Part shown: one piece after another, positions 1 through 64,000 of the stretch
Position numbering within the stretch: position 1 is the stretch's first letter
How the letters are laid out: the number at the start of each line of letters is the position of its first letter
Program-made: the position numbers and the translations under genes
Notes under the pieces: generated by a model
Seen by the model: only the letters and a program-made list of their open reading frames with translations
The model's database searches: none
Told to the model about the DNA's origin: nothing
Assembly: GCA_021613535.1 (NCBI GenBank)
Contig: CP075492.1
Location: forward strand, 11,780,001-11,844,000
Direction: 5' to 3'
Source: Adineta vaga
Taxonomy: Eukaryota; Animalia; Rotifera
Length of the DNA stretch: 64,000 bases

Positions 1-1647
1 AGAAGCAAGAATGAGAAAAAAAGACGACGAAAAAGAAAAGAAAGAAAACGCCATGCATCTTCTTCTTACATCCTTTTGTTGACGACTAATTATACATAAA
101 TCCAATCGTGTTGAAATAATTAGTTTAGTTCTATTTATATTTGCTCAATAATCAAAGAGATTAAACAAGAAGACTATTGAAAATGGATTAGAAATCTACA
201 GCTTGAGAATAGAACTAGGTAAGTCATCTAATCGATAATAACTATCTATTCGACAGGTTTTCGTCGAGGATATATAAAGCGACAGAAGAAAAAGTAGAAA
301 ATAGAAATATTTGTTTTTATGTCTGTTTTTTTTCTCTTTCTCGGTTTTGGATTTGCTTCAATGATTCTTATTAATCTTATTCATACATTTCTGTGCTTCT
401 AAACACAAGGTACATTCTTCTTTTTTTGTCAAAAAAAGCGACAGAGAGAGAGAACAAATGTAATCATATCATTAATTACCATTTAGTGTCAAAACAATCT
501 CTTTTTTGTTTTATACCGATCAATCAATAAATTATGTATACACTTTTTGTATTAGCTTTGATCTTAAGTTGTTATTTTTTACCTTTGTAATCTAAGATGA
601 TAGATAATTAACGTCTGATTACAGTAATAAATGTCGATGGTTGACAAACGGAACAACTTGATATACTTATGACAAAAGAATCAAAGAATGAATAGAGAAT
701 GTTGATGAATAAGTGGAACTTTGAAGTTTCTATTTCGAAAGTAGAAAACAAATTTACTTTCATAGGATTGATTTCATGTCAATACATAAAAATGTGAAAT
801 GATCTCAAGTGACATATGTAATTTCTTTTCGATAGAGAAATTATTTGTCAGATTTATAATATAAAAAGGTTATGTCAACATTGTTCGTTATAAACAGGTA
901 CTAAATATGGCAATAGATTGCAAAAAATTAGTTCAACTATTAGTTTTTATAAAGAAAGTTTTTGTTTTTCGATATGGTAATAATAATCATATTCTGTCCT
1001 TGTTTGTAGATATGGTATATTCTATCCGTATGTCACATTCGTTTTTCTTTTCGCATGATTTATTATTTTTCGTATGTATGTACGTGAGCAAGGTCATATC
1101 TTACCAAAAATACGTACGGTCGTTAGAAAAAAGTAGTATTAGTACAAAATAAAAATATAATCAAAATAATCATCTATTACTTTGTATTTTCGTTTGTTTT
1201 ATCTATTCGTGAACTGTTAGGATATTGTTGGGCCTTCATAGATAGACAAAATTGAATCATTACATCTAGTATCTTAACCTACTGAACTTTAGAAAAACAA
1301 CTCGTGTCTCACGAGAATATCCATCATCACTCAAATGAAATGATATAATATGATCTTTGTCTAGTAATGTTCGTGATTGCTTATGGAATATATTATTGAA
1401 AGGATTTGTAATTTAATTATTTCAAAATAAATTCATATATAATTCATTCGTTGCGAACGTTCAGAAATATGTATTATTGTAAAGCTTATTTATTTTGCAA
1501 AAAAAAACATCAAATAGACACACAGAGAGTTTAAAGAAAGAATCATGTCATAGTTCATAAAATTTACTGTCAATTTTTCTATTTCACAATTATTTTGAGC
1601 AAGTTCTTCTTCTAAGTTGATCCGTTCTTTTTGCGAAACAATCTGAT

Positions 1648-3357
1648 TTAATAGATGCAGTCAGTACCAAGTGGATTAGGTACAGCACCTCGAGTACAAC
1701 TCCATATACACCGTTTATCAGCATTAAAGGTATGATATGGTCCTTTGCATTCTATAGAGAATAAAAGTAAAATTACAGATATTGAGAAATTACTAAATGA
1801 ATAATGCAAAAATAATCTGGTCTTTTTTTTTCGAATCAACTTGTGATATATTAGTTTGACTTTTAAGTTCAACTTAGGAACGTACTTACCACCACAAACT
1901 CTTCGTCCGATTCGATCATGACCAATTTCATAAAGACCTGGTTTACAAACGCATTCAATGCCAAGTGTGTCAGGCGTTGTACCATCGCCACAACTCCACA
2001 CACATCGTTTGTCAGACGTTAAAACATGATATGGCTTTGGACACGCTATGAACACAGAAGAAAATCGAAATGTCATACATGTGTTCTGGAATTTTGAGAC
2101 ATACCTTTACAGATTCTTCGTCCAAATTGATCGGTACTTGTTTCGACGAGACCACTCTGACAAATACATTCGTTGCTATTGTCATCAGGTGTAGTGCCTT
2201 CACTACAACTCCACACACATCGATTGTCATCTGTTAAAACATGATATGGACCTGGGCAAGCTACGAAAACAGAAGAAAACCGAATTGTCATACATGTGTT
2301 CACAACGCAGAAATAGAGAAATGTGTTCTAGAATTTTGAGACATACCTTTACAGATTCTTCGTCCAAAAGTATCTTTGCTTGTTTCGACGAGACCACTCT
2401 GACAAATACATTCGTTACTATTGTCATCAGGTGTAGTGCCTTCACTACAACTCCACACACATCGATTGTCATCTGTTAAAACATGATATGGACCTGGGCA
2501 AGCTATGAAAAGAACAAAATATATTTACTAAAGGTTTATGTCTAAAAACAAGCAGATAATGCTATTTAAACCACGACTTAATATTTGCATCACTTTTTAT
2601 ATGTGTATGTATAATAACACTTACTAGTACAAACTCTTCTTCCAAATTGATCGGTACTTGTTTCGACGAGACCACTCTGACAAATACATTCGTTACTATT
2701 GTCATCAGGTGTAGTGCCTTCACTACAGCTCCAAACACATCGATTGTCATCTGTTAAAACATGATATGGACCTGGGCAAGCTACTAAAACAGAAGAAAAT
2801 CGAAATGTCATACATGTGTTCTGGAATTTTGAGACATACCTTTACAGATTCTTCGTCCAAATTGATCGGTACTTGTTTCGACGAGACCACTCTGACAAAT
2901 ACATTCGTTGCTATTGTCATCAGGTGTAGTGCCTTCACTACAGCTCCACACACATCGATTGTCATCTGTTAAAACATGATATGGACTGGGACATTCTACA
3001 AAGAGAAAAGGAGAAAAATACAATTGTATGACAACTAATTCAATTGAAGTATGTCAAAGTAAATCATGTTCTATACAAGAAATGCCGACATTTGGTTCAT
3101 CAAGAAAATTTCTCTAACAAAGTTTTGATTTAAAATACTCTGTTTGTAAAATGATAAATTCAAATTATCGAATAAAACCTAGAATTACCTATATCACGTC
3201 TCATACGTCGTTTATCTGCTCCTTCGAGTGATCGTCGAAATTGTCTATGTAATTCATCACGAACTGCATCATTTGATATTCTTCTAGCGTCGACAAACTG
3301 CTGCAATATGATAGAACTTGATATTATTAAAATGAACAAGGACCCAAAACCATGCAT
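1648..3357 (-). CDS. Secreted prepro-protein with 5.5 tandem six-cysteine repeats (7 exons; orphan)
   Basis: Exon 1 (3357-3189) encodes a signal peptide MHGFGSLFILIISSSIILQQFVDA plus a basic pro-region ending KRRMRR. Five phase-1 exons of exactly 156 nt follow (2995-2840, 2780-2625, 2502-2347, 2260-2105, 2045-1890), each encoding a unit like CPGPYHVLTDDNRCVWSCSEGTTPDDNSNECICQSGLVETSTDQFGRRIC. The last exon 1751-1648 is truncated. All junctions are GT-AG. Confidence 0.85.
1890..2995. repeat. Tandem exon+intron duplication array (units about 215-280 bp)
   Basis: Four of the 156-nt exons are nearly identical at DNA level. Introns 2046-2104 and 2781-2839 are near-identical, and 2261-2346 is the same intron with an insertion. 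Confidence 0.92.
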
Positions 3358-4144
3358 ATTTACTAAAAACAAAAAGAATTTTAATACAAAGGATCTAAGT
3401 CATGTTTTCGGTTGCATCGACTATGTTCAAAGCAAGTTCGCCTTTTTTCAAGATTAATATCATCCCAGGCAAAATTATTCGTTACTTGTCTTTCGCTAAT
3501 GAAAGTATCTAATTTTTTTATGATTCTAGTGAAGAATTTTATAGAGCAATACTACATATGTTTACCTGATATGACGAAATGCGTAACGATTTGAATAGAA
3601 AACAAAAGATTACAGGGTGTTTTTTGTTTATGTATGGGTGACTGTAGAAAAAACGGGGCTAAAATACTATGGCGAAACCTAATCAACCGTATTTCGGTTT
3701 TATCATGTATCATAAAATGACGTAGATATTGCGTTATAATTAACGTATATCCAGATTCTTTGCTGCGTAAATTCGAATGTATAATAATGACGATGATGAT
3801 TGAAAATATGTTTTCCATTAGTTTTCAAGGTTATCAGTGAATATTTGACGCAGTTGCTATTTCTATTAATATTGTGTAAAAACTTCTACAAAAGTTTCCG
3901 ATTGAAGATGAACTCGAAGAATGAAATAAAAATCAAACTGTTTTCGCATCTTTTAATTCAAAGATAGTTGAACGTGTTTCGAAGTACGATGCTTTTTTCT
4001 ATATTAAAATATGGCAAAACGATACAAATAAGTCATTTAAAATCTAGTGACATCTTTCATTATTATTGTTTATTCGAAAAAAAGAGAGAAATATTGTCTA
4101 GTATGGTAAGACAAAGAATGAAACGAAATCAATGAAATAAAATC

Positions 4145-5880
4145 ATGGGTAAAAATGGTGGATTCCTAACACCAAAAGCAATTAGTAATCGAATAAAAGC
4201 GAAAGGCTTACAGAAATTACGATGGTATTGTCAATCATGTCAGAAACAATGCCGTGATGAGGTAATTTCTTTTTATTGAAATGAAAAGAATATGTTTCTT
4301 CTCTAGTGCATTATACATCTATGATAATTGTTCTAATCACAATTCAAATGGAAATGAGAAGATTTACTTTTAAATTTATTTCCTTAGAATGGATTTAAAT
4401 GTCATGTACAAAGTGAATCACATCATAGACAATTATTACTCGTCGGAGAAAATCCAGGCAGACATATTGCTAATTATTCACAGTAAAAATCCGAATAGAG
4501 ATTTTACCGTCTAATGCAGATGTATTCATTCTTTATTCAGTGAATTTCATAGTGGATTTTTCAGTACGTTACGTCGTTCATTTGGAACTAAACGTGTACT
4601 TGCGAATACAGTATATTGCGAATATATTAAAGACAAAGATCATGTTCATATGAATGCAACTCGATGGGTTGCATTAGCAGGTTATGTTCGTTGGCTTGGA
4701 AGTCAAGGTAATACGATTGATTATTATGAATTATCAATGTCATCGTTTTTTCATAGGTATATGTGAGATTGAACAAACAGAGCGAGGATGGTACATAACA
4801 TTAATCGATAAAGATCCCGATTCTGTTCGACGTGAAATGGAAAGTGAACGAAAAGAAAAAATGGATTTAGATGATGAACAACGTCGACAGAAATTAATTG
4901 CCGATCAAGTAAATTAGAAAAACAAAACTAAAACAATTGTTTTTATTCTTTGTCTATATTTAGATTCGAAGAGATAAAGAAAAAGGTATTGAAATGCCTA
5001 CGCCTGTATACACTGATTTGATTCGAAAAGATGAAGAAGAAAAAAGTAGATTGAATTTATTTTCAGTTGTCTTTTCTTGATAATGATTTGATTTTTATTC
5101 TAGTTCAAGTATCATTTAATTCAGTTGTAGTAGCAGAAAAGAAGAAAATTTTACCGTATGAAAATTTTTTTCTTTCTTTTCGTAGGAGAAAAATGCTTTT
5201 CTTTTAGTCCATCTATACTCGTTAGAAATAGTACAAAACGATCGAATAGTATTGATGAGATCGAAATTATGGATGATTCGGATTTCAAAAACCAATTATC
5301 AAAGAAAATAGCACTTGATGATGCACGAGACGTAAATATATATTCTATTCATAAAAGTACACATTAATCTTCATTGAAGTTTAGATCAAAGAAAAAAATC
5401 GTAAAGATTATTGGTTATATGAAGTGAGAACATTTATTCAATGAAATAAAGAAAGAAAATCGATTGAGACATGTTTTTAACAGGGAATTACTGTGAAAAT
5501 TGTAACATTAAGATTAGATGAGAAATATTATAAAAAGAAAGGTGTTATTATTAAAGTTGAAAATCATTATCAAGCTATTGTAAAAATGATTGAAACAAAT
5601 GATAAAATTCGTATTGATCAAGTTCATGTTGAAACTGTCATTCCAGCAATTGGAAAGAGAGTATTAGTTGTTAATGGTACACACTGTGGTCAAGAAGCAA
5701 TTCTAGAAGCAATTCATCAAGATTCATTCTCTGTTGATATTACATTACTAACGGTACAAGTAAAAGAAAACTATAGAGTTCAAATGTAATTTTGTGTTGT
5801 TGTTTTTTCTATTTTAGGGATCCATGACAGGCACTCGAATTGAAAATGTGATCTATGAAGATGTTTCGAAATTAGCTTGA
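4145..5880 (+). CDS. KIN: DNA/RNA-binding protein KIN17 (multi-exon)
   Basis: MGKNGGFLTPKAISNRIKAKGLQKLRWYCQSCQKQCRDE|NGFKCHVQSESHHRQ zinc finger; HVHMNATRW; C-terminal SH3-like region HVETVIPAIGKRVLVVNG...YEDVSKLA*. Confidence 0.96.
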
Positions 5881-6011
5881 TCATTGTTTTTTTTCTGTAT
5901 GATTAATAAATTTATATATTAAAACATTGTTGAAATCAATTTTTTCTTCGTAACATTATTCTAGAGAATATTTAAACTCTTAATTGTTTATTAAATTTGT
6001 AATCTCCTATC

Positions 6012-6590
6012 ATGGTACATACAGCTAAACAACTTATTCGTCAACAAATTCGTCAAATATTAAAATTAATGACGAATGTAGATCGTGTTCATCAATCAAA
6101 TAACATAACAAATACACTTCTTCATCATCCAAAATATCTTTCAGCTCATGCAATATCAGTCTATGTTCATATGAATACTGAAGTTTCAACTCGTGATATC
6201 ATTCAACATGCTTTCATATCTCATAAACATGTTTTCATTCCACGTTATAGTTCAACATCAATGGATATGGTACGGGTTTATTCCTTAGATGATCTCGATT
6301 CTTTACCAATGACAAAATGGAATATTCGACAACCATCATTAGATGATGTAACTCGAGAAATAGCGAATACAGATGTTGATCTTGTTATTGTACCTGGTTT
6401 AGGATTTTCATTGGATGGTTGTCGTCTTGGTCATGGAAAAGGTTTCTATGATAGATATTTAACTTCTTTAAATCAACATTCGTATACAATTGGTTTAGCA
6501 TATCGTCAACAGTTGGTTGAAAATAATGGTATACCAATGAATTCCACTGATGTTCGTCTCAATGAAATTCTTATATCAAAAGAAGACTGA
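6012..6590 (+). CDS. MTHFS: 5-formyltetrahydrofolate cyclo-ligase (intronless)
   Basis: AKQLIRQQI N-terminus, EVST, KWNIRQP, DLVIVPGLGFSLDGCRLGHGKGFYDRYL signature. Confidence 0.95.
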   Translation: MVHTAKQLIRQQIRQILKLMTNVDRVHQSNNITNTLLHHPKYLSAHAISVYVHMNTEVSTRDIIQHAFISHKHVFIPRYSSTSMDMVRVYSLDDLDSLPMTKWNIRQPSLDDVTREIANTDVDLVIVPGLGFSLDGCRLGHGKGFYDRYLTSLNQHSYTIGLAYRQQLVENNGIPMNSTDVRLNEILISKED

Positions 6591-6626
6591 TCTTTTTCTA
6601 TTTTATTACAAGACGTTAAAATCTTA

Positions 6627-7640
6627 TTATGCACTTAATCGTTTTGTTAATTCTGTAATATCAATTAAAGTATGATCATTAGGAGTTCGATCAGTTTGTG
6701 TTGTTGTTAAATCAACTGCTGATAAGACTTGTTGTCCAATTGATGGAGAACGATGACGAATTATATCAGTTCGATCAGGTTCACGGAGAATACTATTACG
6801 AATAGTTTGAGGAATGGGTATATTTCGTAATAGATGTTGTCCAAGACGATTAGCAAGGCGGTTATTTCGAGCATTGTGCACGAGACTTATAAAAACCATC
6901 ATTAGAAGGATTATAACACTTTGTGAAATAATGAAAATAAAACTTGGTCCGACAGCATGTTTTCCATTCGTATCATGATCATCATTCGATGAAATATTAC
7001 TTATAATTGTATGACAGGTAAAGATTTCTCTTAATGTACTCATTGATGTAAGATTTAACAGAAGATATAAACAAACATTATGTGGTAATTCTTTGTTAGT
7101 CATATAGTTGACAATAAAAGATGATCCATTGACACATATATAACTGAGAGATGGTACAATTTGATCATTATGTGCATCAGTAATAAATAAAGTTTGATTG
7201 ACAATTGATCCATCTTCAACAACATAAGGTATACTAAATATTACTTGAATATTGTTTGATAGGGACGAATGATCAGACGATTCGTCGGATTCATTGGATT
7301 CATCGGAATCATCATGGCTATCATCGCGCTCAGAATACTTGCTTATTGCAACTTTCTGTCGTGATGACATGGCTGTTATAAAACTGAGAGTTTGATTTTG
7401 ATTTTGATACTTAATTGTATGTTTTGATTTTTCAGTATCCATTGCTTGTATCAAACATTTGTGCGATACGTATGTGCCATCTGGAATAAGCATCAGTTGG
7501 CTCATTTCTTCATTATTGTCATCTGATAATTGACGCGACTGAGTTTTTCGGTGAAAAACTGAATGATCTCTACTCGTTTTACCCAAGAGACAATTCAGAT
7601 TTATTACAAAAAAACATATACAAATTAAAAGACGTGACAT
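6627..7640 (-). CDS. Orphan type I single-pass membrane protein (intronless)
   Basis: First ATG at 7640 (the ORF track starts at an upstream TTG). Hydrophobic signal peptide, Asp/Ser-rich tract, several NxS/T sequons, TM FIFIISQSVIILLMMVFISLV, basic cytosolic tail. Confidence 0.7.
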   Translation of the reverse strand: MSRLLICICFFVINLNCLLGKTSRDHSVFHRKTQSRQLSDDNNEEMSQLMLIPDGTYVSHKCLIQAMDTEKSKHTIKYQNQNQTLSFITAMSSRQKVAISKYSERDDSHDDSDESNESDESSDHSSLSNNIQVIFSIPYVVEDGSIVNQTLFITDAHNDQIVPSLSYICVNGSSFIVNYMTNKELPHNVCLYLLLNLTSMSTLREIFTCHTIISNISSNDDHDTNGKHAVGPSFIFIISQSVIILLMMVFISLVHNARNNRLANRLGQHLLRNIPIPQTIRNSILREPDRTDIIRHRSPSIGQQVLSAVDLTTTQTDRTPNDHTLIDITELTKRLSA

Positions 7641-8494
7641 GTACAAGTCCGATAATAGAGAAAATGAAAGTTAACGTCGAACTCTAAATGTATTATTCAA
7701 CGTCTGTATTTTTGTATTTAAATCACAATTTACTCGCATATTTTATGTCATGATATAGTACTTCCAGATCGATCATTGATGTATAATAGACTCCTAATCA
7801 TATAAATGTTATGTTGATACACTTTATCGATTAGTGAAAAACATTGCGCATCTAATATTCAGATCGACTCAGAAGATCTGCATATCAAAAGAGGTCACTA
7901 ATATATGGGTAAGTCAAAGACGATGATATCTTACAATAAAGAAAATAATTGCAACGAATGAAAAGACTATTTTTTCTCTTTCTTTCTCTTTCTCTTTCTA
8001 ATAAACAATAATAATCAATGTGTCTGCCTAGAGAAATCGATTTTCATTTCTATTTGTACATCATCGTCAATAGTCAATACTCGATAACCCACCATAAAGT
8101 ACATATATTTCATTTTACTCTTAGACGAGAAATATTCTAAACTTTAAACATTTTTGTCTTCAATCAGTAAGTACACCAACATTGAGCGAGAGAGAAAAGT
8201 TCAGCATCTCTTTGATTTAATTGAATTAATCAATATTAACATTACTTGTCCACAAAATAAATCTCGACAAAGAAATTTGTGTACCACATGACTTTTACTA
8301 GAAAATACAGTGAACAATCTTTATATAATAACACGTGTACCGAACACGTGTTTACAACAAAGTACAACTGAAAGGAATGAAATGTACTTGTTGGATCCCA
8401 GACGGCAATGCTTATTTAAGACTGATGTAAAAACATATGTGTCTCTCTTTTAGATCGATTCTTTTTATTTTTCTTCGTTGATATTTCATTGAAA

Positions 8495-9497
8495 ATGAAT
8501 CAATTAGAAGGTCGAAAATTGAAAATTTCAGTTGTGACACCTAGTCATAATCGTTTAGAATATTTAAAAGTTGCTGTTATGTCTGTTCAAGTCAATGTTC
8601 TTGCACCACTTGATATTGAATTTGAACATATTATTCATGATTGTGGTTCAACTGATGGAACAAAAGATTATTTCATTAACAATTTACCACCTCAACGTAT
8701 TTTCTATATCAAAGATCAAGGTGATAATAAAGAATCAACTAAAGATCGTCAATGGATTCAAGCAACTGAAGATTTACGAAAAGATGGCAAAGGTGAATTA
8801 GCTGATAATATAACATTTATTCGATCAGAACATAAAGTTCCACCAAGTCAAGCACGAAATATTTGTATTCAAAAGAGTACTGGTCAATTTATTTGCGTCC
8901 TCGTAAGTTCATAATCAATATTTAAAACGAAAATTTTGATTATTAAATATCCTGTAGGATGATGATGATGTTTTCCTTCAACGTACTATTCATAATTTTG
9001 CATATGCAATTTTACAAAATCCAACCAAGAAATTCTACATCTCGGATTTTCTTCGTGTTAATGAACATCTTCAATACATGACCAAAGAAGATTATTATGG
9101 ATGGGTATTTTCATCGCCACAAGAAATGCTTCAAGCTATTTTCGATAGTTGTCATTTTATTCAAGGTATGATTATTAATTGTTATAGAATATGTTTAATT
9201 TTTATATTTAATTTTTCTCTAGGAAATGTTTGTTTCAGTAGAAAACTGTATGAAGAAGTTGGTGGTTATGATGAATCTGTTGGTATGGCTGAAGATTTAG
9301 ATCTTTACGTAAGATTTCTTATTCATGGTCATTTGAATGTTTATTTACCAATGATTTCACATTTACATCGTATGCATACGGCCAATTTTTCAATTGGTTG
9401 TGATCGAGATAAACATTATTCCGATTTAACCGAGATTTATAAACGTAATGAAGATAAATTAAAAGTTATGGGCATTCAATTAAGATTAAGCAAATAA
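8495..9497 (+). CDS. Glycosyltransferase family 2 (GT-A fold), bacterial-type, 3 coding exons
   Basis: Exons 8495-8902, 8958-9165, 9223-9497. Motifs KISVVTPSHNR, HDCGSTDGT, SQARN...STGQFICVL|DDDD, LYEEVGGYDE, AEDLDLYVR. No signal or TM segment. Confidence 0.9.
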
Positions 9498-10475
9498 GAA
9501 ATGAACAAGTAGTAAAATTTAGATTAACAATTATGTAGACTTGAGATTATAATTCAATATTTTTTTGTATTTGCATGATTGAAGTTTCTCTTTCTCAAAC
9601 GTTAAATATCGTTTTATATACAAGCAGGACTGTGAGTGTGTGCGTGCGTTTACATTTGTCTTTCTTTTTTAAACAAGCTTTAGAAATATACGACGATAAA
9701 AATCGAATAAAATGTGATAAAATTTAATAAAAATGTATTTCTTTATTATTAACTTTGTGGAGCTATTGAACGATGGATGTGAATGAAATAAATTTACATA
9801 TATAACTTAATTATGAAAGGATAAATCATCTCGAAAAATTACTTCGCTCAATTGCAATGGATTGAAGTACATACGGATCAAATTATTGCACCCAAAAACA
9901 AAACCTACATTGCATCAACTTTACGCAACCATAAACATGCATGACATTCTGTATATCCTTTGTAGATGCTTCCTTTTAAATTTCAACGTTTCGGCTTATT
10001 TATTTTTCCAACATGCCGATGAGTAAAATATTTTTTGACAAATATTTGTTTGTGCACGTGTCATGTAGGATATAGACCACACGATGACACATCGAAAACT
10101 ATGAGTAAACTCATACACATTTACATGATTTTCGCTTTTTCTTTCGTTTCTTTGATGACTAACACATCTGTACACACAATAGTCGCTTGCGATAAAACTT
10201 GTAAATGATATGTAATGAATTTAAATATAGTTCGTTCGTCTTATACACAACAAAATTCTCAGACAGTTGTAGCGAACAGCATGTCTTTTACATTAAAATC
10301 CTGTTTTATTTGATAATTGGGATGATTTTCAATTTCTTTCATTCAGTAAGTTTCTACTAGATCTTTCAAAAGTGAATGACAAATTTTTTCATGTAAAATT
10401 CTTATTTAAAAAATGAATAAGGTTTCAATACATTTCTTCTATACTGATGTTTCAGTAGAATTCGTTGGAATCTTA

Positions 10476-10766
10476 TTATCCTCCATGTTGCTTGCCATCT
10501 TGATCTGTCTTACTTCCAGAACCGCTGTCGTTTTCAGGAGGAGTCCTCAGATCATTCTTAAAACGAAGTAAAAATAAGTTTTATAGACAAAATGCGTTAT
10601 TTAATTACTTTGTTCTCCGTTGACAATAAAAGTATAGAGACTTCTAAATGAAGATAATAGTTCGTTTTCTACGAAAGTAATTCATACACTTACGAGTATC
10701 AACATGAATATGGTCGAATGAACCATTTTGGGTACGATGTCCCACTTCGTTGTTTACTGAAGACAT
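10476..10766 (-). CDS. 62-aa hydrophilic orphan micro-protein, 3 exons (absent from the ORF track)
   Basis: Exons 10766-10694, 10643-10609, 10556-10476 joined by 50- and 52-nt GT-AG introns give MSSVNNEVGHRTQNGSFDHIHVDTQVSILLLSTENKNDLRTPPENDSGSGSKTDQDGKQHGG*. The other two phases of exon 3 hit a stop within three codons. Confidence 0.55.
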
Positions 10767-11621
10767 AACAAATTGCTCTAAATTAGATAAATAACATGTC
10801 TTAAGCAACGATAAGATTTACGATTGTTCTTCTTCTATAGAATTCTAAGAAAAACTGAGTAATTCATATCTTACGGAATGTAAAAGATTATATTTGTATT
10901 CAAATGATTCCGTTCGTTAACAAAACTCGAAAGACATAAATAGCTAACTGTAAAAGATCCATGTGTCATTACATTTTTTCCAAGCTTAACCGCCTGATGT
11001 TGTCTTTGTCATGAATAATGCTGTTATATTAACGATATTGACTCTATTTAATCATGATAAAATGTTTATCAGACAACTAAAACTTAAAAGATACCATGAA
11101 AATAGAATCATCTTTCGAACTTTTCGTAAATCGTAGAGCGATATTTGTCTCAAAGAGTATGGAAGATGCTTTCAATAGAACCAAATCTCATTGTACTAAG
11201 TTAGATTACAATTCATATCGATTATCTTACTTGTGTTGTATTACAATAATTTCTGACGTTGATCAAAATTTTTTCACTTGCTCTGTTTCAGATTTTTGTG
11301 CCATTATACACACACATACATATATACAGTGTGAAATATACGAAATTTTATATAAAATTACCTCATGGTTTATATTCTCTTGCTTTTGTCTTCTTCTCAT
11401 GCAAAAGATTTTACAATCGATGTTGGAAAAAAACCAAGTTACTTTATTTTTTTTCAAGTATTACTTCAATTATTCATTGAATAGAGTGGCAAACAAAAGA
11501 ATCTAGTTTGATTCCTATTTTTCAACATAGATGCAAATCTTTCAAACATGACCGATGAACACAAAACAAACAACGAAAAATATCATACAAGAAAGAAAAA
11601 TCATTGATCTCATTGTTTGTT

Positions 11622-13131
11622 CTATTTAGAAATTTGAATTATATCATCATCGATACGATTGATATTCAATTGTTTATTTTTCACAAGTAATTCAAAATAA
11701 TAATATTCGGTTTCAGAAAAATTTTGACGTTGAATTACAAATGGTTCAGATGTTTCATTCGATTGAATCAATTGATTAAGAAGAGAATCGATCTGCGAAC
11801 GAAATTCATCTGAAATAGCAATACACGAAAGCATATTTTCGAGATCATTTCTAAAACGAAACCGAAATTAAATAGAATTCAAATGAATAAAATAACTTAC
11901 GAATTTGTTTCTTGTAATGTAAATGTTTGATCGGATTTTTTCTGTTTTAATACATCTAAAGCATGATTTATTTTCGTAACTTCATTTAATATATCTCGAT
12001 TTTGTGGATCAATAACAACCGCTTTCGATAGATATTTTTTTGCTTCATCCAATTGATTTAATGATCGAAGTGATACACTTGCACGAAATAATGCTTTTAA
12101 ATTATTGGGTTCAATAACGAGAGCATCACGACATGCTCGAAAACATTTTTCAAAATCATCCAAACGAAGATAACATTGTGCTAAAAGATGACATGAACAA
12201 ATAGCAAATGAACGAAATGTTTTGTGTTACATTTACCTGAATTCAAGTGAAGTTTTAATAACAATTGATGATATTGTTCTTCATGTTTACCATCGATCAA
12301 TGTTACTTTATTATGAATTAATTGTCGAGCTTTATTATAACTTCGTAATGCACGATCTAATTGACCATTGGCATATTCTTCATTGCCAATATTACGTAAT
12401 GATTGTGCTAATCGTATTCGTTTGGCGAAATCATCGATTTGATGTCGATTTGTTGGACTTTTTATTAATAATTGATCATCATTGAAGATCGTTGATGGTT
12501 CATTTGTTATTAAAAGTTCGAATACATATAGACACCACGCTGATTCAGGTATATGTGGAATACAACCAAGTTCACCATATAATAAATCACTACTGATAAT
12601 AAATTTTGCACGTTCACGTCGTTGCATTGTACTAACAGCAAGATCAATACCAGGAAGAACATCACATTTTCCACTACGAAATTCAAGTGGACGACGACGT
12701 TTGAAAGATGTATCAAATGGTTCATCTCGATGTTCGAAATAAGCATAATAATGTAATCGACTAGAGAATCAAAAAGAAATTGAAACTAGCATCAAATCTA
12801 ACGAAATAACTTACACACAAGCACCCAGAGTTGGCTTTTGTCCAATTCCATTATGAATTGTTTCTTTCCATATTCCACCTTTCAATTCAGTATCTAATAC
12901 ATTATCATTCTTCATCTGTCGTCCATCAATTCCATTTGTTGAAATAATATGTTGCATTTTTGTAGTTTGTTCACTGAATGATAATGTTCCATCAATACGT
13001 CGTTGTCGATGGAATGGTTCAATATGAGGTCCACGATTATATCGAGAATTAGGATCATCTTCTTCATCAAGATTGGTATTCAAACCATCATTTTCACTGA
13101 TATTTATTGGTTTGACTGATATTGATTGCAT
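11622..13131 (-). CDS. FKBP6: FKBP6/Shutdown-like inactive PPIase-TPR co-chaperone (4 exons)
   Basis: FKBP domain HYYAYFEHRDEPFDTS...MQRRERAKFIISSDLLYGELGCIPHIP, matching the FKBP6 YGxLGCPPxIP pattern; TPRs GNEEYANG, EPNNLKALFRA. Confidence 0.85.
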
Positions 13132-14042
13132 ATTTCAAAATTTATTTTGTTTATTCTAAAACAGAAATAAGTTTAATTATATCTGATCTAATATAAGATC
13201 GTTTTGGATCAATTTGATTATTGTGACTCTCCTCAAATCATCTACCATCCAATCGTTCTGTTTTTTTTTCTCGTAATCAATCATCTATATCGAATGCACA
13301 AGTGTGTTTTACCTTTCCATTTATAGCTTATCGAGTTTGTATGCGGAAAGAATTAGAAATACTAGAGTTTTTCTCTGCCATGATCTTGTCTGTTAAACAA
13401 GAACATGTAAGAAGCAGTCCATAAAATCAAATTCATTGACTATCTCCAATAGAGTTTTCGAAGGATTTTGTTCAAGAGTATTGCCTGTTCAATACATTTA
13501 GATTTATAACTTTAATATCCAACATTTTTCTGAAATGAAAAAGTATTATGACGAATATATATTTTCATCATAGAAATATCGAATAATTCAGAAGTAGACA
13601 ATCAAATTTTTATCTTCGATTCGATCTCTAAATCTAAAATATGGGAAAAAAATCTTATTTGTTATCTTCATATATGGTTGTGTGGAATTTATCCTCTGCT
13701 ACTCGGCATATAATGACATCTATCTTTTCTGTCGGCAACCAATTTTACGTATCGGCTTGTGTTTTGTTCTCATATAGAATAACAAGGTTTGTAAACAGAA
13801 GTAAACAGAAAGTCATTTGAGCTTTGATTAGTTGTGTTATTTCTTGAATTTAATCGAAAATTTCAAGTGACTTTTTTCGTTGAAAATAAAATTGTTTTTT
13901 TTTCTTATTTTTAGTTGTTATTTTTTCCGTTGTCTCGTCCATTTCTTTTTTTTGCGATGCTCGTCAATGTTGTTCGTCAATATTCGTTTTCGTCTCGTTT
14001 ATTATTCATGTATCTTTCTTTATCATTGATGATCAATTTCTC

Positions 14043-15527
14043 ATGATGAATACAACTGGAAATCTCGCAACCTCACCTACATCTTCAACATCAACAGCAG
14101 CTATTTCGACATTAAATCTCGATAATAAACATGAACCTGATGCTGATGCTATTAAAATGTTTTGTGGACAAATTCCACGAAATATGAATGAATCTGAATT
14201 ACGTGAAATCTTTGAACAGTTTGGTCCTGTCTTTCAATTGAATGTTTTACGTGACAAACAAAGTGGTGAATCGAAAGGTTGTTGTTTTGTTACATATTAT
14301 ACAAGAAAAGCAGCATTAGATGCCCAAAATGCTCTACATAATTTACGGACCTTGAATGGTAGTCATCATCCAATACAAATGAAACCAGCAGATACAGAAA
14401 ATCGAAATGGTAAGAGTAAAAAGATAAATAACGAAAGTTTTCTTTTTTATATTCGTCTAGAACGAAAATTATTTGTTGGAATGATCTCGAAAACGTTTGA
14501 TGAACAAAATATTCGTACACTTTTTCTATCCTATGGACCTATTGAAGATTGTACTGTTCTTCGCGATGCTAATGGAAAGAGTCGTGGTAAGAATTTAAAT
14601 GAAAAGAATAATTAATACAAGATAAACGTTAACTTGTGTTTAAGGATGTGCTTTTATAACATTTCAAAAACGTCAATGTGCTATCAATGCCATAAAATCC
14701 ATGCATCAATCTCAGACTATGGAGGTGAAATACATTGAATTCAGTTAATTCTCTAAATAACAATAAGAAATTCATTTAAGGGTTGTTCATCTCCACTTGT
14801 TGTTAAATTTGCTGATACACCAAAAGATAAAGAAACAAAAAAAGTTCAACAACAATACCCTAACTATAATAATACTCTTATGCAACAGATCAATCCAACA
14901 AATTCAATGGTATTATTAATATAGACTTTTTAAATTGCTTACAGTTGCTAATTCTTAGTCAGCATTTGAGATGTATATATTATAAAAGAAATGTGATCTG
15001 TCAGATGAAACGGAGATATCAACAACAGAGTTTGATTATTATAGTAGTCAATTAGAATCGACAACTGACGTGTACTATCATCTGTCTATAAATACGATAT
15101 GTACTCAATTTCATATCAGATAAGTCCGAGTAACATTTTAGACTTTTGTAACGCTTAGATTACAAATATTAGTAATAGAAATGATCGTTGAATTTCGATT
15201 TTAATTATAGCCTAACTCTCAAACTATGAATGGATATAATTTTATACCGGAACTGAGTAATTTAGTATTTCTTCAACAATTATTGAAAAATTATGGTTTT
15301 ATTGGTACTAATGGCAATGGTAACTAAATCAAAATCATTCATTTCTTTGATCGACTATTGTCATTATTTAATTTTAGCAATTAATTTTCCAGCATTAAAT
15401 AATCTTTTACAAATGTTTACAAATAATATGACACTCAACGGAAATAAATTACCGATTTTAGTACCATCAAATTCATCAAATTCATCAACTTCTCAACATG
15501 GAACTAATCAATCACTAGATATTCAAG

Positions 15528-15558
<31 letters not shown>

Positions 15559-16575
15559 GACTCTTAATTCACCTCGATCCCCTTTATCATCCCATTCGAA
15601 CAATGCATCCTATAATACTGATTCATCTTTACTCATCTGTGGACCAAATGGTAATAGTCCACAAAATACTCATCTAAATCCAAATAGTAGTTTATCGTCC
15701 AATATACCAACACCCAATACTGGTCCTTATCTTCCCACAATGTCTCCACTTTATACTAATAATACAAATTCATTATCAAATGCTAGTGCAGGTAAAATCT
15801 GAATTGATTAATATTTTAAATACAAGAGACTCTCTATCATTTAGATGCTCATCATAATCTACAAAATCTTGTTGCAATGTCACAAGTAAATAATGCAGGT
15901 AAGTTAATACTCTGTTCATCGATTGTAAATAATTAATTTTTATTTGAAAAGGTCTTCTACCAGCAGCAAATTCATCGGGAACAGCATCTGGTAAGTTAGA
16001 ATTTGAAATCTCTATTTAAACGAATTTGTTATCGCTGGTTTTTCTAGCTTCATTTCCTGTTTTTCCATCATCTTCATATCTTTCTTCTCAAGTCGCTGGT
16101 AAACATACCGAAGGTTTGTTGTCACATCATTTGTACACAACACTAGAGTTCGTTTTTTTCCTTTTCAACTAGGTCCTGATGGTGCTAATCTTTTTATTTA
16201 TCATCTTCCACAAGAATGCAGTGACACAGATTTAGCTCAAGCGTTTGCACCATTCGGACCGATTATATCTGCGAAAGTATTCGTTGACAAAACTACAAAT
16301 CGAAGTAAATGTTTTGGTAAGTATTCTTCTATTCAATTCATTATTCTCTTCTTCTTCTTTTTCTCAAAGGTTTTGTTAGTTTTGATAATCCAACATGTGC
16401 TCAAGCAGCCATCAATCAAATGAATGGTTGTCAAATTGGTACAAAACGACTTAAAGTTCAATTGAAAAAACATCGAATTGAATCCAATCATACTAACTCT
16501 ACTAATCCAACTCAAACAAATTTAAACCATCATCCAGGAAATTCTCCGACAACAACAAAGAAATCATCTTATTAA
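14043..16575 (+). CDS. CELF: CUGBP/Elav-like (CELF/bruno) RNA-binding protein, three RRMs
   Basis: [39 protein letters not shown]|[21 protein letters not shown]; RRM3 [16 protein letters not shown]...SKCF|GFVSFDN...KRLKVQLK. Confidence 0.96.
15530..15559 (+). repeat. (CAA)9CAG polyglutamine microsatellite in the CELF linker
   Basis: Read directly; encodes Q10. Confidence 0.95.
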
Positions 16576-17198
16576 ATTCGCATGTTTATATCTTTATTAT
16601 TTTATTTCAAATATACGCATATATTGTTATTTTTATTGTCTTTTGTAACATATTCGTTCTTGTTCGATTCATTAACAGAAGATGCATCATTTTGCATGAT
16701 TGTATAAGTATATTTGCGGGATTCTCTTCCTATTACTATATTATTTTTTGTTTTGTTTTGCAGTGTTATTCTTCTTTTAGATTTCTTTCTTATTGTTATT
16801 ATGATTAGTCTTGAACATTTACGTATTTTTCTTTTCATATTTAACGTTTTATTGGTTTTTTAAAGCGAAACTAACGTTTAATTGTCTTTTGTCGATTGTT
16901 TTCCTTATTCTCAGTGTTTCGTTTTTTCTTCTTCTTCTTCTTCTTCTTCATTGTCGATTGTTTTACGTTGTTGTTCTGTTTTGAATCAACACGACTATTA
17001 TAAACAAACAGAAAACAGATTATGATCAAGATACGCATATCGATATTCGTTTCTCAGGAAATTTTACGTGAGCATGACAGATATGATTCTTATTCGTAAC
17101 AGAATATTATGAATTCTTAGAGCAGATCTGGATTATTCAGTATTTATTTAGGTTGTATATTAAAAAATGAAAGTGAAAGTTTAAAAGAAAAGGACGCA

Positions 17199-17766
17199 TT
17201 AAAAAGTGACTTCAGTTTTCTCTTCTACTGGATTTTCTTGTTTAACAACTTGTTTTGAACGTGTCCATCGACGTGGTAGAATAGCATCACCTAAAGTATC
17301 GAATGATTGTTTGTATGATGAAACAACTTCTGAAACAGTTAATATTGGCTGAACTTGACATAAATTCGGCATTTCAGCAACAATATAGTTATCATCACCA
17401 TTGAAATGTTCCCCGCCATTCTTTTCCATAGGAACATCAGCAACACAGTATGCTGGCGGTGACAATTTTTTCTTAAGATTTCTTACTCTAAACAAATCAT
17501 ATATACGGCAAAATCAACAGATAATTCAACGAAAGGTCTTACATAAGGTACGCTAAACATGTGCCAATGATAGTACATAAAGCAGTTCCACTAACAATAC
17601 CAACTGTAAATGAATAATGCCAAACTACTACAATGATTAATTGAGATTAAACACGTATTAGGAAACATCATAATCAAAGAAAATACTTACTCATATTTGA
17701 TTTATCTTCAGCGCAAACGAACTTTTGCAACATGAAAACGAATATTATACTGATGAGAGAAAACAT
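17199..17766 (-). CDS. Orphan small type I membrane protein with tiny ectodomain and Tyr-motif tail (3 exons)
   Basis: Exon 1 (17766-17691) MFSLISIIFVFMLQKFVCAEDKSNM; exon 2 TM FTVGIVSGTALCTIIGTCLAYLI; exon 3 joins in frame to the tracked ORF VRNLKKKLSPPAYCVADVP... Confidence 0.72.
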
Positions 17767-18504
17767 TCTTTTCAATCGAATGTCTACAATCAAATGACTG
17801 CTTTCTTTTTGAAGAATATTTTTATAACTATAAGTCAATTAAATTCATCATCATCATTAGAAAGGACATATGTTGATTCTATCAATTGAATATAACATTT
17901 CGATTGCTCAATAATATTTCCTTCCAGCAATCAATGAATTTTCATCGAAATGATATAAATTAGTCTATCGAGTTTGTCCTTGCAATGAGAGCAAGAGGAA
18001 GAAGAATATGCGTTTATCTTGTTGTTGATCATCGTTTAACTTGTTGCCTGTGAAGTTTGCTTTTTTTGACATGAGATGTTGAAATCAATAAAGATAGATA
18101 ATGCATCCATGATTTTTTCAAAGCAATAATTTCAATTGGTTTCTTTACCAAGGTATATTATTCAAGGGTAGGGAATATTTGGTACTACCCCTTAAAGATT
18201 TTTATCTATCCGAAAGATAAATATATCGTGTAGTGAACTTAAATAAAATCATATTGTTTTGCCGATAGTTTTTGTATTGTGAATCAATAATATTAATGTT
18301 TGAAAAGCATCTAAATGAATATGATAAGGGAGGTCGCACATTGCCGCTGTTAAACATACAAAAACTTTCGCTGCAAGAAAACGATTGGTCGATCGTCATT
18401 TCACGTGTTATCATTTTTCTTCGTTCGTTTTTTGTTTTACTATACTATTTTCTATATCTATTGACTAATGTTTGACTTGTAATAGTTATTTTTCTAGCAT
18501 TCCT

Positions 18505-21077
18505 ATGGCTAATGACAAAATCTTATATGAACGAAGTCAAGTTTTCATCAAAGATCGTTTACCAAAAACGGAAACACGAGATGGATCACTTGATGAAATA
18601 ACTGGCACAATAATAATTACTTCAAATGATCGTGGTCGATTCTTTCGTTTTCTGCCAAAAGGTATGGACGACAATGTTACAGATGAATGGGCATTAGTCA
18701 GTGGTGGTCAATCATCAATATCTTTTAAAAATACTAAAAGTGAAAATAATTCTCTTTCATTTTCACCAAATCCTCTATTGAAATTTCGTATTTTCTTCAA
18801 TATTAATACATTACGAAGTATTCGTCGACATCATATGAATCATGGTATTGCCGATATGGTCTTTGCACTTCAAGATGGCACAACATTTCCAACATTTCAT
18901 TTTAATCTTGGTGGTAGTAAAGAACTTTTGGAACTACTTGGTCAATATTTGAGACTTGAAAAGTAACGATTTTGCTTGGAAATTGAAGAGAATATTATTC
19001 GCTTATTTTAGATCACCACGAGATAATCGCTTGCATATTGTAAGAGAAGAAATTCCACAAGAAAATCTTCCACAACAAGTCAGTGCTTTTGATCAAATGA
19101 ATTTATTCGACAATTCACATGATATTTTCAAACGAATTGTTCGTAAAAAAATAAACAAAGATCTCTAAATAAAAACTAGAAACTTTTTCTTTAGAAAGCA
19201 TCTGACTCTCGTCGAACAGCAATTGAGAAATTTTCTCGTGTAACACATTTTTTCAAAGATGCCCTACTTGGTCAAAATGATCTGATTTCAACTAGTGATC
19301 ATTCAGAACAAATGATCGAACCCGATATAACAGCATTGATGCAATCATTCAGTGAAGAATTACGCGAATCAAATAATGATGGTTTTGAAGTGATTTATAA
19401 AGTAGAGAATTGTTTTTTCTTCTAATCTAGACATTCGATATTTGATTTTTTCCATTCATATTTAGGTTGATTTTAAAAAATTACCAGAAGTTATTCGTTA
19501 TCCAGCATTGACAAGTAAAGAATGGGAAATGTGTTTGGATAAAGAAGGACGTATAATTAATGTTGAAAGGATGAAAGAACGAATCTTTCGTGGTGGATTA
19601 GAATCAAATGCATTACGAAGTGAAGTTTGGAAATTTTTATTAAATTATTATCCATGGTCATCAACATTCGACGAACGAATTGAATTAGCTAAACAAAAAG
19701 AATCAGAATATTTTGCAATGAAATTACAATGGAAATCTATGAACGAACAACAAAAACAAAGAAATAATCTGTTCAGAGATCGGGAATCTTTGATTGGTAA
19801 AGATACGATTCGACATTTTTAGTTATTTGAATGTGTGAGTTTCGTTCGACAAGGAAATTTTCATAAGAAATCAATGGCTATAACGAATAGATAGAGAGAA
19901 GATCTAATTACATTTGTGAATTGTGAAGTTTCTACTAATATTGTTCTATGTCTATATGTGTCTACTTTTAGACAAAGATGTTATTCGTACGGATCGAACT
20001 CACGTTTACTTTCAAGGTGATAATAATATCCATCTCGAAGTTTTACATGATGTTTTAATGACTTATAATATGTTTAATTTTGATCTGGGTAAATTGATTC
20101 TAATTAGCAGAATTTCTTTTTTTGAGTGGAGTTCTTTTTTGAAGGTTATGTGCAAGGTATGAATGATTTATTAAGTCCAATATTGATTGTAATGGAAAAT
20201 GAAGTCGATGCATTTTGGTGTTTTGTTGGATTAATGGAACGGATGCAACAAAATTTTCATATGGATCAATCGCATATTAAACGTCAACTTGGCAATCTTC
20301 ATACACTTCTTCAATTTATTGACGCTGAACTTGCTAATTATTTGGGTACGAAATAAAAACTTTTCATAAACCATTTCTTCTTATAAAATGTACTTTTTAG
20401 CTGAAAATAATTCTAGTAATATGTATTTTTTCTTTCGTTGGATGTTGATCTGTTTCAAACGTGAATTTTCTTTCGAAGATGTGATGTATTTATGGGAGGT
20501 AATGAAGATGAACAATTTTCTTCTTTAGACAATATCATTCTATTTGGTATTTAGGTTTTATGGACAGATCATCCATGTGAAAATTTTGAATTATTAGTTT
20601 GTTTGGCTATTTTAATATCACAAAAAACAGTTATCATGGAATCAAAATTTGGTTGTAACGAAATTCTTAAAGTAGATTCTTTCTTTCAAATCGATTTCTA
20701 GTCATTTTGACATCTTCTTCTTGTTTTCATAGCATATCAATGATCTTTCACTTAAAGTTCAATTGGAACCATTATTGAAACATGCTGAAGGTCTTTATAT
20801 TCTCTTAAAAGAACACGATCAAGCAACGCCTGGTCTCCCACCACAAATCTCAGCAATTCTATTTCCAAATCAGAATAGAAATCTTAAAAAATCAACTAAA
20901 CAAGATGGTCATGATTCTGATTCAGATGCAACATCGACGATTTCATCTGTCAAATCATCACGTGGTCCATCACCTAATCCTGATGTTGAACGTAAACCTC
21001 GCACGAGACATTTAACTGAATCACATTCAATCGATGAAAACGATAGTGCAGTTGTTAGTCATACGAAAAAGACTTAA
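18505..21077 (+). CDS. TBC1D15: Rab-GAP TBC1D15/TBC1D17 family
   Basis: IFRGGL...LRSEVWKFLLNYYPW, I|DKDVIRTDR, YNMFNFDL|GYVQGMNDLLSP, MYFFFRWMLICFKREF; N-terminal domain with LQDGTTFPTFHF. Confidence 0.93.
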
Positions 21078-21271
21078 TTCTTGTACTTTTTCTTTTCGTT
21101 TGTTTCATTGATTCTTTGTTTTACTTCGGTGTTCAATTCTCGTTCAAATAATTCTGTTCGAGAACAAACATACAAAATAATATCAATCCTTCAAGTGTTT
21201 TTCTTTTTCTGTACTCGTCTAACGACATATATAAATATCTATATATAAATCTTTATTTATTCTAGATAAAG

Positions 21272-21907
21272 ATGAGTGAACAGAATTTAATCGACGAAAA
21301 TGTTGATTCAGACGAAGATGAAGATGATGATTATTGTCCAACGAAAACTAATCAACAACACTCAGATTCTAGTGCTGATTCTGAAGATGATAATGATGAA
21401 ACTACTGAAGATAAGGAAAAAATTGCCAGTAAAAATCAATTGGATGTTACTCCTTACGATGAATCTAAAACAGATGAATTGTGGAAAAATTTCACAAGTA
21501 GTACAACAAAAGTATCAGATAAGTCCAAGCCAACAACTGAACAATCAAATCTACAACCAAAAGTAACAACTAAGGTATTCGAATATGCCGGTGAAAAAGT
21601 TTCAGTACCAGTGAAAACTCCAATTGCAACACCAACAGCAGCAGTAGCAACAAGTCCATCACTGAAACGACCAGCAACAACATCTAGTTCTTTACTTGAT
21701 CGTCTTGGCATCAGTAAAAAACAAAAATTATCAACATTAGAAAAATCTCGTCTTGATTGGAGTGCTCACAAAGAATCAGAAGCCTTGATAGATGATCTCG
21801 ATTCACATCGACGTAGTAAAGATTCATATGTAGAAAGAAAAGCCTTCTTGGAACGAACAGAAGCACGTGAACATGATCATTATTTAACTAATGCAAAAAA
21901 GAAATGA
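21272..21907 (+). CDS. CFDP1: Craniofacial development protein 1 / BCNT (Swc5/Yeti)
   Basis: Acidic N-terminus DSDEDEDDDYCP, KVFEYAGEKV, BCNT domain KLSTLEKSRLDW...SYVERKAFLER. Confidence 0.93.
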   Translation: MSEQNLIDENVDSDEDEDDDYCPTKTNQQHSDSSADSEDDNDETTEDKEKIASKNQLDVTPYDESKTDELWKNFTSSTTKVSDKSKPTTEQSNLQPKVTTKVFEYAGEKVSVPVKTPIATPTAAVATSPSLKRPATTSSSLLDRLGISKKQKLSTLEKSRLDWSAHKESEALIDDLDSHRRSKDSYVERKAFLERTEAREHDHYLTNAKKK

Positions 21908-23678
21908 ATTCTTGTTATATAGATAATATTTAGAAAATAAAGAAAATCTCATTGTATTTTGTCGTTGACTGAATAAAACATGAAATATATTTTGTACTAA
22001 TGTGAAGTGTATAGTTCTTCGTTAAATTCTCGTACAGGAAACACGAAGGTTCATTCTTTTCTTCTGTATGACATAAGTGCTATAGCACTTAGTTCATGTC
22101 AAAAGAACGGTCAAGTACATTTCACTATTATGTCTTATTCACCGCCCACTTAAAGTTTTTTTTTCTCAGAATTATTCATTGCGATACAATACAAGTCATT
22201 TGCCTGAGAATAATATATCGTGAATACAAATGGTGCTTTTAATTGTATTTGATAGAAACAGTAAAGAATCTATTTAAAAATCAAAATTTGAGCAAAGCAT
22301 CAAGAAATAGAATCTGTTAATGGAAATATAAGGTAGTTTTAGATATATTTTAATCTAGCTTGTTGATTTGTAAATCGTTTTAAATTCTTTACTTCTAATA
22401 AATCATACGACAGTAATTGTGTCTCAAAGAAAAAAATCAACCTTCGTTGTGAAGAAATTTGTGGTCTGTTGATTCTAAAAAAAACATTTTATCTGATCTG
22501 ATGTGTGATTGTTAATAGACTATAAAAAGCTTTGTTTATTGTTTTAACTAAATATCAAGAACACTTCTCATTTTTATAACTTCTCTGTACTATTGTCAAC
22601 GTGCTGACAAAACATCACATTTGGATACAATGCTTTAACAGTTTCTCAATAATTTCGATCTGTTCGTTCTTGTCTATTATGTCAAATCATTGACAAATAT
22701 TCATTCAGCAATAAAACAATTCTTTATATAGACAAGACGTGAGAAAATTCTATAGATCAAACTCAGTCTTAAGGGTAAGATTACTTCTTGTGTATAATAC
22801 TATTTCTATTGATTGGTCACGAAGATTAAAGAAGAGAACTACAATGACAATATATAGACGTCTAAAAAAATCATCTATTGTCAGAAAAGTCAGAGCTAAA
22901 TACTCAATAATCATTGAAAGGACTATTTCAAACACCAAAATTTTAACAATCCTTGTATTATTTTATCCATTCGATCGTTCAGTCATTTTGCTTTGATCAT
23001 AACCATATGTGCACATATACATTAACGTCAAATGCTCAATGTACAAATAGCCAGGCTTAGTAGAAGTAATGCAATTGAATTTCTCTTACTTTGATATTGA
23101 AATAAGAAGTGGTTTACATCTTTCTGTTCTTTCTTTTTTCTTGCTTTCTCTCTCTCTCACTCTTTCATATGTAATAATGTCTCAGTTTAGTCGTCAATTC
23201 TTCGTTCTTTACAAGAGGAGAACAGCAAGAAAAAAAACCGATGCAGAATAAAAGTAAATGTATGTTACGAGGAAACCAGTCACTATTCATTTCAGTCGTA
23301 AAATAAGACACAACGAGTCATATATATATATATATGTATGTTCGTAACTATAATTTTCTTTCTTACATCAGGTCAACTATATTAGTCTTTCTTTTTACTC
23401 ACAATAGTATTAAGAAGGAGAGTGAAAGGATAATAATAACAATAGAGAAGTAGTCGCCGTCATCGTCTACGTGTACAAAAAGATCTGAGAGGTAGTTACA
23501 TCAATACAATTCGATATGCCGTATTATACTATTTGCCCCGTAGAAATGTAGACAGACATTGAAGGAAAGAAAGAGAAAAAGAAATAAAACAAGGATTCTA
23601 GTCATTGACAACCTATAAAATCATTCGCATTTTTTTTTCAGTATATGATGTTATATTGACAAGTCATATGTATAAAAA

Positions 23679-24959
23679 ATGTATCCTCAATATGCACAAC
23701 GTAAGTTCTTTTGAAGAAATCATTTCCTTAATTATACAAAAATAAATCACAGGTCAAACAGGAGGTGAAATCGCCATCTGGCTCTTAATTACCGTTGGTG
23801 CACTTCTTATTCCGATTATTGCCATTGCTATTTGTTGTATACGACGCCAGTAAGTGTTCAATACTTGACTGTTGTTAATCAGATGACAGTAGTCAATAGA
23901 TAAGATATTTCAATTGCGTAAAAATACTATGTTTGCAGACATCGCAGTCATTTTTCTCGTTCCGTTCTCGTAAGTTTTTCTGCTCAATTAAAATGCTGCT
24001 TTACTTCTTATTCTCTTGCTAATATTGATTCTTATGAATGTGTGATTACTCAATTCATTCACACATATCTATAAATTATTCTTACGTTCACAGCTGTTGG
24101 CAAAATATTCCTGCTCGTCGTCCAGCATCTTCTCTCGCTATTGTTACTAACAATGATGAGTTACTAACTAATTCGAATTCATTACCACATCATATGTGGA
24201 ATTCGTATGTACGTGAATGAAATCGAACGAAAAAAGAAATCATTGAGATTTATATATATATATTATATATGTTGAAGCTTTATGTTCGAAATGTATTTGA
24301 CGTTGGTGTATTCTATGTGTTTTATTTGTTCACATTTGATTTCATATACTTTTTTTGATTCTGCACCATTTTTTGCACTTGAAAACGATGATTAGATGTA
24401 AACGAATGCATGTAATGATTTTTTTTTGTGGCAATTTTAGCTTGACAAGAAGACCCCAAATAAATTTGATGGCCAACCATTCCCTACGTATGATGATGAA
24501 TACGAAACGGGCAGAGGCTCTACGGTAAATATGAAACTGCTTTGATTGTCATTTGTAAATTGATAGTTCTTTAGTTCGTATAATGGTCCTTATACAGAAT
24601 CTGGCTATGAAGATGGAAGTGTGCTATCTGAAAAGAATATAAGCTTAAATCTATCACGTACAAGTTCATTAAGAAAACAACATGTCCATTGGCCAGATGG
24701 AACAACAGTAAAAACTGATGAAAGCTCTTCCATAAAAAAGCCACCATGGTCGGATGATAATATATTAACCACTACTACTCTTACTGAATCTCCATCATCT
24801 CATCGTCGTTCGGCTCATACGTCATTAGCTATTAAACATCTTATTGAAACTGCTATTATTCCTGCTGGTTCAACTATTCCAACTACTGATATAAGCCAGT
24901 TTTTAAATCTATCAAAAGAAATTGCATCTATTCCAACTGAAAATAATTATATTGTATAA
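23679..24959 (+). CDS. Orphan type III single-pass membrane adaptor-like protein
   Basis: Exons 23679-23700, 23753-23849 (TM IAIWLLITVGALLIPIIAIAICCIRR), 24094-24208 or 23939-23969, 24441-24524 and 24567-24959 join in frame. The last junction needs a short 42-nt intron. Confidence 0.65.
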
Positions 24960-25143
24960 TTCATTTGTTTTATCCTTTCTTTTTTTTGTATATTTTAACA
25001 TGAGTTCTTTTTCTTCTTCTTCTTGCTATAATAGAACAAAAGTGATAGAATATAAAAATCATGTACACGACTGTAATTTGAATTAAATTGCATAAAAATA
25101 TTACAAAAGAAAAAAAACCCATATTTCATTTAATCAAAGAAAA

Positions 25144-25967
25144 TTAGCAACAACCACCGCTATTCTTTTTTGAAGTGACTGGTTTCGATGCACCATTAAC
25201 ACGAAATGATCTCGAAGGGGCCGAAATTTCTACCTGCGGATCGGATAAAACAGGAACTGTTGATGAATGATCAGTTGATGACATTGCAGATGAATTTTCG
25301 ACTGTTTTAGGTATTTTCTTATGGAAAATACTGGTTACCAAAGTAATAAATGCTTGTTCAACATTATAAGCATTCAATGCAGATGTTTCCATATAGGAAA
25401 CATTCAATTGTTGAGCAAGAGCTTTTGCTTGATCTTGTGATACTTTACGTTGATCAACTAAATCAGATTTATTTCCAACAAGAACAATTGGTAAATCGGG
25501 TGGTGTGTGACGATGTAATTCCTCTATCCAAGTTGTAATATGATCAAATGTTTCCGGTTTAGTTAAATCAAAAACAGCTAATGCACCTTCACTACCGCGA
25601 TAAAATTGTGGTATAACAGTTTTAAAACGTTCTTGACCTGCTGTATCCTAGTTCGTTGATAAAAATACAAAAACATTTCGACAGATATTTTTAGAACAAT
25701 ATCAACTTACCCAAACTTGAGTTTTGATTTTTTTTCCTGAAAGCATAATTTGTTTATAGGCAAATTCTACTCCGATAGTTGATTGAGTATCAAGACGAAA
25801 TTCATTACGTGTAAAACGTAATAAAAGATTACTCTTTAATTGAAAATAAACGTTTTAATTTAAATTTAAATAAGAAGATTTCTTTTTACCTTTCCAACCG
25901 AACTATCACCTATAAGGACCACTTTAAATATAAAATCATATTCAGATCCTCCACCTGACTTGGCCAT
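25144..25967 (-). CDS. Rab11-subfamily small GTPase (divergent paralog), 3 exons
   Basis: [17 protein letters not shown]|[12 protein letters not shown]...STIGVEFA, W|[21 protein letters not shown]-terminal GGCC. Confidence 0.92.
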
Positions 25968-26759
25968 GGTAAGTTTTTATGAATAGAAAGAATTCTTTGT
26001 GTCTACAGCAGAAGAATATGTTCGACTATTCATGCACACACATATATATGCTTCTCTCATTTTATTCATCCAAAATTATCTTATCAGACAAAACCTGTGC
26101 TGTACGAATAGAAAAAGGTGAGAGAGAGAGAAAAAGAAAGAGCTTGGCAATTATCACAACATGTTGTCCTTTCGTTACATCGAAAGATAGACGAAAAGAA
26201 AGACATGATATACTTGAAAAATAGTAACCAATCATATATATTTCCGTCCGAAATAATAAATTTTAATTGCATAAGTTTTTGTTAATACAAATCATGATAT
26301 TCATCAGGGATGAATCACAAAAAACCGTTTTTAGTCATATCCGTATTCGACATAAATACTTATGCAGAAGCGTGATAAAGAATATGCTGCATAGAAATCT
26401 ATCTTGAAATCTTTCATTGATTGAAAATCATTTTAATAAATGATTTTTGAGCAAGTCATACAAACTCATTAGTTTGACTTAGAAGTATATCGATAAGTAC
26501 ATATCTTTGAATAAGAATCGTATTTTACAAGTTATTTAACCATCGTTGAGAGCGATGATTAGGATGTTGTCTCTTCGTTTTTCACCCACACGATCATAAC
26601 ATGGCACATTTGCTAATGGGAGGATTTTTAGCCTTTGCTTCCGTTTAAAAAATGGTAACAGACGTGTAATCTCAACTCTGACGTACGAGATACAGGATTA
26701 AATGAGTTCTAAAAAAAAAGAGAAAAGAAAACTACGCCCAAACATTCTTATAGACAAAT

Positions 26760-29700
26760 ATGTTTCTTGTGAAATACACAGTCTACTGCGTAATTTTATG
26801 GTCAATAAAGGCATCACCTCAGATAAATCTTTATCTCACAGAATGGACAAGTAACCAAACTGAGGATCAAGTTGTCCAGCATAATTGTCTTCATGTTGCT
26901 GCTTCTATGGATTCGAACAATAATTCTCCTCAGATCATTTCCTATTGTTTAAGTGAATGGCCATCAAAATGGCACATTCATAAGAATAGTCTCGATCGAG
27001 TCTTTACTTTTCTCGAACTTTTCAATGAACATATCACCAGTGAACAACTACATCTATGGTCAGTTCCAATTGATATTATTGAATGTTATCAATTATATAT
27101 AAATCAACGATTATATTCCAGTAACACAACATTGGCAAAGCAAATTATCTATAACTGTACATGGCCCAGATTTGGTTCATTATGTCAGTATGAATTCCCT
27201 TACTACGATATCTATGCGACATCAATGAGTGAAATGATTCATGAGTATTATCGCGTTAATAGGTATCAACCCACGACGTTAACATGCTACGTTCATTTAG
27301 ATTGTTATCGTGGTCCTGGACCATCTTGCCTTGATTGGAGTGAAATTTGTGACGGAAAAATTGATTGTTTAAATAATGGACAAGATGAAAAGTATTGTTG
27401 GCTATTAGAAATGAACGAATGTTTGGATGACGAATTTCGATGTATAAACGGACAATGCATACCTAATAGATTCTTTCGTGATAATCCTAATACTCCTGAT
27501 TGTCTTGATGGATCGGATGAAGTGATGAAATTCCATGATAAACGTCATAAATGTGAGTCAGATGAACCTACTTTTACTTGCGAAGATGTTACGTGCAAGG
27601 TGGGTCATCAATATACTCGAGCTCCTTTAACAAGTTCATGTGTAAAACAACGTAATAATCTTCTTTTACAGGCGATGTTTTACGATAAGCCAACATCAAT
27701 AAATGATAGTTGTTGGTTAGCCTTTAAATGTATGGCAAATATTGTTGGTACAGATATTTCTATATGTTCTAAATTATGCACTAGTAAAACTTGCGAAGAT
27801 ATTATTCCAAAACTATGTCCAGACACTTTCTATTTCCCATCTACACCAGTATTATTTGGCCATGTTTATTTTATTTATACAAAAGCCATTGAAAAAGATA
27901 ACCTTTCCTATTCAAATTTCATAAAATCTGTTTGTTATAATTCTCATCTTTGCGATGAATCTATCACTAATCAAACAATTACATGTCAATCTCTAAACGA
28001 TTTATTTTTAAATTCTTTCGACATCGATAAAGAAGCATGGCTTCTTAATTATATTATTCATATTTACTGGTCTTTCTTGAGATGTCGTTCGATGAATGAA
28101 AATTATTTGTTATTTTGTGATAAATCAATCATGTATCAGTGTATGAATTCATCCAAATGTATTTCACAACATCGTTTACTTGATAAAGTAAATGATTGTT
28201 ACCATAAAGACGATGAAAATCCTCATTTGATTGCCGATTCTCTAGTATATAATCAATTACAAAAGTATTTCAAATGTACAACGACGAATGAGTATATTCC
28301 TCAATATCTTGTTCAAGATGGCATATGTGATTGTAAAAAGTATGATAGTAATACATTTTGTGATGACGAAGATCAACATATAATTTATACTCGAAATCAT
28401 ATTTCTTTTCAAACAATATGTGATGGATTTACTGAATTATTACCTGTAATGATCGATGGACAGATCGAAACAGATGAAACCAATTGTCAACAATGGCTAT
28501 GTAATAATACATATACACGATGTGATGGATTTTGGAATTGTTTCGATGGTGCTGATGAAATTAATTGTGATACATTACCTTCATTAGTTTGTCCATTACA
28601 AAATCATATATGTGTATCACCTGTTACCAATCAAATGATGTGTTTACCGATTTCTAAAGCGAATGATGGCAAAATAGATTGTTTGGGTGGTACTGATGAA
28701 CCAAAATTCTGTCGGAATTCTAATCATACACTACATGATCGAAATTTTTATTGTAGAAATGATACGTATAGTTCTTGTATTCAAAGAAAAGATTTATGCG
28801 ATACTCATCGAAATTGTTTGCATGGTGATGATGAACAGTTTTGTCAAAATCGAAATAATACAAGGTTTCACATATGCGACGAAACAGACGCTTTGGTTTC
28901 AACATATGTTGAAAACTTCTTTTGTCAACGTCGTCCTGATACAGTTAAACGATCTATTGTACATTTTGCACTTGGTCAAGTTCATGAATCGAATAAATAT
29001 CGAAATAATTTAAATCAAATTTTAATAACTGAAAGAACTATAAATAAAAAACTACGTTGTCATCGTGGTCTAGATTTACGCGTTTGGTTAAACAAAGATA
29101 AAAATATAAGTACCATGACTTGTCTTTGTCCACCTAGTTTCTATGGTAATATGTGTCAATATCAGAATCAACGTGTTAGTCTAACGATACAATTCAGTGC
29201 AAAGTCAAATTCTCGACGTAAGCCATTTGTTATCGTTATTTCTCTCATTGATGATAGTGAAGAACGAATTATTCATTCATCAAGACAAATCTCCTATCTA
29301 CCGATGAGAGATTGTGAAAACAAATTTAATATTTATTTACTCTATGCAAATCGACCGAAAGATCATCGAAAATTGTATTTCATACATATTGATATTTACG
29401 AACATGTATCATTAACTTACCGAGGTAGTTTTCTATTCCCAATTACTTTTTCATTTTTACCCGTACAACGATTAACTATTCAAGTAACCATTCCCGGTAG
29501 TAATATTAAAAGAAAAACTTATTCAGATAATAATCCATGTGTACATGGTAGATTAATCCAATATATTAATGAATTAAACATTCTATCGTTTTGTCAATGC
29601 TATCCAGGATGGATTGGTCAGTATTGCTCAATTTCATATCCATGTATGTGTTCAATAGATTCTATATGTTCTGGTATTCTAGCTAATAATCGATCACTCT

Positions 29701-31490
29701 GTATTTGTCCAATCAACAAATTTGGTTCTCTATGTTTATTGAACAATAACATCTGTCAATTCAATAATAATACTCAATGTAGAAATGGTGGACAATGCAT
29801 TCCTATAAGTGTAGATATGGAATCTCAAAAACAATTTACATGTATTTGTACAAAAGGTTTTACTGGAGAAAGATGTGAAATACAAGACACTAAAATTATT
29901 CTTTCGTTTCATAAACAAATCGTTTTATCAGAATCGATGTTTGTACATTTCATTCAAATCAATCATGATGCAGCACCTGAACGTTCAACAACGTTTCGAG
30001 TACTCGGTGAAAATCATGATTTCGTTACTATCTATTGGTCATATCCATTTCATTTAGTTTTTGTAGAATTACCAGAAAAAAAGTATTACTTAACTGTAAT
30101 CAAAAAATTTTATCAACAATCAGTAATCATTAGAAAAACATTGGATTCATCCGATCGATGTCCACATATTCGTGAATTATTAGATAAAACTATCGTTCAA
30201 TCACATTTACTTCGTCGTATAAAATACTATCATCTACCATGTAAAAATCATGCCTATCATTTATCATGTTTCTACGATGATATTCATCTATGTGTATGCC
30301 AAAATTATAGTCAACAACGAATTGCTAATTGTTTTGAATTTAATCATTATATGAAACTTGATTGTTTTGGGGAGAGTAGTTGCGAAAATGGTGCTCAATG
30401 TTTTCAGGATAATAGATATTGCCCTCAGACATCTACGTGTGTATGTTCGAAATGTTTCTATGGTACTCGTTGTCAATTTACTATGGATGGATTTGGTTGG
30501 TCATTGGATGGTATTTTAGGTTATCATATTCTTCCACATGTTCGATTAACAAATCAATCTTTAATCGTACGAATTAGTGTTGCATTAACTATAATTATGA
30601 CTTTATTTGGAATTATTAATAGTACACTATCGATAATTACTTTCAAGAACAAAAAACCTCGACAAGTTGGTTGTGGCTGTTATTTATTAGGTTCATCGAT
30701 TGCCAGTTTTTTGACGATGTGCCTTTTTGCTATTAAATGTTGGATTCTGATTACTGCACAAATATCTATGATGAACAATCGTTCTCTTTTATATGTACAA
30801 TGTGTGATACTTGATTTTCTTCTACGAGTTTGTCTGAATATGGATCAGTGGCTAAGTGCTTGTGTTGCTATTGAACGCGCAATAACGGCTACTATTGGAG
30901 TACAGTTTAATGCAGCAAGAAGTAAACGAATAGCAAGATTTGTTATTCCAGGATTACTTTTTCTGATGATTGTAACGACTATTCATGATCCGTTTTATCG
31001 ACGTTTAATTAAGGAAGATTATGGTGATGAGAAACGAATTTGGTGTGCTTCAAAATATTCATCACGTTGGCAAACGTTCAATTCAACAATTAATATCTTC
31101 CATTTCTTTGCACCATTTCTTATCAATCTAATTTCAGCTCTTTTAATCATTAAAACTACTGCTCGACAACGTGGTACTATTCGAACTCATAGATATTCTC
31201 TTGAAATTCTTCATAATCAATTTCGAAAACATCGACATTTACTAATTGCTCCTATTTTACTAGTTATACTAGCGCTACCACGAGTACTTATTTCATTAGT
31301 GGCCGGTTGTATGAAATCAACTCGTCAATCATGGTTATATCTTATTGGATATTTTATTTCATTTATTCCACCGTTGCTTACTTTTATTCTTTTTATATTA
31401 CCATCAAAGGTTTATAAGAAAGAATTTCAACAATCTATTAATCAATATCGAAGAAGATTTATGAACCGTGTACGACCCATGCTGCTATAG
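26760..31490 (+). CDS. Giant intronless LDL-receptor-class-A / EGF-like / rhodopsin-type 7TM receptor (1576 aa)
   Basis: Signal peptide; LDLa repeats (CDGKIDCLNNGQDE, CDGFWNCFDGADE, DCLGGTDE); EGF modules (CRNGGQC...CICTKGFTGERCE, CENGAQC...CVCSKCFYGTRCQ); seven hydrophobic segments with VAIERA at the DRY position. Confidence 0.9.
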   Translation: MFLVKYTVYCVILWSIKASPQINLYLTEWTSNQTEDQVVQHNCLHVAASMDSNNNSPQIISYCLSEWPSKWHIHKNSLDRVFTFLELFNEHITSEQLHLWSVPIDIIECYQLYINQRLYSSNTTLAKQIIYNCTWPRFGSLCQYEFPYYDIYATSMSEMIHEYYRVNRYQPTTLTCYVHLDCYRGPGPSCLDWSEICDGKIDCLNNGQDEKYCWLLEMNECLDDEFRCINGQCIPNRFFRDNPNTPDCLDGSDEVMKFHDKRHKCESDEPTFTCEDVTCKVGHQYTRAPLTSSCVKQRNNLLLQAMFYDKPTSINDSCWLAFKCMANIVGTDISICSKLCTSKTCEDIIPKLCPDTFYFPSTPVLFGHVYFIYTKAIEKDNLSYSNFIKSVCYNSHLCDESITNQTITCQSLNDLFLNSFDIDKEAWLLNYIIHIYWSFLRCRSMNENYLLFCDKSIMYQCMNSSKCISQHRLLDKVNDCYHKDDENPHLIADSLVYNQLQKYFKCTTTNEYIPQYLVQDGICDCKKYDSNTFCDDEDQHIIYTRNHISFQTICDGFTELLPVMIDGQIETDETNCQQWLCNNTYTRCDGFWNCFDGADEINCDTLPSLVCPLQNHICVSPVTNQMMCLPISKANDGKIDCLGGTDEPKFCRNSNHTLHDRNFYCRNDTYSSCIQRKDLCDTHRNCLHGDDEQFCQNRNNTRFHICDETDALVSTYVENFFCQRRPDTVKRSIVHFALGQVHESNKYRNNLNQILITERTINKKLRCHRGLDLRVWLNKDKNISTMTCLCPPSFYGNMCQYQNQRVSLTIQFSAKSNSRRKPFVIVISLIDDSEERIIHSSRQISYLPMRDCENKFNIYLLYANRPKDHRKLYFIHIDIYEHVSLTYRGSFLFPITFSFLPVQRLTIQVTIPGSNIKRKTYSDNNPCVHGRLIQYINELNILSFCQCYPGWIGQYCSISYPCMCSIDSICSGILANNRSLCICPINKFGSLCLLNNNICQFNNNTQCRNGGQCIPISVDMESQKQFTCICTKGFTGERCEIQDTKIILSFHKQIVLSESMFVHFIQINHDAAPERSTTFRVLGENHDFVTIYWSYPFHLVFVELPEKKYYLTVIKKFYQQSVIIRKTLDSSDRCPHIRELLDKTIVQSHLLRRIKYYHLPCKNHAYHLSCFYDDIHLCVCQNYSQQRIANCFEFNHYMKLDCFGESSCENGAQCFQDNRYCPQTSTCVCSKCFYGTRCQFTMDGFGWSLDGILGYHILPHVRLTNQSLIVRISVALTIIMTLFGIINSTLSIITFKNKKPRQVGCGCYLLGSSIASFLTMCLFAIKCWILITAQISMMNNRSLLYVQCVILDFLLRVCLNMDQWLSACVAIERAITATIGVQFNAARSKRIARFVIPGLLFLMIVTTIHDPFYRRLIKEDYGDEKRIWCASKYSSRWQTFNSTINIFHFFAPFLINLISALLIIKTTARQRGTIRTHRYSLEILHNQFRKHRHLLIAPILLVILALPRVLISLVAGCMKSTRQSWLYLIGYFISFIPPLLTFILFILPSKVYKKEFQQSINQYRRRFMNRVRPMLL

Positions 31491-31604
31491 TCGTTGTCAT
31501 CAAATTCATATTTTACATTTATAGTTTTTTATTGTATGAAATATGAAAAAATGAAAGCGAAATAATTGATTAGAATACGTCTCTATTTTTTCAATGAATT
31601 ACAT

Positions 31605-32012
31605 TTATTGTTCTTGTTTTTCTTCTAGATAAGCTTGTCTTTCAGCATCGCTCAATCCTTCTTTCGGTGGTTCTTCAACATGATGTAATTCATGTTTGCC
31701 ACCTTGAACTTCTATTAAAACCTTTGCTTGAGTTGTTGAAAGTGGTGTACCTGGTGGATCGACATGATGAAGCTCGTGTTTACCACCCTGAACTTCTAAT
31801 AAGACTCTCGCTTGAGTTGTTGACAATGGTGTACCTGGCGGTTCAACATGATGAAGCTCATGTTTACCACCTTGAACTTCTAATAAGACTCTCGCTTGAG
31901 TTGTTGACAGTGGTGTACCTGGTGGATCCACATGTTTCAATTCGAATTCATGTTTTGTTACTTCCTCTAGTACAGCTTTTTGTGCAGATTCCATCGTATT
32001 ATCCGACGACAT
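31605..32012 (-). CDS. Tandem WH2-like (actobindin/beta-thymosin-like) repeat protein, 135 aa
   Basis: Four units of amphipathic helix plus LKHV/LHHV motif (AVLEEVTKHEFELKHV; RVLLEVQGGKHELHHV-type x3) with a 28-aa period. Confidence 0.65.
   Translation of the reverse strand: MSSDNTMESAQKAVLEEVTKHEFELKHVDPPGTPLSTTQARVLLEVQGGKHELHHVEPPGTPLSTTQARVLLEVQGGKHELHHVDPPGTPLSTTQAKVLIEVQGGKHELHHVEEPPKEGLSDAERQAYLEEKQEQ
31672..31940. repeat. 84-bp coding tandem repeat, about 3.2 copies
   Basis: Recurring gcttgagttgttga...tggtgtacctgg at 84-nt spacing, with mostly synonymous differences. Confidence 0.9.
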
Positions 32013-33526
32013 GATAAAAATACTAGTAGATATCTAAAATAGAAATAAATATTGTCCTTTGAAATCACTCAGCAATGCTAGGTTATTGAGATGAAGTCAA
32101 CACTTTACATAAATATTAGTTCTAATATTCCATTTGCTTAATTCTTAAACGCGATGTGTTATTTTTGCAAAATAAATACCAAAATCTGTTCGAATACAAG
32201 AAACTTATCATAATCAAAGTTTTACCTTTAACAGTGATATTACTTTCAATAGTGAGATAATTTCGTTTCAAAAATCATTATTGCGCAGTTAATTTTCTCT
32301 TAAATCTATCCGTTTGAGATATTTTCCAACGACTAGAGTTTATAAATCCTATAGAAAGTATCATTTTTTCTATCGATAAAATCAGCATCTGTTCGTATTT
32401 TCTCTCAACAACTAGTCACTAATGTATTTCTAGAAACGCGTTACACAACTATGTGTTCAAAAAAATGAGCTAAAACATAGCACAGATTACTTTACTTATA
32501 TAGATTCTTCCCTTCACACAACAAGGTTTACTCATATTCACCAATTTTAATAATTGTCGTTGTTATTTTTCAAAATATATACTGTAAGATAGATAATCAG
32601 AATACAACAGTCACAAAACTACACCTCCTCTGTATCTCTCTTATCATTAATATGGTGCTCTCTCTTCTTTCCTTCGTTATTTGACCGATGAGTGATGCAT
32701 ATAATCTTGTCAGGTGTTGATAAAAATATTTACTTTTCTTTACTTGTATAATGTATCAGATATACGAATGAATTATTTAACAATCTTTTTTGTCAAAATT
32801 TTCGAGCGACAGCGCCATCTTATATGAATAGTTTATGATTGGCAATGAAATCTAGATATGGATTTTTAGTGTAGATCGAAAAACAAAAAGAGAGGAATAT
32901 ATCTTTACCAGCTAATGAAAAACAGAAGAACTGGTTCCTTTATCGACGAAAGACTATATAGATCATTATTATCTACAAAAATTAGTACTAAATTTTTGAC
33001 TATGTATGAAAAAAACAAATTTTTTCGTCAAAAATCATCGTCAATCCTGATTTCATAATCGTTAGAAAAGTAGAAAGACAAATATATTTCTTTTTTCGTT
33101 TTTTAATATAGAACATGAGTTATGAAACGAAAAAAAAGGACATAATCTTGTTCGTTTTCTTAGTACAATTTATACTGAATTATTCGATGAAATCGAACGC
33201 ATGTAAACTAACTATGATCGAGTTTAATCAGAGATAACGTATTTTCGAAATATGAGTCTAATATTGATAAAAAACTTGTAACAATCATTTTTTTTTCAGT
33301 TATTACATTAACTTCCTGTAATATAAGTTGTGATTAACAGTATTGTGACAAATGATTCACTGAGATTTTTCACAACAAGTAGGAAAAACCATATACATCC
33401 GTCCGTTCTTTAACAGCTGTCTTTCTCAGTAAAATTAACTTCTATTTATTCTCTTATTACATAAATAATCATCAAATCTTTTTTTTTTCATTTTCTTTTA
33501 GATAAAAATTATAAATTTATTTCAGT

Positions 33527-35591
33527 ATGACAGCCACTCCTAAACCATTATCCATCGTTGCTAAATGTGCCTTATGTTCAACTAAAACAGAATTATTTGT
33601 ATGTCCACATTGTGATGAAGTGATCTGTCAAATATGTGTGAATAAACATCGATCACTATTAAATGAAACTCTCAAAGAACATTGGTTAAAGTGTAAAAGT
33701 AAATTTCAGAATTTATGTCAATTATCAAGTAAAACATTTATCTTTAACAATTCAATTGTTTGTTTTTTTTATTGCAAATCTCTTTAGATAATTATGATAA
33801 AGATTTTATATCGATTGAGAATCAAATTGATCAAATACGACATATGGTTGAACAAAGATATTTAGATTTTGTTCGTTTAATTGATACGGAAAAAAATACT
33901 ATATTAATTAAAATAGAAGATCATATTCGTTCGACAACATCAACGTAAAGATTTTTCTTAACATAGATTTCTACAAGAATTTAAGTTTTATTCTAGTGTT
34001 AAACATGCAGATCTTCAGCAATTATTTAGATCAGTTAATCAACGACTTGAAGAAGTTTTTCAGTAAGATTATTCTCGTGGAACTGCTTCATATATATTGA
34101 ATATTTCATTTCTCTAGAGGGTCAAATATAACATACAATACAGACGATTTTCTTTTAGAAATCGAACATTTAAATACACAAATAACTAATCGAGAAAGAG
34201 CAATGCATGGTGATACATTTAAAGTATGTTTTCTTACATTGAGAACGAGTTATTTTGAATCTAATTGATATTTCAGTATCCTTATTTAACTCCTTCCAAA
34301 TCTTTACTTATCTCTGATGTATTCGGTGAATTACAATGGAATTCTAGACCAATGTCAAATCATAATTTATCTCGACTTACAACCACCAATGGACATACTT
34401 CAAAAACGAATACAATCGATGGATTATCAGATAAAATATTAAGTCTACCGGAAGAAGCAGACGGAGTAGAAAATCGTCCATTAACACCTGTTATACGAAA
34501 ACAAAAACAATGGTCAACTGATGCATCCGGTGTTCCACATTTTCTATGTATTCTTTCAAAAAAGAATTATCTTCTCTTTGCTTGTGATAAATATGGTTGT
34601 ATTGATTTATATCAACTCGATGGAAATGATCCAAGTGCTGCACCTCGTCATTTACGTCAATTTGATCTATTTCCAGGAAATAGTTCCAATCAAAAACCAC
34701 AAATTATCGAAGCATTTACAGTTTATACACCATTTATTGTTGTTTCTGCTCGTAAGAAGAATAACAATCGTCGAATTCATTTAAATCCTTTCTTTTAAGA
34801 TTTAAGTGATCAAACAGATACAAGTTCAGTTTATTTCTTTGATCATCGTGGAATTCAACAAGGTGATACATGTTTACAAAATTTTCCTGTTCGACAACTT
34901 TCAGCTGATACTGGTTTTAAATGTTTATGGGGTGTTGATCGACATCAACATTCAGGTTTTAAATTCATTAGAAGTCTTTTCAAAACTAAATGAAATATTA
35001 CATACTTTTAGTTTATTATAATCAATTACCAATGAATGTTACTCAAATTCAACAATCAATTGATCATCGCGAAGATTTTATCAAATTTGGCCGAGACTTT
35101 GAACCAATTCGGTATGAATATTGTTAATTATTACATTTATAGAAGTATTTTTTTCCATAGAATAACACAAAATCAAACGTCTATTGCTGTTGTTGAACGG
35201 AATTCACAAAGTGTTCATATATTTGATAAAGAAACAAAGGAACAAGTTGATGAAATACAAAATCTTTTACGTACCGAAGGTACTTTTCGATTATGGAACG
35301 TTCTTGTATGTTTATCTTTTCGTAAAAGAAAACAGGAAAAGAGAATTTTATTCTCATACTATTTAGCTTCGTGATGATAACTCTATGGTTTTGAAATTAG
35401 ATGAAGATTTACCACCATACAGTCGTCCACAAACAATTCATCATCTTATTGTTGAACTTGATTCGAAAGGTATTCCTATATCACAAATCGAACGCACTGC
35501 TGTTTATGGTCTTGCAATTGGACCAAATCAAGAAATCTTACTCGGTTGTAAACGACATCAACAGAATGGTTCTATTGAATGTTATATCTAA
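33527..35591 (+). CDS. TRIM-NHL-like protein lacking RING (B-box-like Zn finger, coiled coil, beta-propeller)
   Basis: CALC...CPHCDEVICQICVNKH, coiled coil, then propeller-like strands LLFACDKYG, IAVVERNSQSVHIFD, YGLAIGPNQEILLG. Confidence 0.75.
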
Positions 35592-35934
35592 ATTAAATTT
35601 GATTATTTTCCTTCCATATATATATATATATAGATATACTTATAAAATATTCATATATGATGGACAATTAGCAATGTTTATTTTTCTTTTGAACAGTTTG
35701 ATTGTCATTGTATTTTATTATTAAGATCTTTCTAGGTTGTATTTTGTTTTCGGTCAGATTTAACTAAGGAAAAAAACAAATGAGGCTTCAATATTTCTCA
35801 TATATTCTTATACGCGTTTTTTTGTCCTCGAAAAGAGATTATATCGTATTAAAAAAATGAACTAAATACCTATTTTAGATATATATATATATACATTTGT
35901 GATAACAATTGATTGTTGAAGTTTAATCTCAATC

Positions 35935-38351
35935 ATGATTAATGCTAATCTTATTACATGTACACTTTGTCGTAATTATTATGCTGATCCTCGTCAGGTA
36001 AATGAATTCTTCTTTTTCGTTGTTGAAAATAATCATCATTTTGATGCATATGTAATTATTTTTAGATCCCTTGTTCTCATTCGTTCTGTTTTGATTGTAT
36101 ATCAGGACGTTTTGATGATGAAACGTTGATATTAATTTGTCCAAAATGTGATAAACTTCATCAATATAATTCACGTGAGGAATTTGAAAATCGTTGTATG
36201 CGTGATGGATTCTTAAAGTCTATGGTAACACAATTTAAGAGAAATCAAAGTCGATCATCGGCAATATCCTCTGGACTTTTTTCTCGACCATCATCATCTT
36301 TATCACAAATAGTACCAATGAATGGATTTACACCAATTCATTCATTTTCTCAAGAGATCAATTCAAGTTTCGAACAATCATGTTCAGAACGATCAACACC
36401 ATCGATTTATAATCAAACAAGATCATCATCCGTTCTACCACAACAATCAACCAATCGTGTACTCATAGCTAAATGTCAATCATGCAATATCAAAGGTGAA
36501 TTAACTGTATGTACTCACTGTGATAACGTTATTTGTATTAAATGTGCTGATGAACATCAAAGTGTAATTAATGATAATGTTAAACATGAATGGAAGACAT
36601 GTAAAACAAAATTTGATATACTTAATGAACGATCAAGTATGAAGATATCTAAGAAGTAATGTTTATGCTTATGACTTTTTTTTTCGATTTTAGTTCGTTT
36701 TGACAATGATCACGAGGAATGTGAGTATAGAGCACATGAATTAAAAGGCTTAATTGATCAACAAGGTGAAAAATTAGTACAAACGATTAATAATTATAAA
36801 AATACACATATCGATTTAATCGAAAAACATCGCCGAACTTACAAACAACTGTAAGATGATTTTGCGAAGACGATAAATCTATTCTATTCATATTTATTTT
36901 AATAAAAATAAAAATTAGTTTTGCACATGAACAAGTTATTGATGAGTATGAATCAATTGATGAACGTATGCATACATTATTAAAGTATACCATACATCTT
37001 TCATATATATATATATATTGATTACAATTTCTATTCTATTTAGGTCTGCGGATGTAACTGCTGAAAAAATAGGTGATTTTTCTTTCGAAATCGAACATCT
37101 GGAAGGTCGTTTAGATAATTTAAATAAACTTCTTGATTCAAGTGAATTAAAAGTAAAAATATTCTTTTCCCATCACCTATCTCAATGATATCTTCATTTA
37201 TTTAGTTTCCCGTACTTACATTACCTGAACAAATTGATATGTCATCACTTTTTGGTACATTAAATTTTACTTCATTAGATTCACAATCAACTGATGTCAC
37301 ATTTAAAGCTGATCATGATGATTATCTCTTCAGTGAAACATCACATCAGAAATCCCATCGACTCGATCACATATCCACGCCATTATCGATACCAAATGTA
37401 CCAAAGAAAAAACTTCTTTGGCAACTTGATTACAAATCAGTACCGTATTACGTTCGAACATGTAATAATCAATTATTTGTTTGTGATAAATATGGTTCGA
37501 ATATGATTTGATTTGATTGAGAAAGAAAAACCTATTTTCATATCCTGTCTTTAGGCTATTTATCGGTATATAGATTGAATAAAGCAAATGATTTTCGAAT
37601 TAAACCAATATTTGTACGAGAAATCAAATTATTTACTGATAATCCAACAGCTCTATCTGATGAAGATCAAACAATCATCGATTCATTTGTTGTTTATAAA
37701 ACATGGATTATTGTTTTTAAACGAAGAAAAAACGAATTACATGGTACAATATATGTTTTTACGCATGATGGTAAACTTCTTCCGAATGGTAAATGTGTAC
37801 ATAATTATCCATCACGTGAATTAACAATCGATGTTGAAACAAATACTCTTTGGTCATTAGATCAAAAGCAACTTTGTCTATTTTATTATCGATTACCTGA
37901 TCAAATCAAACAAAACGATCAAATTGAAGATTATTTTCATGCACGTTGTTCACATGTCCAATTTTCAAAACCATTCGCACCTAAACATATATCTGTGAAT
38001 AAAAATGTTCTAGCTGTCTTAGATAAAAATCGACAAGCTGTACATGTTTATGATAAAAAAAGTCGACAAGAATTATACGAACATGTGAATATTTATAACC
38101 ATACTACACATTTTTGTTGGGACATGGCATTATTTTCTGATAATAGTCTTTTAATTAAACTTGATGAAACAAGTACATTAAAAGCTGGACCATCGAAACA
38201 TATCTATTTACAATTAGATACAACCAATCAACGAAATGTTATTGGAATTATTGAAGAAATCGATGCATATGGAATGATTATAACAGTAACAGATGAAATT
38301 TTGATTGGAGTGAGAATTAATACGAAAGGAACTGTGAAATGTTATGCTTGA
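35935..38351 (+). CDS. TRIM-NHL-like E3 ligase (RING, B-box-like, coiled coil, beta-propeller)
   Basis: RING CTLCRNYYADPRQ|IPCSHSFCFDCI...LICPKC; CQSC...CTHCDNVICIKCADEH; LFVCDKYG; paralogous to the upstream gene. Confidence 0.8.
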
Positions 38352-38659
38352 GAAGATTCGTTGTTTTTTTTAAATGTTATTTATTGTTATGTTAACGAAT
38401 GATTTTTTTTTAAAGTTCGATAAAAAAAGCCCAGAATCGACGAAGATATATTTCTGATTCGTCTCATTCAAATAGATTTTTGAATTTTTCAATAAATGAC
38501 TGACCTTGTCGCAAGTATTAAAAATTAGAATGTACATCACGTTCGACTAATGTTTATATTTGAAAAAAGAAATTGAACAATCATTATGAGTTATTCTTTA
38601 TATTAAATTTCAAAAATTATTCATTTACAAATTTATCATTGAAAAACAATCAAATATCA

Positions 38660-39648
38660 TTATTGAATTATCGGATTTGTTATCGCATTACGAACCTCAA
38701 CAAAAAGTTTATCCCAATCCCATATTTTTTGATCCTAGAAAACACAAATCAATTCATTTGTGAGAAATAATAGTCCTTACTTCAGTATCGATTGCTTCTT
38801 GTAAATTAAGATTTTGATATAAAATTCCAATATTAATTTTTGGATCCTAATGCAAGAAAACGTTTCCTATATCTTATCTGTATTATTCATTGTACTTACA
38901 ATAAATTGACTGGCACGTGTTCGAGAGAATTCTTTCTCTATTTCTTTGAATGTTGCAATTTGATGAAAAGAGAAACTAAATTTTAAAAAAAGTATAAAAA
39001 TATGGAAAAAAAATCAATTTAGATTGATTTACTCAGGAACAGCGGCTGTTTCTGGAGCCATATCAATCGCATCATCACCATCGGCATCATCCATTGGGAT
39101 GGTTGGAATATCTATACCATATATATATATATATTAGAAAAATCTCTCTTACTCTTTAGAGTAGTTCTTACCAGCAGCAATAATTTCTTCAGCTGGTCGG
39201 CGACTAGCTCGTCGAATTATAGGAGCTCCAACTGGTGCATCACTACAATACATTTTTGTACTTATGTGAAATATCTATTCTACTAAGAACTCACTCATTA
39301 TTATCTTCATTATTTGCATCATTGGACCAACCACCAGCTGATTCGATAACAGGTTTTTGAACTGTTTTTTGTTTCGATGATGCTGCACGATTGGCTACCT
39401 ACGAAATAACAATCAATTGTGTTAATTATAGAAGAAAAAATCAATGCCTCTATCTACTACCTTTGAAGCACTGTCTAACATTGCATCGAGATCATCACCG
39501 ATCGTTTCATCAACTGCATGAGCTAGTCCTTTAGATTTTCGTCTGACCTAAAATTCGTTCGAAATATTTTCGTATAAATCAAATATGATTAAACAGAAAT
39601 TACTTTTGATTTCGATTGTTCATTATCATGCCGATTTTGAGATGACAT
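38660..39648 (-). CDS. IFT43: Intraflagellar transport protein 43 (about 8 small exons; absent from the ORF track)
   Basis: Spliced translation DIPTIPMDD...HQIATFKEIEKE...DPKINIGILYQNL...DQKIWDWDKLFVEVR matches the IFT43 DIPxIP, ATYxELD and WDWDxLF motifs. Confidence 0.85.
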
Positions 39649-39799
39649 TTTTATCTAAAAAAAACATGTGACACCTGATATAAGAAATTCTAATATTTTT
39701 TTTCTATTTCTCAAAGAATCTACAATCAATAATACGTCTACACAAAGAAGAAGAGAAAAGGGAATTTTTTTATCTGACACATTTAATTCAGTCGAGTCT

Positions 39800-40573
39800 T
39801 TAGTCCGAATTGAGCATAGCCAGAAATTCGTCAAAATTAACTAAATAGAAAAGGAGAGAATTAAGAAATTTGTAAAAATCAAATTCTTATTAAAATACTT
39901 TCACCATCGCCATCTAAATCGAACTCATCGATCATTGCTTTTAATTCATCTTCATTCACATTATCCCCGAGTTCACTGGAATGAAAAAACTTAAGAAAAA
40001 GATTCAACTAATATCATATTTACCGTGCAACACGTCGTAATTTCTTTAATGAAATCTTTCCAGCTTCATCATCATCAAATAATTTAAATGCTTTAAGTAT
40101 TTCATCACGTGAATCACGTTGAAGCATCATTTCAGCCGCTAAATAAATAGTCTAAATAACAATTCATTCGAATTATTTTCAACTTACCAATTTCATGAAA
40201 ATCATTATAAGTGATTTTATTTTTACCTTGACGATCATAATCTCGCATTAATTTCTGTGCTTCAGCTTTATGAATATCAAAACCTAATGCTCGAAGTGCA
40301 ACCTAGATGATATAAATATCGTTATCCATTCAGTAACAAATGGGAAGTTTATACTTTAAATTCATGATAATCAAGTTCATTGTCTTTATCATTATCAAAC
40401 AATTCGAATGCTTCTCTAAGTTCATCATTTTCTTCGTCGGTCAATTCACGACGTCGAACTTTGGATAGTTTTGTTAATTTAGGAAATGTAGGACTGGCGA
40501 AGCTAAGAGACAGAGATTAGTTCTATTATCGAAATATCATTCTAATTACTAATGGAACTTACTTTCTTTCCAT
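39800..40573 (-). CDS. CETN3: Centrin-3 (6 exons; absent from the ORF track)
   Basis: [34 protein letters not shown]|[36 protein letters not shown]|ELGD...[16 protein letters not shown]|INFDEF. Confidence 0.93.
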
Positions 40574-41510
40574 TGTTGATTAGGATAAGTCAATATGAAA
40601 TGAAATGAAATGAACGTACACTCAGTGACCATATGAGAAAAAGTACCTGAGCGACAGCCTCTCTACAATTCACATTGTACATGTTTGATTGGTTGAATAG
40701 TAACGTATGAATTTCATGTCGATTCTTTCTTTCTTCTTATTGCCATTTGAAATTTGATAAGTTGTGTGATTAAAAATACTATATTGGCGTTAAACTGTGA
40801 AATATACTGTTCTACACATAATTTCGTGCATCAGAATCAAAGAATGTAAACGAGATATCCTTAACCACCGAGCCTAAGCACACATCTTCTATGCGGTTTA
40901 AGTATTGAATGAAGTTATACTAAACAAATGTTACAATATAGTTGAATTAGTAGATTGTTTTTTTTTCTTTGGATTTAGATAAATCTCATGTAGTTGACTG
41001 ATAGGAAATATGTATCTTGTCTTGCTTTATATTCATTATTCTAATTGTGAATGGTTGGCCATAGTATTCTTAACAGAAGAGAAATGTGTCTATGCCCGCA
41101 TAACAAAATCGAGTTTACCTATTTGATAAATAATTGTTATATACAATACTTTTTTCTGCGAGATAAGTACATATGGTTCAACATCGACAGTGCGTGAACT
41201 AGAATTATCTAGTACCATTGAATGTTTTAGCATATAAATTTATACCGTACCAGCAATCTCTATGACATAAAAAGAGATATTCATGACAATGATCGAAAAT
41301 CGAACATTTGTAAATGATTTTCTTCCACAATTAAATGTACATCTGAGTGTCATAGGAATGCCCATCACTGACATCTTTCTTTTCATTATTCACAATTGGT
41401 TCTTTATTTCAATATTTCTACACTCGGAATCCACTCTCGTCTGTCTTTCTGACTAAAAATCTAGGCCATCAAATGCTAATATATTCATCTTTGTTTCATA
41501 TTTTCTTCAG

Positions 41511-44500
41511 ATGGATATAAATGGGCCTAATGGCAATGTACATTTTCGTACCATGCATCAGCAACATGATGAAGTACGTCTTATTGATTATGCACGTTTA
41601 TGTGAACATTTATCTCCACGAAAAATAATTCTTCTTCAATTATTTCGTACGGCATGTCGTCGTCTTGTAATTATAAACGTTACTTTCTTTCTTTCTTCAT
41701 AACATCTAGTTTTTTATGATTAATTCAATAGAATCAACGATATACATCTAGTAAAGAAGAAGATACAACACGAACAATCCCAGCAGAATTTACTTATACA
41801 GAAGATGTTCTTCTTCCATCTTTATTATTATTTCTTACTCGAGTAAGATATTTTTCTGAGGTATTGATATGAAAATATCTGTTTGATTTCATAGAATTTC
41901 GAATGGGAATTACCAAATTTAATTCAACATTTAGAAAAAATTCATCCTGATAATGATATTGTCAATGAATATTCTCAAAAGTAAAATATCTTCGGATTGA
42001 TTCTATTGAAAAATCGAATTGAACGATTTCTAGTGTTGCAAAATTTGCACAAGCGACTCTTGTTGATGTTATCGATCTATTTCATGATCTATCAAAATTC
42101 ATTTCGAAACGTGGTGAATCAACTTTCACTAATAATGAAAATCAACCTGGCCATCAAAATGATAAAATTCATTATACAATCAAAGGATGGAGTCTCGTTG
42201 GTAAGACAATTAATTCATTAGTCAAGATTTAAATCTATGCGTTATTTTTTGACAGGTCTTTTTCTTCGTCGACATATTTGTTCATTTGAAATGTTATCAA
42301 CACCAAAATTAGAGGAACTTGTGAATAATGTCAGTCGATATGTTCATTCTTATCTTCCATTAACTTCATTTAAATGTCCATATCCACCCAAAGATTGTGG
42401 AATGATTGTAGAATCAGAATCGACAGAAGAAATCAAAAAGAATATATCTATTAGAGAATTACGAATTCAAACAAAACAATAGTAAAATTTTCGTGAATAA
42501 ATGATTTATTCTTTGAATTGTTTTTTTCAAGTTCATCATCAGAAATTACAATACCAGTATCAATTAAACAAGCAGAATCTATGTTAACAAAACTAGTAAG
42601 TCTATTTGATACAATCGAACACTTTTATTAGAATTTCACACATTCAATTTAGGCGTTAAGATTAGATGCAGGAATAGCTGTTGAAGATTATGAATTAGAA
42701 GTTCTTCGATCGATCGAAAAAATCTATCCACAATTAGCTGAAGTGGTAAAATCAATTCAATCGAACTTTTTTTTATTCATCATATAAAGAACTTTTCTTT
42801 CATAGCCATTTGTTCATTATCTTCGAGCACGTTCAAAGAATAATTTTTCTCAAGCAAATTATTACTTACATCATTATTTTGATAAACAAAATGGTTTTCA
42901 ATTAACATCTGATATTGGTGCATTACATATGTCAACACTTTTATCACATTATAATTTCAAGTAAATTCATTTGATTTTCATTCAATCATCATTTTCTTTG
43001 ATAGAACTGACGCAAAAAATGCATTGAACGATGGAATGTCAATGTCTTTATTGAGATCTGAAAAAGATATTATGCCATTATGTGTAGTAAGAATACATGC
43101 ATGCATCAATTTCGTTCGACAAATCATCTATCTTAGGATCAATTGATTACTTCAACATTGAATACTTCTCAAAAGGTTGATAATCTTTTATTACTTGATA
43201 ATCGTTATCTAAAACAATTGGATAATCCATCGGTCGGATTCTTAACGACGGTAAATACACATTTAGTAACGAAATGAAATTTTCGAATATATTCATCGAA
43301 TAGGATGATTGTGTATCTGTAGAAAGTTGGCCATCTGTACAATTGATGAGTCGAGGAAATCTTCCTGCTGTTTTGTATGTTTAAATTTATCGAAGCTCTT
43401 TCAAAGATTGAGAAATAATATCGTATTTTAGACAACGAATTGATATAGATTTCGAACGAACAGATGTTAAATCACGTTTCAATTGGATCAATCGTGCTGC
43501 AATTCATTATTTAAATAAAACGGCTTTTTGGAATTTAGCTCAATACAAGTAAAATGAAACGAATGAATTAAGTTTTTACCATAAAATGCTTTTCTATTTA
43601 GTGATTTTATTTTACTTTATTCAGCAATGGTTCTTGACAACAGTGAACATTTACATTTTCGTCATACAGATTATTATGCACTAGCTTGTTCTTATCTATC
43701 TATGGCAATATTGAATCAAGTACAACGAAACATTTTCTTCATCTGTATATCGATTGATATTTTCATAGGGACAATACAATCTTGCAAGTCAAATGTTAAA
43801 TCGAAGTATTGATTTAGTACAATTATCAACAAATGCACATAATTTAATTGATATGGCTCGAGCAGATGTTCAATTTATTCTTCAATGTCGACGAAATGAA
43901 TGGGATCGAGCATTAATTACGGCGAAAACATTTTCGAATTATTCGCAAGTTGAATATGAAATACGGTAAGATGAATGATACATTTCTTTTTCAGTTTACA
44001 TATATATCTACGATTTAGTCGAGCATTATGTTTACATAATTTAAATGAACTTGATGATAGTAAACATGATCCAATTGAATTACAGAAATTATTAAATCCA
44101 GAAAAAGTATCGGATCTTATATCAAGAATCAAGTAAATGAAAGTTTCTTAAAATGATAAATTCCATTCTCTCTGGGATTTCCTTTTGTTTTTGCAAGACT
44201 CTTGTTATTACTCACAGAAAATTGTGCAAAGAAAAATGATCTTGTTCCAAGTCTTGGTTTTCTTGAAGAATGCAAACAATTATGTATTAAATATAATCTT
44301 CAACATTATTTTATTCTTTGTCGTTTATATGAAGTTCAATTGAATAAAGTCTATTGAATAATTATATTGATTTAAATCGATATTTGTTTTCTTCTTTCTT
44401 CTAGTCAACATCATTAACATCACAAGAATCAATTCGAATACTTAGTTATTGTCTTACCGAACTTTTAAAATATGGTGATCAATATAATGTAGCTCGATGT

Positions 44501-44883
44501 GCATTATTACTTGCTCGATTGTATTTATTAGAAATGGCAGATGATCGAGCTTCATCTAATTGTATGTCTATCATTTCTTTCACAATACATTGAAATTCTA
44601 GGAAAATTTTTTTCGTTTAGACTTTTCCGAAGCTGAACATCTGCTTCTATTAGCCAAAGATATATTTACTTGTTTCCACGAAACGCTTTATTTAAAATTA
44701 ACCTATCTTTACTTAGTAAAATCATATATCTATTGAAAAACAAAAATCTAATCTATTTTTCTTTTGTCTGATATTTAGGTTTTTACATATCATGATTCGA
44801 TTCAAGTCGAAAAACGTAAGCAAATGGCAAAATTATACAAACAAATAGACGTCAAATTAGATACTAAACCTATCGTTATTTAA
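41511..44883 (+). CDS. ANAPC5: Anaphase-promoting complex subunit 5 (divergent, many exons)
   Basis: LSPRKIILLQL, SLV|GLFLRRHICSFEMLS, SIKQAESML, YPQLAEV|PFVHYL...ANYYLHHYFD resemble APC5 motifs; TPR-like helical C-terminus. Confidence 0.72.
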
Positions 44884-45057
44884 TAAAAGAAGAGATAAAG
44901 AAAAAGAACATCGAATGTCAGATACATAATATATATATATATTCAAAAAAAAAATAAATAAATATCAAATATTTTCTTTCAAGAGCTGTTCTTTGTTTTT
45001 ACTTTTTTCTTTTTTACATGTGAAGTGTAAAAAAAAGGGATTGTTTATATACAGAAA

Positions 45058-46656
45058 CTAGCGTATTGATAGTACTGATGGTAATTTAATACCTCGACCA
45101 ATCGTTTGAGAAGCTTCAAGAACACATTTCGATAATTGAGATACATCCGCAACACGTGCATGTACCATAGCGACATAACTTTTCGAATCGGAATCATGTT
45201 TAATCATCAATCTACGAGCAAGATAATCATCAATTAATGAGACTGATCCAACACGAACATAATCTATCTGTGAGGGAAGATAAACTTCAATTGTTAAACG
45301 TAATGATTCATATGCTAATAATTCATAGGATGGAGAAAGACAAACACGAATTGGTAAATTTAACCGGTAATAGAGGCTAGTTATAATCGATGCCAATTGA
45401 ATGTAAATAAAATCGATTGAATTCGATTTTAAATTGATATCATTTGGATTATTTGTTGTTGAATAGGAAATCGATCTTTTCAACATTTCTTCGAAATGTT
45501 TTGCTTGTTCACTTCCAACTTTGTGATCATCATTGACGAGTAAATGTTGAGAATGTTCATTGGAAAAAGCTAGATATTCAATAAATAGTAGAAGATTTTC
45601 AATTCTATTCTTACCGAGTAATTCAATACACGATGATTGTCCTGAATGTGGATCATAATTTCGTCCAATTGAATAGACATAATACGGTAGACTATCCTTA
45701 GAAAAATTTGTACGTATAAAAGGTGAAACAATTCCAAGTGGTGTTGATGTTCCGAATAAATGTAAAAGTTCAACACTATTTTCATCATCTTCTTCCTGTT
45801 CGGCTATAAAAAACAAACGAATCCAAGAAAATAATTTTCACAAATTGTTCTTACCGACAATATTGAAAACATTTTTAATATCAGAAAAATGATAACCAAA
45901 TGCTTCGATTACGAATGATTTTACAACATTAACTGCAGCACAAAACTGCATATTATAACTATCAAGACATTTATTAAAATAATTCAATAAAATATATTCC
46001 AATTGAGCACTAAATTTTCCTCAAACGATAGAGAAATGTTGTTCAAATGTCAATAATTTACTTACAATTCACCAAATGCAAATGATGAGAATGGTGCTGC
46101 ATCAATAGTCGTTACTTCTGCAAGATCACGCCATGATCTCATTGTTAAACTAGATTTTCTTTGACTACCATGTTCGAATAATAATTTCGGTGTACTTGTT
46201 TCAGGTACAGCTGCATGTAATGGAGCTGGTAAACGTAAACAGGCAACAAGAAATTTAGCATTTAATGAATATAATTGTTCACCCAAATGATGTATTTCTT
46301 CTGACTAAATGAAAAGAAAAAGTTCGATTAATCTATCTCATGATCATTACGTAGTATCGTTTTGTTAATGCTGCTTCAGCTATTTGTTTATTTAATTTTT
46401 TCCAAAGATGATAATCATGTTCGACTTTTTTGACATCAACAATCCAATGTCTTCGTTGAAGATTTTCTTGTAATCGTTCCGGACTTTTAAATAAAACTTC
46501 AAGATCAATATCGGGTTCGACAACAATCGGAAATGGCGTATTTAAACCACCGGGTAATAATGCAGAACGTTCTTTATACTGTGGAATGCGTTCAGCAATC
46601 AATGTACGACGAATTTCATAAAGAAAAAAACGTGTTTGTCGACGAATTATTATCAT
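45058..46656 (-). CDS. Mitochondrial seryl-tRNA-synthetase-like protein, SLIMP type
   Basis: SerRS-like layout (ERLQENLQRR, LRLPAPLHAAVP, ELLAYESLRLTIEVYLPS, VGSVSLIDDYLARRLMI), but class II motif 2 and motif 3 residues are degenerate. Confidence 0.75.
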
Positions 46657-47020
46657 ATCTGCAAAAAGAGATAAAACTCATCGAACAAGTTCTAAAGAAG
46701 ATTCCGAGTTAATTCCTTTCCATGATGATAAGAATAGCACGAACTAAAATGACTTTTGACATTAATTTTCGATCTCATATTAACGTACGTTTCTAATCTT
46801 AGTTAAATGAAAGAATAAAACGACAAGTCGAATTTCATTTTTCATCATATGTATTATAAATAAACATATATTGCTCAAAAAGAACAAAACTGACGGATCT
46901 CATTTGTTGCATCTAACGTCAACAAAGGAAAGCAAATTGTCGCCAAAGAATATACATTCCGAAAAAGAAAACAAAACAGACAGAAGAAATGCACATAAAT
47001 ATATATCATACAAAAATCGA

Positions 47021-48116
47021 TTAATTGATTTTCCGACGTTTAGAATTAGTATTAAATTGAGATGATAATTCATCATATTTTTCTGTCGATATGGGATCCG
47101 ATCGTTCATCATATTTAAGCATAAATTGATCGAATCGTTGTAATAGTGTATCATTATCTTTGCGTATTTCAAGTAAAAGTTGTTCCGTTTCTCTATTTTT
47201 TTTCTCAAGATATCGAAGACGTTTATGATGATTGACGAGAGATTTCGTACGAACACGTAGTAATTGTTTATAATGTCTCATTCGATAGTTTTGAGATCTA
47301 ACAACAAGATTTTGTTTATAAATTCGATTATTTAATATATCAATTTGTCGACGAAGTAAACCATTCGTTGATCGTTTTTGATGATGATGATGATGGTGAG
47401 ATGTAGATGTATGATTTGTAGTTGTAGAAAATGTTGTTAAATTATTTCGAATCATTGTTAATGATGCAAAACGTGTTTGTTGTAATTTTGGTTCGATTTG
47501 TTCACGAAAATGCTCAATTGCCATTGATGACATGTCACGTGTTTCTTGAAGAAGTGTTCGTGGATTAGGAAATGTTTGTTGAGTTTTCAAATGATTCAAT
47601 ACTGAATAGATTTCATCAAGTAACTAAAATAAATAAATAAATATATATATATATGTATAACAAGAGAAAATAAATTATCGACGAATAGAATTTTCTTTTC
47701 TTACTCGACCCGGATAGAAACAACAGAGTGAATTTTGTATTGATGAACCAAATGTTAATTTGAGCCATTGTATTCGAGAATCAAGAGATGATATAATATC
47801 AAATTTAGTTGATAGAGGATGCTGAATGAAAAGATAATTATTCCAGACTGAATCTTCTTTATTTCGATTTATAGAAACTTACTTTATGTCGTTCGGATTC
47901 TCTTCGCGGTAATTTTGTCTTAATTTGTTTCTGTAAATTATGAATGATGTTTTCCAATTGAAAATATCCTCGATTAAGTTCATCAGAGCATAATTGATGA
48001 AAATGTTTCGAAATGGAACGTAACCGACTTAATTCTGTATATGTAAATGATTGAATGACTTTCTCTTGAATAATGATTGGTAAATCTGTGAAAGATAATG
48101 ATAGATTTGCTGTCAT
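47021..48116 (-). CDS. FBXO28: F-box only protein 28 (3 exons)
   Basis: F-box DLPIIIQEKVIQSFTYTELSRLR, KLPRRESERHK|HPL, CCFYPGR|LLDEIY, LLQETRDMSSMAIEHF, C-terminal coiled coil. Confidence 0.92.
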
Positions 48117-48327
48117 CTAAAAAACACATTCCCGGTATTGATTTTTTTGGACAAAGAAAAAGAGCAGTTCTTGAAATATCATCACAAAAATACATATAAT
48201 CAATTACTAACGAATGTTTACGATTGTCGTTGGGAGATAACGAGAAAAAAAATTAACACCATCAACTTGCAGGCTAGTATAAAAACGAAAGAAAATGAAA
48301 TACATTTCAAAATTTTTAATAAATATT

Positions 48328-49572
48328 TCAAGTATATAGGGATGATTGACGAATAAATTTTACCAATGTATCAAAGGTCATAAATGAAACACCGACTGAT
48401 ATTGGTCCTTTAAACCAATTCATTGTTACACCTTTGTATAAACCACTTGTAATACCTTCTTCACGAATGATTTTTCTTGCAGTTGCAATCGCACCAAGTA
48501 GTTTATCGTTGGGACGAATGACAGCAGCTGTTTGTAAGCGTCGTCGAACAACATCGAATGGATACGAAGCTGTTTGACCAATTAAACCGGATATAGCACC
48601 GAATAATAATCTTTCTAATTTCGTTAGAGGACGATTGGGATGATAATCTATTCGAGAATTTATCAATCACAATCGTTCAAATTTTGTTTTCTTACCAAAG
48701 CGAAGATGTTTAAGGGATTCATATGTAAAAAATACACAACCGGAATAAGGTAATACACCAAAAACTGACCACAATGCACCACGATATAAAGATTTCACAC
48801 CTTCAGTTCGTAGTATACTTTGAAAGACGGCAAATAAATTAGTATATCTATAGAAGAAATACGATTATTCAGAGAAAACTTTCTTATAAAATGTTGAAAA
48901 TAACATACACAGATTTATCAGTGACTGCCATACGAGCTCGTGCTAAATCAAGTGGATAGGTTAATGTCGATGATGTAGCACCAGCTAAAGAACCAGAGAT
49001 AAACCGACGTCCCGGTGTTTTTCTTCAAAAATAAAGGAAAGAAAAATAAACTATTTTCTTATGGAAATATGTTCAATAATTTACTCATATTTATCTGTAT
49101 TTAGAAGACGTTTCCATTGTTCATGAGCAGAGAAATAAATTGCTGCTGATGGAATAACACGAGCTAAATTGGCAGAATTTCCTCGATATAAAGTGAGGAA
49201 ACCATCCTTTCGATATGTGTCTCTGATAAATCGAAAGCAAAGACTGTAACTAAATTTATCCTTTCGAACTAAGATAAAGTTAAACTTAAGATTAATTCTT
49301 ATTTTTATTTAAGAGAAATATGTTTTACCTTGAAAATTAATCTTTGCTCGATCAAAAGGAGCAATGATAGTCTTTGCTGCAGCACCTGAATAAAATAGAT
49401 CCTAAACTCTCTATTTCATTTATTAATTGTATTACCTGCACAACCTCCAGCAACTAATGAAGTAAGAATCTTTTGAGTATTGGAAAGCTAAATAAAAACC
49501 AAACTTAACTTTGAATTTTTATTGAATTATTACTTTTCATACAGATGAATTTGAGTCTTGATCGTTGTTCAT
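48328..49572 (-). CDS. SLC25A42: Mitochondrial coenzyme A transporter SLC25A42-like
   Basis: SLVAGGCA|[91 protein letters not shown]. Confidence 0.92.
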
Positions 49573-49898
49573 CTATATAAAAAGTATTGTTCATATTAAT
49601 GTTTACTTGATTAAATAAATATGCAAAATAATCTCGATTATTCATCTGAAATAACGATACTAGTTTTTATTAAACATTTAACATTTCACGAAAGTACGCT
49701 CTCATATTCTTATTATTTCGAGTACAATTATTGTTCTTTTGTTCTTTGTCCTCATCACATAAGAATGATTTTTACGTCAATAATGACCTTTGTTTTTATC
49801 AATTGAGAAATTTGGCACATGATCGTAAATGAAAAAAACCATTTCGTATATATGTAATCGTACTTTGATAGTCATAAAAACCAAACATAGAAATCGCA

Positions 49899-51146
49899 AT
49901 GATGGAAAGAAAGTCTCGTACAAACACAGTGGAATCATCCATCTTATCTCCTGAAGAAGCAGCGGCAAGTCTAGATCCATTAGTTCAATCGATTAGTATA
50001 GAAGAAGGTGAATCGGTTTATATACGTCGACAATCATCTCTTTTCTATATACCAGTTAGTAAATTAAATGAGAATGATGATAACGATATTCCTGCAAAGA
50101 AGTTCAATATTATTCGAAAATATTTTTCTTATATGGGTCGATGTTCAGGTATTCTATATGCTCTTCTAGCATCGTTACTTTTCTCCTGTTCAAATTTTGC
50201 ATTAGTACAATTGAATGTTCTCCTACTCGATGTACTTGTTGTGCGATTTTCAATCTTAACATTAATTTCATTGGGCTTCATTGTTTACAAAGGTTATAAA
50301 ATCTATCCAGGTTGTAATGGTATACTTCTACTTATTCGTTCATGTTTTGCAGCAGGTGGAAGTATATCTTTCTATTTTGCTCTCTCCTTTATTCCTTTTC
50401 CTGACTTAACAACAGTTCGATATACACAAGTAGTTTGGACTGCATTACTTGCTTTAATTATCTTTCGTGAACGTATTACTTTTCCAACAATAATCGCAAG
50501 TGTATTAACATTGATCGGTGTTGTATGTGTTGCTCAACCATCATTTCTATTTGCCTCATCGAAAATTTTCAATGAAACTTTATCTGAAAATGTAATTACT
50601 AATAAAAGTAAACGACGTTCAATTGGTATGTTAATATCTGTTTCCTGCGCATTAGCAATTTCAATGAGTATTGTTTTAAATAAAAAATTACTTCAAAAAA
50701 ACGTTCGACAAAGTATTATTATGTTCTATTTTCTCTCAACAACTGCTATTCTTCTACTAATTATTCAAACACATTATTGGATATTTTCCAAATCAAAATC
50801 GCAAGAATTCAATTTTCGAAAGATTTTTCTTAATCAAAACTTTATATTAGCTGCAATTATATCTCTTTTACAATTATGTCCAATGGTCTTATCACAGAAA
50901 GCAATTAAACGTGAACATCCTTCCATTGTGACAGTTGTTCAATCATCTGATATTATCTTTGCTATTATTTTACAAAATACATTTACTTCAGTTAAAACAA
51001 ATCCACTCGCATTACTTGGATCACTACTTGTTATTACAAGTATCTTTATCGTCGGAGGTTATAAACTTTGGTTAGATAGACAAAATAGAACGTATATACC
51101 AGCATCTCCACAAGAAGAAATAATCAATGTAGAAATCAAGAAATAA
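49899..51146 (+). CDS. EamA/DMT transporter, SLC35G-like, paralog 1 (intronless)
   Basis: About 10 TM segments; GILYALLASLLFS, IPFPDLTTVRYTQVVWTALLALIIFRER, GVVCVAQPSFLF. Confidence 0.88.
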   Translation: MMERKSRTNTVESSILSPEEAAASLDPLVQSISIEEGESVYIRRQSSLFYIPVSKLNENDDNDIPAKKFNIIRKYFSYMGRCSGILYALLASLLFSCSNFALVQLNVLLLDVLVVRFSILTLISLGFIVYKGYKIYPGCNGILLLIRSCFAAGGSISFYFALSFIPFPDLTTVRYTQVVWTALLALIIFRERITFPTIIASVLTLIGVVCVAQPSFLFASSKIFNETLSENVITNKSKRRSIGMLISVSCALAISMSIVLNKKLLQKNVRQSIIMFYFLSTTAILLLIIQTHYWIFSKSKSQEFNFRKIFLNQNFILAAIISLLQLCPMVLSQKAIKREHPSIVTVVQSSDIIFAIILQNTFTSVKTNPLALLGSLLVITSIFIVGGYKLWLDRQNRTYIPASPQEEIINVEIKK

Positions 51147-51423
51147 CAAGCCAATATGGTATTTTTCTTAGAATTTGAACTGAAATTTTTCGAATAAATC
51201 ACTATAATAAACATGCATTCGCGACATGCTTGAATTTAAAGTAAACGAAAGAAGGAACGTGCATACATAGACGTACTTTGGGTTATAACAGTCAAGGTTG
51301 TTTATGTCGCGTTCATTATTCTTGTTAATGAAGGACGAGAAAAAAGAAAAATAGAGACGATGGTAGCACTATAAAAGAAAGGAAAAGAAAAAGAATAGCA
51401 GGAGAAACAAACCAAACTGTGTC

Positions 51424-52689
51424 ATGAAAAACGACGTATGTGTCAACAATAACATCGATGTACTAACTGACGCCATAAAAACAGACAAAGATATTCCAAT
51501 GAATGAAAATCGTATACATGAAATTGATCCATTCATTCAACCATTGATCGATACAAATGAATTATTAGTTCGAAATGAAACTAAACATGACGATTTGGTC
51601 AATCTTGATAGTAAATCACCATCGATTAAATCTCTACATCTTCAACAAATTCAACGAACAAGTTCATTTTCACAAAATATTCGTCGATGTACTGGAATAT
51701 TCTATGCACTTCTTGGTTCATCTTTATTTACCAGTTCTGGTTTTATTATTAAACAATTACGAGTGGATTTCTTCGATGCATTACTTTGTCGATTTATAAT
51801 TCAAACACTTATTCTTACTATCTTTATTTTTTATAAACGTTATCGAATTCTAACCGGTTCAACGAATTTAATACTTTTACAAATAATTCGTGTTATTTTA
51901 GCTGTATGTGGTCTTTTATTCTTCTATTTAAGTTACCGTTATATTCCGTTACCTGATCTAACTACTTTTCGATATACACAAGTCATATGGACAACACTTC
52001 TAGCAATGATGATATTTCGTGAACGAATTTCGATTCCAACAATTTTTGCTATTATTCTCACATTAATTGGTGTCGTTTGTGTAGCACAACCGACATTTCT
52101 ATTTGGAAATTATCACAACCTATCGACATCTAATCAAACAAGAAATGAAAATTTAAATTATGTAGATTATGAATCAGATAAATCTTATCGAATTTTAGGA
52201 CTATGTCTTGCACTTATTTGTGCCCTATCAATATCAGGAAGTATTGTACTGAATAAGAAATTATTAGTATTAAAAATTCCTCAAAGTGTTCTTATGTTTC
52301 ATTTTTCATGTCTAACATTAATCGTTCTTAGTTGTAATCAATTACGAAATCGTTTCATTCTTCGTACATATACAAATCAATCAATGTTTACTTGGCAATT
52401 TTCTGTTGCTGCAGCTGTTTCATTAGTTCAATTATTATCTTCAACTGTAACACAAAAAGCCATTAAACTCGAACATCCATCACTTATTTCTGTCGTTCAA
52501 TCATCTGATATCTTATTTGCACTTCTCTTACAAAATTTAATTGCTTATGAAAAATCAAATTGGCTAGTTTTACTCGGTTCAGCGCTTGTGACAACAAGTA
52601 TTTTTCTTGTGGGAATACATAAAATATGGAATGATCGAAAAAAATTAGTTGTAGAAGAACAAGTGAATGAAACGAATTTTAAACTGTAG
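51424..52689 (+). CDS. EamA/DMT transporter, SLC35G-like, paralog 2 (intronless)
   Basis: GIFYALLGSSLFT, IPLPDLTTFRYTQVIWTTLLAMMIFRER, GVVCVAQPTFLF; clearly paralogous to the upstream gene. Confidence 0.88.
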   Translation: MKNDVCVNNNIDVLTDAIKTDKDIPMNENRIHEIDPFIQPLIDTNELLVRNETKHDDLVNLDSKSPSIKSLHLQQIQRTSSFSQNIRRCTGIFYALLGSSLFTSSGFIIKQLRVDFFDALLCRFIIQTLILTIFIFYKRYRILTGSTNLILLQIIRVILAVCGLLFFYLSYRYIPLPDLTTFRYTQVIWTTLLAMMIFRERISIPTIFAIILTLIGVVCVAQPTFLFGNYHNLSTSNQTRNENLNYVDYESDKSYRILGLCLALICALSISGSIVLNKKLLVLKIPQSVLMFHFSCLTLIVLSCNQLRNRFILRTYTNQSMFTWQFSVAAAVSLVQLLSSTVTQKAIKLEHPSLISVVQSSDILFALLLQNLIAYEKSNWLVLLGSALVTTSIFLVGIHKIWNDRKKLVVEEQVNETNFKL

Positions 52690-53226
52690 ATACAAATATA
52701 GAAAATTTACCTTTTAAGAATTTTTTATTTGTTAATTAGTATGATCAATTGAATGTTGAGATTTGAGTCTTTCTAAATAAAAATAAATAAAGTTTTCCAT
52801 ACAATAATAACATTAATATACAGAAACGAATGAAATGGTAGCTGTATTTGAGTTTACACACTACCAGATATCGTCTCGCAACGGATCATATGATGTTATA
52901 CGAACAATCATTGATTGATATTCCTTATTTGAAACTATGCCTCCTACTACACTTTTTTTTCTAAACATACCAATTTTCTTCTGTTCAAAAGTTCATTTAT
53001 TTTTGAAATATTCTGCCATTTGTAGGTAACAAGTTCATCTTTGATATTATATAAAATCTAGAATACACGAGATTCAAATCATTGTTGATTTTTTTATTTC
53101 GATTATTATTCATATACTAAACTATGAAGAATTCGTACAATAAAAACAAATGACTAAAAGAAAACGAGATTTCATCAAATAGACTGAGAGTGAAAAGTAG
53201 AAATTTTCATTGATAAATACAATCAT

Positions 53227-56200
53227 TTAAGTATAAGCAGCGGTAAGTCTTTGAAAAAGTGTTTCCTGACGAATTGGATCATTATTATCAGACATTGTTC
53301 CTGTTGATCGCATTGGATAAGAAGATGTATGCACCTATATATTCATGAATACATTTACTATCAATACCATATAATGGTAGAAATTGAATTGTTTCGCCAT
53401 CGAATTCAATTGTAACTAATTTATTTTCCCAATTCACATTCCATGAACGCATTCGTGATATCCACCATGTTTTAAGAATATCTCCTGTCATGGTCATACG
53501 TAACAGACGATTAGCAGCAACACCGAATAGTTCCTAAGAAAGAAAAGAAATTACATATAAAAGAAGAGTTTTTCAAAGTAGTTTTACTTCTTTTTTATTT
53601 GATTCTTTGAATTTTACAACAAATGTTGTTATGCCAAATTCCGGAAGAGCTTGCCATGCTTTTAAGTAACGTAATTTTGCTTCAGTTCCATCTAAATTAC
53701 TTACGGTTGCATGTGCTTCAAGAATGCGTTCAGTTAACTAAAATAAAAGTCATATAATTTAGATAATTAGGTAAATAATCTCAAGACAACATGATAGATG
53801 TGTTTTTCTAATGAATTATTCATTAATCATGCAATCAATATTTGCAAAAATACAAATAATAATTTGGATTTCAAATTAACTAAGATATCGGATATGATAA
53901 TGAAAAAAAATTGGTCGTTTTTCTTCTTATTATCAAAATGAAAAGTCTATGAATTTGTTGTTGAAGTTACTTTGAATCATCTTAGTAGAATAATTATTAT
54001 CTATCACATCAATTTGCATGACGAGTCAGCTGCGTTCATAGAAGAGAAACAAATTCTTTACATTTTGATCTATACTGTCAATCATTATATCAAAACTGTC
54101 TTTTATGATCAATTGTTCATATCTTATCAATAAATGTCAGTTGTAAGTAACAGCTTTAATATTTTTTATTAGTAATCTACATAACAACAGCATTTCTCGT
54201 GATTATATTCATAAACTATGTATGTCATAAAAGAGCACTTGACTTTCTTTTATATCGATCACTGAATTATCATGACAATTGATTAAAATGTATGCATGGT
54301 ATCTGACATGAATATAGATGTCTTTCATTAAATCATGCCTACGTCATGCATATTTTACTATTCGGAAATGCCTTTGTCGATGATTCATGGGATATTCAAT
54401 CGAATCAATCGCTCTAATTATTTCCAGCATATTCAATATTTAATTAAGAAATGAAAAGAAGAGAAAACGAACCTGTTTTGTTTTATATTTTTTAACGAAT
54501 TTATTTGATACGAAATTTTCAGGTTGAATATCAAATTTTGTTTTCACTTGATTAGTTGTTGATGCTGGTCGTTGCATATGAAGTAAAGCTAAGATTGATT
54601 CACGTTCAGTTTCATAGGATGGTTCATTTATGGATCGACCTTTTGAAGCAAGACGAAATGCAGCCATCCATTTAGCATATTGTTCTTCCTAGATAAACAA
54701 AATGCTTTCATTTAAAATATAAAAAATCAATTCACAATATACCGTTGAACAACGAATCAATGTTTCATTCATTCCATCGATAGAGGGTATTAATAGACGA
54801 ATGATATATTTCTTAGATGAAACATTTACATCTGGAAATATTTCACAACCTTTTAAGGAAATTTTTTCGATCGGTGTACTACGTTGTTGACCTTCCGTGG
54901 TATAATAAGCTAATTGAGTATCTCGCATAACAAACCAATAACGTTTAAATGATTTGAAAGTAAATCGACGTGGTTTTAAAAGACGTAAATAATCACAAAG
55001 TTCTTCTGGTGTTGAAAACTGTTGAATTAAAGAACTTGTTGATTGATTCGTTGTCACTTTTGTACCGAGAAGAGAATCTTGAAGACGCTCAAGAGCTCGA
55101 TCAACATCATAATCATTTCCATTATCATATTCATGACCAATATCATCCGTTGGAGATAGATAAGTAGATAATGTTGATGATGAATGAAAAGATTGTATTT
55201 GAATTTGAAGCTAAAGAATTATGTAAAGTGATGAGATAGAAAGAGTTCGTGATACTTGGTAGGTTTTCTTTTAATTCTGAACGATTCAAAACTTCAGATC
55301 AATTGGTAATTATAGCAATGATTTTCATGCTCAACTGCGAGAGAATATAGGTACAATGTTAAGGAAATGGAAGGTCATCAAACAAAGCTAAATCGATAGT
55401 GGTACCTGAACACAGCTTTACTCAGATTGATAATTAACAAATATCAAACAACTAAGAGAATAAACATGGATGAAGTTAAGCTGTTACATATAAATAGTCT
55501 AATTTTCAACAAAAACACTATTGACTTTGTAAAAATTCAATGAGGATATTTACTTGTAAAGCAGCAAATATCATTATTTCTTCTTCTGTACAATCAATTT
55601 CTTCACTAAGAATAGACCATTTTGCTTGTTCATACAACTGATTCAATCTTATGGCATCGAATTTTGGATTTAAATCATAAAAGGTAAAATATTTAAAGCG
55701 TAATAAAATCAAATCATTTTCCTGTGTATTTTGTTCCATTAATGATCTTGATGAATCATACCATAAACTATTAAATACCGATTTTTCAATAACATTATTC
55801 GGTTTATTTAATTGTGGTAAAACATTCTTTATTGGTGTCATTGGTGTTTGAGCAAGATTTCTATCAGTATTTATATCTAAATTATTCAATGATTTCGACA
55901 GATTGGATGCAGAACGATGTTGTCGCATCGATGAATCCTTTAATAAAAACACATAGTTGTAGTTTAGATTTTCTGATCGATTGATTCTTACTGTTGATCG
56001 AAGTTTTGGTGTAGTCGGTGAGAATAAAGTTGACAATGTAGATGTATTATTTGCTAATGAATCTCCCATTGAATTATGTCGATTGAGTGTACCATTAGTA
56101 TTTCGTCGACGACGTGGTGATGTACGACGTTCATGTAATCCCTGTGTATTCGATAATCGAGATGAACGTATTAGGGAAAGTTCTTCAGCATGGCGAATTC

Positions 56201-56695
56201 CTAGATAGAAACAAACGGAACAAAAAAAATGTCATGGTTATTGTATTCGAAAGATAATGAATATTTTATACCAAGATCTTTACAAAGTTTACAAACAGCA
56301 GCAAAAACTGATACAGAAAAGTCAGCTTGTGATGATAGAACACGTAAATCTGGCAATTGCAAACGTATAATTTTATGCATGCTCGTAAAATGAAGTTGAG
56401 CATCGGATTGTACTCCATATTGGTCAAGAGTAGATTTTGTATTCGTCAACCATATATTTGCTTTTGGCCACCAAAGTGCATAATCAGAAAAATCTTGAGA
56501 AACATCTAAATGAATATAACCTAGAAACGATTGAAGAACAAATAAAGCCGAAAAGAACAAACCAAGTCGATTGACAAGTTGAACCATAACAGATCCAATT
56601 GTCATCGAACCATTGACAATAATAATCGTTGAATCGATAGTTAAATTCCATGACAATGGTTGAGGCATTGATCGTTGATTTAATGAGATAGGCAT
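53227..56695 (-). CDS. FERMT: Kindlin / fermitin / UNC-112 (FERM+PH), with an apparent 1-nt frameshift in the last exon
   Basis: SDYALWWP, TLDQYGVQSDAQLHFT, WYDSSRSLMEQ, LRFKYFTFYDLNPK, PH domain KSFKRYWF, WMAAFRLASKG, WQALPEFGIT, SWNVNWE, HEYIGAYIFLS. Confidence 0.95.
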
Positions 56696-57080
56696 ACTTG
56701 ATATTTCTATTCTACTCCATTCACGTAAATCATACAATACAATACGATACGTACGAATTGCTGGTTAAACCTCTTCATTGTTCTTATCCAATCAGAAATC
56801 GTCTGTTCATTATTAGATTATTTATGCCTCCTATCAAATTTTTCTGCGAAAAAAAAAAGTTCTCGATGAAGACAAAAATATTTCTCTTGAAATAAAATAA
56901 ATCAAGATTTGAATTTATTTTCTTGATTTCTATTTCGAAATATTTCTACAAATTTCTTTCTATCTGTCTCATTTATTTAGCGGTACGAACGACAACGGAC
57001 GACTATAGTCCTTTTCTCTTCTCCTTTTTCTCTTTCTCCTTCGATTTTCCATTCTAGATCATTTTCTAATTCGTACCATC

Positions 57081-57584
57081 ATGAGTGATTTCAAAGCTAT
57101 TGGCAAGGCTTTTATCGATTTTTATTATAGTAAATTTGATACAGGTCCACGTGAAGGTGTCGCCGCACTTTACGTAATTATTTTAATCTTATAACTATGT
57201 TCTATGTCCAACTATCGAATCGATTTCTTTTTCTTTTCAAAGGAGCCAAGTAATGGCATGATGAATTTTAATAATGCAGATTTTGCTAAAGGTGCACAAG
57301 AAATTGCTGAAAAATTACGTTCGTTGACATTTCAAAGTATAAGTCATACAGTCTCAACTATGGATATTCAACCAACATATGATAATTGTATTTTAATTGT
57401 TGTTACCGGTGCTTTGAAAGTAAAATAGACAAAGAAAAGTGTTCATAAAATCATATATATATATATATATATTTAGGCAGATAATGATCCACCAATGCAA
57501 TTTACTGAAACGTTTCTCTTACGTTTTATAAATAATTCATGGCTTGTAATCAACAACGTTTTTCGACTTATTCTTCATGGTTGA
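57081..57584 (+). CDS. NUTF2: Nuclear transport factor 2 (3 exons)
   Basis: IGKAFIDFYYSKFD, IAEKLRSLTFQSISH, DIQPT...VTGALK|ADNDPPMQFTETFLL...NNVFRL. Confidence 0.94.
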
Positions 57585-58132
57585 ACAAGAAAATAAAAAG
57601 AGACTTCTTTTCTCTAGTATAATTATTATCTATTCAGAAAAACAAAAAATAAAACTATCTTTTAAGAAACAATGAAATTGTTTATTTACAATTCGTTAGA
57701 AAAACAAAGAACTTTTCATACATTCCTCAACTGAAATAGTTTCATTCAGATATATGAAGAGATCATGGAAGAATATCGTCTCATAATAATCCTGTCTAAT
57801 CCGTTTTTAAATATTTATATAAAATGATTCGATACATGTCAGTAAATCAATCAATGGCAAGAGAGAGAGAAAAAGAGAATATACTATAAAAGCGTTATTC
57901 TTATTTTCTTTTTCGTAGTGTGAAAGCAAAAAGCAATAAATACAAGTGAAATTAGAAAAACAAAAGTTTACAGAGCAACGCTTTAATATTAATTACAAAA
58001 AAAGCATGTTGTATACAAAAGAACAACATTTTATTCGTTAATGACAGAAGAGAAGAAAAGATCATATGAGTTCATCATCATCGATTATTCACTTGTGAAA
58101 TGTATTTGAATTAAAAGAAAATAAAAACAAAT

Positions 58133-58405
58133 TCACAAAAGACAACAGATTTTTGTACGTTTTTCTTTTGCATGATGTGTATTGGCTGTTGTCGGTGGAT
58201 GCGGATTAATTACTACAACAGCTGGATCTTCACCACCACCAAGTAAACCAGTTGAACTTCCATAAGATGTTTGAAATTGATATCCTTTACTTTGTCCAAT
58301 ATTGCCTAAAGCTATTCCGCCAGTTGCAATACTATTCTTTTTATGGTGACCACGTTGTTTTTTCTTGAAAAATTCTTTACTTTGAGATTTACTCATTGGA
58401 TCTGG
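58133..58405 (-). CDS. Terminal exon encoding a polybasic + CCLL CaaX tail (most likely the last exon of the WD40 gene)
   Basis: Acceptor ttcttttatag at 58406, then phase-0 PDPMSKSQSKEFFKKKQRGHHKK...KEKRTKICCLL*. Confidence 0.7.
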   Translation of the reverse strand, partial: PDPMSKSQSKEFFKKKQRGHHKKNSIATGGIALGNIGQSKGYQFQTSYGSSTGLLGGGEDPAVVVINPHPPTTANTHHAKEKRTKICCLL

Positions 58406-58494
58406 CTATAAAAGAAAACAAATTCAAGAAAAATCAATCGATCATTTCATTTCAACTAATCAAAAGGCGAAAAAGCAAAAAAACGACTAGACGA

Positions 58495-60078
58495 CTAAAC
58501 AATATCGCTTTTTCTATCTAAATCATTTAGAACTAAATTATTCGTTAATGTTAATGGCGCTGTCCTAATCTTATAATCAGCTTCAAAACAAGATGAACTA
58601 TGTCGTTTAACAAGTCCTGTTTGGTGACTACTATCAAATGAATATTGTTTTCCAACAACAGGACCAAGTCGAGCACGAGTTAATGGTGTTGAAAAAGAAT
58701 TATGTGAATATTGTCTAGCGTATGCACAACGATGATATGATGTTTGATAAGATGTTTTTTGCACATGTAATGAATGTAAAGAAGTTTTAACCATGCCACA
58801 ACTACTTGTTGAATCTTGTAAAGGAATAGATCCTTGTTGTTGTTGTTGTTGTTGAGTTTGTGAATGAACGATATGTGATGCACCATTGGAACCACTTAAT
58901 TCACTATGACGTCTTGATTCAATGGATGACCAATGAAAGAATCGCCGTCGAAAGATCAGAAATAAGAAATCATATAAGAATTTTTTTAATTCACGTCGAA
59001 ATAATTCTCCTGTAAATGTATATAAATAAAATCCACAACCATGATCAAGATATAATAAAAATCTCATGATTCCATCGGATAAAATTAAATATTTTTTTTC
59101 ATAAGTTAAATATGGTTCAATAACTGAAAAGACTCGTAATGGAAATGTTAATAATAGAAACAGAAATGTTGATACAAATAGAATATATGCTAATTGTGTA
59201 TCACGTGGTGAACGTGTTTGTCTTATACCTAATTGTCTCATTAATATACGTGACCGACATACAGAATAAACTACACTTGCATTAGCGATTAAAATAATAA
59301 TAAATGGTACAAGAGAATTGATAATAAAATCCATCCAAGAGAAATAAAATGTGAGAAAATAATCATAAGTTTGAACGGGTGGTCGAACTAAATTCGAACT
59401 GCACATAATTATTAACTTTGCTTCTGTTTGATTATTTGTTAATAGATCATTATTTTCTTCTTCCGATCCAAAAAAGATTAAATAATGAATATTGAGAAAG
59501 AATAAAATTGTATAGATAAATATCAATGTACAATATGAATGTTTATGATTGAAAACATTTTGATTCCATACAAATCGTTTTGTTACAGCTGCACGTTCAA
59601 GTGAAATGACACAGAGAATCCATACAGCACAATGTGAAAAATAATTTGTAATAAATTTATATGTTCGACAAAGATAGATTGAACGTTGAAGAAAATAAGA
59701 TTGAAATGAATAACGTATCATTAAACGAATACAATTTAATGTAATTAAAATTAAATCCTAAAGAAACTAAATAAGTATATTTTATTATTGAAATGAAAAA
59801 AAAACAATAATAATAATAATAAAACAAGAGCTATACGGCAAACAAAGAATATTTACCATAAAACTTTCGGCAACAAATAAAATTGAACAACCAAATTTTT
59901 GAAATTTCTTTCGTGTAAATATTAATATTGTTAATAATGAACCAATAAAACCAAATGGAAATAATAACCAAGGATAAATACGATGAAAACGTATGACATA
60001 GGCAATCACAGTATCATTGGACATATTTGATGTTGATATCGTATAGAGATTATAATATTCGAAATGTTCGATATTCAT
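58495..60078 (-). CDS. Class A (rhodopsin-like) peptide-receptor-type GPCR, 2 coding exons
   Basis: Exons 60078-59857 and 59757-58495 join in frame; TM1 FPFGFIGSLLTILIFTRK, LCRTYKF, WILCVISLERA, NSLVPFIIILIAN, FLLLTFP, FYLYTFTGELFRRE. Confidence 0.9.
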
Positions 60079-61085
60079 TCTTAGAAGAATTTCCTATCTG
60101 ATATTATCTATATCAAAGATTTAGTCTTTATATTTATTATTCATACTCGCCATGTAATAAACAAGGTTAAATGAAGTCAAGATTTCATATATGTTATCTA
60201 TCTATCGACACTCGATGTCTTTTGTTTCTCTCTTTATTGTCGTTGCTGTCAATACTTTAATAGAGAGATATTTGCCTTGCTCATCTATATACTTCAAAGA
60301 TGTGTTTCTTCGGGGCAAATAGGAGAGAAATTTTACTCTATTTAGTTATATCCCTAATGACTTCAAGTCCTTGATTCTATCTTAGGTCGAATGTTTTTAT
60401 ATGAAATAACTGAAATATACTTTCTAGATCGACAAAAAAAAGCACCTTCGTGATAATTATAGAGAAAAAAGAAGTTTTTGACAAGATCGAAACATGTTAT
60501 GCATCTCGTCAAGTTAGAAAAATGCGAATGAAATGGAAAGAAAAATATGAAATAAATGCTGTTTGTCATGAAGAATAACACGATATTAATGCCATCATGT
60601 TCTACTTAATTACTTAGTAATAATAAGTCAACATAAATATATGGATATATACAAGAGAGTATGAACACATCTCTTGTCATTTCCATGTGTATACAAATGT
60701 ATATATAAAAATTCTAAGACTGTTGTCACTGTCAATGGCGTTGTTACTTTTCTTTTTTTTTTGTCTGTGAGGCATAGTTTTTTCTTTGTCTTTTGTGTTA
60801 ATTAATGGTAATTGTACGACTTATTGTATAGTTTTTTTTCTTCTGCTTTTCTTATTTTATATCAATCGATCAATCTATGATGTGACGTTATGTTGTCTAT
60901 CGGCATGACACATTCATAGAGATTTTTCTTGAAAATAAAACAAGAATGTCTAACATTGATATTCTCAACATGCAACTGTCAAACATGTCGATGATTAGTT
61001 TCCGATTGATGATTTGCGTTAACAATAGTTTCGATTCAAGCTGAGAAGAGAAAATAAATTCATAACTAAGAAAACGGAAACCTAC

Positions 61086-63991
61086 GAGAACTGTATCAGC
61101 AACAATTTGATCGGTTTTGGAACTATGTCGAGAATTCGTTAATATATTTGCATCTTTTGGATAAAGAAGTGGTTTAGGTTTGATTGGTAATATCATATTC
61201 GTTGTGTCCGAAAACACTAAAGAAAAATAGACTAATCAATTATTTTGTTTTTTAATATTTCAATAAATGTACTTTGACTATGACGTTGTGCCAATTTTGA
61301 AGCATCATTTGATGATATGTTAAAGAGACTAAGCATTGCAACGCATGAAGTATTCTGTAGAATTGCTGCATAACGACCTATATATTAATCGATGAAATAA
61401 TGAAAGAGAGTATTATTTAAAATTATTTCTTTTGTACCTCCGTTTGGTGAAATATTGAGTTTAACAAGATTATGATTAAAATGAAATGTAGCTATATATA
61501 TGCCTGTTATAGTCGACCAAACAGACAGAAGACCATCATGAGAAGCTAAAAAAGACATCAACATATGAAGAAATAACTATCTCGAGAAATGTATTGCTTT
61601 TTACCAGTAATCGCAATAGTGCCATCAGTTGTCAATGATACACAGACAATGGCAGTTTTATGTCTTAGAAGTTTATAAACAACAGTACCTAAAAGAATTC
61701 GATAGAGAATTTTTTTCGAATAATAAGCAAATCTTTACCATCTTTGAATAACCAAAGAATGGCTTGTCCCTCTTTGTCACCAGTTAGAACATATTTTCCA
61801 TCTTCACCTATCGCTACTGCAGTAATTGATTGTTCATGTTCGACGAGAACCTGTTGAATTTGAAAAAATTCATTTATAATTATTGCATCTTTTGATTTTA
61901 CCTGTGTCAATTTGCCCGATGATAACTCCCATAATTTACAACTACAATCTTCACCACCTGTAACTAGATATTGTGAATCTGCTCGAAAAGCCATACATGT
62001 AATCTTTCCTTCTGTATGATCAATTGAACGTACAACACGTGCATCATCCAAGGACCAAATTTTCAAACTAAAATTTGTTTTATCAATATCATCGTCATCC
62101 CTACTAAACTCTTACATATTATCGCCATTTCCCGATACAACATATTTTCCATCGGGAGATACAGCAAGCATTTTACATGGTACATTGTACTAAAAGAAGA
62201 AAAGATAATCTCTTCTTGATAATATCAAAGAAATTTAACGTACGGAATCAATTAATTCACCCGTATTCGCCCACCATGTTTTAATATAATTTTGTTCATC
62301 ACCGGAAAGAATCTTGCGATTATCTTCTAAGATACGTAGATGTGATATTGGAGCTGAATGTGCCTGGAAAAAAATTGAATTTATCTTTTATAAAGAGAGA
62401 AATTCGATCTTTATATTACTGTAAATTCAGTAACAATTTCTCCCATTTCATTATCAAAAACTTTGACGGTTGTATCTTTTGAACCCGATAAAGAAAATAG
62501 ATAAGAATGCGAAAGAGCAACTTGTGTAACTGGTGCACGATGATCAACACTCTGTTCAGTTAATTCTCCATCGATTAAATTAAATAATCGAACAATCCCA
62601 TCAGCACTTCCCGCTATAGCTACGTCACCTTCACGTGAAATTGATAGTGCCGTTGTAGGAATTGATGATGGCAAAGATTCATCATTAGGAAAACCATTAA
62701 ATTGTTGTTTTACATTCAACACATGTATAGCATTCTAAAATTAATCGATCGATTGATTGCCTCGATGTCATTGAGAGAGAAAGACAAATGTTAACATACT
62801 TCTGCAGCAGAGAAAAGAAAACAATTATCTGCGGAAACATAAAGATCAGTCACAGCTGATTCATGATGTGTCAATGTTCGAAGAAGAAGACGAGAACGAA
62901 AATTATAAGCATAAACATGTGAATTGCTACAACCCACATAACAACATACGGAATCTTGGGATAATGCAAGACTGGTTACCTTAGAAAGAAACAAGATATG
63001 AATTCGATAAGAAAATAAAAAGTAAAATCTTCGTTTGCTTCTATTTACTTCAGCAGAATGTCCTTCAAGTCGATGAATATCACTTCCTGTTACTAACGAT
63101 TTCACTTGTACAGATGTATCGTCACAGGCAGCAATAATAAATGTATCATCAGTTGATATGATCATATGTCGGATAGGTGATCCAACTGTATCAATAATAT
63201 CAAGTAGTTGCATACCACGAAAAGTCCATCGTTTTATAGTTTGATCTCGTGATGCTAGAAATAATTCGAAGATATTCTCTTTCCATTTGTCTTTCGTTAA
63301 TAGAATACAAACCTGAAACTAGAATTCCATCATCTTGAGTAATTGCAACTGCTGTAACAGCATCAGTATGTTGTTCAACCGAATGTTCGACTTCTCCAGT
63401 TTCAAGACGAAGTACAACAATTAAACGATCTCGTGAACCAGTTATAATATGTTCATTATTGTGTGAAACAGTCATGCAGAGAATTTCATCTTGATGTATA
63501 CTAAATGAAATAAACAATTCATTTTTTTTTTCGATTGAAAATTCTCTATCAAATTTTACTTGTAAGTATTTTCTAAATCACCCGAATTTAGATTAAATAA
63601 TTTAATCGTTCGATCGGTTGATGCTGAGACTAAATATTTATTATTATAAGTTAATCGTATCGATGTTATCGATGCTGCATGACCTACAAAACAACGTTTA
63701 CAACGCCATAGAAAATCATTTAAAAATATCTACTAGTAAATTTCTTCACTAATTTTTTCGATGGAATATGATACATTGCTATGTCATGTTGTCGTGTTGC
63801 ACAAAAAACATGTTGATTAAACGTTGTTGGTATTATTTTGAATACACCATCAGGACATGGTAGAATGGTTATCGTCATTGGTGGAATTGTTGAAATCCAT
63901 GATGAAAGTGGTACAAAGACCGGCGAACCACACGATTCACACCATTCATGTGCTTGAACGTAAAGAGATTCAATATGTTCATTATAACGAC
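61086..63991 (-). CDS. NACHT/WD40 (NWD1/NWD2/qui-1-like) protein, 3' WD40 portion; 5' end lies beyond the window
   Basis: Many GH...WD-type repeats across small exons (HTDAVTAVAI, GHSAE|VTSL, LVTGGEDCSCKLWE), preceded by a WCE...PVFVPLSSW segment that resembles the NWD family. The NACHT domain itself is not in the window. Confidence 0.75.
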
Positions 63992-64000
63992 CTATTAATA

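Follow-up and report, generated by a model that had tools for sequence, protein, structure and literature searches.

A GPCR gene nested on the same strand within the last intron of an NWD1-like gene of Adineta vaga, with an apparently shared 3′ end

The window, by which we mean the whole 64,000-nucleotide stretch of Adineta vaga DNA that was analysed, contains on its reverse strand a nested gene pair that is real, well conserved and of a known kind. We consider it likely that the locus as a whole is a same-strand pair in which an NWD1-like host gene carries a complete GPCR gene in its last intron, owns the final exon encoding a CaaX tail, and shares the 3′ end of transcription with the GPCR. 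The features on which this reading is built are collected in Table 1.

Table 1. Features of the host and nested genes (positions in the window)
Feature	Position	Strand	Description
Host upstream WD40-repeat exons	61273..64000	-	Pfam WD40 matches and RNA-confirmed introns; gene extends past the window end
Host penultimate coding exon	61086..61216	-	43 codons plus 2 bases; RNA joints 61216/61273 and 58405/61086
Host last intron	58406..61085	-	2680 nt, GT..AG; whole GPCR gene inside; RNA joint
Conserved non-coding block upstream of GPCR	60522..60644	-	79–93% nucleotide identity in Adineta and Rotaria
GPCR exon 1	59857..60078	-	222 nt, 74 aa, ATG at 60078; 79–93% aa identity to orthologues
GPCR intron	59758..59856	-	99 nt, GTAAAT..TTTAG, phase 0; placed from orthologue proteins and the open joined frame
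GPCR exon 2	58495..59757	-	420 aa plus TAG; ends ...DRKSDIV-stop; RNA contigs 59079–59663 and 58376–58922
Proposed GPCR donor GT	58499..58500	-	Bases 1 and 2 of the final Val codon; no sign of use
Spacer, GPCR stop to tail acceptor	58406..58494	-	89 nt; transcribed contiguously with both; without AATAAA/ATTAAA
Host last coding exon (tail)	58133..58405	-	90 codons plus TGA; RNA joint, phase 0
AATAAA	58030..58035	-	Nearest canonical poly(A) hexamer 3′ of the two stops

The host gene and its splicing over the GPCR

By its domains the host is an NWD1-like STAND NTPase with NPHP3_N/NACHT, HTH_NWD1 and WD40 regions, as a previous sequence-only reading of this DNA had supposed. Against Pfam, NPHP3_N scores 40.3 bits, above its cut-off of 24.8, and NACHT scores 23.4 bits, under its cut-off of 26.7; the HTH_NWD1 matches on two adjacent exons (27.8 and 26.7 bits, cut-off 27) are marginal because an intron splits the domain, and PF25469 is present in orthologue gene models. 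The NACHT and HTH_NWD1 exons lie about 500–2260 nt past the window end, in the adjoining sequence, and the host exons within the window match WD40 and beta-propeller families. Twelve upstream introns, all of 48–69 nt, are spliced out in RNA contigs, in line with the earlier remark that most introns here are about 50 nt; the last intron is roughly 50 times the usual length in this gene. The penultimate exon, which is kept in all bdelloid loci examined, is preceded by an AG at 61218–61217 and ends at a phase-0 donor (GTT CTC/GTAGGT). Some RNA coverage just 3′ of this donor (60834–61032) leaves room for a read-through host isoform ending at 60897.

The sequence-only reading had given a phase-0 donor, a phase-0 acceptor and 2680 nt between them, all of which agree base for base, and had reasoned that the host must splice over the GPCR to the CaaX exon. 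The predicted joint (61086/58405) is found in RNA contigs of runs X1 (depth 13.6) and X2 (depth 9.39), both from one study, where 2680 nt are skipped between CT and AC on the forward strand, equivalent to GT..AG on the reverse strand; only 30 nt anchor it on the tail side, the length (k-1) at which a contig stops when the assembly graph branches, and the rule for “bridging” asks for one letter more. The joint is absent in runs X3 and X5, though their contigs cover the exons. Neighbouring introns of 56–60 nt are spliced out in the contigs that carry the joint, which therefore derive from RNA and show the host spliceosome linking 61086 with 58405, with the entire GPCR skipped. Since the frame also stays open from the WD40 exons across this joint down to KICCLL-stop, the coding sequence of the NWD1-like host finishes in the CaaX exon.

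This tail exon is directly preceded by TTTTATAG, and its phase-0 translation starts with PDPMSKSQSKEFFKKKQRG and runs through a polybasic N-terminal stretch and the motif GEDPAVVVINPHPP to KEKRTKICCLL-stop. The polybasic CCLL tail described earlier is thus correct as to sequence, with prenylation putative. Having Cys at -4, a C-terminal Leu and polybasic residues upstream, the end fits a CCaX-type CaaX box with X = L, by sequence a geranylgeranyl-type (GGTase-I) box with a second Cys, and its predicted lipidation would tether the host protein to membranes. All tail relatives share the pattern K(E/G)K(R/K)(T/A)K(I/F/V)CC(L/V)L; amino acid identity to the tail of the C6 homoeolog is 69%. The three codons (PDP) between the acceptor AG and the first ATG show solely synonymous changes in 8 loci, and dN/dS within Adineta is low (0.11–0.21 for the tail, 0.06–0.21 for the tail with the last WD exon), so that the comparison shows an exon that is coding from its acceptor onward.

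The nested receptor gene and its conservation in bdelloids

A complete two-exon GPCR gene had been reported on the same strand inside the interval, and we find it there, with exons spanning 60078–58495, wholly inside the host last intron, and a 494 aa product. The product is by its Pfam match a rhodopsin-type GPCR (7tm_1, 44.1 bits, cut-off 30.5; exon 2 E-value 2.3e-11), with six hydrophobic segments at Kyte–Doolittle values of at least 1.5 and a weaker seventh around residues 300–320. Its 55 relatives are each bdelloid-labelled or unlabelled, the orthologues carry PF00001 and PF10324, and identity across bdelloids is 56–86%. For exon 1, an end at 59851 proved wrong and 59857 correct, the latter boundary agreeing with the orthologue proteins P0002 and P0003. 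The GPCR intron was not seen spliced in the RNA contigs, which break at a repeat there, and exon 1 is covered by contigs in one of the four runs. Translation of the GPCR closes with DRKSDIV and a stop codon of its own, and 89 nt separate this stop from the tail acceptor. Upstream of the gene, the conserved non-coding block with its TAATTAAG core gave no Rfam match and no convincing fold. R. socialis and R. magnacalcarata have it upstream of their intact GPCR copy alone, and it is probably a promoter or 5′UTR element of the GPCR.

The order of last WD exon, GPCR exons 1 and 2 and tail exon is found in both homoeologs of the genome (C3 and C6), and the synteny of the nesting is likewise kept in Adineta ricciae, A. 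steineri, Rotaria sordida and Didymodactylos carnosus. Seven more loci, belonging to six other bdelloid species or homoeologs, repeat the arrangement, which is therefore not chance. Frames are open in 8 loci, and on these comparisons host and nested gene are both intact and evolve under purifying selection.

Rotaria socialis and R. magnacalcarata depart from this order, with the module duplicated in tandem. The host copy has its tail, with the NWD1-like gene call stopping exactly at the tail stop codon, and its last intron holds only relics of a decayed GPCR (33–35% identity, 5′ half missing). The intact GPCR lies 5–6 kb downstream, flanked by a decayed relic of the last WD exon and a frameshifted, truncated relic of the tail. 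The host copy thus keeps the tail and the intact GPCR has only relics, and the tail therefore belongs to the host. As the copies show, the whole module was duplicated in tandem in these two species and its copies then decayed reciprocally, which ended the nesting.

The 3′ ends of the two genes

It had been suggested that the two genes share the tail as a coding exon, or have co-terminal transcripts, or both. Co-termini fit the RNA, where each of the four runs has contigs that pass unspliced from the GPCR stop across the tail acceptor (X1 58376–58719, X2 58376–58922, X3 58112–58538 and X5 57882–58633); a shared coding exon is not supported. A hexamer scan of the sense strand found no AATAAA or ATTAAA from 58990 to 58035, and RNA contigs end at 58034–58112, with one at 57882, though assembled contigs are blind to transcript ends, strand and relative abundance, and drop rare variants. 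The AATAAA at 58035 is probably the 3′-end signal of both host and GPCR, the tail exon appears to be part of the 3′UTR of the GPCR mRNA, and co-terminal transcripts of the two genes are plausible. The contiguous contigs could also stem from host pre-mRNA that is still unspliced or from residual DNA, and coverage elsewhere in the intron is low in X3.

In the mechanism that we propose, GPCR transcripts would remain unspliced at the GPCR stop and run through the tail exon to the poly(A) signal, such that the last coding exon of the host would double as GPCR 3′UTR and the two mRNAs would be co-terminal. A common terminator would spare the host premature cleavage within its intron, and this sharing may account for the persistence of the nesting in Adineta, Rotaria and Didymodactylos. 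More tentatively, it is possible that the second, non-coding role of the tail exon, as GPCR 3′UTR and terminator, locked both genes together through the bdelloid radiation, with escape only via duplication of the whole module, as in R. socialis and R. magnacalcarata.

The GPCR might instead have its 3′ end within the short spacer, or be barely expressed, in which case the contiguous RNA would be host pre-mRNA, retained intron or DNA and no 3′ end would be shared. The low intron coverage elsewhere in X3 and X2 (bins 60038–60634) fits this, as do contigs that show neither ends nor strand and a GPCR exon 1 that is uncovered in three of the four runs. However, RNA coverage within the intron piles up on GPCR exon 2 rather than in the 5′ part, no AATAAA/ATTAAA lies between the GPCR stop and 58035, and the spacer, 29 to 293 nt in other loci, is so short in C6 (29 nt) and A. 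ricciae (48 nt) that a separate signal and cleavage site would hardly fit. We thus regard this alternative as unlikely, and keep a shared 3′ end as the preferred reading.

The sequence-only reading also suggested a prenylated GPCR isoform. In this view some GPCR transcripts would, at least in Adineta, splice from 58501/58500 to 58405 and so acquire the polybasic CCLL tail; such a minor isoform would be a prenylated seven-helix receptor. The letters allow it, since the GPCR ends GAT ATT/GTTTAG (58506–58495) and the GT at 58500–58499 would give a 95-nt phase-0 intron up to the tail acceptor. A. ricciae, A. steineri and both A. vaga homoeologs (C3 and C6) share this GT, the gene model deposited for A. 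steineri (P0003, 575 aa) contains this very join, and a minor isoform could be lost where contig assembly drops rare variants. However, no 58501/58405 joint occurs among the assembled RNA contigs of the four runs, all of which have the contiguous form, and the GT, which belongs to a Val codon, is not conserved: three Rotaria species and D. carnosus lack it (the letters are ATT in R. sordida, TTT in R. socialis and TTA in D. carnosus). The intron would be 35 nt in C6, shorter than any host intron observed (48 nt or more), the GPCR proteins keep RKS(D/A)(I/V)(V/F/I/L)-stop as a conserved terminus, and in R. socialis and R. magnacalcarata the GPCR is intact beside the broken tail relic. A second fused model (P0044) patches a premature stop in its copy. 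Taken together, a GPCR with a CCLL tail seems improbable.

Least credible of all is that the tail is a separate gene, an 87-aa ORF from the ATG at 58396 and an exon of neither neighbour: though this ATG is conserved, the tail is annotated separately in A. ricciae, R. sordida and D. carnosus (87-, 90- or 69-aa products), and an exhaustive search of 1.84 billion representatives found as its sole relatives 6 small bdelloid-type proteins and none outside bdelloid-like sequences, RNA joins the tail to the host exon, the tail has a conserved, strong polypyrimidine-AG acceptor, the three codons that precede the ATG vary only synonymously, and the annotated NWD1-like model ends at the tail stop in those Rotaria that lack an intact nested GPCR.

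Comparison with known systems and meaning

Intronic host/nested pairs of other metazoans resemble this one in having a complete gene in one intron, with both genes transcribed and the host splicing over the nested signals. The earlier statement that nested genes are usually antisense was overstated, as a survey of such pairs in mouse and human found both orientations to be broadly similar in frequency (PMC11694760). Mammalian nested genes favour 5′ introns (PMC11694760), whereas here the last intron is used in a genome with introns of about 50 nt. Additionally, intronic polyadenylation interferes in host/nested pairs (PMC3192792, PMC13309782). Here, unlike in the mammalian pairs, the nested stop lies only 29–293 nt from the last host exon and the host terminator is seemingly borrowed, and this apparent common poly(A) site would avoid the conflict of premature polyadenylation.

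A similar example is found in the cholinergic locus, where the first intron of ChAT houses VAChT in the same orientation and the two have a common 5′ non-coding exon. The same-strand nesting, the long conservation and the common terminal part of the transcription unit are alike, but as in a mirror, with the 5′ end shared there and the 3′ end here. We know of nothing that ties the NWD1-like protein functionally to the GPCR. The protocadherin and UGT1A clusters, where variable upstream units are spliced in phase to common 3′ exons encoding the C-terminus, are the model for the shared-exon idea; sharing of this type was not found, the GPCR never being seen spliced to the tail, its donor not being conserved, and the GPCR being kept without a tail in R. 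socialis and R. magnacalcarata.

The host tail has the layout of the CCaX boxes of small GTPases and PRL-3, a polybasic stretch and then Cys-Cys-aliphatic-Leu at the extreme C-terminus, and RalB itself ends in CCLL. The brain isoform of Cdc42 is prenylated and palmitoylated on the adjacent Cys (PMC13236570, PMC5095905), though this dual modification is not found on every CCaX protein (PMC5095905). The difference here is that the box, with lipidation predicted from the letters, is carried by a large NACHT-WD40 STAND protein. For the earlier statement that NWD1-type proteins end in a CaaX-like motif, a literature search found no paper tying NWD1 to CaaX in a relevant way. We also found no description of a NACHT-WD40 STAND protein that is tethered to membranes by a polybasic CCaX tail.

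Public annotations of the locus are wrong in three ways, with the host truncated by read-through, the tail called as an orphan gene of 69–90 aa, or the tail fused to the GPCR, and same-strand nesting is therefore a systematic blind spot of gene callers in compact genomes. The pair is a clean natural case of a same-strand nested gene coexisting with its host where introns are about 50 nt long. Rotaria provides a natural experiment, in which duplication and reciprocal decay un-nested both genes and assigned the CaaX exon to the host without bench work. For the host family, the locus predicts a STAND protein of the NACHT-WD40 type that would be tethered to membranes by a polybasic CCaX tail.

Splicing of the host gene across the GPCR

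The host is an NWD1-like NACHT-WD40 STAND gene on the minus strand of the window, which is C3:11780001-11844000, and its last intron holds a GPCR gene on the same strand. The exons, the phase-0 boundaries and the 2680-nt interval between the last two host exons match the window sequence as the sequence-only reading described them. Its "NWD1-type" label is also right, given the domain families on the host exons and in the orthologous gene models of other rotifers: profile searches, run exon by exon, found WD40 and beta-propeller matches on the upstream exons within the window, and NPHP3_N/NACHT and an NWD1-type winged helix on the exons just past its end (locus L013).

Features of the nested locus, with the duplicated modules of Rotaria
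Feature	Position	Strand	Details
Host penultimate coding exon	61216-61086	minus	after AG; ends CTC/GTAGGT, phase 0
GPCR exon 1	60078-59857	minus	
GPCR intron	between 59857 and 59757	minus	99 nt, GT..AG, phase 0
GPCR exon 2	59757-58495	minus	
Host last coding (tail) exon	58405-58133	minus	preceded by TTTTATAG; reads PDPMSKSQSKEFFKKKQRG...GEDPAVVVINPHPP...KEKRTKICCLL-stop
Non-coding block	60522-60644	minus	123 nt; inside host intron, 445-565 nt 5' of GPCR ATG
Duplicated modules, R. socialis	L015:3841-4937 and 8164-11760		
Duplicated modules, R. magnacalcarata	L023:2582-3701 and 7428-11728		

Contigs from four runs that we guessed to be RNA (X1, X2, X3 and X5) were placed on 57650-63600. They lack each of the twelve short host introns (48-69 nt, GT..AG throughout after stated cut shifts) and are therefore RNA. 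That the host splices over the whole GPCR to the CaaX exon is borne out by X1 and X2, two runs of one study, where 61086 runs straight into 58405-58376 and the 2680 nt skipped are bounded by GT..AG. The tail side of these contigs has 30 letters only, which is the k-1 overlap where the assembly graph branches and one letter below the threshold for bridging records; the fork at 58405, between host exon and contiguous genomic sequence, is informative in itself. With every RNA-confirmed joint in place, an open frame leads from the WD40 exons to KICCLL-stop. An unspliced form running from the GPCR into the tail occurs in all four runs (X1 58376-58719, X2 58376-58922, X3 58112-58538, X5 57882-58633).

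The splice sites 61086, 59857, 59757 and 58405 are all phase 0, so the frame would also be kept by joints from the host donor to GPCR exon 2 and from GPCR exon 1 to the tail; the RNA contigs show neither. Three runs have loose contig ends at 58641 and 60579, which might have marked alternative joins or a duplicate of the segment. Both prove to be contigs of other loci that match the window by chance over a short length: one 30-mer sits at C6:2503692 and has only an 18-nt word in common with the window, and the other does not occur in the assembly. Apportioning the tail exon between two mRNAs by contig depth was dropped, since contig depth cannot rank parts of a gene. Read-through of the host to the stop at 60897 was considered as a conserved alternative end; at 62 codons in C3 (the contig of the window) against about 18 in the homoeolog on C6, it is not conserved.

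The tail exon is host coding sequence

The three codons that lie between the acceptor AG and the tail's first ATG read CCN GAY CCN in eight loci and differ only synonymously, which argues that the tail is translated from the acceptor and not as the free-standing 87-aa ORF of several annotations. Its dN/dS within Adineta is 0.11-0.21. Exactly one other copy exists in the genome, on C6 (69% amino acid identity). No Pfam family matched the tail, and an exhaustive protein search found it in six small bdelloid-type ORFs only. At synonymous sites the tail diverges less between A. vaga and Rotaria (58133-58405 against L015 and L021; pS 0.29-0.34) than the neighbouring last WD exon does (0.45-0.47), and the first ~55 and last ~35 nt are almost identical in nucleotides; this could reflect splicing-enhancer or 3'UTR constraints, on a small sample with AT-rich codon usage.

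The nesting itself is conserved. The order penultimate WD exon, last WD exon, GPCR exon 1, GPCR exon 2, tail is common to A. ricciae, A. steineri, R. sordida and D. carnosus, and is found on C6, where the homoeologous last WD exon is followed by the homoeologous GPCR (65% identity) and, directly after it, the tail. In the bdelloid loci with this order, the last host intron measures 2152-3984 nt and the spacer from GPCR stop to tail acceptor 29-293 nt. Public gene calls at L014, L018, L020 and L021 are inconsistent for the locus. The annotated host ends by read-through past the last WD exon in A. ricciae, A. steineri, R. sordida and D. carnosus, and the tail appears in public annotations as an orphan gene of 69-90 aa or fused to the GPCR. 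Adineta retains the downstream neighbours, and Rotaria part of them; these are NTF2 (opposite strand), a kindlin-like FERM/PH gene, two EamA genes and a mitochondrial carrier.

The module of last WD exon, GPCR and tail has been tandemly duplicated in R. socialis and R. magnacalcarata, with reciprocal decay of the copies. The NWD1-like gene is continuous with the upstream copy, and its deposited gene call stops exactly at the tail stop; the last intron, of only about 1.1 kb, contains broken but recognisable GPCR remains (33-35% identity) that lack the 5' half. In the downstream copy the GPCR is intact, with 493 or 495 aa. A decayed relic of the last WD exon lies 5' of it; 3' of it is a tail relic that loses its frame after about 20 codons, is then interrupted, and lacks the CaaX end. 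R. sordida, sister to these two species in the GPCR tree, has a single nested form at the locus examined. Taken together, this argues that selection has preserved the tail as part of the host rather than of the GPCR.

The nested GPCR and its ends

The GPCR gene is intact and conserved, and it has a stop codon of its own. A two-exon GPCR on the host's strand is present as proposed, with the implied end of exon 1 off by two codons, because the open reading frame runs six bases into the intron. The joined product of 494 aa matches Pfam 7tm_1 (44.1 bits, cut-off 30.5) and has six strong and one weaker hydrophobic segments; the nearest labelled relatives are A. ricciae and A. steineri.

From the GPCR stop to 58035 the sense strand has no AATAAA or ATTAAA, and the first poly(A) hexamer, at 58035, lies 98 nt beyond the tail stop codon. 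The spacer is 29 nt in C6 and 48 nt in A. ricciae, which leaves hardly any room for a separate GPCR 3' end. Together with the contiguous RNA contigs, which do not show transcript ends, this favours a poly(A) site shared by host and GPCR as the most likely arrangement, though part of the contiguous GPCR-tail RNA could be unspliced host RNA.

A prenylated isoform, with the GPCR spliced to the CaaX exon, had also been proposed. The GT at 58500-58499 is there as described, in phase 0 and 95 nt ahead of the tail acceptor, but no 58501/58405 joint occurs in any of the four runs and the contiguous form occurs in all. This GT is the start of the final Val codon of the GPCR; other genera end in ATT, TTT or TTA and so have no GT there. 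The receptor C-terminus is kept as an end (RKSDIV, RKSDIF, RKSDVF, RKSAII, RKSDIL), and the putative GPCR-tail intron in C6 would be 35 nt. Two deposited models fuse GPCR and tail, P0003 (A. steineri, 575 aa) with the very junction proposed and P0044 (D. carnosus) by bridging a premature stop in its GPCR copy through splicing to the tail; both are predictions and were rejected as evidence for a shared coding exon. From the contig evidence, nothing supports such an isoform in Adineta, where one may exist at most as a rare form. The second D. carnosus GPCR copy (L017:3300-3480) has a premature stop ~30 codons before the ancestral end, with the ancestral ...DRKSNIL-stop still legible in a different frame, the result of a frameshift or of an assembly error.

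Upstream of the GPCR, the non-coding block is more conserved than the surrounding coding sequence, with nucleotide identities of 93% in A. ricciae, 86-88% in A. steineri and R. sordida and 79-81% in R. socialis and R. magnacalcarata. A TAATTAAG core lies within it, as does a short ATG...TGA stretch. The idea of a non-coding RNA gene was rejected, since the block has no Rfam match and its consensus fold is weak (-8.5 kcal/mol), with an unfavourable covariation term. At the duplicated Rotaria loci its counterpart lies only 5' of the intact GPCR, and this association, with 79-93% identity over 123 nt between Adineta and Rotaria, suggests that the GPCR may be driven by its own promoter.

Comparison with other nested genes and a proposed mechanism

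Nested genes are common in animals on either strand. In mouse and human, same-strand and antisense pairs occur about equally often, with a preference for 5' introns (PMC11694760). For bdelloids, the literature searched held passing mentions only. The rotifer locus is a well-documented further case of animal nested gene pairs, unusual in its last-intron position, its apparently shared terminal exon, its persistence in a short-intron genome and the documented escape from nesting through duplication.

In the mechanism that we propose, the host splices over the GPCR, a step seen in the RNA contigs, and the GPCR mRNA would take the last host exon as its 3'UTR along with the host terminator. A shared terminator would remove the premature-polyadenylation conflict known in mammalian same-strand nested pairs (PMC11694760, PMC3192792). 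The literature searched held no paper linking NWD1 with a CaaX box. The polybasic CCLL tail would be geranylgeranylated, with the second Cys possibly palmitoylated, as in CCaX proteins (PMC13236570, PMC5095905), and a tail lipidated in this way would put the NWD1-like protein on a membrane.
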